A DNA stretch of 64,000 nt from Octopus sinensis. Its lineage: Eukaryota. Each line of letters starts with the position of its first letter. Position 1 is the first letter of the stretch. The notes under the pieces are model-generated. The model worked only from the letters and a program-made list of their open reading frames with translations, was not told where the DNA came from and searched no databases. Location of the stretch: assembly GCF_006345805.1 (NCBI RefSeq), contig NC_043001.1, forward strand, positions 24,118,001 through 24,182,000, given 5' to 3'. This document shows, piece by piece, positions 1-64,000 of the stretch. The translations under genes and the position numbers were made by a program.

Positions 1-45
1 TTATATATATGTATGTATATATTGTATATATTATATATTATATAT

Positions 46-95
<50 letters not shown>

Positions 96-170
96 ATATA
101 TTATATTATGTATATATATATACAATATATATATATATATATTGTATATATATATATAATATATTTATAT

Positions 171-236
<66 letters not shown>

Positions 237-240
237 ATTG
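1..240. repeat. (TA)n microsatellite
   Basis: Direct reading; source of the spurious YI-repeat ORFs. Confidence 0.95.
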
Positions 241-743
241 TATACATACATAATTTTTTATATGCATATTATATATATATATAATTTTTAAAGATACATG
301 TGTGTGCGTGTGCGTGTATGTGTGTGGGTGCATAAAAATCTACGATAACCAATTTGTCTGTTGATATCGTCGTTTGTCCACCTGTCCACCGTTAATTGCT
401 TTTGTGCAGGACACCCACTTCTCTACCTGGTCTTTGTTAATTCTTAGAAATATACGATGCAAATCACGCCCACTCTTTTTCTCCATTCTTATTTTGATTT
501 TCATTTCCCACCACTTTGTTTTCTTCTTCCTCTCCTCTCTCTCTCTGTCCTTCTCTCTCTCTCACTCTCCCTCTCTCTTTTTTACTCTTTCCAAGAGCTG
601 CGCTCAGTCTTTCTATTAAATAATTTTATATTTAGTTTTCACTCTTCATTTCTTTTATTGTTTTTTCTCTAGTGTCTGGAAAGTTGTAAGCTAATGCAAT
701 GTTGATAAATGTGTGTGTGTGTGTGCACGGGCGCGTGTTTGAG

Positions 744-1235
<492 letters not shown>

Positions 1236-2317
1236 TGAGTGTAGGTGTGTATGTGTGTGGTCTTTAACGCCATGTTTGGTTAGTCTAGGAAAGAGATGTA
1301 AAGATGCTTCCTTGTGCTAAGAGAGAAAGTTAGCTGAGATTTCAGACTATGCATGTAGACATATTCAGCGCGCGCGCTTGTGTGTGTGTGTGCGCGTGCG
1401 CTTGTCTTAGGTGTTTCAGCGTGTGTGCTCGTGCGTTTTAAGTACCCGTGAAGTTAGTATTAGCCAGCGATAGAGTAGAAATATAACACGAACCAATACG
1501 CGGCTGGTTCTTATATGCTAATACACCCAATCAATATGGAATGGTCGGAGCCATATATCTATTATTTATCTATTTATTTATATCAATTTTTATGTAGTTT
1601 TCTGTTACTAAAAAAGATAATTTCTAAGAAAGTAATTTATTGCATTTCAGCTATTGTCCACAACACAAAAGCCACGCCTCACTTATTGCCAACCAATCGT
1701 AATAGAGCATCTTCACTTTGTGTTAGCTAATCAAAATGCAATGATAAGACCTTAATGCAGAAGGGTTAATATGGACAGGATCCTATAAAGAATAACCTAG
1801 AACAGTCGAATCCGAAGAAAGTCACGATGATCTTTATTAGTAAGAAGTAATACATAGAATTTCATGTTGAACAGTGGAATAGGACGAATGCAGTGAGGAG
1901 AGAGGGAAGTTCAACGTTTCGGAGAGGACCGTTTATCACAGAGGGAGAGGGAGCGAGAGAGATAGAGAGAAGAAACGTTAAGCGGTGTTGAATGATATAG
2001 GGAGGGTGGGAGGAGGAGGAGAGAAAAATAAAGTAGGAGGTGAATGAAGTTACAAATGTTCGTAGAGAGGGTGGAAACGACCAGAAACAAGGGGAAAATA
2101 AAAATAAAAATTGCAGTTTTGAAAATGCTTGAGATGGGGAGGAGGTAATGGCATTTATACACTTTACAGATAGGCAAATACACACACACACACACACACA
2201 CCACACACACACATAGAGACACGTCTTACTGAAACACTACGTGACATACATACATGTATACATACACAAATACATACATACACACATAGCTATGTATATA
2301 TTATATTACTATTTTTA

Positions 2318-2790
2318 TTGAGTGAGAGAGCAGTGCATGCCATCAAAGTGACACTAAGGTAAAATATACGAAGCCCAGTATACCCATCATGACTACCCGT
2401 CTGATAAGAGTACTCTAAGCACATGCATCACGACCATATGTGCGCGACATGGTGATCTCATATCAAGATAAACAGCACATGACCTTGCAAGTGGGGCCCA
2501 GTTAGAATTTTCTTCTGGTCGACTATCTCATACCGCTCAAAAGGTCCATGAATAAGGGCTGTTTAAGGATGGTGAACAAATCACCCATGTTTCCAAAGGT
2601 GAATATTTCAAACCCCAAAGAATCCCTCTCAACACATGGCTATGATGCTCTTCCACTACTTCTGCTCGTGATCAGAGATGCACATATCGTAAACCCCTAA
2701 GGGACATGTTCAAGTGGTTAAGGTCAAACAAGTGACAAGCAGATCTGTGGTATTGAGCAGAATATTTGTTGTAGCCCATGATAACACTTC
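2318..2790 (+). mobile_element. Unclassified interspersed repeat (family E), second copy inverted at 47578-48140
   Basis: Long shared segments with the reverse complement of 47680-48140 (e.g. aagcagatctgtggtattgagcagaatattt); both copies sit next to (TTA/AAT)-rich tracts. Confidence 0.75.
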
Positions 2791-2829
2791 CAATAATATC
2801 ACTATTATTATTATTCAGCAGTCTTATTA

Positions 2830-3385
2830 TTATAAAGCATGTGATAATTATCACATGCTTTCACTGCACTTTGTTGTGGTGCTCTTATTTTCACTGTATT
2901 GAGGTGTTTTACGTTGGGTGTGTGCAGTGCCTAGTAATGCTATTTTCTGTATGTTATATATACTTATAAGCTCTGGTGTTTTTGTTATGTCTGAATGCAT
3001 TTTTTATCATACCTAACGCACCTACTATGATAGGAATTGTTTCTGTTTTTAGGGACCACATTTGAGTTACCTCTATTTCCAGATCTTTGCATTTTGAAAA
3101 TTTCTCCGTTTCTTTTAGAGAAACATTGTCATCTGTTGGTATTGATACATAGTGTAGAAAGCATTTTTTTTGGCGGCTTCTGACAGTTATATCCGGCCTA
3201 TTGGCCTTAATTTCTCTATCTGTGTGTATTAGCATATATCAGACTATGGTTGCTTTCTCATTCTCTATGACCTTTTCTAGCGTGTGACTATACCATCTTT
3301 TTTCCCTTGTTATTCCATAGTGATGGTATCGCTTCCAGTGTATATAGCTCCCAATTCCGTCGTGTTTGTGCATATATTCCTTCTT
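2830..3385 (-). mobile_element. R4/Dong-like non-LTR retrotransposon 3' fragment, restriction-like endonuclease domain
   Basis: ORF 2954..3235 reads HTDREIKANRPDI...SIPTDDNV...EK..K.KDL.IE...MW...T..IPIIVGALG, the PD-(D/E)xK REL signature. Confidence 0.85.
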
Positions 3386-3888
3386 TGCCATGCTGGAGCA
3401 CCGCCTTTAGTCGAACACATCGATCCCAGGACTAATTCTTTGTAAGCCTAGTACTTGTTCTATCGGTGTCTTATGCTGAACCTCTTTGTTACGGGGACGT
3501 AGACACGCCACCATCGGTTGTCAAGCGATTGTGGGGACACGGACACACAAACTCATACATACGACGGGCTTCTTCCAGTTTCCGTCTACCAATTCCACTC
3601 ACAAGGCTTTGGTTGGCCCGAGGCTACAGTAGAAGACACTTGCCCAAGGTGCCACGCAGCGGGACTGAACCAGGAACCATGTGGCTGGTAAGCAAGCTAG
3701 TCTCTGTGTTTGTCCCCACCACCATCGCTTGACGACAGATGTTGGTGTGTCTACGTCCTCGTAACTTAGCGGTTCGACAAAATGCAACCGATAGAATAAG
3801 TACTAGGCTTACAAAGAATAAGTCCTGAGGTTGATTTTTTCGACTAAAGACAGTACTCCAGTGACTGAAACAAATAAAAGAGTGAAAA
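3386..3888. mobile_element. SINE family A: minus copy (3386-3697) fused to a plus-strand tail (3700-3888)
   Basis: Matches other family A copies; orientation switches at about 3698. Confidence 0.85.
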
Positions 3889-3890
3889 AA

Positions 3891-3965
<75 letters not shown>

Positions 3966-4009
3966 ATCTATCTATCTATATATGCGTGTGTGTATGTGTG
4001 TGTGTGTAC

Positions 4010-4380
4010 ATATCTCTTATATAAAATCCGTTCTGTCTGTGTGTGTGTGGCTTCTAGGATCTCGGGCATCCTCCATCCGATTGCGCTCAAATTTGATATA
4101 TAGATACCGACGGTATCAGGGCGTTTATAAGTTTTTGAAAAATAACAAAAACCGATTCCAGGTGACAATGCGATCGATAAAGCCGTGGGAAATCGTTTTT
4201 CTTTGGAATAGAAAAAAGTCTGTCTTTATTTCTACTTTTGCTGGTGTCTCAAATTTAGGTTAAATCAGTGTTTCTCAAGGGGAAGCCTATGGGACGGTCG
4301 GACAAGTTGTTTGGGGAAAATTTGGTTTAAATGTTTGACAACTCAGCACCGGCCATTGAACGGGGGGCGTTTTGCTTGTA
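4010..4380 (+). mobile_element. Helitron-like non-autonomous element
   Basis: 5' TC..TATATAAAA followed by GTCTGTGT; 3' GC-rich hairpin-like segment then CTTGT; second copy at 14490-15040. Confidence 0.6.
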
Positions 4381-5669
4381 AATGTATAAGCGCTATTTAT
4401 ACTTGTATTCGTCTGTGTGCAATTTTATTCGATCATCTGTTGTTATTTTTCTTTGCATTTATCTGTTTCCTCATCTGTTCACTTTCTTTATTTAAACATT
4501 GTCATCGTTATTTTTATAGTCTCAGTTTTCTGCTTGTTACTTAATGTGATTTAATTGAATTTTAATTTTGTTTTAGATTATTTTATGCTTAGTTTAATTT
4601 CTTTTATCTACTGATTTTCAATTTTAATCTTTATAAGTTTTGTTTTATATCAACAGCTATATTACGTGATTAATTTTTATGAGTTAGTGCAAGTGCCTTT
4701 GTGTTTATGCGTGCGTCTGTGAACATAATTTCTCCACATGCTATGCTTGTATATGTGTGACTCTGTATATCTGTTTATCATGGTCCTTTGATGAATACAC
4801 TTCCCGTCTGTCTAATTATTACTATCTGAAATTATGACTTTATTACATTGTTGCATTTCTATCACTTTGAACTGATTGCTCTATAAACTTGTAACCTGAT
4901 ACATGGTAGAGAAAAAATAGTTTCTTGTCAATTATCCTAAATTTTTTATTTGTATGTTTTACTTTCTATTAAATGATATTATCATGCTTTTTCTTAATAT
5001 TCATCATATACAAAATGTTCACCTAAAGTGTGATCCTTGGATTTTACATCCTTGGATTTTACAATAGTGTAGTGATGTTAGAATTATTGAAACAGCTGTA
5101 GGAATGAGATATCACTGAAGCTGATTTTTATTATCCTCTCTGATACACACACATATATACATGTACATATGTATATATGTATGAATTATGTATGTATATG
5201 TGTATGTATGTATATATGTATGTATATGTGTGTGTGTATATGTGTGCGTATGTATGTATTATGTATATATGTAAATATGTATGTATAGACACACACACAC
5301 ACACACACAAACGTACGCATATACATTCACATATAAATATGAATGTTTAATCATTTGCTTCTTTTATGTGTGATGCGTGTTTCAGTGTATGAATGTAAAT
5401 ATATGTGAATGAGTACGCGAATGTATGTGTTTATGTGTAATCCAAATGAATGGGGGAAAAACTCATTTCAAAGCGTATATATTAAAAGAGTGTATATAAT
5501 TTTTAAAATAAATATGCCTTTCTTTTTCTTTTCCTTTAGACTACACATATTATTATATAGCAATGAAGCCTGTTCGTTTTGCACTCTCGCAGGGTTTTTG
5601 CTTGAAAAGCCATTCCTGATATATTTCCCGAAATACGTATGCATCTATGCAAACATAGATCGTTTTAAG

Positions 5670-5703
<34 letters not shown>

Positions 5704-5776
5704 TGTATGTATGTATGTATGTATGTGTGTATGTATGTATGTATGTATGTACGTATGTATGTATGTATATACATAC

Positions 5777-5834
<58 letters not shown>

Positions 5835-7042
5835 CATATAAAAGGTGTGCGTTTATATATAAAAAATACTTGCATATATACGTGTCTATGTATGTAAGAA
5901 TATATATGTTTATATATGCATTGGTAAGTTTCCCACCGTTTTAATGATCTGTCACTCAGATACCCGTATTTTAACAATGGATTTGCTCATCTATCACCTA
6001 TTATTGCTTCTGTAAAGCAATGGATTTGAAGAAAAAAATCACGTTATTAAAATACATGTTTGCTAATATAATATGAAAATGGGATAAAACTCGATATCCA
6101 ACGAAATGGCGCTTATCTGCACCAAGAGAAATATGAAGTCGGTATAAATTCCAAAAGTTTATGTGGGATATCGAGAGGTCGTATGAGACGAGAGGAGACA
6201 AGGAGGCGATGTGACGGAGGAGAATATCAACTTCGTCAGAAAGGACGGAACCATTTGACTTTATCACATGACTGACAAACGTCGATCAAATGGTTAAACC
6301 ACTGAATACCATTTACAAAATACGTAAGCAACCGTTTCGCGCAAAACGGCGCGAAGAGTCCTACTCACCACTGTGTGTGTGTGTGTGTGTATGTGTGTGT
6401 GTGTTGTGCATCTCTGTATATACATACATATTCTCGTCTCTTGTGTACATAAATAATATTTACAAACATAATGTAAAACTCGTATACCGACCAACTCATA
6501 AATTTGAATAAACATATAAACATTATATCTTTGTGTGTGTGGAATATCTCTTCCAGATCGACGTTCAGATAATTCTATTCAGCAGTTCTTCGAATCAAAT
6601 GAAATATGATCATATTTTGGTATTCGCTGCCAGCATGCATGATGCTATATCCTTCATCATTCTGTATACACCCACTAAGGTTATACGTACTACTTTCATT
6701 CTTACTAGCTTATAAAAAAATATGGCACACGCTTTCGATTCCATTCTTTTTTTTATTGTTCACGATATGTGTAATACATATGGGGTTTCTTATCTTTAAA
6801 TAAGAATGAACTTTGGTGAATATGCGTAAAAGTGCTGAAGGTTAACAAGGATGTTCAAGACTAACAAAAATGTATACTGCACGGAAATACTATCAGCTGG
6901 GCCAGTCTGAAACGTATGTAGACTAACGGAAACACACTCTGCATGTACTCGTTCAGTGTTCTAATATTGATGGCCTTGTGGAGTTATCTGAATCGACCAA
7001 GAAACCAACCAAACAACAGAGCAAGCAAGAAAGCAAGTAACA

Positions 7043-7457
7043 AGGCAGCTGGCAGAAACGTTGGCACGCCGGACGAAATGCCTAGCGGTATTTCGTCTGC
7101 CGTTACGTTCTGAGTTCAAATTCCGCCGAGGTCGACTTTGCCTTTCATCCTTTCGGGGTCAATTAAATAAGTACCAGTTACGCACTGGGGTCGATATAAT
7201 CGACTTAATCCGTTTGTCTGTCCTTATTTGTCCTCTCTGTGTTTAGCCCCTTCTGGGTAGTAAAGAAATAGGTATTTCGTCTGCCGCTACGTTCTGAGTT
7301 CAAATTCCGCCGAGGTCGACTTTGCCTTTCATCCTTTCGGGGTAGATAAATTAAGGACCAGTTACGCACTGGGGTCGATGTAATCAACTTAATCCCTTTG
7401 TCTGTCCTTGTTTGTCCCCTCTATGCTTATCCCCTTGTGGGCAATAAAGAAATAAGA
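7043..7457 (+). mobile_element. SINE family B, dimeric copy
   Basis: gagctggcagaaacgttagcac-type head, gttcaaattcc B-box-like motif; internal unit repeated after the aaagaaata|ggtatttc junction. Confidence 0.85.
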
Positions 7458-8234
7458 AAGCAAGTAACCAACCAACCAACCAACCAACCAACATCTATAT
7501 CGGCTTTTATACACACACACACACATACGCACACATACACTCCCCTCTTACACACACACACATGCATTTTCTACCTTTTACTCTTTTTCTTGTTTCAGTC
7601 CATTTGACTGTGGTCATGCTGGAGTACCGCCTTAAAGGGGTTTTTAGTCGAAGAAATCGACCACTCGACTTATTCTTTGTAAGCCTAGTACTTATTCTAT
7701 CTGGCACTTTTGCCGAACCGCTAAGTAACAGGGACGTATACACACCAACATCATATATATGTGTGTGTGTGTACATATATACATACATACATGCATACAT
7801 ACATGCACACATACATACATACATACATACATACATACATACATACATACATACATACATACATACACACATACATTTTTACAATAATAATAATGACAGG
7901 TATGATATAACCCTTCGAAGAGTAGTGCCTCCTGCAGAAATTAGCTCAGTGGTTCTCAAACTAACAAATACCAGCCTTCCCCGCCCCGTACAATCACATA
8001 CACAAACACACGGAGTTTTATTGACCCTTTTCCTTTTTATCCATGAGAAGACAATATAAAGGTTGCATAGGCGTAGGAGTGGCTGTATGGTAAGTAGCTT
8101 GCTTACCAACCACATGGTTCCGGGTTCAGTCCCACTGCGTGGCACCTTGGGCAAGTGTCTTCTACTATAGCCTCGGGCCGACCAAAGTCTTGTGAGTGGA
8201 TTTGGTAGACGGAAACTGAAAGAAGCCCGTCGTA

Positions 8235-8265
<31 letters not shown>

Positions 8266-8266
<1 letters not shown>

Positions 8267-8668
8267 ACAAAGTGGAGTTGTAAGGTACCGCACGAGTGGA
8301 ATTATATATGAAAGAAGGTTTGAAAATGCAATTTAAAAAAATTTTTATTTACTTTACCGGTTTCACTTTTAAGAAAAAGATTGTCAAAAGTAACCTGTAG
8401 AAGTTTGGTTCTGCTAATTATTGGTTGTCACAAAATACTACAATACATATATACATTCTTTGGTAACAAGAACATGTTAAGAACATAAAAAAGTTTAACA
8501 AGTTCATTAAAATATTGGGCACAAAATATTACAACATATATATACATTCTCAAGAAAATGTTAAAGATAGTTTCCAGAAGGAATTATTAAAAAGTTCAGT
8601 GGAATATTGGTATTGTATCTGTATATACATACACACACAGAATATTAAAAGTTCAAAAAGTTTACATT
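8266..8668 (-). mobile_element. Probable Penelope-like 3'/pLTR fragment inserted in (TA)n
   Basis: TA tracts on both sides; carries an HHR motif close to its 3' end. Confidence 0.5.
8349..8393 (-). ncRNA. Minimal type I hammerhead motif, U3-A8 core variant
   Basis: ttactt-UUGACAA-t.ctttt/aaaag.t-GAAA-ccg-GUA-aagtaa; stem I is 6 bp perfect. Confidence 0.6.
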
Positions 8669-9612
8669 ATATATATGTATGTGTGTGTATATGTTTGTAT
8701 GTTTGTGTTTGTTCCCCCCTCATCGATGTGTGTTTACGTCCCCGTAACTTAGCGGTTCGGCAAAAGTGCCCAATAGAATAAGTAGTAGGCTTATAAAGAA
8801 TTAATCCTTACAAAGAATAAGTCCATCTTTACGTTCTGAGTTCTAATTCTGCCGAGCTCTACTTCGCCTTTCATCCCTTCGGGGCGCATAAAATAAGTAA
8901 CAGTTAAACACTGGGCTGATGTAATCGACTCCCTCCCTCCCTCCCTCCCCCAACAATGCTGGTCTTCTGCCAAAGTTTGAAACCATTATTTTTAATATGA
9001 AAGAATTTATGTGAGTTGATTATAAACTCGTTGATATGATCTTATGTAACTTTCTGCAAACTTCAGCAAGCATCCTGAACTTATCATATTTTTACGCATT
9101 ATTATTTACTAACATCATTCGTTTCTTTTGTGCCTTTGTTTATATTATACCCGATGCTTCTTTGCAGCAATTTTTTATCCTGTGCCGTCTGCGGTTTTAG
9201 TCCGTTGAGAATTACCTAATTTTTTGTTAACGATTTGAACGCATTTTGAAATACGATCGTTCACTTCTGTTTGTAATATTTCATCAATTATATGATTAAG
9301 CTGCATCAATTAATTTCATCTTGTCATATTATATATATGTGTGTGTGTGTGTGTGTACGTAAGATACATAAAACTTCTATACATTGCTGTCTTAAGGAAT
9401 GCATGTGCTATGATATAATGCCTATGTGGTAGAGAAACACCTTGAAGAAGGAAGATATTGCTAAACAGGCGATACTGTCTTCCATTGCCAATGAGGCAGT
9501 AAATGTATTGTTACCCGGCAAAGGCTTGAATGTGCCGCTATTTGAATTATTTATTGTGATAATTATATATGTAGCCTGTAGAGGGAATCCTTCATCGAGG
9601 AACGGTGCTTAC

Positions 9613-9655
9613 CATACGTTGATAAGAGGCAATGACCTCGAAACCGGTCCGTATG
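9613..9655 (+). ncRNA. Minimal type I hammerhead ribozyme, U3-A8 variant, at the tip of a hairpin spanning 9572-9699
   Basis: catacg-UUGAUAA-gagg(caatga)cctc-GAAA-ccg-GUC-cgtatg; stems I and II perfect. Confidence 0.75.
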
Positions 9656-9911
9656 TAGTATTCGTATCTTCGGGGAGGATGATCTCCCTTTACAGGCTAA
9701 CAAGGACACAGAGATGGTGTCGGTCCTTCTGGTGACGTCGATGATCGCCTGGGGCTAAAAGCATCAGTAACACCCCCACCACCCCGCCCTGTCCCTAGCC
9801 ACATTCAGATGGCTGATCCCCCTTACATTATTATTATTGTTCTAAATTATATATGATGACCAAATGAGTTTTCTCCCAAATATACATGCATACATGTATG
9901 TATGTATGTCA

Positions 9912-10005
9912 TTATTCAGTTCATTTCAAAATTTCTTGCCAATAGAGAAAGAACCGGCTTCTAACCTAGATCCAAGGCTCCTTCATTGGAACATCAACAA
10001 CAGGG
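9912..10005 (+). mobile_element. Short repeat (family H) embedded in (TATG)n; inverted copy at 31005-31100
   Basis: Shared ctaacctagatccaaggctccttcattggaa sequence. Confidence 0.7.
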
Positions 10006-10058
10006 TATTTTTGAATGTATGTATGTGTGTGTATGTATGTATATATATGTATGTATTA

Positions 10059-10094
<36 letters not shown>

Positions 10095-10661
10095 TGTATG
10101 TATGTATGTATGTAGGTACGTATGTATGTATGTATGTATGAATGTATGTATGTATGTATGTATGTATGTATGTATGTATGTATGTAGGTAGGTACGTATG
10201 GATGGATGGATGCATGCATGCATGCATGCATGCAGGCATGTGTGCATACATGTATTTATGTGTGTGCGTGTGTGTGTGTATGTATGTTACCTTTGTTTTA
10301 AAATTACTCGAATGTTTCCTGTAAAGAAAAAAATTGACTTCTAACAAGCAAACAAACAAAGCTTCATCACCGGAATTTCGGTAATAACATCACTGATGAG
10401 CTATATGCTGAACTTAAGAAATAAGTCGTACATATTTTTGCTGTTCCAGTCACAGATTGTATTTGAAAGGTGCGTGTCAGCGTGAACCCTGCCTCTGTGT
10501 GACTAAGTAAATGAGTGAGTTCAAGTAGATTTGTCATATAACGTGATTACATGTAATATATCCATTCCTGGAAGCTAAAACGGATAATCAATAGAACGTC
10601 TGATATATTGGCACTGTACACTTTACAAATCTTTATGATTTGAAAGATGTCAGTAAGCTTG

Positions 10662-10739
<78 letters not shown>

Positions 10740-10788
10740 GTATATATATGTATATATATAAGTATATATGTATATATATGTATATATA

Positions 10789-10869
<81 letters not shown>

Positions 10870-11019
10870 ATTCTGGAAAACCCCATTACTTCCAGGCCGG
10901 TAGTTTTTCTTCGTTTTACAGTTCAGGTAGGAATACTTATCTTGGTCAAATTTCATCTGTATATCTTTTGAGAATATTGTTGCACTCAGGTTAAGATTAT
11001 TCTTACCATATATATATTT

Positions 11020-11700
11020 TTTTTACTTTCATATTCAGGTCATCCGTGCAGAAATTGTCTAAGTTAATACTTCTCTCTTCCTGTGAACTAACCACATACT
11101 CTTCAAATCTCTTCCACACGATTATGACGAGGTCACTGCATGTATAAGCGCAACACATTGATAGAGGGCCTGTCTTCCTCGAAATATACCTCTACGATAC
11201 TTCACCTTATCAAAAATTCTACAATCTCTTCCTGTATTTAATTTCAGGATTATGACACAGGCAAGACTAGATCGTCTACGAGTTCGTTTGTGTTCTATGG
11301 AACTCTATCGCATCGAAAGGGATTGTAACACATACCGTTGAGAAACAGAACCAACTGCTCTCTTGTAGTTCAGACAGACTGCAATAAAATTCCTCCAGTG
11401 TTAGTGTATCTCTGATATCGTACTTTGTTGAGAAAACGTCACTCTGCACATTCTAAAACTCCTTCTTCCCAACTGCCTATTCGTCTGCCATGATATTTTT
11501 AGTTCTACTGTAATCCCAAACAAATGAGTATAATATGCTGTATATATTTTATGTATGCAATTAGCCAGTAGTTTGTTTGCCGTGTGAGTGGCAACGTTCT
11601 TTGGTATCAGAATTGTTTCCGCCAATGCCAGCCAGTTTGGTATGTTCATATTTCCTCTGTCTGTACGAAGGGAAAGACTGTCCAATATCAAAACCAAAAC
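11020..11700 (-). mobile_element. Decayed R4/Dong-like reverse transcriptase fragment
   Basis: IPNWLALAETILIPKN (P.WL..G.T.L.PK motif) and a downstream TDDL-like remnant of the YxDD motif; many lesions. Confidence 0.55.
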
Positions 11701-11712
11701 CAAAACCAAAAC

Positions 11713-11832
11713 TTCTTTACATTATTTACATTTCGACGGATATTTGTCCTCATCTTGTTTGTTGTTAACACAACGTTTCGGCTGATTTACCCTCAAGCCT
11801 TCATCAGGTGCCTTGGGGAAATTTTCGAACCT
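11713..11832 (-). mobile_element. Inverted partial copy of the HHR-bearing SINE tail (HHR at 11767-11812)
   Basis: Reverse complement of about 12118-12235. Confidence 0.85.
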
Positions 11833-11953
11833 GCATGTATAAGCGCAACACATTGATAGAGGGGGTGTCTTCCTCGAAATATACCTCTACGATACTTCAC
11901 CTTATCAAACATTCTACAATCTCTTCCTGTATTTAATTTCAAGATTATGACAC

Positions 11954-12023
11954 GGCATATGGCGTAGTGGTTAAGAGCGCGTGCTACTAACCCCAAGATT
12001 CCGAGTTCGATTCCAGGCAGTGA

Positions 12024-12091
<68 letters not shown>

Positions 12092-12282
12092 TCGAAAAAT
12101 ACCTGAGGAATGAGAACCCAGGTTCGAAATTTCCCCAAGACACCTGATGAAGGCTGGAGGGTATATCAGCCGAAACGTTGTGTTAACAACAAACAAGATG
12201 AGGACAAATATCGGTCAAATGTAAATAATGTAAATAATGTAAATGATGTACATAATTCCTCATCTCTTAAATATAGAACTGT
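11954..12282 (+). mobile_element. tRNA-derived SINE with (AAT)n linker and hammerhead-containing Penelope-pLTR-like tail
   Basis: A box TGGCGTAGTGG 11960-11970, B box GAGTTCGATTCC 12003-12014, (AAT)n 12028-12090, HHR 12139-12184. Confidence 0.75.
12139..12184 (+). ncRNA. Minimal type I hammerhead ribozyme motif
   Basis: gacac-CUGAUGA-a-ggctg/cagcc-GAAA-c-GUU-gtgtt; palindromic stem III (AACGUU). Confidence 0.75.
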
Positions 12283-12711
12283 ACAAAGCTTCTTTCTTCA
12301 CCTTTTTTTTTTCTCCAACCATTTTATAATTTTATTTTCCGATTCTAACAGCTGAGGAGAGTAACTCTATTTTATTTTCCCATTCGGCAAATATCGGCTC
12401 ATTACTAATGAACTTCCGGCGATAAACAATCTTTATTCTGTATTCTTAATCTCTAGTGGCATTTTTTTAACGTTTCCTTTTAGTTTACTTTATTTTCCAA
12501 AACTGCTCGTTTATGAAAAAGGAGTATAAATAGGCATGTGAATTATTACATTATTGTACATATTTTATGCCTACATCATTAATTACTTTCGACATTGGTT
12601 CTATAAATTTCTTATCATTGCTAATCAAAAATGGTATTTAGAAATGAATTCATCTTTTCTTGAAACATTTCATCAATAATATTTTTCAAGAGTTTATATT
12701 CTTCATTCTCA

Positions 12712-12930
12712 TACTCTTTTACTCTTTTATTTGTTTCAGTCATTTGACTGTGGCCATGCTGGAGCACCGCCTTTTAGTCGAGCAAATCGACCCCATGACT
12801 TATTCTTTGGAAGCCTAGTACTTATTCTATCGGTTTCTATTGCCGAACCGCTAAGTTACGGGGACATAAACACACCAGCATCAGTTGTCAAGTGATGTTG
12901 GGGTGGACAAACACAGACACATATATATAC

Positions 12931-13026
<96 letters not shown>

Positions 13027-13188
13027 ACTGGCTTCTCTCAGTTTCCATCTACCAAATCCACTGACAAGGCTTTCGTCGGCCTGAGGCTATAGTAGAAGAC
13101 ACTTGCCCAAGGTGCCACGCAGTGGGACTGAACCCGGAACCATGTGGCTGGTAAGCAAGCTACTTACCATACAGCCACTCCTGCGCCT
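12712..13188 (-). mobile_element. SINE family A, full-length with internal (TA)n
   Basis: Complete head to (aaagagt)n tail. Confidence 0.9.
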
Positions 13189-13850
13189 CATAGTCCATAA
13201 TACATTTATTACCATGGCTACAGAAATGATCACTGGTGGCCAAAGGTGGGCAGTCTGCCCTGCTGTGAGCTAAGTTAGTATCCGATGGAATCTTGTCTGT
13301 TGTCGTCCATGGTGTAATAATTACTGCAGGCGTAAGTATTCTATTTATTGGAATATGTTCGGTTACTGTTATTTGTACATTGTGCAAACTTTTGTGAACA
13401 AAATTACGATCAACAACTCTCTTTTTTCGTTCAACAAATGTCACTTGCAGGCGTAATTGCTTTGACATGAAATAATTCAACTCCGAATGAAGTTGACCTC
13501 AGTGTGCATAATTCCGTTCTATATATGTAACCAACAAAGGGGTCTTTTCTTGGCTATTTTATCGAAATTACGTAAATAATTATTGAGTTCATAACTGTTA
13601 GATAATGCATTTTATAATTCGATTTCTTCTAAAATTGCAACTAATTGCATTTTTTTTTTTTTGCCTTTCTCGATGTTGTTTTTCTCTTGTTCTTCTCCAG
13701 CTGTGTTGTTGATTCTGATGTGTCCAGCCTCCACATTTATAGTAATTCTCTGTACAGTGATTTCAAGTTTCAAATAAATATCGCTTCAGTCTTGAATAAA
13801 AAGGGTTTTTCTTCGATGAAAGTGATAAGAAAGAAAAATCAGTTGCTTAA

Positions 13851-14072
13851 CCCTTTCGTTACCAACCCGGCTGAAACTGGCTCTGGCTCTGTGGTACAAA
13901 TGTCTTGTTTTCTTAAGTTTTAAATTAAAATCTTCCACCAAACCTTAGTCACAATTTATGTTCTTAACACTAGCTGAATGATAACTAAGTTATTTTACTG
14001 AATTCTTTGTTTATATTTAAAGTAATTGAAAGAAATGGAGAGCACCTCAAAATAAATACAGTAACGAAAGGG
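13851..14072. mobile_element. piggyBac-like MITE
   Basis: TTAA|CCCTTTCGTTAC ... GTAACGAAAGGG 12-bp TIR; right TTAA is degenerate. Confidence 0.75.
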
Positions 14073-14272
14073 CTCACGTCACCAGTAGACGTGGCATGAG
14101 TCTCCTGTTTTTATGTATGTATGTATGTATGTATGTATGTATGTATGTATGTATGTATGTATGTATGTATGTATTATGTATGTATGTATGTACTCACGCA
14201 TGCACGCAATCACGTATGTATGGATAGATGGACAGATGGCTGGCTGGAAGCATGCATGCGTGTATATATGCA

Positions 14273-14474
14273 CAAGAAGGTGCTGAAAAGTTCCCGAAAG
14301 GCTTGGCTGGAAGCCCAAACCTTCTGAGTTCTTTTTACAGGGCTAATAAAAAAACTGAAGAACTGCTGCATTAAGTGTGTGAATCTGAGAGGGGAATATG
14401 TTGGATAAAATCAAAATTAACAGACCCTCCTGTATTTTCTTTTGCCCTTATCAAGGAACTTTTCAGCATCCCGC
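14273..14474 (+). mobile_element. Mariner-derived MITE
   Basis: TIR core tgctgaaaagttcc / ggaacttttcagca; remnant transposase C-terminus KCVNLRGEYV. Confidence 0.65.
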
Positions 14475-14489
14475 ATATGTATGAATATA

Positions 14490-15040
14490 TATTATATAAA
14501 ATCCCTTCTGTCTGTGTGTGTGTGTCTTCTAGGATCTCGGGCATCCTCCATATGATTGCACTCAAATTTGATATGTAGATACCGGCGGTATCAGGGCGTG
14601 TATAAGTCTTGAAAAAATTACAAAAATCGATTCCAGGTGAGAATGCGATCGATAAAGCCATTTTTGTCCTGCTTTTCTTCCGTCAATCTATACACAACTG
14701 CACCTTCCATTTTTTGTTGTTTTTGTACTGCTTAAAGGCACGGTTTTTTCCTGCCAAGCTTACTGTTTAAACCATGTTTGTGTTCTCTCAGTCAACAGCC
14801 TTATCATTACTGGTACTTTAAACTCTTCGGTTGCGTATTTGTGTGAATAAAATCGTTTTTCTTTGGGAAAGAAATAATGTCTGTCTGTAAATTTCTTCTT
14901 TTGCTGGTGTTTCAAATTTAGGTTAAATCAGTGTTTCTGAAAGGGGAGGCCTATGGGACGGTCGGACAAGTTGTTTTGAGAAAATTTTGTTTAAATGTTT
15001 GACAACTCACCACCGTCCATTGGACGGGGGGGTGTTGCTT
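14490..15040 (+). mobile_element. Helitron-like non-autonomous element, longer copy of 4010-4380
   Basis: Shares both ends with 4010-4380 and has about 190 bp extra internally; 3' hairpin ccgtccattggacgg. Confidence 0.65.
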
Positions 15041-15053
15041 ATATATATATATA

Positions 15054-15090
<37 letters not shown>

Positions 15091-15125
15091 TATATTATAT
15101 ATTATTTTATATATATTTATATATA

Positions 15126-15198
<73 letters not shown>

Positions 15199-15566
15199 CA
15201 TGCGTATATTTTTATATATTTACCACACACCATTCCTAGATGTACGAGGGCTGTTGTGGTAAGTAGCTGTTGTAGAAGACACTTGCCCAAGGTGCCACGC
15301 AGTGAGACTGAATCCTGAACTATGTGGTTGGTAAGCAAACTACTTACCACAGAGCCACTCCTGCGCCTATGATGAGTAAAAGCATACAAGTTTTAGAAAA
15401 ACCTTGCATACTTTTACTGCTCCACTAACAGATTGTAAATGATGCATGCATGTAAGCTGGTCGCTCACTTTGTTTGAAAGCTTTAGTTTTTCGAGATTGC
15501 TGCTTCGGTATTTACTAACATAACAAAGTACACTATCAGTTTCAGGAATAAATGAGAATTTATATA

Positions 15567-16095
15567 CAGTAAGGCCTCGATATACGAGTTAATTTGTCCC
15601 GGAGACCGCTCGTAAAGCGAAAACTCGTAAATCAGAACAATACTTTCCCATTGTAGCAATGTTGTAAAATCGTAATTCGTTCTCAGAAGAATATTTTACC
15701 AATAAAATTTATAATATTCGAAAATAAATTAAATGGCAATAAAACAACAGTAGAATGTAAAGAATAATTTATGTAAAGTAAAAAGAATGTCGAGATATTA
15801 TTATTATCGTTTTCTAAATCACTTTCACTCGCACTAGACTTGCGCACACCATCACTTGTAGATGTGATCGCCGATTCTCAAGCACTCGTAGACAGACTTG
15901 TAAATTTCTTTTTAAAATACAAGTCGGTAACTCGCAGAAGCATTTGTTATGGTAGTAGAAACTTTTGCCCTTCGTTCAAAATTTGGATCTTGTGCCTTGA
16001 AAAATTTCAGCTCACCATACAGAAGTGAGCTGAAAAATAAAACTCGTTAATCCGGGAGAATGTAAAGCCGGCCCGCGTAAAGTGTGGTGTTACTG
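15567..16095. mobile_element. Tigger/pogo-like MITE
   Basis: TA|CAGTAA...TTACTG|TA ends, degenerate TIRs, repeated ctcgtaaa subterminal motifs. Confidence 0.65.
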
Positions 16096-16639
16096 TACTA
16101 GGTAAAGAAGCTATAAGTTTCCAAACATACATAAATATTCACTTACACAACGATTTTGAAAGAAATGCAGGGCAGCTGGCTCTTATGACAACGCATTCTT
16201 TTCTTTACTGTCAAGCCTGTCATGCTTGCATTTAGTGAAAATTTTGTCGAGAATATTCCACCAGTCTTTCTTGCGTGGATACGTATACATGTAATCAACA
16301 CCTGAAGAGTTTTTCTATATTGAGCTACCTTTCCTATGGAAGATATTGCATATACGAGTAGGTTTAGCAACAATATCGTGTCGCATTGGGTCATATTGTC
16401 TTAATGACATTTTTTTGCACCTGCTAATCATATGTTTCACCGAAATGTAACGTAATCATTTACAGTCGCATCTTGAGAATTTAAGAATCTCCCTCCTTCC
16501 CTCCCCTTCTCTCTATCTCTCTCTTTTCTCTCCATTTCTCTCTCGCTCTCTCTCTCTCTCTCTCTTTCTCTCTCTTGTTCATTAGATATTTTGTGGCTAT
16601 CACCTTCTCTTTGATTGGTGCGTAAATATAAATTTCAAA

Positions 16640-17400
16640 ATCCAGTATGATATAAAGGTCACGAGTCCAAGAGAGGTCGACACTTCCCGTCAATTTTAGC
16701 ATCCTCTTCAAGTTTTCAAAATGTATAATCATACATAACCTATTTTTGGTCCTTGTTGAGATATGATAGTCCACTAATTCTAGAATCGCGCGAAAGTTCA
16801 TCGAGAAGCAACATTTTGAATAACTTCCATGCGATGTATGGTTCCTAAAATAGATGAAATCTTTGTGAGGTGTTATGAATAGTGGGTCCTATATGAGCTA
16901 AATTCCTTGATAGAGGTGGATAGAAGGCTAGTCCATCCTGTTCCTGCAATTCTGATGTTCTTTTTCACGTTTTAGCTCTTGGCTGATGTATTTATTTTTA
17001 CTACTGTTGTTTAACTTTATTAATCCTACCGTACAACACTGAAAGCTATCAGGACAAATTTAGCTGCTATTCCCCTTTTGGAGTAGAACCTGTCATTATC
17101 ACTATTTCCGTGGAAACTTTTTTGAGGAAGTTTCTTTGGTTACTTTTTGCGTCGTTATCTACGTATTTGTAACACTGGTTGTATAGTAAAGAGGAAACAG
17201 AAAGACCGTTCATAACATCTGAGACGATAGTTCTGCTTTCAGTTACATTAGTGACTAAGTGTCTGTGAGTCTTTCTAAGGCAGCTACAGTGAAGCCGGTA
17301 ACTTTTTCCAAGTGCTGTGAATCCAGAAGATATGAGCCGGGAAGAAAATCAAACGTTTCGTTTAGACTTTGAAAGTAATAGTTGAGCAAGAAATGAGCCA
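16640..17400 (-). mobile_element. Highly decayed CR1/L2-like LINE fragment
   Basis: Remnants MEVIQNVASR and ISGLSY resemble the LE.VQR.ATR..GLSY motif. Confidence 0.3.
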
Positions 17401-17465
17401 ATAATTTTCTGTCAAATAATTGTTTTCATTGTTGGCAACAAGCTTTGTTTGTTTGTTTGTATGTT

Positions 17466-17529
<64 letters not shown>

Positions 17530-17540
17530 TGTGTGTATGT

Positions 17541-17941
17541 ATGTATGTATGTATGTGTATGGAGGCGCAATGGCCCAGTGGTTAGGGCAGCGGACTCGCG
17601 GTCGTAGGATCGCGGTTTCGATTCTCAGACCGGGCGTTGTGAGTGTTTATTGGGCGAAAACACCTAAAGCTCCACGAGCTCTGGCAGGGGATGGTGGTGA
17701 TCCCTGCTGTACTCTTTCACCACAACTTTCTCTCACTCTTACTTCCTGTTTCTGTTGTACCTGTATTTCAAAGGGCCGACCTTGTCACTCTCTGTGTCAC
17801 GCTGAATATCCCCGAGAACTACGTTAAGGGTACACGTGTCTGTGGAGTGCTCAGCCACTTACACGGTTATTTCACGAGCAGGCTGTTCCGTTGATCGGAT
17901 CAACCGGAACCCTCGCCGTCGTAACCGACGGAGTGCTTCCA
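17541..17941 (+). mobile_element. SINE family C (tRNA-derived), full-length
   Basis: A box TGGCCCAGTGG, B-box-like ggtttcgattc; other copies at 18470-18730(-), 19300-19515(-), 61605-61910(-). Confidence 0.85.
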
Positions 17942-18044
17942 TGTGTGTGTATGTATGTATGTATATGTGTGTGTGTATGTTTGTATGTATGTATGTATGT
18001 ATGTATGTATGTATGTATGTATGTATATGTGTGTGTGTGAGTGT

Positions 18045-18375
18045 GTGCAGATTTGTATGCTTTATGTATGTATTCTCAATGTATATATGTATGTATGAAA
18101 ACGTGCAGATTTGTATGTTTTTGTTTTATGTATGTTTTCTCATGCATATACTTGCATATCTAGATACGTTCATATATATACTTAAATGATAAACTTCTGG
18201 AAAGTTTTACAGATATTTTCAGTTCCAGTGATGGATTGGATCTGTAGTCTTTGAATCAGCTTTCTCCTTTCTAATTTTGAAAAGCCTAATTTCTCAAGAT
18301 TGGTATTTAGGCCATTTGTTACATACCCCAGCACCCCAATAATTACAGGTATAAACCTGAACTTGTAGTCTGTTT
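18045..18375 (-). mobile_element. (TATG)n-associated repeat; copy at 30766-30980(+)
   Basis: Shared agaaagctgattcaaagactac and acaagttcaggtttatacctgt segments. Confidence 0.75.
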
Positions 18376-18469
18376 AGAGTAACTGCAGATTGAATGTATG
18401 TATGTACGTACGCATGTATGTACGTACGCACGTATGTACGTACGCACGTATGTACGTACGCACGTATGG

Positions 18470-18730
18470 TGGAAGCACTCCGTCGGTTACGACGATGAGG
18501 GTTCCGGTTGATCCGAATCAACGGAACAGCCTGCTCGTGAAATTAACGTGTAAGTGGCTGAGCACTCCACAGACACGTGTACCCTTAACGTAGTTCTCGG
18601 GGATATTCAGCGTGACACAGAGGGTGACAAGGCCGGCCCTTTGAAATACAAGGTACAACAGAAACAGGAAGTAAGAGTGAGAGAAAGTTGTGGTGAAAGA
18701 GTACAGCAGGGATCACCACCATCCCCTGCC
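18470..18730 (-). mobile_element. SINE family C, 5'-truncated
   Basis: Reverse complement of 17683-17941. Confidence 0.9.
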
Positions 18731-21700
18731 GGTACGCACGTATGTACGTATTATGTATGTATGTATGTATGTATGTATGTATGTATGTATGTATGTATGT
18801 ATGTATGTATGTATGTGCACACGTAAATAAGTATGCATAGATGTATGTTAAAGAATATGGGAATCAGTGTTTTAACTTATGAATGTGGGCATATGTGCCT
18901 GAACACGTGTGCTTCTGCTCGTGTATCTATACGTGTGTATATGAACATATACAAGCTAAACGTCTGGATTCTTTACTTATTTTTACAATTCTCATAATGG
19001 CATATAATTGTAATTTCTTAATTAGCTGTGTCCGTTCTGCTTTTGTGAAACTCAGATTTACAAGACTGACGCTAAAGCAGTTTCTTATTTTATTAACTAC
19101 CTCAAAATCCGAAGTTATTGTCCAGATGTAGTTACTTGAAAATCACTTATTAATTTGCCGTTGATGTTGCTGTTGCTGCTGTTGAGCGAACGGTCTTCGT
19201 CCCAGAGCTTGCAAGATGGGAGAAATCCGAAACGTGGTCCTTTGCTGTTCGTAAGACCCGCAGAAGAGAAAGCAGGTCATCGACGGATGGATGAATGCGC
19301 ATCCAGGCTCAGCGGTTGCGTAGGAAGCCGGGGACAAGAAACAGGAAGAAAGAGTGAGAGAAAGTTGGGCGAAAGAGTACAACTGGGGTCGCCACCACCC
19401 CCTGCCGGAGCCTCGTGGTGCTTTAGATATTTTCGCTCAATAAACACACACAACGCCCAATCTGGGAATCGAAACCGCGATCCTCCGACCGCGAGTTCGC
19501 TGCTCTAACCACTTGCCGTTGATGTTTCTTCTTGTGTCTTTAACATTATATTAACTTCTGCTAGGAAACTGATTTCTGCAAATGTACGCATTTTCTTTTC
19601 ACCGTCCCAGATAATTATGTCCAGTTTTTTTAGCCTACATCTCACAAAGGTTTTGACAAAAGTTTAACTAATTGTGCATACATATACGTAGGTCAATGCA
19701 TAAAGATATACGTATATGTATATTGCATACATACATAATTAGCAACATAAATTACACATACGCATTGATATACATGAGTACAAAAACATGCGTGCCTAAA
19801 TATACACACCAGAGAAACATATATATGCCTATCACATGAATAGGATTACAATCGCACATGCACTTATATACACACACACAAAGTCACATACAACATATAT
19901 GCACAGTCATATATTCACATATATGTGTGTATTTGTATGTCTGTGTCTGTCCCCCTAGAATTGCTTGACAACCGATGCTGGTGTATATATTTCCCCGTCA
20001 GATAGCGGTTCGGCAAAAGATACCGATAGAATAAGTACTAGGCTTACAAAGAATAAGTCCTGGGATCGATTTGCTCGACTAATGGCGGTGCTCCAGCATG
20101 GCCGCAGTCAAATGACTGAAACAAGTAAAAGAGTATATATATATATGTCAACTCAGTTGATGTTATCTAGGTTCCGTTAAAGGAACCTAGTTTTGGGGTC
20201 GGAGAGAAATTTAGAAGATATAACTTAATAAAAAAAAACGAACATTCGAGCAAATTAGATAAAAATTACTTTTAACTTCATTGTGTTACATTGATAATGT
20301 TTTACACAAAATTTGGTAGATAAAATCAAAGAAAAACGAATTTTCTCTTTGATATGACGCCACTCTGTCACAAGTAATATTCCAAAATGATCTATACTAC
20401 CTTTTTCCGATAACTTACTGCACTAAACCATGCACAATAGATGTTCCTGGGCCAAGAAAACGAAACGCCGGAAGTAATTTTAAACTCGTTACCAAGTAAT
20501 GATTTTTAATAACTTATCTTCTCGACCATCTCGCCTCTATACCAGGATTCTAATCCTAAGTACTATTGTGTAATTCTGAAGGGTTTTGCCAAGACAGATT
20601 TTCTCGTTTAAAATATTTGATATTATTTAGAATGCTCATGAATATGTTATACAAATACGTCATAAGCATTGGTGATACAACACAGCAATTATTGCAAACA
20701 CAAAGAAGGAAACATATTCCCCAGAACGAAATCAAATGTTAATTTTATGAAACGATTGTAAACTAGTTCGTTATTTAAATATTATAAACCAAAGCATTAC
20801 ACTCTCGTGCGTGCGCATATGTATGTGTGTTCTAATATTTCCCTTGAAATTGGTCCAATGGAAGTGATTGACTATCATGTTTTGTACTCACTGTATGATG
20901 CAAGGATAGATTTTTTTTTTATCAGTCATTTAAAACTGGCGATAACGATCGTTTCAGCCTCAACAACTTAATAAAAGATGGCGAAACATGTACGATAGGT
21001 ACACGGCGATCAGGGCTTTAGGATGAAGTTTCATATTATGAACAAAGAACCAGAGTTGTCATTACGATATATAACTGTCAGTGTATAAATAACACTTGAT
21101 GTGAACACAGTCAAACAGTATTGGTTATTCCAATATAGCTGAGACTGTTGGAATGAGTCTAAATATAATTTAAATTGACACGTATTTGTCTGAGGCTTAA
21201 TAATATTCAGTCCAGATTCGTGAGTTGTATCTATTCTCTCAGCATATACACACGACATACAATGACAAGCAGAAGTAAGATGTTCAAATTGTTTGTTTCT
21301 TTTAATTACATAAAAGAAATTAGGTTCGGCATTTTTTATTCTTATGTTTTTTTTTTTATTGGTGCAATTTTAAGTTATATACATTTTACTTTCCCTCAGT
21401 ACAATTCTTTTTCACCGATAAAGATATATCAGACAGATAGTTAGGTGAGACTATATGTCGGATAGTACAGAAATTACGGATGTGGAATGAAAATAAAACC
21501 AAAAATTTCAAGGCAGCATGAGTTTGAAAATCTTGTTTATTAATACTGTCCAATAACATCTAAACAACTAATTGCACTGTAATGGATATTTTAACATAAA
21601 ATAAGTTCGTAAGAGCTTTTAAAGAAATAGTCTTACGTAGTAACTTGTTCAACATATGTTGAATTACATATAATTGATACAAACACCTGACTACACGTCA

Positions 21701-22089
21701 CTCAAAAACAAGCCAATAAAGGAACCTCTGCATAGTGATTTAACTTACTAACATTAGCTGCCAACTCCCCCTCAAACCACATCTTACCGTCTAACAGCAT
21801 GACACATGATAGGATGTAGTCCTACACAGCCATAAGCAAACGAGATGAATGATGGCTGGAACACATTTGATCATAAGTCTGCATGATTAGGGCTGACTTG
21901 GGTTTAAACGTCAATGTTTCCCGGTTTTATTAGTCTTCTTCCTACAGTGTTGGTGTAGATATGGTTGTGTAATTGGGATATTTGCTTCGGGTTCGATTCC
22001 AGTGCCTTGAGCAAGTGTCATTTACAACAGTGGTTTCCATCTCATTTTGTAGCTCAATTCCTCTTTTCCCCAAATGAGTGATTCTGTAT

Positions 22090-22136
22090 TCGTAGCTGAT
22101 GAAGCCTAACGACGCAGAAATGCGTGCGTCTTATGA
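22090..22136 (+). ncRNA. Type I hammerhead motif in an extended hairpin (22073-22155), partly decayed
   Basis: tcgtag-CUGAUGA-agc..gca-GAAA-tgcgtgc-GUC-ttatga; outer stem aatgagtgatt/gattattcatt. Confidence 0.6.
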
Positions 22137-22279
22137 TTCAATGCGATTATTCATTGCTCAATGATCTGTTTTCAGACGTATTTGTTCATGAGAATTTTCT
22201 CACGAGACTATTTCTACAGCGAAAGGTATTCACACAGTCGTGTGTACACGAACATGTTAAATAGGGTTGTACCTATTTA

Positions 22280-22370
<91 letters not shown>

Positions 22371-22556
22371 CGCCATGATAGATCGTTAGCCACTATACAC
22401 ATTTTTTTCTCGCCTTGTTTTTTCTATGTCCCTTTCTGTAGAAGAGCGTAGGCTCGAAACGTAAAAGACTTTTTCTATTCCTGAGCGTTATACTAATACA
22501 TCTGTTTGTTTTGTACACCACCTGTCTTCATCTTTTGTTTTTCGTAAACTCTCCCT
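22371..22556 (+). mobile_element. About 190-bp TA-embedded element with HHR-like motif (22432-22467)
   Basis: cttt-CUGUAGA-a-gagc/gctc-GAAA-c-GUA-aaag; copies at 23361-23503(-), 51750-51962(+), 54235-54400(+). Confidence 0.75.
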
Positions 22557-22566
22557 ATATATATAT

Positions 22567-22613
<47 letters not shown>

Positions 22614-22620
22614 TATATAT

Positions 22621-23082
22621 AGTAAACAAGATTATCATAGACATCAAAAATATTACATAATGTTAGTAGCTGAACATCAATAACATGACTAGCAATGAGC
22701 ATGGGTTGTGACTAAATATGTATAGAGAATGGTATCCATATTTGCTAAGCTATCTCAACAACAACTGGGTTATGTCGTACATGTCTCTGAGGGAGTTATT
22801 TTATCTAGCTCGCCAATTCTAAATAGGCCCCTGTGGATAAAATTTGTACCATCAGGGAAATTACGTTATATTTTCCACGATCTTTCCTTTTTACGAGTAG
22901 TTTACGCTACTTCCGCTTAGAAGCTAGGAAAAGAGATAAGCGATCTCTGATGAATTTTTAATGAAAATAAAACAAGTGAATTTGTTCCTCTTTCCCAGCT
23001 GCTGTGAGTTCACGTGATTATTAAATTCATGGGTATGATTTCCTATACGTACATGCACACGCACACTCCTTATGTGTGTACG

Positions 23083-23155
<73 letters not shown>

Positions 23156-23202
23156 ATATTATATATATTTATTATATATATATATATTATATATATATAT
23201 AT

Positions 23203-23288
<86 letters not shown>

Positions 23289-23504
23289 ATATATATATTA
23301 TATATATATATACCTATATATATATATATATATTATTATATATATATATATATATATATAGGAAGAGTTTACGAAAAAAACAAAAGACGAAGACAGGTGG
23401 TGTACAAAACAAACAGATGTATTGGTATAACGCTCAGGAATAGAAAAGGTCTTTTACGTTTCGAGCCTACGCTCTTCTACAGAAAGGGACACAGAAAAAA
23501 CAAA

Positions 23505-23538
<34 letters not shown>

Positions 23539-24005
23539 GTGAACAAGATTATCATAGACATCAAAAATATTACATAATGTTAGTAGCTGAGCGCATCAAT
23601 AACATGACTACCAATGAGCATGGGTTGTGACTAAATAGGTATATAGAATGGTATCCATATTTGCTAAGCTATCTCAACAACAACTGGGTTATGTCGTACA
23701 TGTCTCTGAGGGAGTTATTTTATCTAGCTCGCCAATTCTAAATAGGCCCCTGTGGATAAAATTTGTACCATCAGGGAAATTACGATATATTTTCCGCGAT
23801 CTTTCCTTTTTACGAGTAGTTTACGCTACTTCCGCTTAGAAGCTAGGAAAAAAGATAAGCGATCTCTGATGAATTTTTAATGAAAATAAAACAAGTGAAT
23901 TTGTTCCTCTTTCCAAGCTGCTGTGAGTTCATGTAATTATTAAATTCATGGGTATGATTTCCTATACGTACATGCACACGCACACTCCTTATGCGTGTAC
24001 GTATG
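22621..24005 (+). repeat. Local direct duplication of about 465 bp (22621-23085 and 23538-24005)
   Basis: Near-identical ORFs 22729..22920 and 23648..23839; units bounded by (TA)n. Confidence 0.9.
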
Positions 24006-24034
24006 TTATATATATTATATATATATATATATAT

Positions 24035-24625
24035 ACTGTTGTCCACTGTGGTCTCCCCACACAATACAAGGTATCATAAAAGTTGAAGCACCTCAAAGGG
24101 CAATCACAAAAAAGATAGATGGCATGACAGGCCTCGACTATTGGGGTCGACTAGAAAAGCTAAAACTCTATTCTCTCCAACGTCGTCGTGAGCGCTACAT
24201 CATCTGCATGATGTGGAAAATATTCCATCAGCATTGCCCAAATGATGTTGGCATCACCTTTAAGGTACATCCAAGGCTTGGGCCCCGTGCCATCCGCCCA
24301 AAACAAAAATCGCACTCTCATCTCATAACAACAATACGGCACAATTATTTCACCTCAATTGGCCCCGCTCTCTTTAACATTACACCAAAACACATTAAAC
24401 AGAAACTGACCCTATAGGGTTCAAGAAGTCTTTGGACAGATTCCTTCAAGAAATCCCGGATAAACCCCCTACACCCGGATATGTCTCTGTAAACAATAAC
24501 TCTCTACTTGAGTGGGCCATAATGCCCAATTCTGACTTGAAAGACTTCACCAGGTGGTGCTATTAAGTTAGACATGGCCTGGGCCAATAATGGCCGAAAC
24601 CTATCAAAGTATCAAAGTATCAAGT
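24035..24625 (+). mobile_element. CR1-like LINE 3' fragment with 3' UTR and (atcaaagt)n tail
   Basis: YCCPLWSPH...VEAPQRAITKKIDGMTGLDYWGRLEKLKLYSLQRRRERY. Confidence 0.85.
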
Positions 24626-24705
24626 ATATATTTATATATATATATATATAATATATTTATATATATATATATATTTATATATATATAAATATATATATAT
24701 ATATT

Positions 24706-24753
<48 letters not shown>

Positions 24754-24763
24754 AATATATATA

Positions 24764-24821
<58 letters not shown>

Positions 24822-24824
24822 ATA

Positions 24825-25040
24825 AGGCGAACTGGCAGAAACGTTAGCACGCCGGGCGAAATACTTAGCAGTATTTCGTCTGCCGTTACGTTCTGAGTTC
24901 AAATTCCACCGAGGTCGATTAGCCTTTCATCCTTTCGGGGTCGATAAATAAAGTACCAGTTACGCACTGGGGTCGATGTAATCGACTTAATCCTTTGTCC
25001 TTGTTTGTCCCTTCTATGTTGAGCCCCTTGTATAAAGAAT
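24825..25040 (+). mobile_element. SINE family B monomer
   Basis: Match to other family B copies. Confidence 0.85.
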
Positions 25041-25130
25041 ATATATATATGTGTGTACGTACATGTATGCATATATATATACATATATATTTGTATATGT
25101 GTATATATATATATATGCATGTAAGTCGAT

Positions 25131-25182
<52 letters not shown>

Positions 25183-25216
25183 GCATGTAAGTCGATACAT
25201 ACACACACACACACAC

Positions 25217-25260
<44 letters not shown>

Positions 25261-25621
25261 GTATATATGTGAAATAGAAAGATGAATAATCTTGTAGCAG
25301 ATTAATCAAAAGTTTAACCGATACCTTGGTAGCAAAAATCACAGCAGAAGACCCGTTAAATTCTTCAGCCACCGGTTCTCAACATACACTGATAAACAGT
25401 TTTGCCATGGGCTCTTAGGAGCTTAGTTCGATTTGTTTTGCTCCGCCTCTGTTCTGTTTTTGTTTTTTCCAACGGATTTCCTATTTCTTCCTGAAGAGAA
25501 AGACACAATATGGTCTCATTATTCAATCGGATTTTGGTAAATTGTGCCTTTCGCAACACGTGTAGAATGAAATAAAACGATTTCTGTTCAATCTTCGTTC
25601 AGCTCCATTTCTTCAATTCAC

Positions 25622-25653
<32 letters not shown>

Positions 25654-26628
25654 CGTACACACATATATTTGAGTGTATATGTACATGCATTTAACTACTC
25701 CCGCTTATATTCCCTCGTACAGCACTGTACATGTAATTTCCAATACCCTTCTAAAGCAATTATTATTGCCTGGTGATATATAAAATGACTGCTTCCGTCC
25801 TTTGTCCTGTTCTTGATCAATTCATATACCAACCACTCACATTGTCAGAAGGCAAAATATTTTCTGTGACTAAACAAATAATTGTTTCTAGTTCAACAGC
25901 TTCTGATAAGGTGAATAATTATGGACACGATGTTCGTTGAGGTAAGATGCGGCTTATTTGAGGTTGATTCTTACGTCTTTTTCATTTCACGTTAGACATA
26001 TGGATCTATGAATGCATGCATGTATTTATGTATGCACGTAGGTATGGAGATACCTAGGTGGAATGGAATCAAAAGTTTCAATTGATATAGAGCTATGTTT
26101 ATTACAAGTGGATGTCTTTTACTCTATGCTGAGTTAAATGAATCATAAAGCAATATATGCATGTTCATAGGGCAGGAAAAAAAGGATGGGGGGAGGGGTA
26201 CCACGGAGGTTTTTTTCCAGTTCCAGAATTAACAATTGTGCAAATAATCAATTATGCCATACAAAACACAACCACGCACACAATAAGAACACTTGCATAC
26301 ACACAAGCACATATGCACGCACGCACACACACACATACATACGCATATACACACACGAGTACATATGCTGGGTTATATATTTGTGAGCGCCAGACGCTGT
26401 CGGCTGTTTTGGCCTTTCTACATACAATATTCAGAAATATCGGCATTTCATATCTCTTTGAGTTCTTTGCTAGAGTTAATACGTTGGATTATATTCATAC
26501 TGCATATACGAAATATCTCTCTATATCCCAAATACTTAAAGTATATCTTAATTATCAATATTGGAATTTTTGCTCTTTCCACTATAACTTGACATATAAT
26601 GTAGCTGTAATAGAGTAAAACAAGTTTC

Positions 26629-26828
26629 GGATCTTTTCGGTTTGAACGGCAGTTTTTTCTAGCAGTGTCATATGAAATTGTCACCCATAATTATGACCCT
26701 AGTATCGATCTATTGCATTTCAATCTGTTTTAGGGTTAGGGTTAGGGGTGGGAGGAAGGGTATCTTTTTTTTCACAAATGTAAATAAATCCAATCTGTTT
26801 CTTAAACGAGGGACATATTCATACGGCA
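26629..26828. mobile_element. Partial copy (one arm) of the MITE at 27107-27525
   Basis: Reverse complement of 27323-27525, including ttagggttagggttaggg. Confidence 0.85.
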
Positions 26829-27106
26829 AAGAACGCGAGAATTGGCAGAAAGCCTCAACCTATCAAAATCCGTTGTTCATGAGCACGTGGTAAAGCTTGG
26901 GTAATGGCAAGTATTTATCGACCTTTTTCTTTCCTTTAAAAATCGGCACGAGCTTTCCAGACAACCCAATATATTTATTATTCTTGGACAAGTAATTTTT
27001 TCTTGTCAGAAGACAGTGCACCTCATCACGTCTCCAGCTTTCATCAACAAAGGAAGTAAAGCAGCTAATAACTCAAATTGGATTTTAATTTTTTTTAAAA
27101 TATCTC

Positions 27107-27525
27107 GGATCTTTTCGGTTTGAACGGCAGTTTTTAACATAATTTCTAGGTAACTAAACACTTTTAAACTTCGTATACTGGTAGAATGTGTTTATAAAAC
27201 ATCTTTTTCTCTTGGCTTTATTGAGAAAATTCTATAGTTTATAAGATATTTGTTGTTTTTTCTTCAATTTCTGCAATTTCAATCAATCAATGATGTCTAT
27301 TGAGGTAAAAAAAAACATTCTGTGCCGTATGAATATGTCCCTCGTTTAAGAAACAGATTGGGTTTATTTACATTTGTGAAGAAAAAAAAGATACCCTTCC
27401 CCCCACCCCTAACCCTAACCCTAAAACAGATTGAAATGCAGTAGATCGATACTAGGGTCATAAATATGGGTGACAATTTCATATGACACTGCTACAAAAA
27501 ACTGCCGTTCAAACCGAAAAGATCC
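27107..27525. mobile_element. Non-autonomous TIR element, superfamily unassigned, with internal (TTAGGG)3
   Basis: TIR GGATCTTTTCGGTTTGAACGGCAGTTTTT at both ends; no clear TSD. Confidence 0.8.
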
Positions 27526-27703
27526 TGATATGTTTGTGCTGTTAGCTATAATGATTGGTTGTGGACCTGTAAATTTTGTTTGGGGGCACATTGGAGCAGC
27601 TAAGGTAGACTCAATCCAAATGTGACCACTGCTGCTCCTCTGCACTGATCATCACTATCACGAATCCAAGCTATTGAAGTTGGTGCCTCTTCCTGCCTGC
27701 ACA

Positions 27704-28597
27704 CGAGGTCTGATCAATAAGTATCCGGACTATTGCCATAGTAATGAAGCTAAACTCCGCAGAGTAAAGTTGCACGACAAAGATTGACCTTGATCTCTGT
27801 TATGCATGAGCACTAAGTTTTAACGTTCTAGCTCACTTCCGCTGTTTACAGCAGTGCTTGGAAGGAAGGTGTGTAGCGTGTGATCGTCACGTTGACCGTG
27901 ACAGAGAAAGTTACCTTGGCGATACCTGCGCAGAGGTCTACGCAAAGTTGCAGAAAGTGAATGGAGAGGGGTGTATGAGCCGCACACAAGTGTTCGAGTG
28001 GTTCAGACGTTTCCAAGATGGCCGACAAAATGTCGATATTGACAAACGTTCTGGGAGCCTCGCAACCAGCAGAACTGAGAAAAACGTCGCAGATGTGCGT
28101 GCAGCTGTGAGGGGAAATTGTAGAATCATCAACTGTGAGTTATCAGAGGATGTGCAGACTAGTTACCGTTCAGTTCAGTCCATTATCACTAAAGATTTTG
28201 GTATGAGATGCGTGTCTGCCAAGTTTGTGCCAAAACTGCTTTCAGCTGACCAAAAAGACACACGAGTTTCAATTGCGCAAGATCTCCTTGATTACGTCAT
28301 GAACGATGAAAACTTTTTTAAAACTTTGCGTAGGCACCTGAGCAGGTATCGCCATGCCTTTGGCAAAATTTGATTCAGATTCTCTGCTCAACTTTCTCTG
28401 ACATGGTCAATGCAACGATCACACGCTACACACCGTCTGCCAAGCAGTGCTGTAAAGAGCAGAAGTAAGCTAAAATATTAAAACTTAGTGTGCATAGACA
28501 GCAGAGATCAAGGTTAGTTTGTACCAAGTGGTCTTACCCTGCATGCTTTAGCTTCGTTACTATGGCAACAGTCCGGATACTTATTGATCAGACCACG
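27704..28597 (+). mobile_element. Mariner deletion derivative with long inverted ends
   Basis: TIR cg(a/t)ggtctgatcaataagtatccggact, inverted similarity extends about 190 bp; ORF 27858..28373 is the transposase N-terminal HTH region to the FVPKLL linker (WVPHEL-like); no DDD domain. Confidence 0.9.
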
Positions 28598-29358
28598 TAT
28601 GTTTTCTAGGTGTATCTGGACTAAGATAGAGAAGGAAGCAGCATCTTTTGGATATCTTTGTAGTGATGTTTTGACTTGATGTAGATGTGTCTGTTTGTCT
28701 GGGGGGTGATTAAGCATAGTCTTGTCATTATTTAACCCCAACTCAGCCTTGATCAAATATGGCTATGAAACAGCATAGGAAAGAAAAAAGTAAAAACAAA
28801 ATGAAACAGCCACAATTACATGACTGAATTAGCCAGTCTGATAAAAACTAAAGATAACCTCAGACTAAACAAAATCCACCAAAAAACACAGAAACAAAAC
28901 ACAATACAAAAAAAAATAATGATAAAATGCAACAAAGAAAATATACTAAAGAAAAATAATTTATAAACTTTTTTTTGTTTTATTCTACTAAAAAGAAAAT
29001 AAATATATATATGAATAAAAATAAAATCATAATATTTTTTCCAAATGATGATGAGTCAGATAACATGTTATGTTGTTTGGAAGCCACTGGAGACTTCACC
29101 TCTATATATATGTATGTTGAAAAATCCAACTTTCTCTGCTGTTGTCATGGAAGTATTTCAGCATTGCAATCTAAAAAGTCTTTAATTTTACAGTGTTTCT
29201 GCTGTAATACTTTTACGTGAAGCCTATTTACAGTTGGATTGACTGATTGCCATGAACACAGTAATGCACTGGTCTATAAGATGCAAGCATTTACCTGTAG
29301 GCTATCTGCATCCACATTTCTACTTACATGCACAATATGCTTGTATATATATATATAT

Positions 29359-29735
29359 AGGTGTAGGAGTGGCTGTGTGGTAAGTAGCTTGCTTACCAAC
29401 CACATGGTTCCGGGTTCGATCCCACTGTGTGGCACCTTGGGCAAGTGTCTTCTACTATAGCCTTGTGAGTGAATTTGGTAGACAGAAACTGAAAAAAGCC
29501 CATCGTATGTATATATATATATGTGTGTGTGTGTCTCTGTGTTTGTCCCCGCAACATCGCTTGATGGCAGATTCTGGTGTGGTTGTGTCCCCGTAACTTA
29601 GAGGCAAAAGAGACCGATAGAATAAGTACCAGGCTTACAAAGAATAAGTCCTGGGGTTGATATGCTTGACTAAAGGCAGTGCTCCAGCATGACCACAGTC
29701 AAATGATTGAAACAAGTAAAAGAGTAAAATAGTAT
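29359..29735 (+). mobile_element. SINE family A
   Basis: Head, internal microsatellite and tail present. Confidence 0.9.
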
Positions 29736-30617
29736 ATATATATTACGAAGGCATGAAGGCTTTAATTGAAGAGAGAGAGTAAATAAGAATTTTTAATGTT
29801 TATACAAAAGGCCTTTTAAAAAAAAATGTTATTTACATCATCACGGTCATCAACATCATTGTCACCGTCATCGTCCTCCTCCTCACCATCATCATCATCA
29901 TCGTTGTTGTTGTTGTCTTTCGTTTTAATGTCCACTCTGCAATGTTTGCAATGGTCAGATGAGGCATATTTATAATGCTCTTCTTGTTGTCAACCTTCCT
30001 CTGTTTCCAAGTAAGCTAACGTTTTCCTGTGGCTGGAAAACGTTTTCATGGAATATTAGAAATGAATGACAATACCCCTTGTACATTATTGAGACCCATT
30101 TACTACTACAATGCGATGCCAAGTCAAAGAGTCACAAACACACCCACACACATATGCACATCTTTAAATTTATATACATGACAGGCTCCTTTCAGTTTCT
30201 ATCTACCAAATCCACATGCAAGATTGGTTGACCTGGAGATATAGCAGAAAGTACTTACCCAAGGTGCCATGAAGTGGGACTGAACTATAAACCCTGTGTT
30301 TGGGATGTAAATTTTCTTAACCACTCAGTCAAGCTTGTATTCATTCATGCCAATGTCTGTACCTTTTATTTCATTTTTAAAATTTCCCTGCTATAGAGAA
30401 AAAGATAATCTTCAACCTACACAGAAGGCTTTCATTGGAATCTAGAGACTGCTTAGCGAGTTATATGTATATGCATGCATGTATGCATATATGTATGTTT
30501 GTATGCATGTAGGTGTGTATATATGTGCGTTCTCCTATTTTTAGTCATTTGTAGTCCTCCTGTAGGGAAGATTTATGATAATTAAAAACATAGATGAGAC
30601 ATACATACATACATATG

Positions 30618-30651
<34 letters not shown>

Positions 30652-31499
30652 CATGCATGCATACCTACATACATTCATACATACATACATGTTTGCATGT
30701 ATACACGTACATACATATTTACGTGCATACATACATACATACATACATACATACATACATACATACAGATTACAAGTTCAGGTTTATACCTGTAAGTATT
30801 GGGATACTGGGATATGTAACCAGAAAGGAGAAAGCTGATTCAAAGACTACTGATCCAATCCATCACTGGAACTGTAAAACTCTCCAGTCGTTTATCATTT
30901 AAGTATATATGAGCATGTTTAAATATGCAAATATATGCTTGAGAAGACATACATAACACAAAACATACAAATCTGCACGTATACATGCATACAAAAATAC
31001 ACTGTTGTTGATGTTGAAATTCCAATGAAGGAGCCTTGGATCTAGGTTAGAAACTGACTCTTTCTCTATTGGTAAGAAATCTTGAAATAAAATTGAATAA
31101 TGACATACAAACATATATGCATACATACATAGGTGCATGCATACATGCATGCATACATATATACATCATACCTGCATATATACATACATATATGCATGCA
31201 TACATACATATGTACATACATACATATATACATACTTACACACACATACACATACATACATACATACATACATACATACATACATACATACATACATACA
31301 TACATACATACATACATGCATACATACATACATACATGCATACATACATGCATACATACATGCATACATACATGCATACACATATACATATATGCATGCA
31401 TGCATACATATATACACACATACATACACATACATACATGCACATACATACATACATACATGCATACATTGTTTGTAGTATTGTTGAATAGAGTTTTTC

Positions 31500-31990
31500 A
31501 ATGTTCACGGGAGAAAGATTTGTGTCAGTTGTTATTTCTTATCTCTCCTCAAGTTCATTAGCTGTCATAATGTTTTAGTTTTGTGATTATAGATTAGATT
31601 GTGACAGGTTTTTGGTTTTGCTTTCTGCTGGAGATATTTTCAGGTTGTGTCTTCTATGATATTAAAACAGATTTGAGGTTACAGCCGCCCTCCTTACCTA
31701 GAGAATATAATCAATCTATATTCCCCAATGACATTGAAATTTCCAGTAAACCAGAGTGTTTTGTGAATTCTTATTCCCATCTTATTAACTTATTGTGACC
31801 AGTTAAGTATTCCAAATCTAGGTGTTAGGAAAGATACAGCAAATATTTTGAAAGCAATGTTTGTTGTGGGTTGAGATTCCTATGGTTCATATTTTCTGTA
31901 CTCTTTTGAGATAGTCATTCATTTCTTGTTTCCCCACTCTGCTACCTCCTTCATCATACCTGAAATCCTCATCCAGTCCAAGGAGCTTGA
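31500..31990 (-). mobile_element. Decayed R4/Dong-like LINE fragment (post-RT region)
   Basis: Remnants LLGLDED..DYLKRVQKI and KEGGCNL (R.EGGRGL-like). Confidence 0.45.
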
Positions 31991-31995
31991 AAAGC

Positions 31996-32395
31996 AGCGA
32001 GCTGGCAGAAACGTTAGCACGCCGGGCGAAATGCTTTGCGGTATTTCGTCTGAAGCTATGTTCTGAGTTCAAATTCCGCCGAGGTCGACTTTGCCTTTCA
32101 TTCTTTCGGGGTCAATTAAATAAGTACTAGTTATTCACTGGGGTCGATGTAATTGACTTAATCCGTTTGTCTGTCCTTGTTTGTCCCCTCTGTGTTTAGC
32201 CCCTTGTGGGTAGTAAAGAAATAGGTATTTCGTCTGAGTTCAAATTCCTTAGTGGTCGACTTCACCTTTCATCCTTTCGGGGTCAATTAAATAAGTACCA
32301 GTTACGCACTGGGGTTGATATAATCAACTTAATCCATTTGTCTGTCCTTGTTTGTCACCTCTGTGTGTAGCTCCTTGTGGGTAGTAAACAAATAA
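31996..32395 (+). mobile_element. SINE family B, dimeric copy
   Basis: Same aaagaaata|ggtatttc junction at about 32223. Confidence 0.85.
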
Positions 32396-32688
32396 GGAGC
32401 TTGAATTTCTCACCCTAATGTAAAGGCTGCACTATTAAGTCATTCATATTGAGTTTTAGTATGTATGAATGTCTCATCTATTTTTTAATTGTATAAATCT
32501 TCTACTGAGGAGGGACCCAGTTTCCAACAAAGATACAAAGCTCCATCTTTGGGATGTAGTTAACACAGACATATTCACATTTGGAACTTGAGAAATGTCT
32601 TGCATATTTTTACTTGTATGTATGTATGTATGTATGCATGCTTGCATGAATGTATGTATGTATGTATGTATGTATGTATGTATGTATG

Positions 32689-32719
<31 letters not shown>

Positions 32720-34093
32720 GTATGTATGTATGTATGTATGTGGGTATGTATTTATATAGTTATGCATGTCTGTCTATTTAGACATGTCTCTATATATTTA
32801 GAATGTATTTATACATGCATGAATGCATATATGTAGTTATGTTTGTGTTTATGCATGTCTGTATGTATGTATTTATATATGTATTTACATATGTCTACAA
32901 TGTATGTATGTGCATGTGCGTATGTATGAATGTATGCATTTATGCATGTAGGTGTGCTAGTTGTAAATATTTATGTCTCGCATGTAAGTATGTCTTATGT
33001 ATGTATGTATGTATGTATGTATGTATGTATGTATGTATGTATGTATGTATGTGTGTATGTGTAATTGTGTGTATATAACTATGCTGTGTATATGTTTCTA
33101 CATTTAATTGGAAACAAATATGATGATAAATTCAATGCAGCTGCAAAGTATATATAAAATATCTGAGCCAATTATTGTAAATATGCTTTTAATATTATAC
33201 TATAACACATTCTATTAATAGCAACATAAACGAGTAACCATCTACCATTTCCTGCAACTGTTCTATTCTTAGCTTACCAAATGATGATGAAGATTGGTTT
33301 GAACTGTTTCTGCAGGCTCTATCATATACGTTAATTACTATTTTCACAGTGGGTGGTTATCTTACAAAACCTCAGTGCAGAAATCTGAGGGTCTGGTGGC
33401 TGAAAGTTCTCTTCTAAACTGTTCTACAATTAAATAACGTGGTAAACTATGTCAGCTATAATTCTGCTGAGATTTTTATATTCTTTGTCTGCTGAGTAGG
33501 ACACGACCCTCAGTGGTAAACATACCAGACTGTTTGACATCTAAATCAAGATATTGTGTCTCAATTTGCTTTTATGTCTCTGTTTTAAGCGTAAACCGTT
33601 TGTATTTAATTATGAAATTATAATCATGACCATTTCGAGATGATTATTTGAGACTAATTATTATTACTATTTTTTTAAAACTAATTATAATTTAGTTGTA
33701 TTTTAAAAATTAAAGAAAAACTTTCTTAATTGGATTAACAATAATTTCTTGACAAAGATGTCTTTTTTCACAAACCACTTGTTTTCTAAAATCATCATCA
33801 TGATCATCATCATTTTAATGTCCAATTTTCTATGCAAGCATGGTTCAGATGGAATTTATTGAAGCAAATTTTTATGGCTAGATACCTTTCCTGTCAGCAA
33901 CTCTTCATTGTTTCTAAGGAAGCTAATATTCCCCCATGGCAAGACATATTTTTGCAGAAAATTAAAAATAAATGACACTGTTTATATGTCAGTGACCTTC
34001 ATTTACAATCCTCATGTCGTGTCATGACACAGAGACACAGACCTACACACTCATAGACACCTATGTACATACATGTATACATATGTATATATG

Positions 34094-34139
<46 letters not shown>

Positions 34140-34166
34140 ATAAAGATAGTTATGGCTGGTCTTTGG

Positions 34167-34227
34167 AGGTTACCCAGGGTTTCACATCTATAAAGCACTT
34201 ACCTTTACAGAAAATCTCATCAGACCT
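34167..34227 (-). ncRNA. Type I hammerhead ribozyme with canonical core, in hairpin 34136-34258
   Basis: aggt-CUGAUGA-..ctgtaaag/ctttatag..-GAAA-ccctg-GUA-acct; outer stems gttatggctg/cagccataac and tttgataaa/tttatcaaa. Confidence 0.75.
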
Positions 34228-34592
34228 TAAGGCTATCATCAGCCATAACTTTATCAAACAATTCTACTGTTCTCGTGGCTTCTTAATCACACATCCACAC
34301 TTGTGCCTATTCTTCAATAAACATTTCTGTTTGTTTTTCATATCAATTCCAAATACTTAATCAGTAGGAGTGGCTGTGTGGTAAGTAGCTTGCTTACCAA
34401 CCACATGGATTCCAGCTTCAGTCCCACTGTGTGGCACCTTGGGCAAGTATCTTCTACTATAGCCTCGGGCCGACCAAAGCCTTGAGTGGATTTGGTAGAC
34501 GGAAACTGAAAGAAGCCTGTTGTATATATATATATATATATTATATATATATATATATATATTTGATAAAGATAGTTATGGCTGGTCTTTGG

Positions 34593-34653
34593 AGGTTACC
34601 CAGGGTTTCACATCTATAAAGCACTTACCTTTACAGAAAATCTCATCAGACCT
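34593..34653 (-). ncRNA. Identical second hammerhead copy, 426 bp downstream
   Basis: Part of the tandem duplication 34136-34522 / 34562-34948. Confidence 0.75.
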
Positions 34654-34789
34654 TAAGGCTATCATCAGCCATAACTTTATCAAACAATTCTACTGTTCTC
34701 GTGGCTTCTTAATCACACATCCACACTTGTGCCTATTCTTCAATAAACATTTCTGTTTGTTTTTCATATCAATTCCAAATACTTAATCA

Positions 34790-34948
34790 GTAGGAGTGGC
34801 TGTGTGGTAAGTAGCTTGCTTACCAACCACATGGATTCCAGGTTCAGTCCCACTGTGTGGCACCTTGGGCAAGTATCTTCTACTATAGCCTCGGGCCGAC
34901 CAAAGCCTTGAGTGGATTTGGTAGACGGAAACTGAAAGAAGCCTGTTG

Positions 34949-34981
<33 letters not shown>

Positions 34982-35225
34982 GTGTGTGTGTGTGTGTGCT
35001 GTGTGTGTACGTGTATGTGTATGTTTGTGTGTCTGTGTTTGTCCCCCCAACATCACTTGACAACCGATGCTGGTGTGTTTATGTCCCCATCACTTAGTGG
35101 TTCGGCAAGAGAGACCGATAGAATAAGTACTAGGCTTACAAAAAATAAGTCCCAGGGTCAATTTGCTCGACTAAAGGCGGTGCTCCAGCATGGCTGCAGT
35201 CAAATGACTGAAACAAATAAAAGAA
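34790..35225 (+). mobile_element. SINE family A, full-length (head duplicated at 34365-34522)
   Basis: Match to family A. Confidence 0.9.
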
Positions 35226-36209
35226 AAGAAAAGAAAAGAAAGAAAGAAAGATTTCCATTCATATCATAAGCTCTACTAGTTTAGATTTTGAATAAATCTT
35301 TCTTGAAGTCGGGATTGTTATGAAACTATAACTCATAAGGTTAATGATAAAATGGCACCTTAGGCAAGTGCCTTCTATCATAGCCTCGGGCAAGCCAAAC
35401 CCTTGTGAGTGGATTTGGTAGATGGGAACTGAAAAGAGGCCCATCGTGTGTGTGTGTATTTGCAGCAGTGTTTGTCTCACACATAACTTAGTGCTTCTGC
35501 AAAGCTGACTTTAAAAAAAGTACTAGTGTCAATTCATTTGGCTAAAATTTTTCAAGGTGGTGCCCCAGCATGGCCGCATTCTAGTAAAAGAATATCTATA
35601 TATCCCAGTATCTACAGTTTCACCAGAGCAAACCTTCAGTAAGTGGCCAGTTGAAAATGAAAGTAATTCAAGGAAATATTTGTAAGTGATCAGGTAATTT
35701 AAATTAACTGAATTAACAGCATTAGTGCCATCTTAAATTTACTTCCGCCTCTGCTTGATTCAGGCATAACACACACATTCATAAACATTAACACACACAT
35801 GGACACACATATCATGTACATTTAAATAACTCTACAGCGTTGCTAAGTAACTACATCCAATAAATCTTTACAATTGAGATTGTCATGCTCCCATGTTGTG
35901 ATTGAGTCAACGTTGTCTTTCATATTTACAACCAACATATAAAATGTATAACAAATGCATTAAACATCAATTGTAACATGACGCCTATAGTGATTTAGGC
36001 ATTCAGCTTGTTTTAGCCATCAATGTCAGGGTCATACTGGAGCACTGCCTTTAGAGTTGATTGTTCTCTGTCATCTTTGTGCATGTCCAGAAACCAACGC
36101 TTTCGTTAATTTTTAAAAGTTTATGTGACATCTCCAGCTGGTGGAAGCTTCTCTACTTTTGTTGTAGCCTCTTAGAGATGGCTGTTCTAGTATTTCACAG
36201 ATAAAGATG

Positions 36210-36433
36210 TCATCATCAGCATCGTTTAACGTCCGTTTTCCATGCTAGCATGGGTTGGACGGTTCGACCGCGGTCTGGGAAGCCAGGAGGCTGCACCAGG
36301 CTCCAGTCTGATCTGGCAGTGTTTCTACAGCTGGATGCCCTTCCTAATGCCACCGGCACAGGTGCCAGGCAAGGCTGGCAATGGCCACGATCAGTTGGTG
36401 CTTTTTACGTGCCACCGGCACAGAAGCCAGTTC
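36210..36433 (-). mobile_element. SINE family D (RTE-type tail ending in (TGA)n)
   Basis: ttaggaagggcatccagctgtagaaac motif and (cat)n end; copies near 42405-42944, 43748-44028, 44257-44408, 48893-49220, 58366-58645, 61190-61400. Confidence 0.75.
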
Positions 36434-37394
36434 ATTTTTTAAAGTTTATGTGACATCTCCAGCTGTTCTAGTATATCACAGATAAATATATCTACATAAT
36501 TTTAAAAAGTTTTGGAGGAAACTTCAGTTACATTTTGTAATCCTTTCATAAAGCAGTTGTACAACTGCAATTTGCAGGCAACTAAATGTAAAACTGTTGC
36601 ATATATCAGATCCCAGGCATGACTTGGTGTTCAATATGATGCCAGGCCTCAAAGAAGCATGACATATGCAAGGTGCCAGATCTGTGAACCGTGTCAGACT
36701 ATTTGGTCAATTACCTCACTACCTGAGGTTTATTTATTCAAAACTGTCAACATCCTGTCATTATTTTGCACCCTGCTTTTAAAGCCTACATCAATCTAAA
36801 AGTTAGATTTATTAATTTCAGAATGATCAACATTTAAACGAATAAAATGATCAACTTTAATAAAAAAAAAAAAAGAAGAAGAATCATCTCTGCAATCAAA
36901 ATTTCTATATAATAAATTCAATGTCTTTGACAATCAACTTGCCTGAGACTGCCTCTGGTTCTATCTTACAAAAACTGCCTGTTTTTAAGATTTCACATTT
37001 AAATTAAAATATTCCGTCGTAATTTTACATAAGAATCTTTTGTGAAATTATTTTCCAAAATCAAAGAAGTTAGTTATTTTACTAAATCCCTTCAAGTTCT
37101 TGATTGCTTTGAAAACAAAAGCAGAAAAATAGGATCATGAAAAGCAGAGTTAATTGAAATGTGTTGTTTTGTACTTCTTTTGGAGAAACCCTCATCTTGA
37201 TACGCATTAATATTATTTTAGTATTGTTTATTTTAAAATGTCTAGCATTTCTCTACTCAAATAGCTAAATATTACTTGGTAGACTAATGATATTTGTCAA
37301 CATTTCTCCAGCCTGTAGCAAAGCTGTTCAGATCACTCATTGAAAATAAGATTGTAACTGAAATGAATATTTTTCCTTTTTTTTCATTTTCCTC

Positions 37395-37762
37395 TAGTTT
37401 TAGCTCATGAGCTGTGGCCATGCTGGAGCACCGTCATTCGATGTTGCTACATGATTTTACTTCATGAATGCTTTTTAGCAATTTACATTTGGTGCATGAG
37501 AGAGTTTGATGCAGCTGCCCTCATCTGCACCTCCTGCCGTGAAGTTGGTTCCTCTGGAACACCTGACAGGAAGAGGTCCAGCTTTATTTTAAAGACATCT
37601 GCATCCACCCCATGCAGGTCTCTCGGGACCTTCGGGAGGATATTGAAGAGCTGTAGGCCTCTGAAGCCCAGGCTATCACAGTATCTTGTCCTACATCTTG
37701 ATGGCAAATTTGGAGTCTTTGGATATCTTGTCCTACATCTTGATGGCAAATTTGGAGTCCTT
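37395..37762 (-). mobile_element. CR1-like LINE 3' fragment with a 39-bp tandem duplication at its 5' break
   Basis: SLGFRGLQLFNILPK...FKIKLDLFLSGVPEEP...AASNSL. Confidence 0.75.
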
Positions 37763-38094
37763 GAATATCTTGCATTTTGTCTATAAAATAGTTAAATATT
37801 TTAACTTAGGTAACTGCTTAAACAAAAAGGTTACAGAGTACTATCTTTTTCTCAAAAATAATTATTTGTGAAAATGAAAAACATCTTTTGCTATAATTTT
37901 ATTGGTATTCGCTTGTGATTGAGAAATAATAATTTATATCTTCTATATGTCTACAGCCATCTAACTTGCATTCAGAGAACCTTTTAAAATAATATTGTTG
38001 TGCATATTTTTCTTATGTTGAGGTATTTATTTTTAAAAGAATGATTTCATTTTATTATAATTTTATTGTTATTGATTTTGATGAAATTAATTCA

Positions 38095-38285
38095 GTCATC
38101 ATTATCATCATCAACCTCATTGTCATTGTTATCATCACCATCGTTATCATCATCACCATTATCATCTCCATCATCATCACCATCATCATCATCACCACCA
38201 TCATCATCATCACCACCATCATCATCATCACCACCATCATCATCATCACCACCATCATCATCATCACCACTACCACCATGATCAG
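38095..38285. repeat. (CAT/CAC)n trinucleotide repeat
   Basis: Direct reading. Confidence 0.9.
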
Positions 38286-38942
38286 CATAAACAATAACAA
38301 CAACAAACCTCCACTAAATCTTGCTTTACTCTTTCTTCTAAAACCACCACCACCACCACCATCACAACTGCCATGTGCACCATTATAAAGAAAAAACAAG
38401 AAGCTAAAAGTTAAAAAAACTGGATCTGTCAGTATATATATAATATGCTACACGTATTTTTAGATATATATACTTTTTTTGTGAGTAACACTTTAGCATT
38501 AAAAGCTGTTGAATTTGTTCCAGTTTATAAGATTCACTTTCTAAATCATTCGACACAAGCCAGAGTCATGCTGTTTACTTTTTTTGTATTTGTCTCAAAA
38601 TGCTTAATGAAGCAGTTTGAAGTCTTCTAAATTAAGCAACAGCATTTCTACTTTGTTGCTATAACGACGTCTCTGCTTAGTTGTTCTGTTTGCCTTTTGT
38701 ATTCGAAAGTTCCTTCTTAATACTTAACTAGTCTTATTTTATGTATAATAAAATGCAATGGGTTTCGCTTTGGTTATGCTGGCAGAGGGAAACTAACACG
38801 ACAAACAGAGTGAGAGTGGGTGATAGTCAGACACGCTCATTGCAGATGAAGTGTAGTCAGAGGTTTTACTCTGATGTCAGTGTTCAAATTTTTATCATAA
38901 ATAATATTTACTTTTACAATTTCACACAGATATATATATAAA

Positions 38943-39290
38943 TACTAGCAGTATCACCCGGTGTTGCTTGGGTTTGTTTCGACCCTTTAGAATTAGAATT
39001 TTTGAAAAGTAAAAATTTTGCATTATGCAACTTGTTATTCTCTTCAAGTGAACATTTTTCCAGTTGAAATACACCGAAAAATGGTGACACAGCAGTCAAA
39101 AGTCGTAAAAAATAGGGATTTTCATAGAAAAAAAAGCACCTTTTCGATGTAAATAATTTTTGGTGTTAACATGGTCCGATTTGAATTTTATCTTCTACAG
39201 AATGAAGAGCAAGCCTTCTTCTATCATACTCTCAATTTTGGTCAACTTCTGCTGCAGGGTCTCGAAGGAGATAGTGAGTTTTATATATAT
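38943..39290 (-). mobile_element. Helitron-like non-autonomous element
   Basis: Terminal CTAGT on the minus strand, preceded by hairpin acccaagcaacaccgggt. Confidence 0.55.
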
Positions 39291-39724
39291 AGATATATGA
39301 AATTACATATTACACTCTTTTGTTTTCAAAATATTGTTCTCATAACATTTATATATATATATGCCTACATGTTTGCATCAATATATATCTGCATGTATTA
39401 TACAAGTTAATTATATATTCACAAATCAATAGAAATAAAGAATGCTAGCTCATAAGATCATCAGGACATGGTTGCACCAACAATCAACTCATGTGTATGT
39501 GTGTTTGTTTTACTATCTTCTTGCTTTGACATCAGGTAGTAATTTTAAGCAAGCATCCTTGTCATGCAAGAGGTGTTCTTTGTTTTCAATCTTCCATGTA
39601 ATCATGTCTGAGTGAAATATTATCTCACTTGGAATGTTGGTAACAGGAATAACATCCCAGCTATACGAAATCGCTCTGATCTATGTGAACAAGAAAAATA
39701 GACATTTTCACACACACACACAGA

Positions 39725-39892
39725 AGCGCAGGCGTAGCTGTGTGGTAAGCTTGCTTCTCAGCCACATGGTTCTGGATTCAGTTCGACTGCGTGGCACCTT
39801 GTGCAAGTGCCTTCTACTATAGACTCAGGCTGGACCAAAGCCTTGTGAGTGGATTTGGTAGATGGAAACTGAAAGAAGCCCACTGCATACAT

Positions 39893-39985
<93 letters not shown>

Positions 39986-39993
39986 ATATATAC

Positions 39994-40061
<68 letters not shown>

Positions 40062-40089
40062 CATATATATATATATATATAATACATAT

Positions 40090-40156
<67 letters not shown>

Positions 40157-40160
40157 CATG

Positions 40161-40212
<52 letters not shown>

Positions 40213-40450
40213 ACATATATATATATATATGTATATATATGTGTGTGTGTCTGTGTTTGTTCTCAGCCAATGCTTGACAACCAGTGTTGCAGTGCTGGTG
40301 TGTTCATGTTCCTGAAACTTAGCAGTTCGGCAAGAGAGACCAATAAAGTAAGTTCTAGGCTTACAAAGAATAAGCCCTGGGGTTGATTTGTTTGACTAAA
40401 GGCAGTGTTCCAGCATCGCTGCAGTCAAATGACTGAAACAACTAAATGAA
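39725..40450 (+). mobile_element. SINE family A with about 340-bp expanded internal (TA)n
   Basis: Head and tail flank the TA tract. Confidence 0.8.
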
Positions 40451-41819
40451 TATATCTATGTATGTATATTACATGGTTGATATTTTCAATTGAGATGTTA
40501 CAACCATATCTCATTGTCCGAGTGCTCCAATTCAACTGTGCTTGTACTTATATTTACTTGATAGCTGACATTTATGATTGATTTCTCCCATTGTCTTGAT
40601 GTGCCATTTTCTATTATTCATAAAACTGCTGGAATTTTTAATGATACAGACATGCTAGTATTAATTATTACACAACATTACTTCTTCTATTTTCTAGTTC
40701 ACATATATTTTCGTATAATTGTCACAAATTTTATCATGAACTTCTTAATAAGATTTAAAATAAAACCTATGTTTGATCATAAGTTTTGTATCCCAGGTCA
40801 AAAGCAATCAAACACTAGACTAGTGTGTTTATATCCCAGTAACTTAGCGGTTCAGCAAAAGTGACCGATAGAATAAGTACTAGACTTACAAAGAATAAGT
40901 CCTGGGGTCGATTTGCTCGACTAAAGGCGGTGCTCCAGCATGGCCGCAGTCACATGACTGAAACAAGACTGAAACAAGGGTAAAAGAGCAAATCATTCTT
41001 TTAAGAGAGCCTAGCATTTGCCAGTTTAGGAACTACTGACCTAGTTGGCTGCGGTCCAGTTGTTCCTGAACCCTATCAGAATACAAAATATTTTACCAAG
41101 GAACAGACAAAGTGAAAATTAGAACAAAAATAACTCCATTTTCATTACACCAATCGAGTAAACTAAATCTCCTGTATCCTCACAGAAGGGTCACAGTCTA
41201 ATAATATCAATTTTATACAGTAGCTAATGTTAAATAGAGGAGTATAAAGTAGGATTGTATTACAAGTCATAAAACACCGAAATCAGTAATCTGTTGTTAG
41301 AAGCTAATGCTTCTAACATAACTGAGTTATCAACATAGCTGATATGATATGAATGAATAATAACACAAAAGAAATTCAAGTCCATTAGATACTTCTCATT
41401 GCTTTTCCACTCGCCTGTTACCTGCGTAAGACATTCTGTTTGATTTATGATGTTATTTTTATTTTGCTGGAGATTTGAAAGAATATTTAAAAAAAAAAAT
41501 ATTTGGTAAGACACGGGTTTTGAAAGTTGATTAGAAATTAATTGCTTAATAAAGAACTGACAAACAGTAGCAAATGAGGAAGCGTCTAGGTGACTATTCA
41601 GTCTGCAAGAAATAGCAATCATATCTCCCTTAAATCGCACACAAATTCTTAAATGAGGAAAGGATGTACTGGGTGGTGTAATCCTAAATATCCTCTTAAA
41701 AGATGGGATGGTTATCATTGAAGTGCTTTTAACCATTGGTCTGCTAGATCAAGATTGACCTGGGGTTAAACAACATTATATATATACATATATACACATA
41801 TTAACATACCATATATATA

Positions 41820-42063
41820 CATGGTTGGCCAAAAGGCACCCGACAGTAAATCAAAATTCCATAAATACTTAATATTCAATTTCATTTATTCATTCCAATT
41901 ATGAATATTTAATAATTGAATGCTGTGAATTAAAATCACCGCTTTCTTTTTTTTTCAACATTTGTCTATTTATTAGTGAAGTCTCATATAAAATAATTTT
42001 TTGTTTTAATCTTGGAATTGAATGGGTTTTGGTTTACTGTCAGGTGACTTTTGGCCAACCCTG
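41820..42063. mobile_element. Tc1/mariner-type MITE
   Basis: About 30-bp TIR CA(T/G)GGTTGGCCAAAAG(G/T)CACC(C/T)GACAGTAAA with TA flanks. Confidence 0.85.
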
Positions 42064-42151
42064 TATAAATATATATATAGTGAAGAGGATTTGAAAATGA
42101 AGCCTGTTCCCTATATATTTTAAATTGTGTGGTACCTTCCAATTTTACTCT

Positions 42152-42202
<51 letters not shown>

Positions 42203-43701
42203 CTTTGTTGGACTTTTGGACTTTACTCATAGGATATTGGAATATTGTATATTTACCATTGTGCCTAAAAAATAGATTTACAACTTCAATATCCATACAT
42301 ATATCACATCTATTTTCTTTCCTCCATCTCACTCTCTATTTTATATCACTTCTAAACTAACTATGACTTAACTATCCTCTCACACCATCTCCGATGAAGG
42401 GATATCATCATCATCATCATCATCATCATTTAGCGTCCGTTTTCCATGCTAGCATGGGTTGGACGGTTCTACTGGGGTCTGTGAAGCCAGAAGGCTTCAT
42501 CAGGCCCAGTCAAATCTGGCAGTGTTTCTACGGCTGGATGCCCTTCCTAACGCCAACCACTCCGTGAGTGTAGTGGGTGCTTTTTACGTGCCACCCGCAC
42601 TGGTGCCAGACAGAGCTGGCAAACGGCCACGAACGGATGGTGCTTTTTATGTGCCACCGGCACGAGGGCCAGGCGAGGCTGGCAACGGACACGAAACGGG
42701 GCGGTCGCGAAACGGAAAGTTCTCTTACATGCCACCGGCACTGGTAACACATCTGCAATTTCCATTGATTGATTTCCATTGATCGATTTCGATTCTGATC
42801 CTCACTTGCCTCAATGGGTCTTCACAAGCAGAGTTTCGACATGCCACCGGCACTGGTAGCACATCCGCAATTTCCATTGATCGATTTCGATTCTGATCCT
42901 CACTTGCCTCAACACGTCTTCACAAGTAGAGTTTTGTGTCCCAAATATCCTAGAAACAGCTGTAAGACCTTCTATCTATAAATGCTCTAATATCTACACA
43001 ACCTTGGTTTTTTTATCTTATTACACAAAAAATTATATAAAACATATCATATATAAACATATCAAGGCAATTCTTGTTAATTTAGCAATGCTGACATGCA
43101 TATAGTACGAAACATGTTTAATGTAAAACAGTAATTTTATTCATTAATATAAAGCTTGCATCATTTCACTATCAAATATCACTTATGGATTATACCATTT
43201 GTATACACAATAGAATCAGAGGATTTATATGAAACCAAGATCTAATTTTGTAATGTTTCACACTATGTCAAAACACCAAGCAAAACTGGGATCCTTTAAG
43301 CAGAGTGTTGATATGACTGCTTACTTACTATATAGTATAACAAGTCAAGTTGGTTATATACATTTTTCTCCTCTGCAGTATCGACAGGAATAGAACAATA
43401 CTATAGCACAGGTTTTTGTTTTGTATTTGTTTTTGTTCTTTTCAAGTTGTTGAGAATACTTGTATTCCAGTGTTCCCATTCTCCAAATTCTACATCTGTC
43501 TGCAGAAAAGAAAAAAGGAATTGATGAAATACCTGCTGAAATAAGTCTATATTAAATCCAAACTAACTCTGTCTTATTCAGCCTCTGCAATTTTCTTTTA
43601 TAGCACCTTTTGCTCTTACACACACACACACACACATTATATATTATATGTATATGCCAGTATGGAAGGTGGACATTAAATGATGCTGCTGCTGTTGTTG
43701 A

Positions 43702-43746
<45 letters not shown>

Positions 43747-44027
43747 ATCATCATCATTTAACGTCCACTTTCCATGCTAGCATGGGTTGGACAATTTTGA
43801 CTGAGGGCTGGCAAACCAGACGGCCGCACCAGACACCAATCTTGATCTGGCAGAGTTTCTACAGCTGGATGCTCTTCCTAATGCCAACCTCTCTGAGAGT
43901 ATAGTGGGTGCTTTTTACATGCCACCGGCATGGGGGCCAATAAGGTGACATTGGTAACGATTACGCTCGAATGGTGCCCTTTTATGTTCCACTGGCACGG
44001 AGCCAGTTGGCTGCTCTGGCAACGATC

Positions 44028-44059
<32 letters not shown>

Positions 44060-44179
44060 TAAATAATGAGGGTAATAAATTGAATATTAATTTAATCAAC
44101 ATTAATATAAAATCAGTAGCCTAGCATATAGAAAAACCTGAAAATTCTGAATTTTACTAAATTTTCAGAATTTTCATCT

Positions 44180-44251
<72 letters not shown>

Positions 44252-44439
44252 ACACTCTGCTGAGTGGTTGGTGTTAGGAAGGGCATCCAATTGTAAAAAT
44301 CCTGCCAAAACAGTCACAGAAGTCTGGTGCAGGCTTCGGCCTGGCTAGCTTTTCTGGTACAATCCCACCCATGATAGCATGGAACATAGACGTTAAATGA
44401 TGATGATGTGCGTGTGTGTGTGTGTTTATTGTTCATCAT

Positions 44440-45280
44440 AGTCCTCCAGGTAATAACAGAGGAATTCAAGACACGCTGCCCCAGGGAGCTCCTGTATGCT
44501 GAGTCACTACCAGACCTAGAGTCAGAGCTAACCTAGCAAAGACCAAAGTCTTACTATGTAGGATGGCAGAGAAATCACAAATTCCTTCTGGTAGATGGCC
44601 CTGCTTGATCTGTAGAAAAGGCATAGGTAGAAACTCCATAAGATATACCTGGTGTAAGCTATGGACACATAATAGGTGCAGCAATATCAAAGGAAGGTTA
44701 ACTGGGAAGATAGTTTGTGCATGTGAGAGATGCGCAGGTACAATAAACACCAAAAATGTACAGAAAACAGATTCCATCACATGCCAGGGGAAAAGCCAGA
44801 AGTAGTTGGTAGCTTTTGATACCTAGGTGACCAAGTCAGTAGTTGGAGTGGATTCTCTGGGAGCTTAGCTGCCACAATAAGAATAGGCTGGGCAAAGTTC
44901 AGAGAGCTCCTACATCTGCCGGTAACAAAGGGTCTCTCACTAAGAGTGAAAGGTAGAATGTATGATGCCTGTGTATGAACAACCATGCTACATGGCAGTA
45001 AAACGTGGGCTGTGACTGCTGAGGACATGCATAGGCTTGAAAGAAATGAAGTGAATATGCTCCACTGATATGGTCATGTTATATGTATGAATGAGGACAG
45101 CTGTGTGAAGAAGTGTCACAACCTAACTGTGGAGGGAGCCTATGGAAGAGGCAGATCCAGTAAGACAGGGCATGAGGTGGTGAAGCACGACCTTCGAACC
45201 TTGGGCCTCACAGGGGCAATGGCAAGTGACCGAGACCTTTGGAGATATGCCGTGCTTGAGAAGACCTGTCAAGCCAAGTG
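44440..45280 (+). mobile_element. RTE-clade LINE 3' fragment (RT with Cys/His-rich insertion), decayed
   Basis: NLAKTKV, WPCLICRKGIGRNSI..CKLWTH.RC, YLGD, WAKFREL, LHGS.TW, GRGRS.KT motifs. Confidence 0.85.
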
Positions 45281-45504
45281 AGGTCATAGTCAGGGCCGAT
45301 GCCAGTGTTGCTTGAATGGCCCATTTAAAAACATCCTCCAATCATTGGGCAATATGCCATGCTTGTGAAGACCTGTTGAACTGAGTGAAATCAATATTGT
45401 GGCTGACGCCAGTGCTGGTATCATGTAAAAAGTACCATTCAAGCGTGGCCAATGCCAGTGCCACCTGACTGGCACCTGTGCTGATATCATACAAAAAGTA
45501 CTCT

Positions 45505-46140
45505 GAAAGGATGAAAGGCAAACTCGACCTCGGCAGAATTTGAACTCAGAACATAGCAATGAGCAAAATACCACTAAACATTTTTCCTGGCATGCAAACA
45601 ATTCTGCCAAGTTGCTGCCTTCCTTGATAACAATAATTGTAACAACAATAATAATAGTAAACTTTTCTACTATAGGCACAAGGCCAGAAATTTAGGGGAG
45701 AGGGTATATTGATTACATCAACCCCAATGCAGAACTGGTACTTATTTCATTGACCCCGAAAGGATGAAAGCCAAAGTTGACCTCGGCGGAATTTGAACTC
45801 AGAATGTAAGGACAGATGAAATGCTACTAAGCATTTAGCCTGGTATGCTAATGATTCTGTCAGTTTGCCATTTTCCTTGATAATAATGATAACAACAACA
45901 ACAACAACAACAATAATAATAATCTTTTCTACTGAAACCAAAAGGCTTCAAATTTGAGGGAAGGGATTAAGCCGATTACATCGACCCCAGTGCATAACTG
46001 GTACTTATTTAATCAACCCCGACAGGATGGAAGACAAAGCTGACCTTGGCGGAATTTGAACTCAGGACATAGCGATGGGTGAAATACCGCTAAGCATTTC
46101 TTCCAATGTGCTAATGATTCTGCCAGCTTGCCATTTTCCT
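45505..46140 (-). mobile_element. Three older family B SINEs separated by (AAT/AAC)n
   Basis: Three gacctcggc.gaatttgaactcag-type units. Confidence 0.75.
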
Positions 46141-46518
46141 TGATAATAATAACAATGATAATAATAATAATAATAATAACAATAATAATAATAATAATAA
46201 TAGTAGTAGTAATTTGTTTTATTTCTTTTTTAACAAACCCTTCTAGGCACGTCACACCTATGCAAGACACTTTTGATTTAATAACACAACTCACATTCTA
46301 CACAATTGTCACCTAATAATATAATACAGCCTACACAATCCACAAACTGCATACGTTACACACCCAACACAAAAACACGATACACAATAAGCATCCACCA
46401 AAAATAACACAACTAATGCACAGAATACTCACTACAAACAAATGAAATGAAACACTCAACGCAAGAAATAATAAACTCTACCACAGCAAAGATACAATAT
46501 ACAAACACAATAAGACAG

Positions 46519-47310
46519 CAGGCTGGCAGAAATGTTAGCACACCGGGTGAAATGCTTAGCGGTATTTCGTCTGCCGCTACATTCTGAGTTCAAATTTCGC
46601 CGAGGTCGACTTTGCCTTTCATCGTTTCGAGGTCGATTAAATAAGTACCACTTACGCACTGGGGTCGATGTAATCAACTTAATCCGTTTGTCTGTCCGTG
46701 TTTGTCCCCTCTGTGTTTAGCCCCTTGTGGGTAGTAAAGAAATAGGTATTTCATCTGCCGTTACGTTGAGTTCCGAGTTCAAATTCTGCTGAGGTTGACT
46801 TTGCCTTTTATCCTTTCAGGGTCGATTAAATAAGTACCAATTACGCGCTGGAGTTGATATAATTGACTTTATCCGTTTGTCTGTTCGTGTTTGTCCCCTC
46901 TGTGTTTAGCCCCTTGTGGGTAGTAAAGAAATAGGTATTTCACCTGTTGCTACATTCTGAGTTCAAATTCCGCTGAGGTCGACTTTGCCTTTATCCGTTT
47001 GTCTGTCCTTGTTTGTCCCCTTTGTGTTTAGCCCCTTGTGGGTAGTAAAGAAATAGGTAATTTGTCTGCCGTTACGTTGAGTTCCGAGTTCAAATTCTGC
47101 CGAGGTTGATTTTGCCTTTTATCCTTTCGGGTTCGATTAAATAAGTACCAGTTACGCACTGGGGTCGATATAATCAACTTAATCCATTTGTCTGTCCTTG
47201 TTTGTCCCGTCTGTGTTTAGCCCCTTGAGGGTAGTAAAGAAATAGGTATATTGTCTGCCGCTATGTTCTGAGTTCAAATTCCGCCGAGGTCGCCTTTGCT
47301 TTTCATCTTT
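46519..47310 (+). repeat. SINE family B multimer: one head followed by about five internal units
   Basis: Junction aaagaaata|ggta recurs at about 46744, 46933, 47054, 47244. Confidence 0.9.
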
Positions 47311-47394
47311 CAGTTGACCATGGCAGAATTTGAAGTCGATTAATGCGGCTAAGCATTTTGCCCTACACATTAATGATTCTTCCAGCTCAGGGCC

Positions 47395-47397
<3 letters not shown>

Positions 47398-47460
<63 letters not shown>

Positions 47461-47469
47461 GTAGTAATA

Positions 47470-47512
<43 letters not shown>

Positions 47513-47578
47513 TAATAATAGCAATAATAATAATAGTAATAATAATAGTAATAATTATAATAATGATAATAATAATAA
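47398..47578. repeat. (AAT)n microsatellite
   Basis: Direct reading. Confidence 0.95.
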
Positions 47579-48140
47579 TGTGCCCTGATGCAGTACCAGG
47601 CAGTGGCTCTCATGGCTTCTGATCTTAACTGATTGGAAGTGTTATCATGTACATAGTTTTGTTTTGGTATAAAAGATGGGCTACAGCAAATATTCTGCTC
47701 AATACCACTGATTTGCTTGTCAGTTGTTTGACCGTAACCAGTTGAGCATGTCCCTTAGTGGCTGACGATATGTGCATCTCTGATCACGGGCAGAAGTAGT
47801 GAGGAAGCATCATAGCCATGTGTTGAGAGGGATTCTTTGTGATTTGAATAATTCACTTCCGGAAACATGGGTTTTTTCTTTCGACATCTTTAAACAACCT
47901 TTATTTAGGGACCATTTGAGCAGGATGGGCTACTTGGATTGAAGTAAATTATAACTGGGTCCCACCTGCAAGGTCATGTGCTGTTTCTATCTCGGTATGA
48001 GATCACCATGTTGTGCAAATGTGGTTGTGATGCATGTGCCAGGTGTACCCTTATCAGATGGGTAGTTATGATGGGTATATTGGGCTTTGTGTACTTGTAT
48101 CCCAGTGTCATTTTGACATGTGCTGCTCTTCCACTCAATA
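47578..48140 (-). mobile_element. Family E repeat within (AAT)n
   Basis: Inverted homolog of 2318-2790. Confidence 0.75.
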
Positions 48141-48159
48141 ATAATGATAATAATGGTTT

Positions 48160-48585
48160 CTTTATTAACCACTAGTATTGATAAAAAAGATTGAGGGTAT
48201 TACGGAATGGTACAGGACAATATGGTGTGGAATTACATAAATAAAATGTAAAAACAAAATTAACAAAAATTCAAAGAAAGTTCCTCTTAAGTGAGGTACC
48301 TCTGAGAATTACTCATAGAAACCTTCATAACAACCACGGTCACACTGACCCTTAAGGAAAGTGCCCTCATCCAGTTGTCCTCCTCCAATCCGCAGGAACA
48401 TGCTTAGAGCAGGCTCCTTCACTCAGTCCAAGCTGGTTACTATCATGCATCTTTCAAAATGCTTTTCCATGTGACAGCATTTTCTTAATTTTCCTTTTCA
48501 AGAGAATCCTTAAATTATTGATGAAGGCTTGACCAAAGACGAAAGTGTCTGCTTTTAGCTCTTTCAATCTTGTCCACCACACAAC
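48160..48585 (-). mobile_element. Possible L1/Tx1-type LINE 3' end, decayed
   Basis: VVWWTRLK...GQAFIN...LKRKI resembles the Tx1 ORF2 C-terminus (W..R motif). Confidence 0.35.
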
Positions 48586-49230
48586 CATATGTGTATGTAC
48601 CACTGTATCAATTAAACTATCGAATGTTGTTATACATCACTGGTCAGAATGCACTTCCCCTAATCATTGTAGCTTTTGAATGATGCTGCTCTGCTGGCTA
48701 GCCAGAACAGGCCAACATTTCCCGGAATGGAATGCCAGTCTGTTATAGTGGCACCCATTTACAGCTGAGTGGAATGGGGCAACATGAAATGAAGTGTTTT
48801 GCTCAAGAACACAATACACTACTTGACTGGGAATTGAAACCACATTTGGTGATTGTGAGCATGACATTCTAACTACTAGGCCACATGCTTTTATATCATC
48901 ATCATCATCATTTAACATCTGTTCTCGATGCTGTCATGGGTTGGATGGTTTGACCAGGGCTGATAAGTTGAGGGGCTGCACCAGACTCCAGTCTGATTTG
49001 GCCTGGCTTCTATGGCTGGATGTCCTTCCTAACACCAACCACTGTGGGAGTGTAATGGATGCTTTTATGTGCCACTTGCACGGGTAGCAGTTGTGTGACA
49101 CCAGCATCAGTCACGACTACAATTTTGCTTCACTTGATGGATCTTCCTTCTCAAGCACAGCATATTGCCAAAGGTCTCAGTCATTTGGCATTGTCTCCAT
49201 GAAGCACAGCGCTTGAATGTTGCTAGTTAG

Positions 49231-49284
<54 letters not shown>

Positions 49285-49303
49285 ACACACACACACACAC
49301 ATA

Positions 49304-49443
<140 letters not shown>

Positions 49444-49504
49444 TTGTAAAAAATGAAGTTCGAAAATGCTGCTGTATTATACAAGTTTTAATTTTTATAT
49501 ATAT

Positions 49505-49552
49505 ACATTATAACATGTTTCAGTTCCTGAAATGAACTTTATCAAAAAAAGT
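49505..49552 (-). ncRNA. HHR-like motif at the 3' end of the PLE (U3-A8 core)
   Basis: UUGAUAA-agttc/gaact-GAAA-cat-GUU; stem I unclear. Confidence 0.45.
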
Positions 49553-49925
49553 TATATATAAAAAAAGACAGCTCATGCCGTCAAACACAAGAAATTCATT
49601 TATAATACACAACGGAGTCAGACATCTTAGAGTTCATGTATAATTGATATATAGTTCATGTATAGTTGATATATAGTTTGAAGTATATGTTCAAAGTGTT
49701 CGATGCAGTGGCCCACGGTGGCGATACGTATTCAATACAAAAAACAGATCAAAGTGGTGGAAAGCGGTCAATACAGAAGATTGATGTTTCCGAAAGAGCG
49801 AGGAATTCATTTTTACCTTAAGCAAATGTGATGACCCATGGTGGATGCTCGCTGGGTGGTTCTAATGAGTTTTTGTGAAGTGTTCGGTTTTATAATGCCT
49901 GTTAGGTGGTCAATTCAGCGTAGTG

Positions 49926-50342
49926 TGACGTCATCAACGTTTCGACCAATCGTTTCGTTAGGTGGCTTTAACGGGACGTCATCATTATTTTGACCAATCG
50001 CTGCATTATAACTTCCTCTTGTTTGTTTTCCTGTTTTGACCAGTCGCTTCGTTAGTCAAGTAGAACGGGACGTCATCATTATTTTGACCAATCGCTGCAT
50101 TATAACTGCCTCTTGTTTGTTTCCTGTCCTGACCAGTCGCTTCGTTAGTCAAGCAGAACGGGACGTCATGCAGATTCTGCCCAATCACGACTTATAGCTA
50201 CATTAGATCTGCCCCCTGTCTGTACTTGTTAGGTGACTATTCAAGCAGAAAAGGACGTCATCAATATTCTGACTAATGACTGTCCCCTGTTTGTATCCTG
50301 TCCATTCTAGCTGAGCTAGACGTCATCAACTTGTTGACCAAT
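49926..50342. promoter_or_regulatory. Six CRE-like GACGTCA-N12-CCAAT modules in the PLE 3' region
   Basis: Counted spacers are all 12 nt; five CCAAT and one CTAAT. Confidence 0.55.
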
Positions 50343-50513
50343 CAGAATCGGGTCTGACCCTTAGCTGTATCGTATGTATCAGGGTCAGATTTGCACGAAA
50401 GAATTTTTTCCCTTTTTTTTACTTGGGTATATTTCCGTCAGAGTGAGTGTCTGTTTGAAGTAGCGGTCGTGGTGAAATTTTGCTTCTCCTTTTCGGAGGA
50501 CTTATCTTTTGTT

Positions 50514-51706
50514 TTAGTATTCCTGGCCCAGGGTGTTTAAACTTGGTCTAAATTTTTTTATGAAATATAGTTCTTTATTTTGGCGTTGTGTGAAGGTTGC
50601 GTTGTCACTGAATTTATAGAGCGGGTTAGTTGTAAATTTCGGATTTACATTTCCAGCACATCTATCTATGTGTCCGCTGACCGGTATTTTCCGGTATTCA
50701 GGGTTTCTAATTTGTGATTTATGCACCGCCATCCTGTTACGTAAGCTATTTTTTGTATGGCCTATATACTGCCTATTGCAGCCTGCGCATGTTATGACGT
50801 AAATTAAGTTTTCTGATGCACAGGTGAAGTTTGTTCTAATGGTGAACTGGTGGCCTTGTTCCAGTATAATTCTGATCCTTCTTTCAAGATGACACAGATT
50901 CCGCAGTTGGGCCTTCCACATTTTCTAACTGCTGGTTTTGTGGTTGATGTTGAGTGCAGTGTAGCTTGGGTTAAGATCCTTTTCAAGGATTTTGGTTGCC
51001 GTTTACTTTTAATGATGGTGTGTGTTTCGAGGATCCGGTTCATCTTTGGGTCTCCCTTTAGTAGGGCTGTGCTTTGTAGTATGGTGTTGAAGGCCTCATT
51101 GTTGAGTGGGTTGTGTGTAGAAATGTAGGGAAGGGTTTTTAATTGTTCTTTCTTTTTTGGTTTTGTTTGTCTCAGGTCTTCTATACTTAATTTAAGTACC
51201 CGTTGGATTGCACTGTCTATTAGGGGCTGTGGATAGTTTCTATTTGTGAGTGTGGTTCTAAGTTCCTGGAGACGTGTGTGTCGGGTGTTTGTGTCTGATA
51301 TTATGGTGCAAATCCTTCTAGCTAAACAAAAAGGGACATTCATTCTAGTGTGTCATGGGTGGCATGAATCAAAGGGTAGGTACTGTTTAGAGTCTGTCGG
51401 TTTATAGTAGATATCTGTCTCTATTTTGTTGCCGGTTTTCTTAATGAGGATGTCTAAAAATGGTAATTCTTTTTCGTTGTGGTCCATCGTGAATTGTATA
51501 TTGTCATTTATTCCATTTAATAGTATTTTAAATTCCTCAAGTTTCTCTATACCTTTGTCCCAGATGATGAAACAGTCATCGAGGTATCTTTTCCAGTTGT
51601 TATGGATATAGGTGGCGAAGGTGTTTCCATATTTCTCGAGTGTCATCCGGTATAGAATTTTCTCGAGGTATCCCATCACTAGGTTGGCAAAAGATGGTGC
51701 AGTACG

Positions 51707-51709
<3 letters not shown>
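50514..51709 (-). pseudogene. PLE RT/GIY-YIG polyprotein remnant
   Basis: One in-frame TGA at 51353-51355 and one frameshift near 50865 separate the three ORF-track segments. Confidence 0.9.
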
Positions 51710-51750
<41 letters not shown>

Positions 51751-52339
51751 GATCACCATGTTGATTCGCTAGCTTCTGCACGCATTTTTTTTCTCTCCTT
51801 GTTTCTCTCCGTGTTTCTTTTCTGTGTATCTTTCTGTTGAAGAGCGTAGGCTCAAAACGTAAAAGACTTGTTTTATTTATATTCCTGAGCGCCATACTAA
51901 TACAATTGTTTGTTTGTATTCCACCTGCCCTCGTCTTTTGTTTATTTTCATAAAGCTTCCCATTATATATATATATAAATACATAAGCACAGGAGCAGGA
52001 GTGGCTGTGTGGTAAGTAGCTTGCTTACCAACCACATGTGGGTTCATTCCCACTGCATGGCACCTTGGGCAAGTTTCTTCTACTATAATCTCAGGCCAAC
52101 CAAAGCCTTGTGAGTAGATTTGGTAGACGGAAACTGAAAGAAGCCTTTCGTATATATGTATATATATGTGTGTATGTATGTGTGTGTATATGTTTGTGTG
52201 TCTGTGTTAAATTGAACTTGGAAACATGTGGTTTCAATATAAACCTTTAACCATACAGCCATGTCTGCCTACCCTGTTCAATGAATGGAAGTTGATTGTA
52301 GGTCCCTTAATTCCTAAGCAGTAAGGGAACCATTATATA

Positions 52340-52570
52340 TTTCTTTACTACCCACAAGGGCCTAAACACAGAGGGGACAAACAAGGACAGACAAACAGAT
52401 TAAGTCGATTACATCGACCCCAGTGCGTAACTGGTACTTAATTTATCGACCCCGAAAGGATGAAAGGCAAAGTCGACCTCGGTGGAATTTGAACCCAGAA
52501 TGTAACGGCAGACGAAATACGGCTATGCATTTCGCCCGGCGTGCTAATGTTTCTGCCAGTTCGCCGCCTT
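52340..52570 (-). mobile_element. SINE family B
   Basis: Match to family B. Confidence 0.85.
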
Positions 52571-53683
52571 TAAGGGAACAATTATAGTTAACCAATCCCT
52601 TCCAATCCTGGCTCCGAATTAAACTGTAGAGTCAGTCTTTTGCTTGATTACAGTTACAGACTATCAAAAATTGTATTTGTTGCTCAATTTACTTATACTT
52701 AACTCAATAGAATTCACTGAAGAAGAGGAAAACCAGCGAAAACAAAAAGAGAAAACTAACAACAACAGCAACAACCTTAGTGGCAACAACAACAACAACA
52801 ACAACAACAACAGCAGCTACAACAATAGGCAAAACTACAATGGGCTAACATGAAAGATGGTTTCTCTTGATTCCAGCTTAGTTATAACAGATGAGATTAT
52901 ATTAAATGGTAGAGCCAGAGGCTCGAAATAGCTGAGATAGGAAGTAGCAATGTTCTGCGTAATGGTTAATCATATACCAACTTATTTCCATCTTTCCTTC
53001 TATTCTTTCCACGGATGCTATTATTATTATTATTATTGTTATTGATGCTACTATTGTTACAGTTGTCATCATTATCATTACTATTATTATTATTATTATT
53101 ATTATCATTATTTTTATTTTTATTATTGCTATTGTTGTTGTCGTAGTTGTTGTTATCATTATTATTGTTATATCTGTTACAAAGAAAGAAACAATATTCT
53201 CTATTTGCCGCAGGTAACTGAAGTACTTGCTCATTTCTTCCCTCGTGTTGCCTTTTGTTTATTTTCTGATTTATTTTTTTTATATATTCATTTTCTTTTG
53301 TTGAAATACCTGTTTATGTTAGTAAAATTATCTCTTGCTTAATTTTCTGTACATATACAACAATGTTAATGCACGATGTTAAGCTGTCTGCTATTCTACC
53401 AGTTCATACAGATTCATTTTCAAGAATTCCCACAGCTTCCACTTGCACTTCCACAAGATCTATTCTATATTCCATGTGCCGTCTTCCTAAAAATTAACAA
53501 TTAATTCAAGAGTGCATCATAACATCAACATAAAATTCAATAAAGGACAACTGATAGGAAACCACCACCACCAACACCACCACAGTAGAAAGGGAGGCAG
53601 CTTTATGCTTGAAGATTAGGGGTTAAACTATAAGAGGAAAGGGCTGCAGCAGAACAGGTTTCCTGGTGTAGAGGAGCTAAATG

Positions 53684-54105
53684 CAGCACTGGATTACAAC
53701 CCATCAGGGCCCTAAGCACTTAAAAAATTTTGGTGCCCCCATAAAAGATTATGTAATCCAAAATATAAACAATAACAAACCATAAAATATAATTTTATTT
53801 TTCAAAACAAAACAAAACAGTAAGAGTGAAAATAATGTTTATTTTTGTATACTTCCACTTTATTTATATTTGAAAAGTTTCCTCCTACTTTTTGAGTTGC
53901 AAAGTCTTTGATCAGATCCTCAAAATTAATCTTAGGTAACACATCTGCATCTATACTTAGAGACAAAGGCATCCCGATTATTATTTTAGCAAGTTTAAAG
54001 TGATTTCTTTTGTGCCATAAACCATTTACCATTTCTGTGGTGCCCTCTCTTTCCCTTGATGCCCTAAGCATGTGCATATTTTGCTTAATGGTTAATCCAA
54101 TGCTG
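53684..54105 (-). mobile_element. hAT deletion derivative (MITE)
   Basis: TIR CAGCAYTGGATTA; 8-bp TSD gctaaatg/gctacatg; transposase C-terminal remnant LSIDADVL.KINFEDLIKDFA.QK. Confidence 0.85.
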
Positions 54106-54134
54106 GCTACATGACCACTCACTTTATACCGGTT

Positions 54135-54718
54135 ATCTTTTACTTGTTTCAGTTATTAGACTGTGGCCATGCTGGGGCATTACCTTAAATAATTTTTAGT
54201 TGAATGAATAAACACCAGTACTAATTTTTTACTCTTTATTTTCTCTCTATATTTTCCCTCCTTGTTTCTTTCTGTGTTCCTTTCTGTGGAAGAACTTAGG
54301 CTCAAAATGTTAAAGACTTTTTCACTTTCTGAGCGTTAAACTAATACATCTGGTTGTTCTCTACACTACCCGTCTTTTGTTTTTTTGTGAATTCTCTCCT
54401 AATTTTTTTAAAGCCTGATACTTATTCTATCAGTCTCTTTTGCCACACCACTAAGTTATGGGGACGTAAACAAACCAACACTGGTTGTCAAGTGGTGATG
54501 GGAGACAGACACAGACTCACACACACACACAAACACACACACAAACATATAAAAATGACAGGCTTCTTTCAGTTTCCATCTATCAAATCCACTAACAAGT
54601 CTTTGGCCAGCTCAAAGCTTTAGTAGAAGACACTTGCCCAAGGTGTCACACAGTGGGACTGAACCCAGAACTATGTGGTTGGGAAGTAAACTTCTTACTA
54701 CACAGCCACACCTGCATC
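54135..54718 (-). mobile_element. Older SINE family A copy containing an HHR-element insertion (54235-54400)
   Basis: Family A tail and head flank the insert. Confidence 0.7.
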
Positions 54719-55465
54719 TAATAAATAATATTTGAAGGATTTTCCTTATTAATTCTCAGCTGACACATGACAAATTGATGTCTTGCAGCAGACTGTTTAT
54801 ACATCCAGAAAAGGTCTAAATTTAATTGAACATATTTCCTTTAACCTTTTTCTGACCATATTTCTAATGCAATACACTGTTTGTGACTTTCAATTAATTT
54901 TGAAAATACCCAAGAATTTGATGAGATTACGAAAATTAATTAACTTTGGTGTTATGAATGGTGGTATTTGTAATTTAGATATTAATACTTTTAACACTTT
55001 AAAACAGAAGATTATGTACCATAGAGACAAGGGCACACTCAGGCAAGTTGAGAGCCTGATCTTCTTGTATCTTTGGTTTTGATTAAGTGCTTCAACAATT
55101 AATGTTATTTCACTGCCTTAATAGCAACAACAATAATGATGGTTTCAAATTTTGGCACAAGGCCAGAAATTTTGAGGGAGGGAGTAAGTCAATTACACTG
55201 ATCCCTCCCACCACCACCACCACCACCACCACCAGTACTTGACTAGCACTTTATCGATGACCCTGAAAGGATGAAAACAAAGTCGACCGTGGCAGAATTT
55301 GAATCCAGAACATAAAGATGGATGGAATGCCTCTCAGAATTTAGCTTGGCATGCTAAAAATTCTGTTAGCTTGCTGCCTTAATAATAATAAAAATAATAA
55401 TGAGAAGAAAAAGAAGAAGAAGTATTATTATTATTATTATTATGATTATTATTATTATTATTATG

Positions 55466-55502
<37 letters not shown>

Positions 55503-55947
55503 GTAGTAGTAGTAGTAGTAGTAGTAAAAAGATGCAAAATTGTTCTTGCATGAACTGCCTTCATCCTAAGAAAAACATTGGCAAACTGAAAATACCTGAT
55601 TCTTTTAAAATTGTCTTAGAACTGAAATACCACAAATTTAATAGAATCTTAGTTCTCAAATTCTGCTCTCATTTCCTTACAATATATCATTGCTAAATAA
55701 CACCCATAGTGAAATATCTAACTTGCTGTTTCCACAGCCGGATGCCATTCCTAACATCAACCACTTTACAGTGTAGTGGATGCTTTTTACATAGCTCCAA
55801 CACCAGTGTTTTTTACACGGTGTAGCACCAATGCCTTTTTATGTGGCACCAGCACACACACCAATGTGTTTTATAGGATCTCAATTCTGTTGTGTGGGGT
55901 GGGTCTTCTTAAGTACAACATTGCACTACATGTCTCAGTTCTATATA

Positions 55948-56490
55948 TTGGGTTGTCCAGAAAGTTTGTGCCAATTTTTAAAGGAAAGAAAAATGTCAAT
56001 AAATACTTGCCATTACATTTTTAATCAACCTAATATGAACCATTTTGTAGCACAATGCGTCTCCATCTTTCCTTTAACTTGAAAATACCCTCTTTCCAGA
56101 ATTGAGGTGGTTTCATGGCAAAGAATTCATCAAGGTATCTTTTTACGCCATCCAAGGAATTGAAATTTTTACCATTAAGACTATTCTGCAGAGACCTGAA
56201 TAAGTGGAAATCCGAAGGAGCAATATCTGGTGAATATGGAGGGTGGGGTAACACGTCCCAGCTGAGCTGCAGCAATTTTTGTTTGGTTCCCAAAGCATCA
56301 AGTGCCGAAAAGGAACTTTCTTATCTTCCATTTTAAAGGGTTACAGAATTAACACAGGTTATAGGAACATAAACCTTCTTCCATGAAAAGATAGCTTAAA
56401 CTGTGTCCTATTTTATGGACTCAACCATGTTCTAAAATAAGTCGAAAGGTAAGCTACTATAAATTGGCATGAACTTTCCGGACAACCCAA
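55948..56490 (-). mobile_element. Mariner internal-deletion derivative
   Basis: TA|TTGGGTTGTCC.GAAAGTT TIRs; N-terminus MEDKKVPFRHLML joined to C-terminus HPPYSPDIAPSDFHLFRSLQN; a solo TIR also occurs at about 26941-26969. Confidence 0.92.
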
Positions 56491-56911
56491 TACATAGATA
56501 TACATGTGTATACACACATACACACAGATATAAAGAATAGATTTATGAGGATAAGATGTAAGCTGAAAGCATCAGACATGCAAATACTGTGTTAGTTACT
56601 GCTGAGGGGCAGCACTTGGGACATGCAGTAACTGAAGCTTCAAACTGATCCACCAAGTTGTTGTTTAGCTTCAGGTCAGATTTACAGCTCTGTGATCAAA
56701 GACAGCCATAAGCAAACTGTAGACTACAGGACTTTCTGAATGGCATGGCTAACAAAAAAATTACCTTGAATTTTTTGTATTTGTACTGCCTGCCTGATGA
56801 TGAGTCATGTCTCATATGGCCAGCTTCTTGAAAAATGTTGTCCATGCCTGATCTAAGACATTCAAGTCATGACTGATTTGTCTTTTTTTTCATGCATTGT
56901 ATACATTATAC

Positions 56912-57400
56912 CAGAGGTCCCAACCACCAGGCCATGACTGGTGCTGGTCTGTGGATCTTTTGCTACCAGGCTGCAAAGAAATAAGCAGGGTTTTCTGCAG
57001 TGACAGTAACCAAAACAAAATTATGAAGTAGACTAGACATAAAGAACACACTGCAAGTGTAATTGTCTCCCACCACACCCAGATGAGATTGTCCGGTTGC
57101 TGGGAAACATTCTCAAGGCTCCCACTGATTCTACATTATGGTGAGTTGATATTGGTGTGATAATAGTGTAATAGGTATCGATTCAGGAAAACTAAGCATG
57201 CGAATGTGTGGTCAGGCTGGAGCACAGACATAAGAGTCAAAAGCTTATATACTTTTTCTTCCCTTTCATAAATAGTTCTTTTTATCATTGCTCTCTTTAT
57301 TGAAATGCATTTAAATTAAACATATGTGCCACCACCAGTCTGCAGAAAGATTGCCTAGCATGAATCTGGTCCGTGGTATAAAAAAAGTTTGAGACCACTG
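56912..57400 (+). mobile_element. hAT/Charlie (MER1/Charlie3-like) deletion derivative
   Basis: Perfect 8-bp TSD cattatac; TIR CAGAGGTCCCAACC / AGTTTGAGACCACTG; remnant AGFSAVTVTKTKL*SRLDIKNTLQV*LSPTTPR*D..VAGKHSQGSH*. Confidence 0.88.
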
Positions 57401-57493
57401 CATTATACAATATAGATACATAATACTTAAACATCAGGTGTAAATAAATTACCTGTAACATCATTCAGGCCTTGTGTTGTAAGCAATGAAATA

Positions 57494-57868
57494 ACTCTTT
57501 TACTCTTTTCAGTCATTTGATTGTGGCCATGCTGGAGCACTGCCTTTAATCAAGCAAATCAACCCCAGGACTTATTCTTTGTAAACCTAGTACTTATTCT
57601 ATCGGTCTCTTTTGCCAAACTGCTAAGTTATGGGAACGTAACCACACCAGCGATGTTAGGGGAGACAAACACAGACACACAAACATATACACATACATAT
57701 ATATACATTGGCTTCTTTCAGTTTCTGTCTACCAAATCCACTCACAAGGCTTTGGTCAGCATAAGGCTATAGTAGAAGACACTTGCCCAAGTTGCCAAGC
57801 AGTGGGACTGAACCTGGAACCATGTGGTTCATAAGCAGGTTACTTACTACACAGCCACTCCTACACCT
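57494..57868 (-). mobile_element. SINE family A
   Basis: Match to family A. Confidence 0.85.
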
Positions 57869-59394
57869 ACTACACAGCCAGTAACTCAGAAGGAAGAATT
57901 TAGTGTATAGGTAGCTAATCACCATAGCTTTATCCCCATCAACTTCTATCCCTTACAATGCTTGATACAATATCTCAAGCTTCAGGATAGCATTACATTG
58001 AAAATTAACATATGCCTAACAACCTGATTAACATAGCTCATTCACTTAAGGAATTTTAAATTACCAGCCAAATTCTAACAGGTCTAATGCAGATGGCAGA
58101 AAATACAATATTCAAATGCCATCTGGGAACACGCTGTAACACTGTATAATTCATTCATAATTTAAAGAATACACAAGGAATGCAGTGGAATTTCTGGTGA
58201 ACCAATTGAAAACAAGCACTTTAAATATACTAAATATATAGGAGTAGATAACAGAAATGGTAGCTATATTATTATAAAAACTTGTGAGTTGCTTAACTCT
58301 TTTGTTACCATATTTCTGATGGAATACATCAAATTCGTTTGAATCAATTTGGAAAAATGATGAAATCATCATCATCATTGTTTAACGTCCACTTTCCATG
58401 CTGGCATGGGTTGAACGATTTGACTGAGGTCTGGCGAACCAGATGGCTGCACCAGACTCCAATCTAATCTGGCAGAGTTTCTACTGCTGGAAGCCCTTCC
58501 TAACGCCAACCACTCTGAGAGTGTAGTGGGTACTTTTATGTGCCACCGGCACGAGGGCCAGTCAGGCAGTACTGGCAACAGGCACACTCAAATGGTGCTT
58601 TTTATGTGCCACCTGCACAGGAGCCAGTCCAGTGGCACTGGCTATTTATTGAAATAACTTGGTCATTATTAAGCTGTTGAATTTACACGAATTTTGATGG
58701 GATATTTTTATTTAGATCCCTTTAAGATAGTGACTATGTATCACAGAACCAGAAGCTGTTTCAGGCAGGTTTGAAACTTCAAACACCTCCGGTCACTTCC
58801 ATAATATAAATGAACTGTTCCTTGGACTATTAGACATTTCTTTCATTTCAGCTATTCAAAACGATAATTAATAGAATATATATACATATAGCATTAAACC
58901 TATCTGTCTTTCTGTTTGTCTATCTATCTATTTATCTATAAAAAGACGAACAGACAGGTACATAGATTTAATATTTGTTTTTATATAAAGTTATATATAA
59001 AAAGAATTTAGTATTAAATTGAAGGATCACTCAATATATTTTAGTTGTGTACTTATTTATTTATCTGTTTGTGAAAAAGACTGACAGTGACTTGAAAGTT
59101 CTTATTATCCATCATCAAAGTACCTGATTATAGCTTGTAAGCCAAAAATTTGGAGCCACTAGGAACCGTTTTCTTGAAAAGATATATATATTTATATATA
59201 TATGCTTAGGCATAAGCACAAACGCACATACCATTATCTGTAACATGTATCATTAGTTCATCCACTCTTTGGTCTGTTAATTATTAATTGTCAATCTTGC
59301 TAGAATCCTTATGGAGAAAGCTCTTTATGGCCTTCATAAATGCTTCTTTCACTTTCTCCCATTGTGTTGGATTGTCACTTTTTATCTCGATTCT

Positions 59395-59905
59395 CTTAAA
59401 TGGCCAGGAGGCTCTCTTGAGGTTGTAGATAGTTTCTGTTACCTAGGTGACCAAATGAGAAATGGTGGGAGATGTTCTGACAGTACTGTTTCTAGAATAA
59501 GAATTGGGTGAAGGAAGTTTAGAGAGCTATTACCTCTATTGGCAACAAAAGGACTCTCTCTCACAGTGAGACTAGAGAGAAATGAAGGTAGTATGCTCCG
59601 TTAGATATGCAACATCAGTGCACATATACAACAAAGTGCAAATGTACTGAGAGAAAAGTTGGGCATAAGAGGAATAAATGTAGCATGCAAGAGAGAAAAT
59701 TACATTGATTTGGACATGTGATGTGTATGAATAAAGGACAGCTGCATAAAGAAGTGCCAGTCACCAAAATTGGATGATACCCGTGGAAGGAGACCCAGGA
59801 AGATGTGGGATGAAGTGGTAAGGACCGATCTCAGGATGTGGGGCCTCACAGAGGAAATCACAATGGAATGAAATATCTGGCGACATGAGGTTCTTGAGAA
59901 GACCC
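59395..59905 (+). mobile_element. RTE-clade LINE 3' fragment, related to 44440-45280
   Basis: LEVVDSFCYLGD..SRIRIG*RKFRELLPLL.TKGLSL. Confidence 0.8.
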
Positions 59906-60369
59906 ACCCATGTCAGTGAAACTGAGTTCTAGAAGTGCTGTGTCCCACCCACACTTAATAAGAAAACTTCTCACACACTCTACCAGAACAAATCAAATTA
60001 CATTTCTACACTTCCTTGCATTTCCACTTCTGCTTTTTCTGGGAGGGGCTTCTATCCCTCACACTTTTTACTCCATTTTCTACATATGTTTAAGCTTTTT
60101 TTCGATGATAATTCTTTTCAGTCTAGACAAATGAATGTAAATGCTTTCCCAAATACAACTGCACTTCGTTTTTGAAGCTCCAATGAATCTACAGGGTGAT
60201 ACACAAGCAGTCAATTATGAGTGCATTGCACCCTATAACAGAAACAACTGTAAGCTAATTAACTTTATGACATAATTTATTATTCCATCACCCCATCTAT
60301 TTGCAATCATCCTCAAAATCCTCTCATATTCATGGCAATCTCTGCTCCCAAACCTCTTCATCATTGTTT

Positions 60370-60600
60370 TTTATTTCTTTATTGCCCACAAGGGGCTAAA
60401 TATAGAGGGGACAAACAAGGACAGACAAAGGGATTAAGTCGATTGCAGCGACCCCAGTGCTTAACTGGTACTTAATTTGTCAACCCCGAAAGGATGAAAG
60501 GCAAAGTTGACCTCGGCAGCATTTGAACTCAGAATATAAAGACAGTCGAAATACTGCTTAGCATTTTGCCTAGCGTGCTAACGTTTCTGCCAGCTTGCCT
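60370..60600 (-). mobile_element. SINE family B
   Basis: Match to family B. Confidence 0.85.
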
Positions 60601-60813
60601 CTCCATCATTGTTTCTCTCCATCATTTACTACTGTCACCTCTATCCTACCCACTTACCAGGTCCGAACCTCAGTATCACTTCACCTATTCTTACCACTCG
60701 AAATGTCCCTCAAAGGCATGTCCCAACACATCTTCAACATCATCTCCCTCACTGCCACTCTCCTTACATTACTCCCTAACTCACTTTCCTTTCTTTTCCA
60801 ACTGCGGTATCCA

Positions 60814-61035
60814 TTGTTCTATATTTAAGAGATGAGGAATTATGTACACTACTTATATTTGATGGATATTTGTCCTCATCTTGTTTGTTGTTAATACAAC
60901 GTTTCAGCTGATATATCCTCCAGCCTTCTTCAGGTGTCTTGGGGAAATGAGAACTCAGGTTCGAAATTTCCCCCAAGACACAGCCGAAATGTTGTGTTAA
61001 CAACAAACAAGATGAGGAGAAATATCCATCGAATG
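60814..61035. mobile_element. Inverted pair of HHR-SINE tails; HHR at 60893-60938(-), core deleted in the plus arm
   Basis: Homologous to 12108-12279; core CUGAAGA..GAAAC-GUU. Confidence 0.85.
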
Positions 61036-61604
61036 TAAATAATGTAAATAATGTGCAATATCCATGTATCTACAGCAAGACAACTCTGTCTCTCTGTAAC
61101 CTTATTCTCTCAAATGTTGCAAAACCACTCCAATCAAGACTACCCCATCTCAATTGAATCATTTCTGCTTTTTTCATCTTGAAAGGTACTTGGTTACCCT
61201 GTCAGTGATGGTACCACATAAAAACTACCCAGTACAATTTGTGAAATGGTTGGCATTAGGAAGGGCATCTAACAGTAAAAATCATGCCAACATAGAAAAT
61301 GGAACCTGATATGGCTCCCAGCTTTACCAGCTCTTGTCAAAGCGTCCAACCCAAGCCAGTATGGAAAATGGACATTAAATAATAATAATGATGATGATGA
61401 TTTTGTGACCCCCTTCGGTCATGAATGACCATGGGATTGTACCTAGAAAGTTACCCTCTGAGGCACAAGTCCAAGCAATGTTGTTTATGGAAGACCAGCA
61501 GTCTCCCACGCATACCAGCCTCCCCTCTCCATGCCACTGATGTTATCCAAGGGAAAGGCAAAGGCCAATACAACTTGGCACCAGTAACGTCGCAGCTCAT
61601 TTAT

Positions 61605-61910
61605 TAACGTGCAAGTGGCTGAGAACTCCACAGACACGTGTACCCTTAACGTAGTTCTTGGGGAGATTCAGCATGACACAGAGTGTGACAAGGCTGGCCC
61701 TTTGAAATACAGGTACAACAGAAACAGGAAGAAAGAGTGAATGAAAGTTGTGGTGAAAGACTACAGCAGGGTTCACCACCACCCACTGCTGGAGCCTTGT
61801 GGAGCTTTAGGTGTTTTTGCTCAATAAACACTCACAATGCCTGCTCTGGGAATCAAAATTGCGATCCTACAACCGTGAGTCCGCTGCCCTAACCACTGGG
61901 CCATTGCACA
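61605..61910 (-). mobile_element. SINE family C
   Basis: Reverse complement of about 17548-17870. Confidence 0.85.
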
Positions 61911-62444
61911 TCCACATGATGATGATTATATTTATACATATATATACACACACACACACACATATATATACATACATACATACATATTATATGTTATGTT
62001 TTTATGTATATATACATGAGCGTACGTGTGTGTGTGTGTGTGTGCATATATGTTATGTTTTGTTAGCTTTTTTTGCATTAATTTGTATATCGCTCAAAAG
62101 TATCCGGATTTCCTATCTTTTCCAGTTCTCTGCTAAAATCGATACACTAGGATTATATTTTCGTTGAATCACCAAAATATTTTATTCCTATCGCTAATAC
62201 GTAATGCCTCCATTGTTATTGCTTATGAAAGTCATGTTTCTGTGAATAATTTTACACATAATGCGGCAAAACCTGAGAGATATGAAGTTTCTGTTAGTCT
62301 CAATTAATATTGGAGAGAATATTCAAGTTTCTCACCAGCACCAGTGTCTATAATAACCAGTCAATACTAAAATATTAGCTGATGAAGAATGATAGTGTAT
62401 GGTCTTTTTGCCGGAAACAAAAATTATTTTGTCAAAAATAACAT

Positions 62445-62848
62445 AGCAGGAGTGGCTGTGTGGTAAGTAGCTTGCTTACCAACCACAGGGCTCCGGGTTC
62501 AGTCCCACTGCGTGGCACTTTGGGCAAGTGTCTTCTACTATAGCCTTGGGCCGACCAAAGCCTTGTGAGTGGATTTGGTAGATGGAAACTGAAGGAAGCC
62601 TGTCGTGTATATGTATATATATATATGTGTGAGTGTGTGTTTGTGTGTCTGTGTTTGTCCCCCCAAAATCGCTTGACAAACGATGCTGGTGTGTTCATGT
62701 CCCCGTAACTTAGTGATCGGCAAAAGAGACCGATAGAATAAGTACTAGGCTTACAAAGAATATGTCCTGGGGGCGATTTGCTCAAATAAAGGCGGTGCTC
62801 CAGCATGGCCACAGTCAAATGACTGAAACAAGTAAAAGAGTAAAGAGT
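62445..62848 (+). mobile_element. SINE family A, full-length
   Basis: Match to family A. Confidence 0.9.
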
Positions 62849-62855
62849 ATAAATA

Positions 62856-63288
62856 CAGTAAACTCCCTCTTAACTAGTAACCAAATAATTGGAACTCTTA
62901 AGCAATCAGCACCTAGAAAAAAATAAAAAATGTTTTGCTAATTAGAGTATAGAGAATTTGTGCTAATTTGTGGTAATTAATTAACTGTCATTAAAGAAAG
63001 AGATTCTACTGTATCTAAAATGGTTTGTTGCTTCTCAAAGTATAGTATTGAATTTTATTTTACTGCACTTAATAAAACTTGTTATCTATTTGAATTATAT
63101 ATTCATTTCTTTCTATTTCATTTCTACTATATTCAGACTATTAATGATAATCCTGATGGATATATAAAGTTTCAATGAATTTTGTAAGGTGTTAGGTAAT
63201 TTAAAAAGTGATGATTAGATATGGGGGAAAATTCAGATATCTGGCAACTCTTCTGTTCTAATGGTGCCAGATAGAAGGGAGTTTGCTG
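62856..63288. mobile_element. Tigger/pogo-like MITE
   Basis: TA|CAGTAAACTCCC ... GGGAGTTTGCTG|TA. Confidence 0.65.
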
Positions 63289-63324
63289 TATTACATGCAT
63301 TTATTTTCATATACAATATAACCT

Positions 63325-63597
63325 GCGCTAGAAGCTGGGATTACCAAGCGTAGATTGGCATATTTCGGTCATATTATGCGGAGAAAATCCCTGGAGAAGG
63401 ACATCATGCTCGGAATGGTCAGTGGCAAGAGAGGAAGAGGCCGACCAAGAACCCGCTGGCTTGACACAAGCAGGAGTGATACTGGAATGGACATGGCCAA
63501 TCTGAAGGAAGCGGCCCAGGATAGAACTGACTGGAGGATACTGATCCATCGAGTAACCGAGAGTCGACTTCGACTGAGCGGATAGAGAAAGAGAGAG
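63325..63597 (+). mobile_element. RTE/BovB-like LINE 3' end
   Basis: YFGHIMRRKSLEKDIMLG.V.GKRGRGRPRTRWLD...WR.LIHRVTESRLRLSG*, with a short GA-rich tail. Confidence 0.85.
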
Positions 63598-64000
63598 TTG
63601 TTTTCATTGAGTCAGATAACTGTCTTTACATTACTAAATATATTCAAAAAAGGATCAAAGGTTCTTTCCAAGCCATAGGCTCACAAGGCTGGTTTACTGG
63701 ATTCTGTGATGTAGACTCCCCTGGTGGATTGGATGTCAGAGCATCATGAGGTCACTAATTTTTGCCAGCTGAGTGGACTGAAGCAACATGAAATGAAGTG
63801 TGTTACTCTTTTACTCTTTTACTTGTTTCAGTCATTTGACTGCGACCATGCTGGAGCACCACCTTTAGTCAAGCAAATCAACCCCAGGACTTATTCTTTG
63901 TAAGCCTAGTACTTATTCTATCGGTCTCTTTTGCCATACTGCTAAGTTATGGGGATGTAAACACACCATCATCGGTTATCAAGCAATATTGAGGGACACA

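What the first reader, a model, noticed from the sequence alone, without database searches (positions are those of the whole stretch)
9572..9699. Solo hammerhead with covariant U3-A8 core capping a 128-nt hairpin
Seen: perfect stem I (catacg/cgtatg) and stem II (gagg/cctc), a GUC site, and core UUGAUAA; the flanks pair further (tagcctgtagaggga/tccctttacaggcta). Established: C3-G8 is a tertiary Watson-Crick pair, so U3-A8 is a compensatory change. Inference: a selected, probably active variant that canonical CUGANGA searches miss; there is no recognisable autonomous element nearby.
Basis: partly seen in the sequence, partly recalled or inferred. Interest (0 to 1): 0.75.

Follow-up and report, generated by a model that had tools for sequence, protein, structure and literature searches.

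The report
Retrozyme family cycling its ribozyme core
This is a cut-short copy of a young, several-hundred-copy jumping element that carries a predicted self-cutting RNA; its unusual core base pair is already known, but sister subfamilies in the same genome carry all four versions of that pair, two of them mismatched, which likely records the pair being swapped one letter at a time while the element kept spreading.

Summary
The hammerhead is real (9613-9655, +; U3 at 9619, A8 at 9624), but it is not a lone, orphan motif. It lies in a 5'-truncated, sub-unit copy (9563-9831) of a ~360-nt non-coding tandem element with hundreds of young copies and Penelope-type insertion marks (TA-repeat targets, inverted arms, two fixed ends): a non-LTR retrozyme. 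Stem III is a bare palindrome; folding predicts activity only as a dimer, so this solo copy is probably inert. U3-A8 is in print (Perreault 2011; Cervera 2014), and this scan found U3-A8 retrozymes before, on other DNA of this and other genomes. New here: sister subfamilies carry all four 3:8 states (U-A 193, C-G 61, C·A 18 exact hits; a 343-hit sister family is almost all U3, mostly U·G), while ten other core positions stay fixed and the stem III palindrome takes three forms. A tree rooted on one distant C-G copy reads C-G, U·G, U-A, then a C·A/C-G clade. So U3-A8 is one stage of a stepwise walk through mismatches, not a strictly enforced compensation. Cleavage, circles and the mobilising enzyme are inferred; a TA-targeting Penelope-like element in this window is a candidate.

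The parts
9563..9831 (+). 5'-truncated, sub-unit copy of a ~360-nt non-LTR retrozyme monomer (loose match back to 9551)
   Evidence: 2 substitutions and 1 indel against locus L002 over this stretch; maps to monomer positions 259..182 counted from the cleavage site; 83 matches among 40 scored of 1349 candidates
9572..9699 (+). Long hairpin that carries the hammerhead at its tip
   Evidence: z -6.8; 10 of 40 pairs change on both sides in 26 copies, 6 of them in the outer stem
9613..9655 (+). Type I hammerhead motif: 6-bp stem I, 4-bp stem II with 6-nt loop, palindromic stem III
   Evidence: sequence; stem I pair probabilities 0.79-1.0, stem II 0.96-0.97
9619..9625 (+). Core U3 U4 G5 A6 U7 A8 A9 (U3-A8 variant)
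   Evidence: sequence; 80 exact TTGATAA and 113 TTGAVAA hits genome-wide
9643..9648 (+). Palindrome ACCGGT, predicted dimerisation helix (stem III of the double hammerhead)
   Evidence: in a natural tandem of this subfamily the double hammerhead is the minimum-energy fold, -191.3 against -178.6 kcal/mol for two single hammerheads; replaced by ACTATAGT and ACTCGAGT in sister families
9649..9649 (+). C17; predicted cleavage on its 3' side
   Evidence: position by hammerhead consensus (established); C in 165 of 168 copies; not tested
9823..9831 (+). Fixed 3' end 'site A' of the family (inferred priming site at an AT-rich target)
   Evidence: outer 3' ends of 104 insertions cluster at monomer positions 177-185 and 221-228
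9561..9571 (+). Possible target-site duplication AATTATATATG, second copy at 9845-9855; 9 of its 11 bases also match the element
   Evidence: read by eye; no empty allele seen, so unproven
49443..51709 (-). 5'-truncated, broken Penelope-like element (RT, CxxC linker, GIY-YIG) in a TA repeat; candidate kind of mobilising partner, not part of the insertion
   Evidence: GIY-YIG PF01541, E 1.4e-7; relatives with open 781-aa frames; no DNA similarity to the monomer

Best explanation
The motif is the hammerhead of one 5'-truncated copy of a young ~360-nt non-coding tandem element (a non-LTR retrozyme) that was likely pasted in by a Penelope-type reverse transcriptase, and whose RNA is predicted to cut itself only when two hammerheads pair through their palindromes. 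Shown: family, copy counts, tandem and head-to-head arrangement, two fixed 3' ends next to TA repeats, conservation of the core and stems, the four 3:8 states. Inferred: read-through transcripts of tandem copies fold into a double hammerhead, are cut to unit length and ligated to a circle; the enzyme primes both target strands on that RNA at sites A and B and runs past the ligated site, giving more-than-unit and inverted copies. This window's copy has one hammerhead and lacks about a fifth of the unit, so it is probably a dead end. U3-A8 is a working lineage state, but the 3:8 pair is the one soft spot of the core: lineages with U·G and C·A also spread, most likely because slower cutting is enough (U·G) or because the site is cut by a sister RNA's core in a mixed dimer (C·A; untested).
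For: Family: (402 exact hits of a 3' marker). Tandem unit 360 nt. Anatomy of 104 distinct insertions: 54 head-to-head, 46 of these end at A on one side and B on the other; 50 have a segment over 365 nt; 107 of 159 segments cross the cleavage site, 4 start within 5 nt of it (4.4 expected); 119 of 148 A/B ends are followed by three or more TA. Inverted 5'-truncated copies, a 30-40-bp tail at one end and TA bias are described for Penelope-like elements (PMC8557442, section 6). Junction C17-1.1 is seamless in 166 of 168 copies; 7 of 39 multi-copy insertions share a variant found nowhere else, against at most 1.2% of random pairs. Selection on source lineages: 0 of 10 core columns have a variant shared by three or more copies, against 101 of 175 columns outside the ribozyme (168 copies) and 60 of 175 in the 55 copies picked without using the core (Fisher p 0.032); private changes are equally frequent in core and flank, 0.0091 per site. 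Three different palindromes. 97.6% of cells paired, best slid control 54.4%. Double hammerhead beats two single ones in 4 of 4 natural tandems. Walk of states: tree rooted on L171; AU test rejects one clade for the U-A rows of the window's family (p 0.0007) and for all C3 rows with the outgroup (p 0.00015).
Against: No cleavage, circle or transcript was shown. The double hammerhead is the free minimum only for the U-A tandem; for C-G, C·A and U·G tandems it lies 6-8 kcal/mol above the free fold. Stems I and II show only wobble changes in the 26-row set, no two-sided change; the one two-sided change in stem I is in the single distant copy L171. More-than-unit copies could also come from uncut multimeric transcripts or template jumps. 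The monomer shares no DNA with the candidate Penelope-like element. The root rests on one long branch (0.44); the clades tested were named after trees were seen; the order inside the C3 clade is unresolved (p 0.28 and 0.36). Only 3 of the 55 copies picked without the core belong to the 8-nt family. Amplified mismatch cores are also what a dispensable ribozyme would show.
Confidence: 0.78

Rival explanations
1. The ribozyme no longer matters for mobility: the element spreads from uncut multimeric transcripts, and the hammerhead fold is kept as a structural or protein-binding module or by inertia.
For: C3·A8 (18 exact hits, own young clade with tandem copies up to 881 nt) and U3·G8 (most of 343 hits) lineages amplified. 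Naiad elements spread without hammerheads (PMC8557442, passages); Penelope hammerheads cut slowly in vitro (PMC4209133).
Confidence: 0.13
2. The 360-nt unit is the terminal repeat of an autonomous Penelope-like element that I did not find, and the copies are its truncated stubs.
For: Same insertion marks; U3-A8 hammerheads occur in terminal repeats of Schistosoma elements (PMC4209133); Penelope-type coding pieces lie within 1.5 kb in 5 of 90 locus records (4 places) and 3 further records.
Against: Upstream of the unit lies the unit itself or unrelated flank in the 104 insertions mapped. In L018, the one case read by eye, the element sits in the TA tail of another element; the other places were not inspected. 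Searches score only the best candidates, so a rare full-length master is not excluded.
Confidence: 0.06
3. One reading: a selected, active solo ribozyme at this locus, possibly of use to the host.
For: The motif is intact and the hairpin is very stable.
Against: The copy differs from its nearest sister at 2 of 268 sites, so intactness reflects youth; genomic copies decay in the core at the same rate as outside; stem III does not form in the monomer.
Confidence: 0.03

Closest known systems
Metazoan non-LTR retrozymes (Cervera and de la Pena 2020, PMC7229834; passages and section 14 read; Li, Clavereau and Pollet, bioRxiv 10.64898/2026.07.22.740005; part 1 of 5, passages and Discussion read)
   Same: Non-coding tandem unit of 350-390 nt as in mussel, type I hammerhead with 6-bp stem I, 4-bp stem II and weak palindromic stem III, strongly self-paired unit (circular fold z -4.4), solo copies, co-occurrence with Penelope-like elements.
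   Different: Non-canonical cores in most copies; all four 3:8 states as subfamilies; head-to-head insertions with two fixed ends; no terminal-repeat homology with the candidate autonomous element; circular RNA not shown here. 'Octopus' has 0 occurrences in the main text of both papers; their supplements were not seen.
U3-A8 hammerheads: Perreault et al. 2011 (PMC3088659, section 8 read) and Schistosoma Cercyon minimal hammerheads, about 1,300 hits (PMC4209133, parts 1-2 of 4 read)
   Same: Same core covariation; described as natural and, by citation of Przybilski and Hammann 2007, active in vitro; mostly single motifs in Schistosoma.
   Different: Here the motif has canonical helix sizes, sits in a tandem non-coding unit, and is flanked on the tree by amplified U·G and C·A relatives. 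A single natural U3/G8 core with an insertion is cited in PMC7151607 (one passage).
Penelope-like elements of the Neptune/Nematis type (PMC8557442, passages and section 6 read)
   Same: Insertion marks: 5' truncation, partial tandems, inverted copy, 30-40-bp tail at one end, TA-repeat bias.
   Different: The element encodes no protein; which autonomous family moves it is not shown.

Membership tests
Type I hammerhead ribozyme | Core consensus C3U4G5A6N7G8A9, G12A13A14, A15.1-U16.1, H17 | tested here: met
   All positions present except C3-G8, replaced by the known U3-A8 variant
Type I hammerhead ribozyme | Three helices, stem I open | tested here: met
   Stems I and II form; stem III forms only in the dimer, as described for most metazoan type I motifs
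Type I hammerhead ribozyme | Match to an Rfam hammerhead model | tested here: not met
   No match at gathering score or E up to 10; expected for a variant core with a 1-bp stem III, so it does not bear on function
Type I hammerhead ribozyme | Self-cleavage after H17 | not testable with these tools
   needs an in vitro assay
Non-LTR retrozyme | Tandem unit of about 170-400 nt with one type I hammerhead per unit | tested here: met
   360-nt units in tandem at other loci; this copy itself is shorter than one unit
Non-LTR retrozyme | Non-coding, dispersed, multi-copy | tested here: met
   no ORF of 110 aa over it; hundreds of dispersed hits
Non-LTR retrozyme | Highly self-paired unit RNA | tested here: met
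   circular fold -115.2 kcal/mol, z -4.4 against 60 shuffles
Non-LTR retrozyme | Accumulates as circular RNA | not testable with these tools
   only assembled contigs were on hand; indirect support from more-than-unit copies and shared private variants
Non-LTR retrozyme | Derived from, or homologous to, a Penelope terminal repeat (Li et al. 2026) | tested here: inconclusive
   no blastn match to 35 loci of the one autonomous family examined; other families not examined
Autonomous Penelope-like element | RT plus GIY-YIG frame between terminal repeats | tested here: not met
   none in the 104 insertions mapped; nearby coding pieces in a few loci, one shown to be a nested insertion

The most novel reading that the evidence does not exclude
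One retroelement lineage has walked the whole way round the hammerhead's catalytic 3:8 pair by single steps (C-G, U·G, U-A, C·A, back to C-G), staying mobile in both mismatched states; the C·A stage crossed the valley as a cheater whose site is cut by the intact core of a sister RNA in a mixed double hammerhead, which the shared palindrome and stem I allow.
Probability: 0.25. Interest if true: 0.75.

Novelty: new variant of a known kind. Interest (0 to 1): 0.5.

Why it matters
The single copy is ordinary. The family is a natural experiment: four core states of one ribozyme, on near-identical scaffolds, each with a count of new insertions. It makes two open questions testable with natural sequences: whether hammerhead cutting is needed for Penelope-driven retrotransposition, and how a compensatory change in a catalytic RNA core passes through its mismatched intermediates. 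It also shows that searches fixed on CUGANGA would miss most hammerheads of this group (62 of 617 exact hits are C3-G8: 61 of 274 and 1 of 343; C-G copies with a 5-nt loop II were not counted).

Tried and rejected
Rfam: nothing. The higher summed depth over 9729-9825 in those runs is no copy number and served only as a lead to the sister family. DNA similarity between monomer and the window's Penelope family: none. tRNA scan: none. Look-up of earlier notes by sequence and by the mismatch idea: nothing. Idea that C·A copies are scattered CpG decay of C-G copies: rejected, they differ from C-G rows at 6 columns and form young groups with tandem copies; CpG sites change only 1.7 times faster. Idea that C·A copies come from one uncut multimer with unit-specific marks: not supported. 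Age order by divergence between units of one insertion (C-G 1.2%, U-A 1.8%, C·A 2.3%, U·G 2.7%) fits the tree but is weak: C-G against C·A p 0.003, 0.097 without locus L043. One search crashed and one search used a misaligned structure string; both were redone and are not used. Kinetic papers on 3:8 exchanges (Przybilski and Hammann 2007; Nelson and Uhlenbeck 2008) and Lunse et al. 2016 were not held: that single C3U or G8A changes slow cleavage strongly is recalled, not read, and these papers may bear on novelty. Ten literature searches found no report of amplified U·G or C·A subfamilies or of mixed-dimer rescue; the library lacks most subscription papers, and supplements were not read.

Full report
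1. Observation. The motif is as described. Exact places: stem I 9613-9618/9650-9655, core TTGATAA 9619-9625, stem II 9626-9629/9636-9639, GAA 9640-9642, palindrome ACCGGT 9643-9648, C17 9649. The 128-nt stretch folds at z -6.8. A relaxed scan finds 0.1 chance hit per shuffled 64 kb and none of this quality in 30 shuffles. Rfam is blank. In the monomer, stems I and II form but A15.1-U16.1 does not (probability 0.0; 6.2 kcal/mol to force).

2. It is a copy of a family. The window lies in a 2.72-Gb genome, octopus-like by inference. A search with 9540-9850 gave 1349 candidates, 40 scored, 83 matches. Tandem loci show a 360-nt unit. The window's copy covers 9563-9831, loosely from 9551, and differs from its nearest sister at 2 of 268 sites. 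It holds one hammerhead and about four fifths of a unit.

3. Insertion anatomy. Of 104 distinct insertions mapped on the unit, 54 are head-to-head; in 46 of them one arm ends at site A (177-185 nt after the cleavage site) and the other at site B (221-228). 119 of 148 such ends are followed by TA repeats. 50 insertions have a segment longer than 365 nt, up to 881. 107 of 159 segments run through the cleavage site and only 4 start near it (4.4 expected). The junction is seamless in 166 of 168 copies, and 7 of 39 multi-copy insertions share a variant seen nowhere else (random pairs at most 1.2%). Inverted truncated copies, a 30-40-bp tail and TA bias are the published marks of Penelope-like elements (PMC8557442 section 6). 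I had seen two ends; earlier notes of the scan state the same two-ended pattern, and I tested it here. A circular template is the simplest reading; uncut multimers or template jumps are not excluded.

4. Candidate enzyme. The window holds a truncated Penelope-like element in a TA repeat at 49443-51709, with an in-frame stop and a frameshift. Its family has 16,792 candidates, 150 scored, several with an open 781-aa frame that shows a C-terminal GIY-YIG domain after a CxxC linker, the Neptune/Nematis layout. It shares the target but no DNA with the monomer, so it is a candidate only.

5. Selection on the ribozyme. In 168 copies that span the motif, none of ten core columns (4, 5, 6, 9, 12-14, 15.1, 16.1, 17) has a variant shared by three copies, against 101 of 175 columns outside; in the 55 copies picked without using the core, 0 of 10 against 60 of 175 (p 0.032), with equal private change rates of 0.0091. 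So source lineages are constrained and inserted copies decay freely. In 26 chosen copies 97.6% of cells pair and 10 of 40 pairs change on both sides, mostly in the outer stem; stems I and II change only by wobble (related rows inflate the shuffle control). Stem III takes three palindromic forms: ACCGGT, ACTATAGT and ACTCGAGT (one copy). In four natural tandems the double hammerhead beats two single ones by 5-16 kcal/mol, and for the U-A tandem it is the free minimum. This matches the dimer model for metazoan type I motifs (PMC4209133).

6. The 3:8 pair. U3-A8 is known: natural and active in vitro by citation (PMC3088659 section 8), about 1,300 hits in Schistosoma. Exact counts with the ACCGGT scaffold and a 6-nt loop II: U-A 193, C-G 61, C·A 18, U·G 2; a C-G group with a 5-nt loop is missed by these patterns. 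The ACTATAGT family has 343 hits, 1 with C3; 95 of the first 100 listed have G8 (counted by eye). C·A copies are a young group of their own (pairwise 0.024), with tandems, and differ from C-G rows at 6 columns. Trees without columns 3 and 8 form a ladder. Rooted on the distant C-G copy L171 (71 of the rows, a balanced subsample): U·G grades, then U-A with the window's copy, then a clade of C·A and C-G (100/99). AU tests reject U-A monophyly and a root beside the C3 clade, and leave the order within that clade open. Caveats: one long outgroup branch, hypotheses named after seeing trees, two U-A rows at the base, recombination checked for only three loci. The firm result is that both mismatched states amplified; the full loop is likely but less sure.

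7. Mechanism. Shown: items 1-3, 5 and the counts in 6. Inferred: tandem transcripts form a double hammerhead, are cut, ligated and reverse transcribed from two target nicks. In a double hammerhead each core cuts the partner's site (established model), and U-A, C·A and C-G subfamilies share palindrome and stem I, so a C·A RNA could be cut by a sister; the U·G family cannot pair with them (0.0 kcal/mol) and must manage with its wobble or without cutting. The rival is a dispensable ribozyme.

8. Comparison and novelty. It works like, and meets the testable features of, a metazoan non-LTR retrozyme (PMC7229834; bioRxiv 10.64898/2026.07.22.740005); circular RNA and cleavage are untested. The scan has noted U3-A8 retrozymes before. 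Ten paper searches and one look-up in earlier notes found no account of all four core states in one lineage; three key papers could not be read, and supplements were not seen.

9. Verdict. Observation confirmed, interpretation partly supported. The copy is an ordinary, probably inert retrozyme fragment with a known core variant; the family's stepwise walk through mismatched cores is the point of interest. Interest 0.5.

Noticed in passing
window 12144-12185 (+) and 11766-11807 (-): Inverted pair of canonical-core minimal hammerheads (CTGATGA, palindrome ACGT) around an AAT repeat and a tRNA-like stretch (by eye; ARAGORN finds no tRNA); a separate Penelope-type family 2 kb from the finding.
   Followed up: partly
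window about 49500-49545 (-): The 3' end of the Penelope-like element carries a hammerhead-like motif with the same UUGAUAA core, a 5-bp stem II, palindrome ACATGT and a weak AU-rich stem I; core identical in 26 of 26 matches among 30 young loci, so conservation says little.
   Followed up: partly
L171:400-775: One copy of a third, distant family: C3-G8 core, 5-bp stem II, palindrome ACTCGAGT, stem I CACACG/CGTGTG; it sits beside an insertion of the window's family.
   Followed up: partly
L018:1433-1826: Terminally redundant, more-than-unit retrozyme copy nested in the TA tail of another Penelope-like element.
   Followed up: yes
core position 7, all copies: Position 7 is C or U in 166 of 168 copies, and the monomer fold pairs G5-A6-N7 with the GUC site: a possible off state of the monomer, or just the usual pyrimidine preference.
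   Followed up: no
L278:700-1050: Short head-to-head copy of a further diverged relative sharing the 3' module, too short to hold a hammerhead.
   Followed up: no
window 27810-28373 (+): Mariner-type transposase remnant (HTH_48, E 1.9e-7).
   Followed up: no
window 7015-7454, 31968-32394, 46489-47303, 52338-52571, 60372-60598: Dispersed and partly tandem copies of a 184-310-nt interspersed repeat, SINE-like by recall.
   Followed up: no
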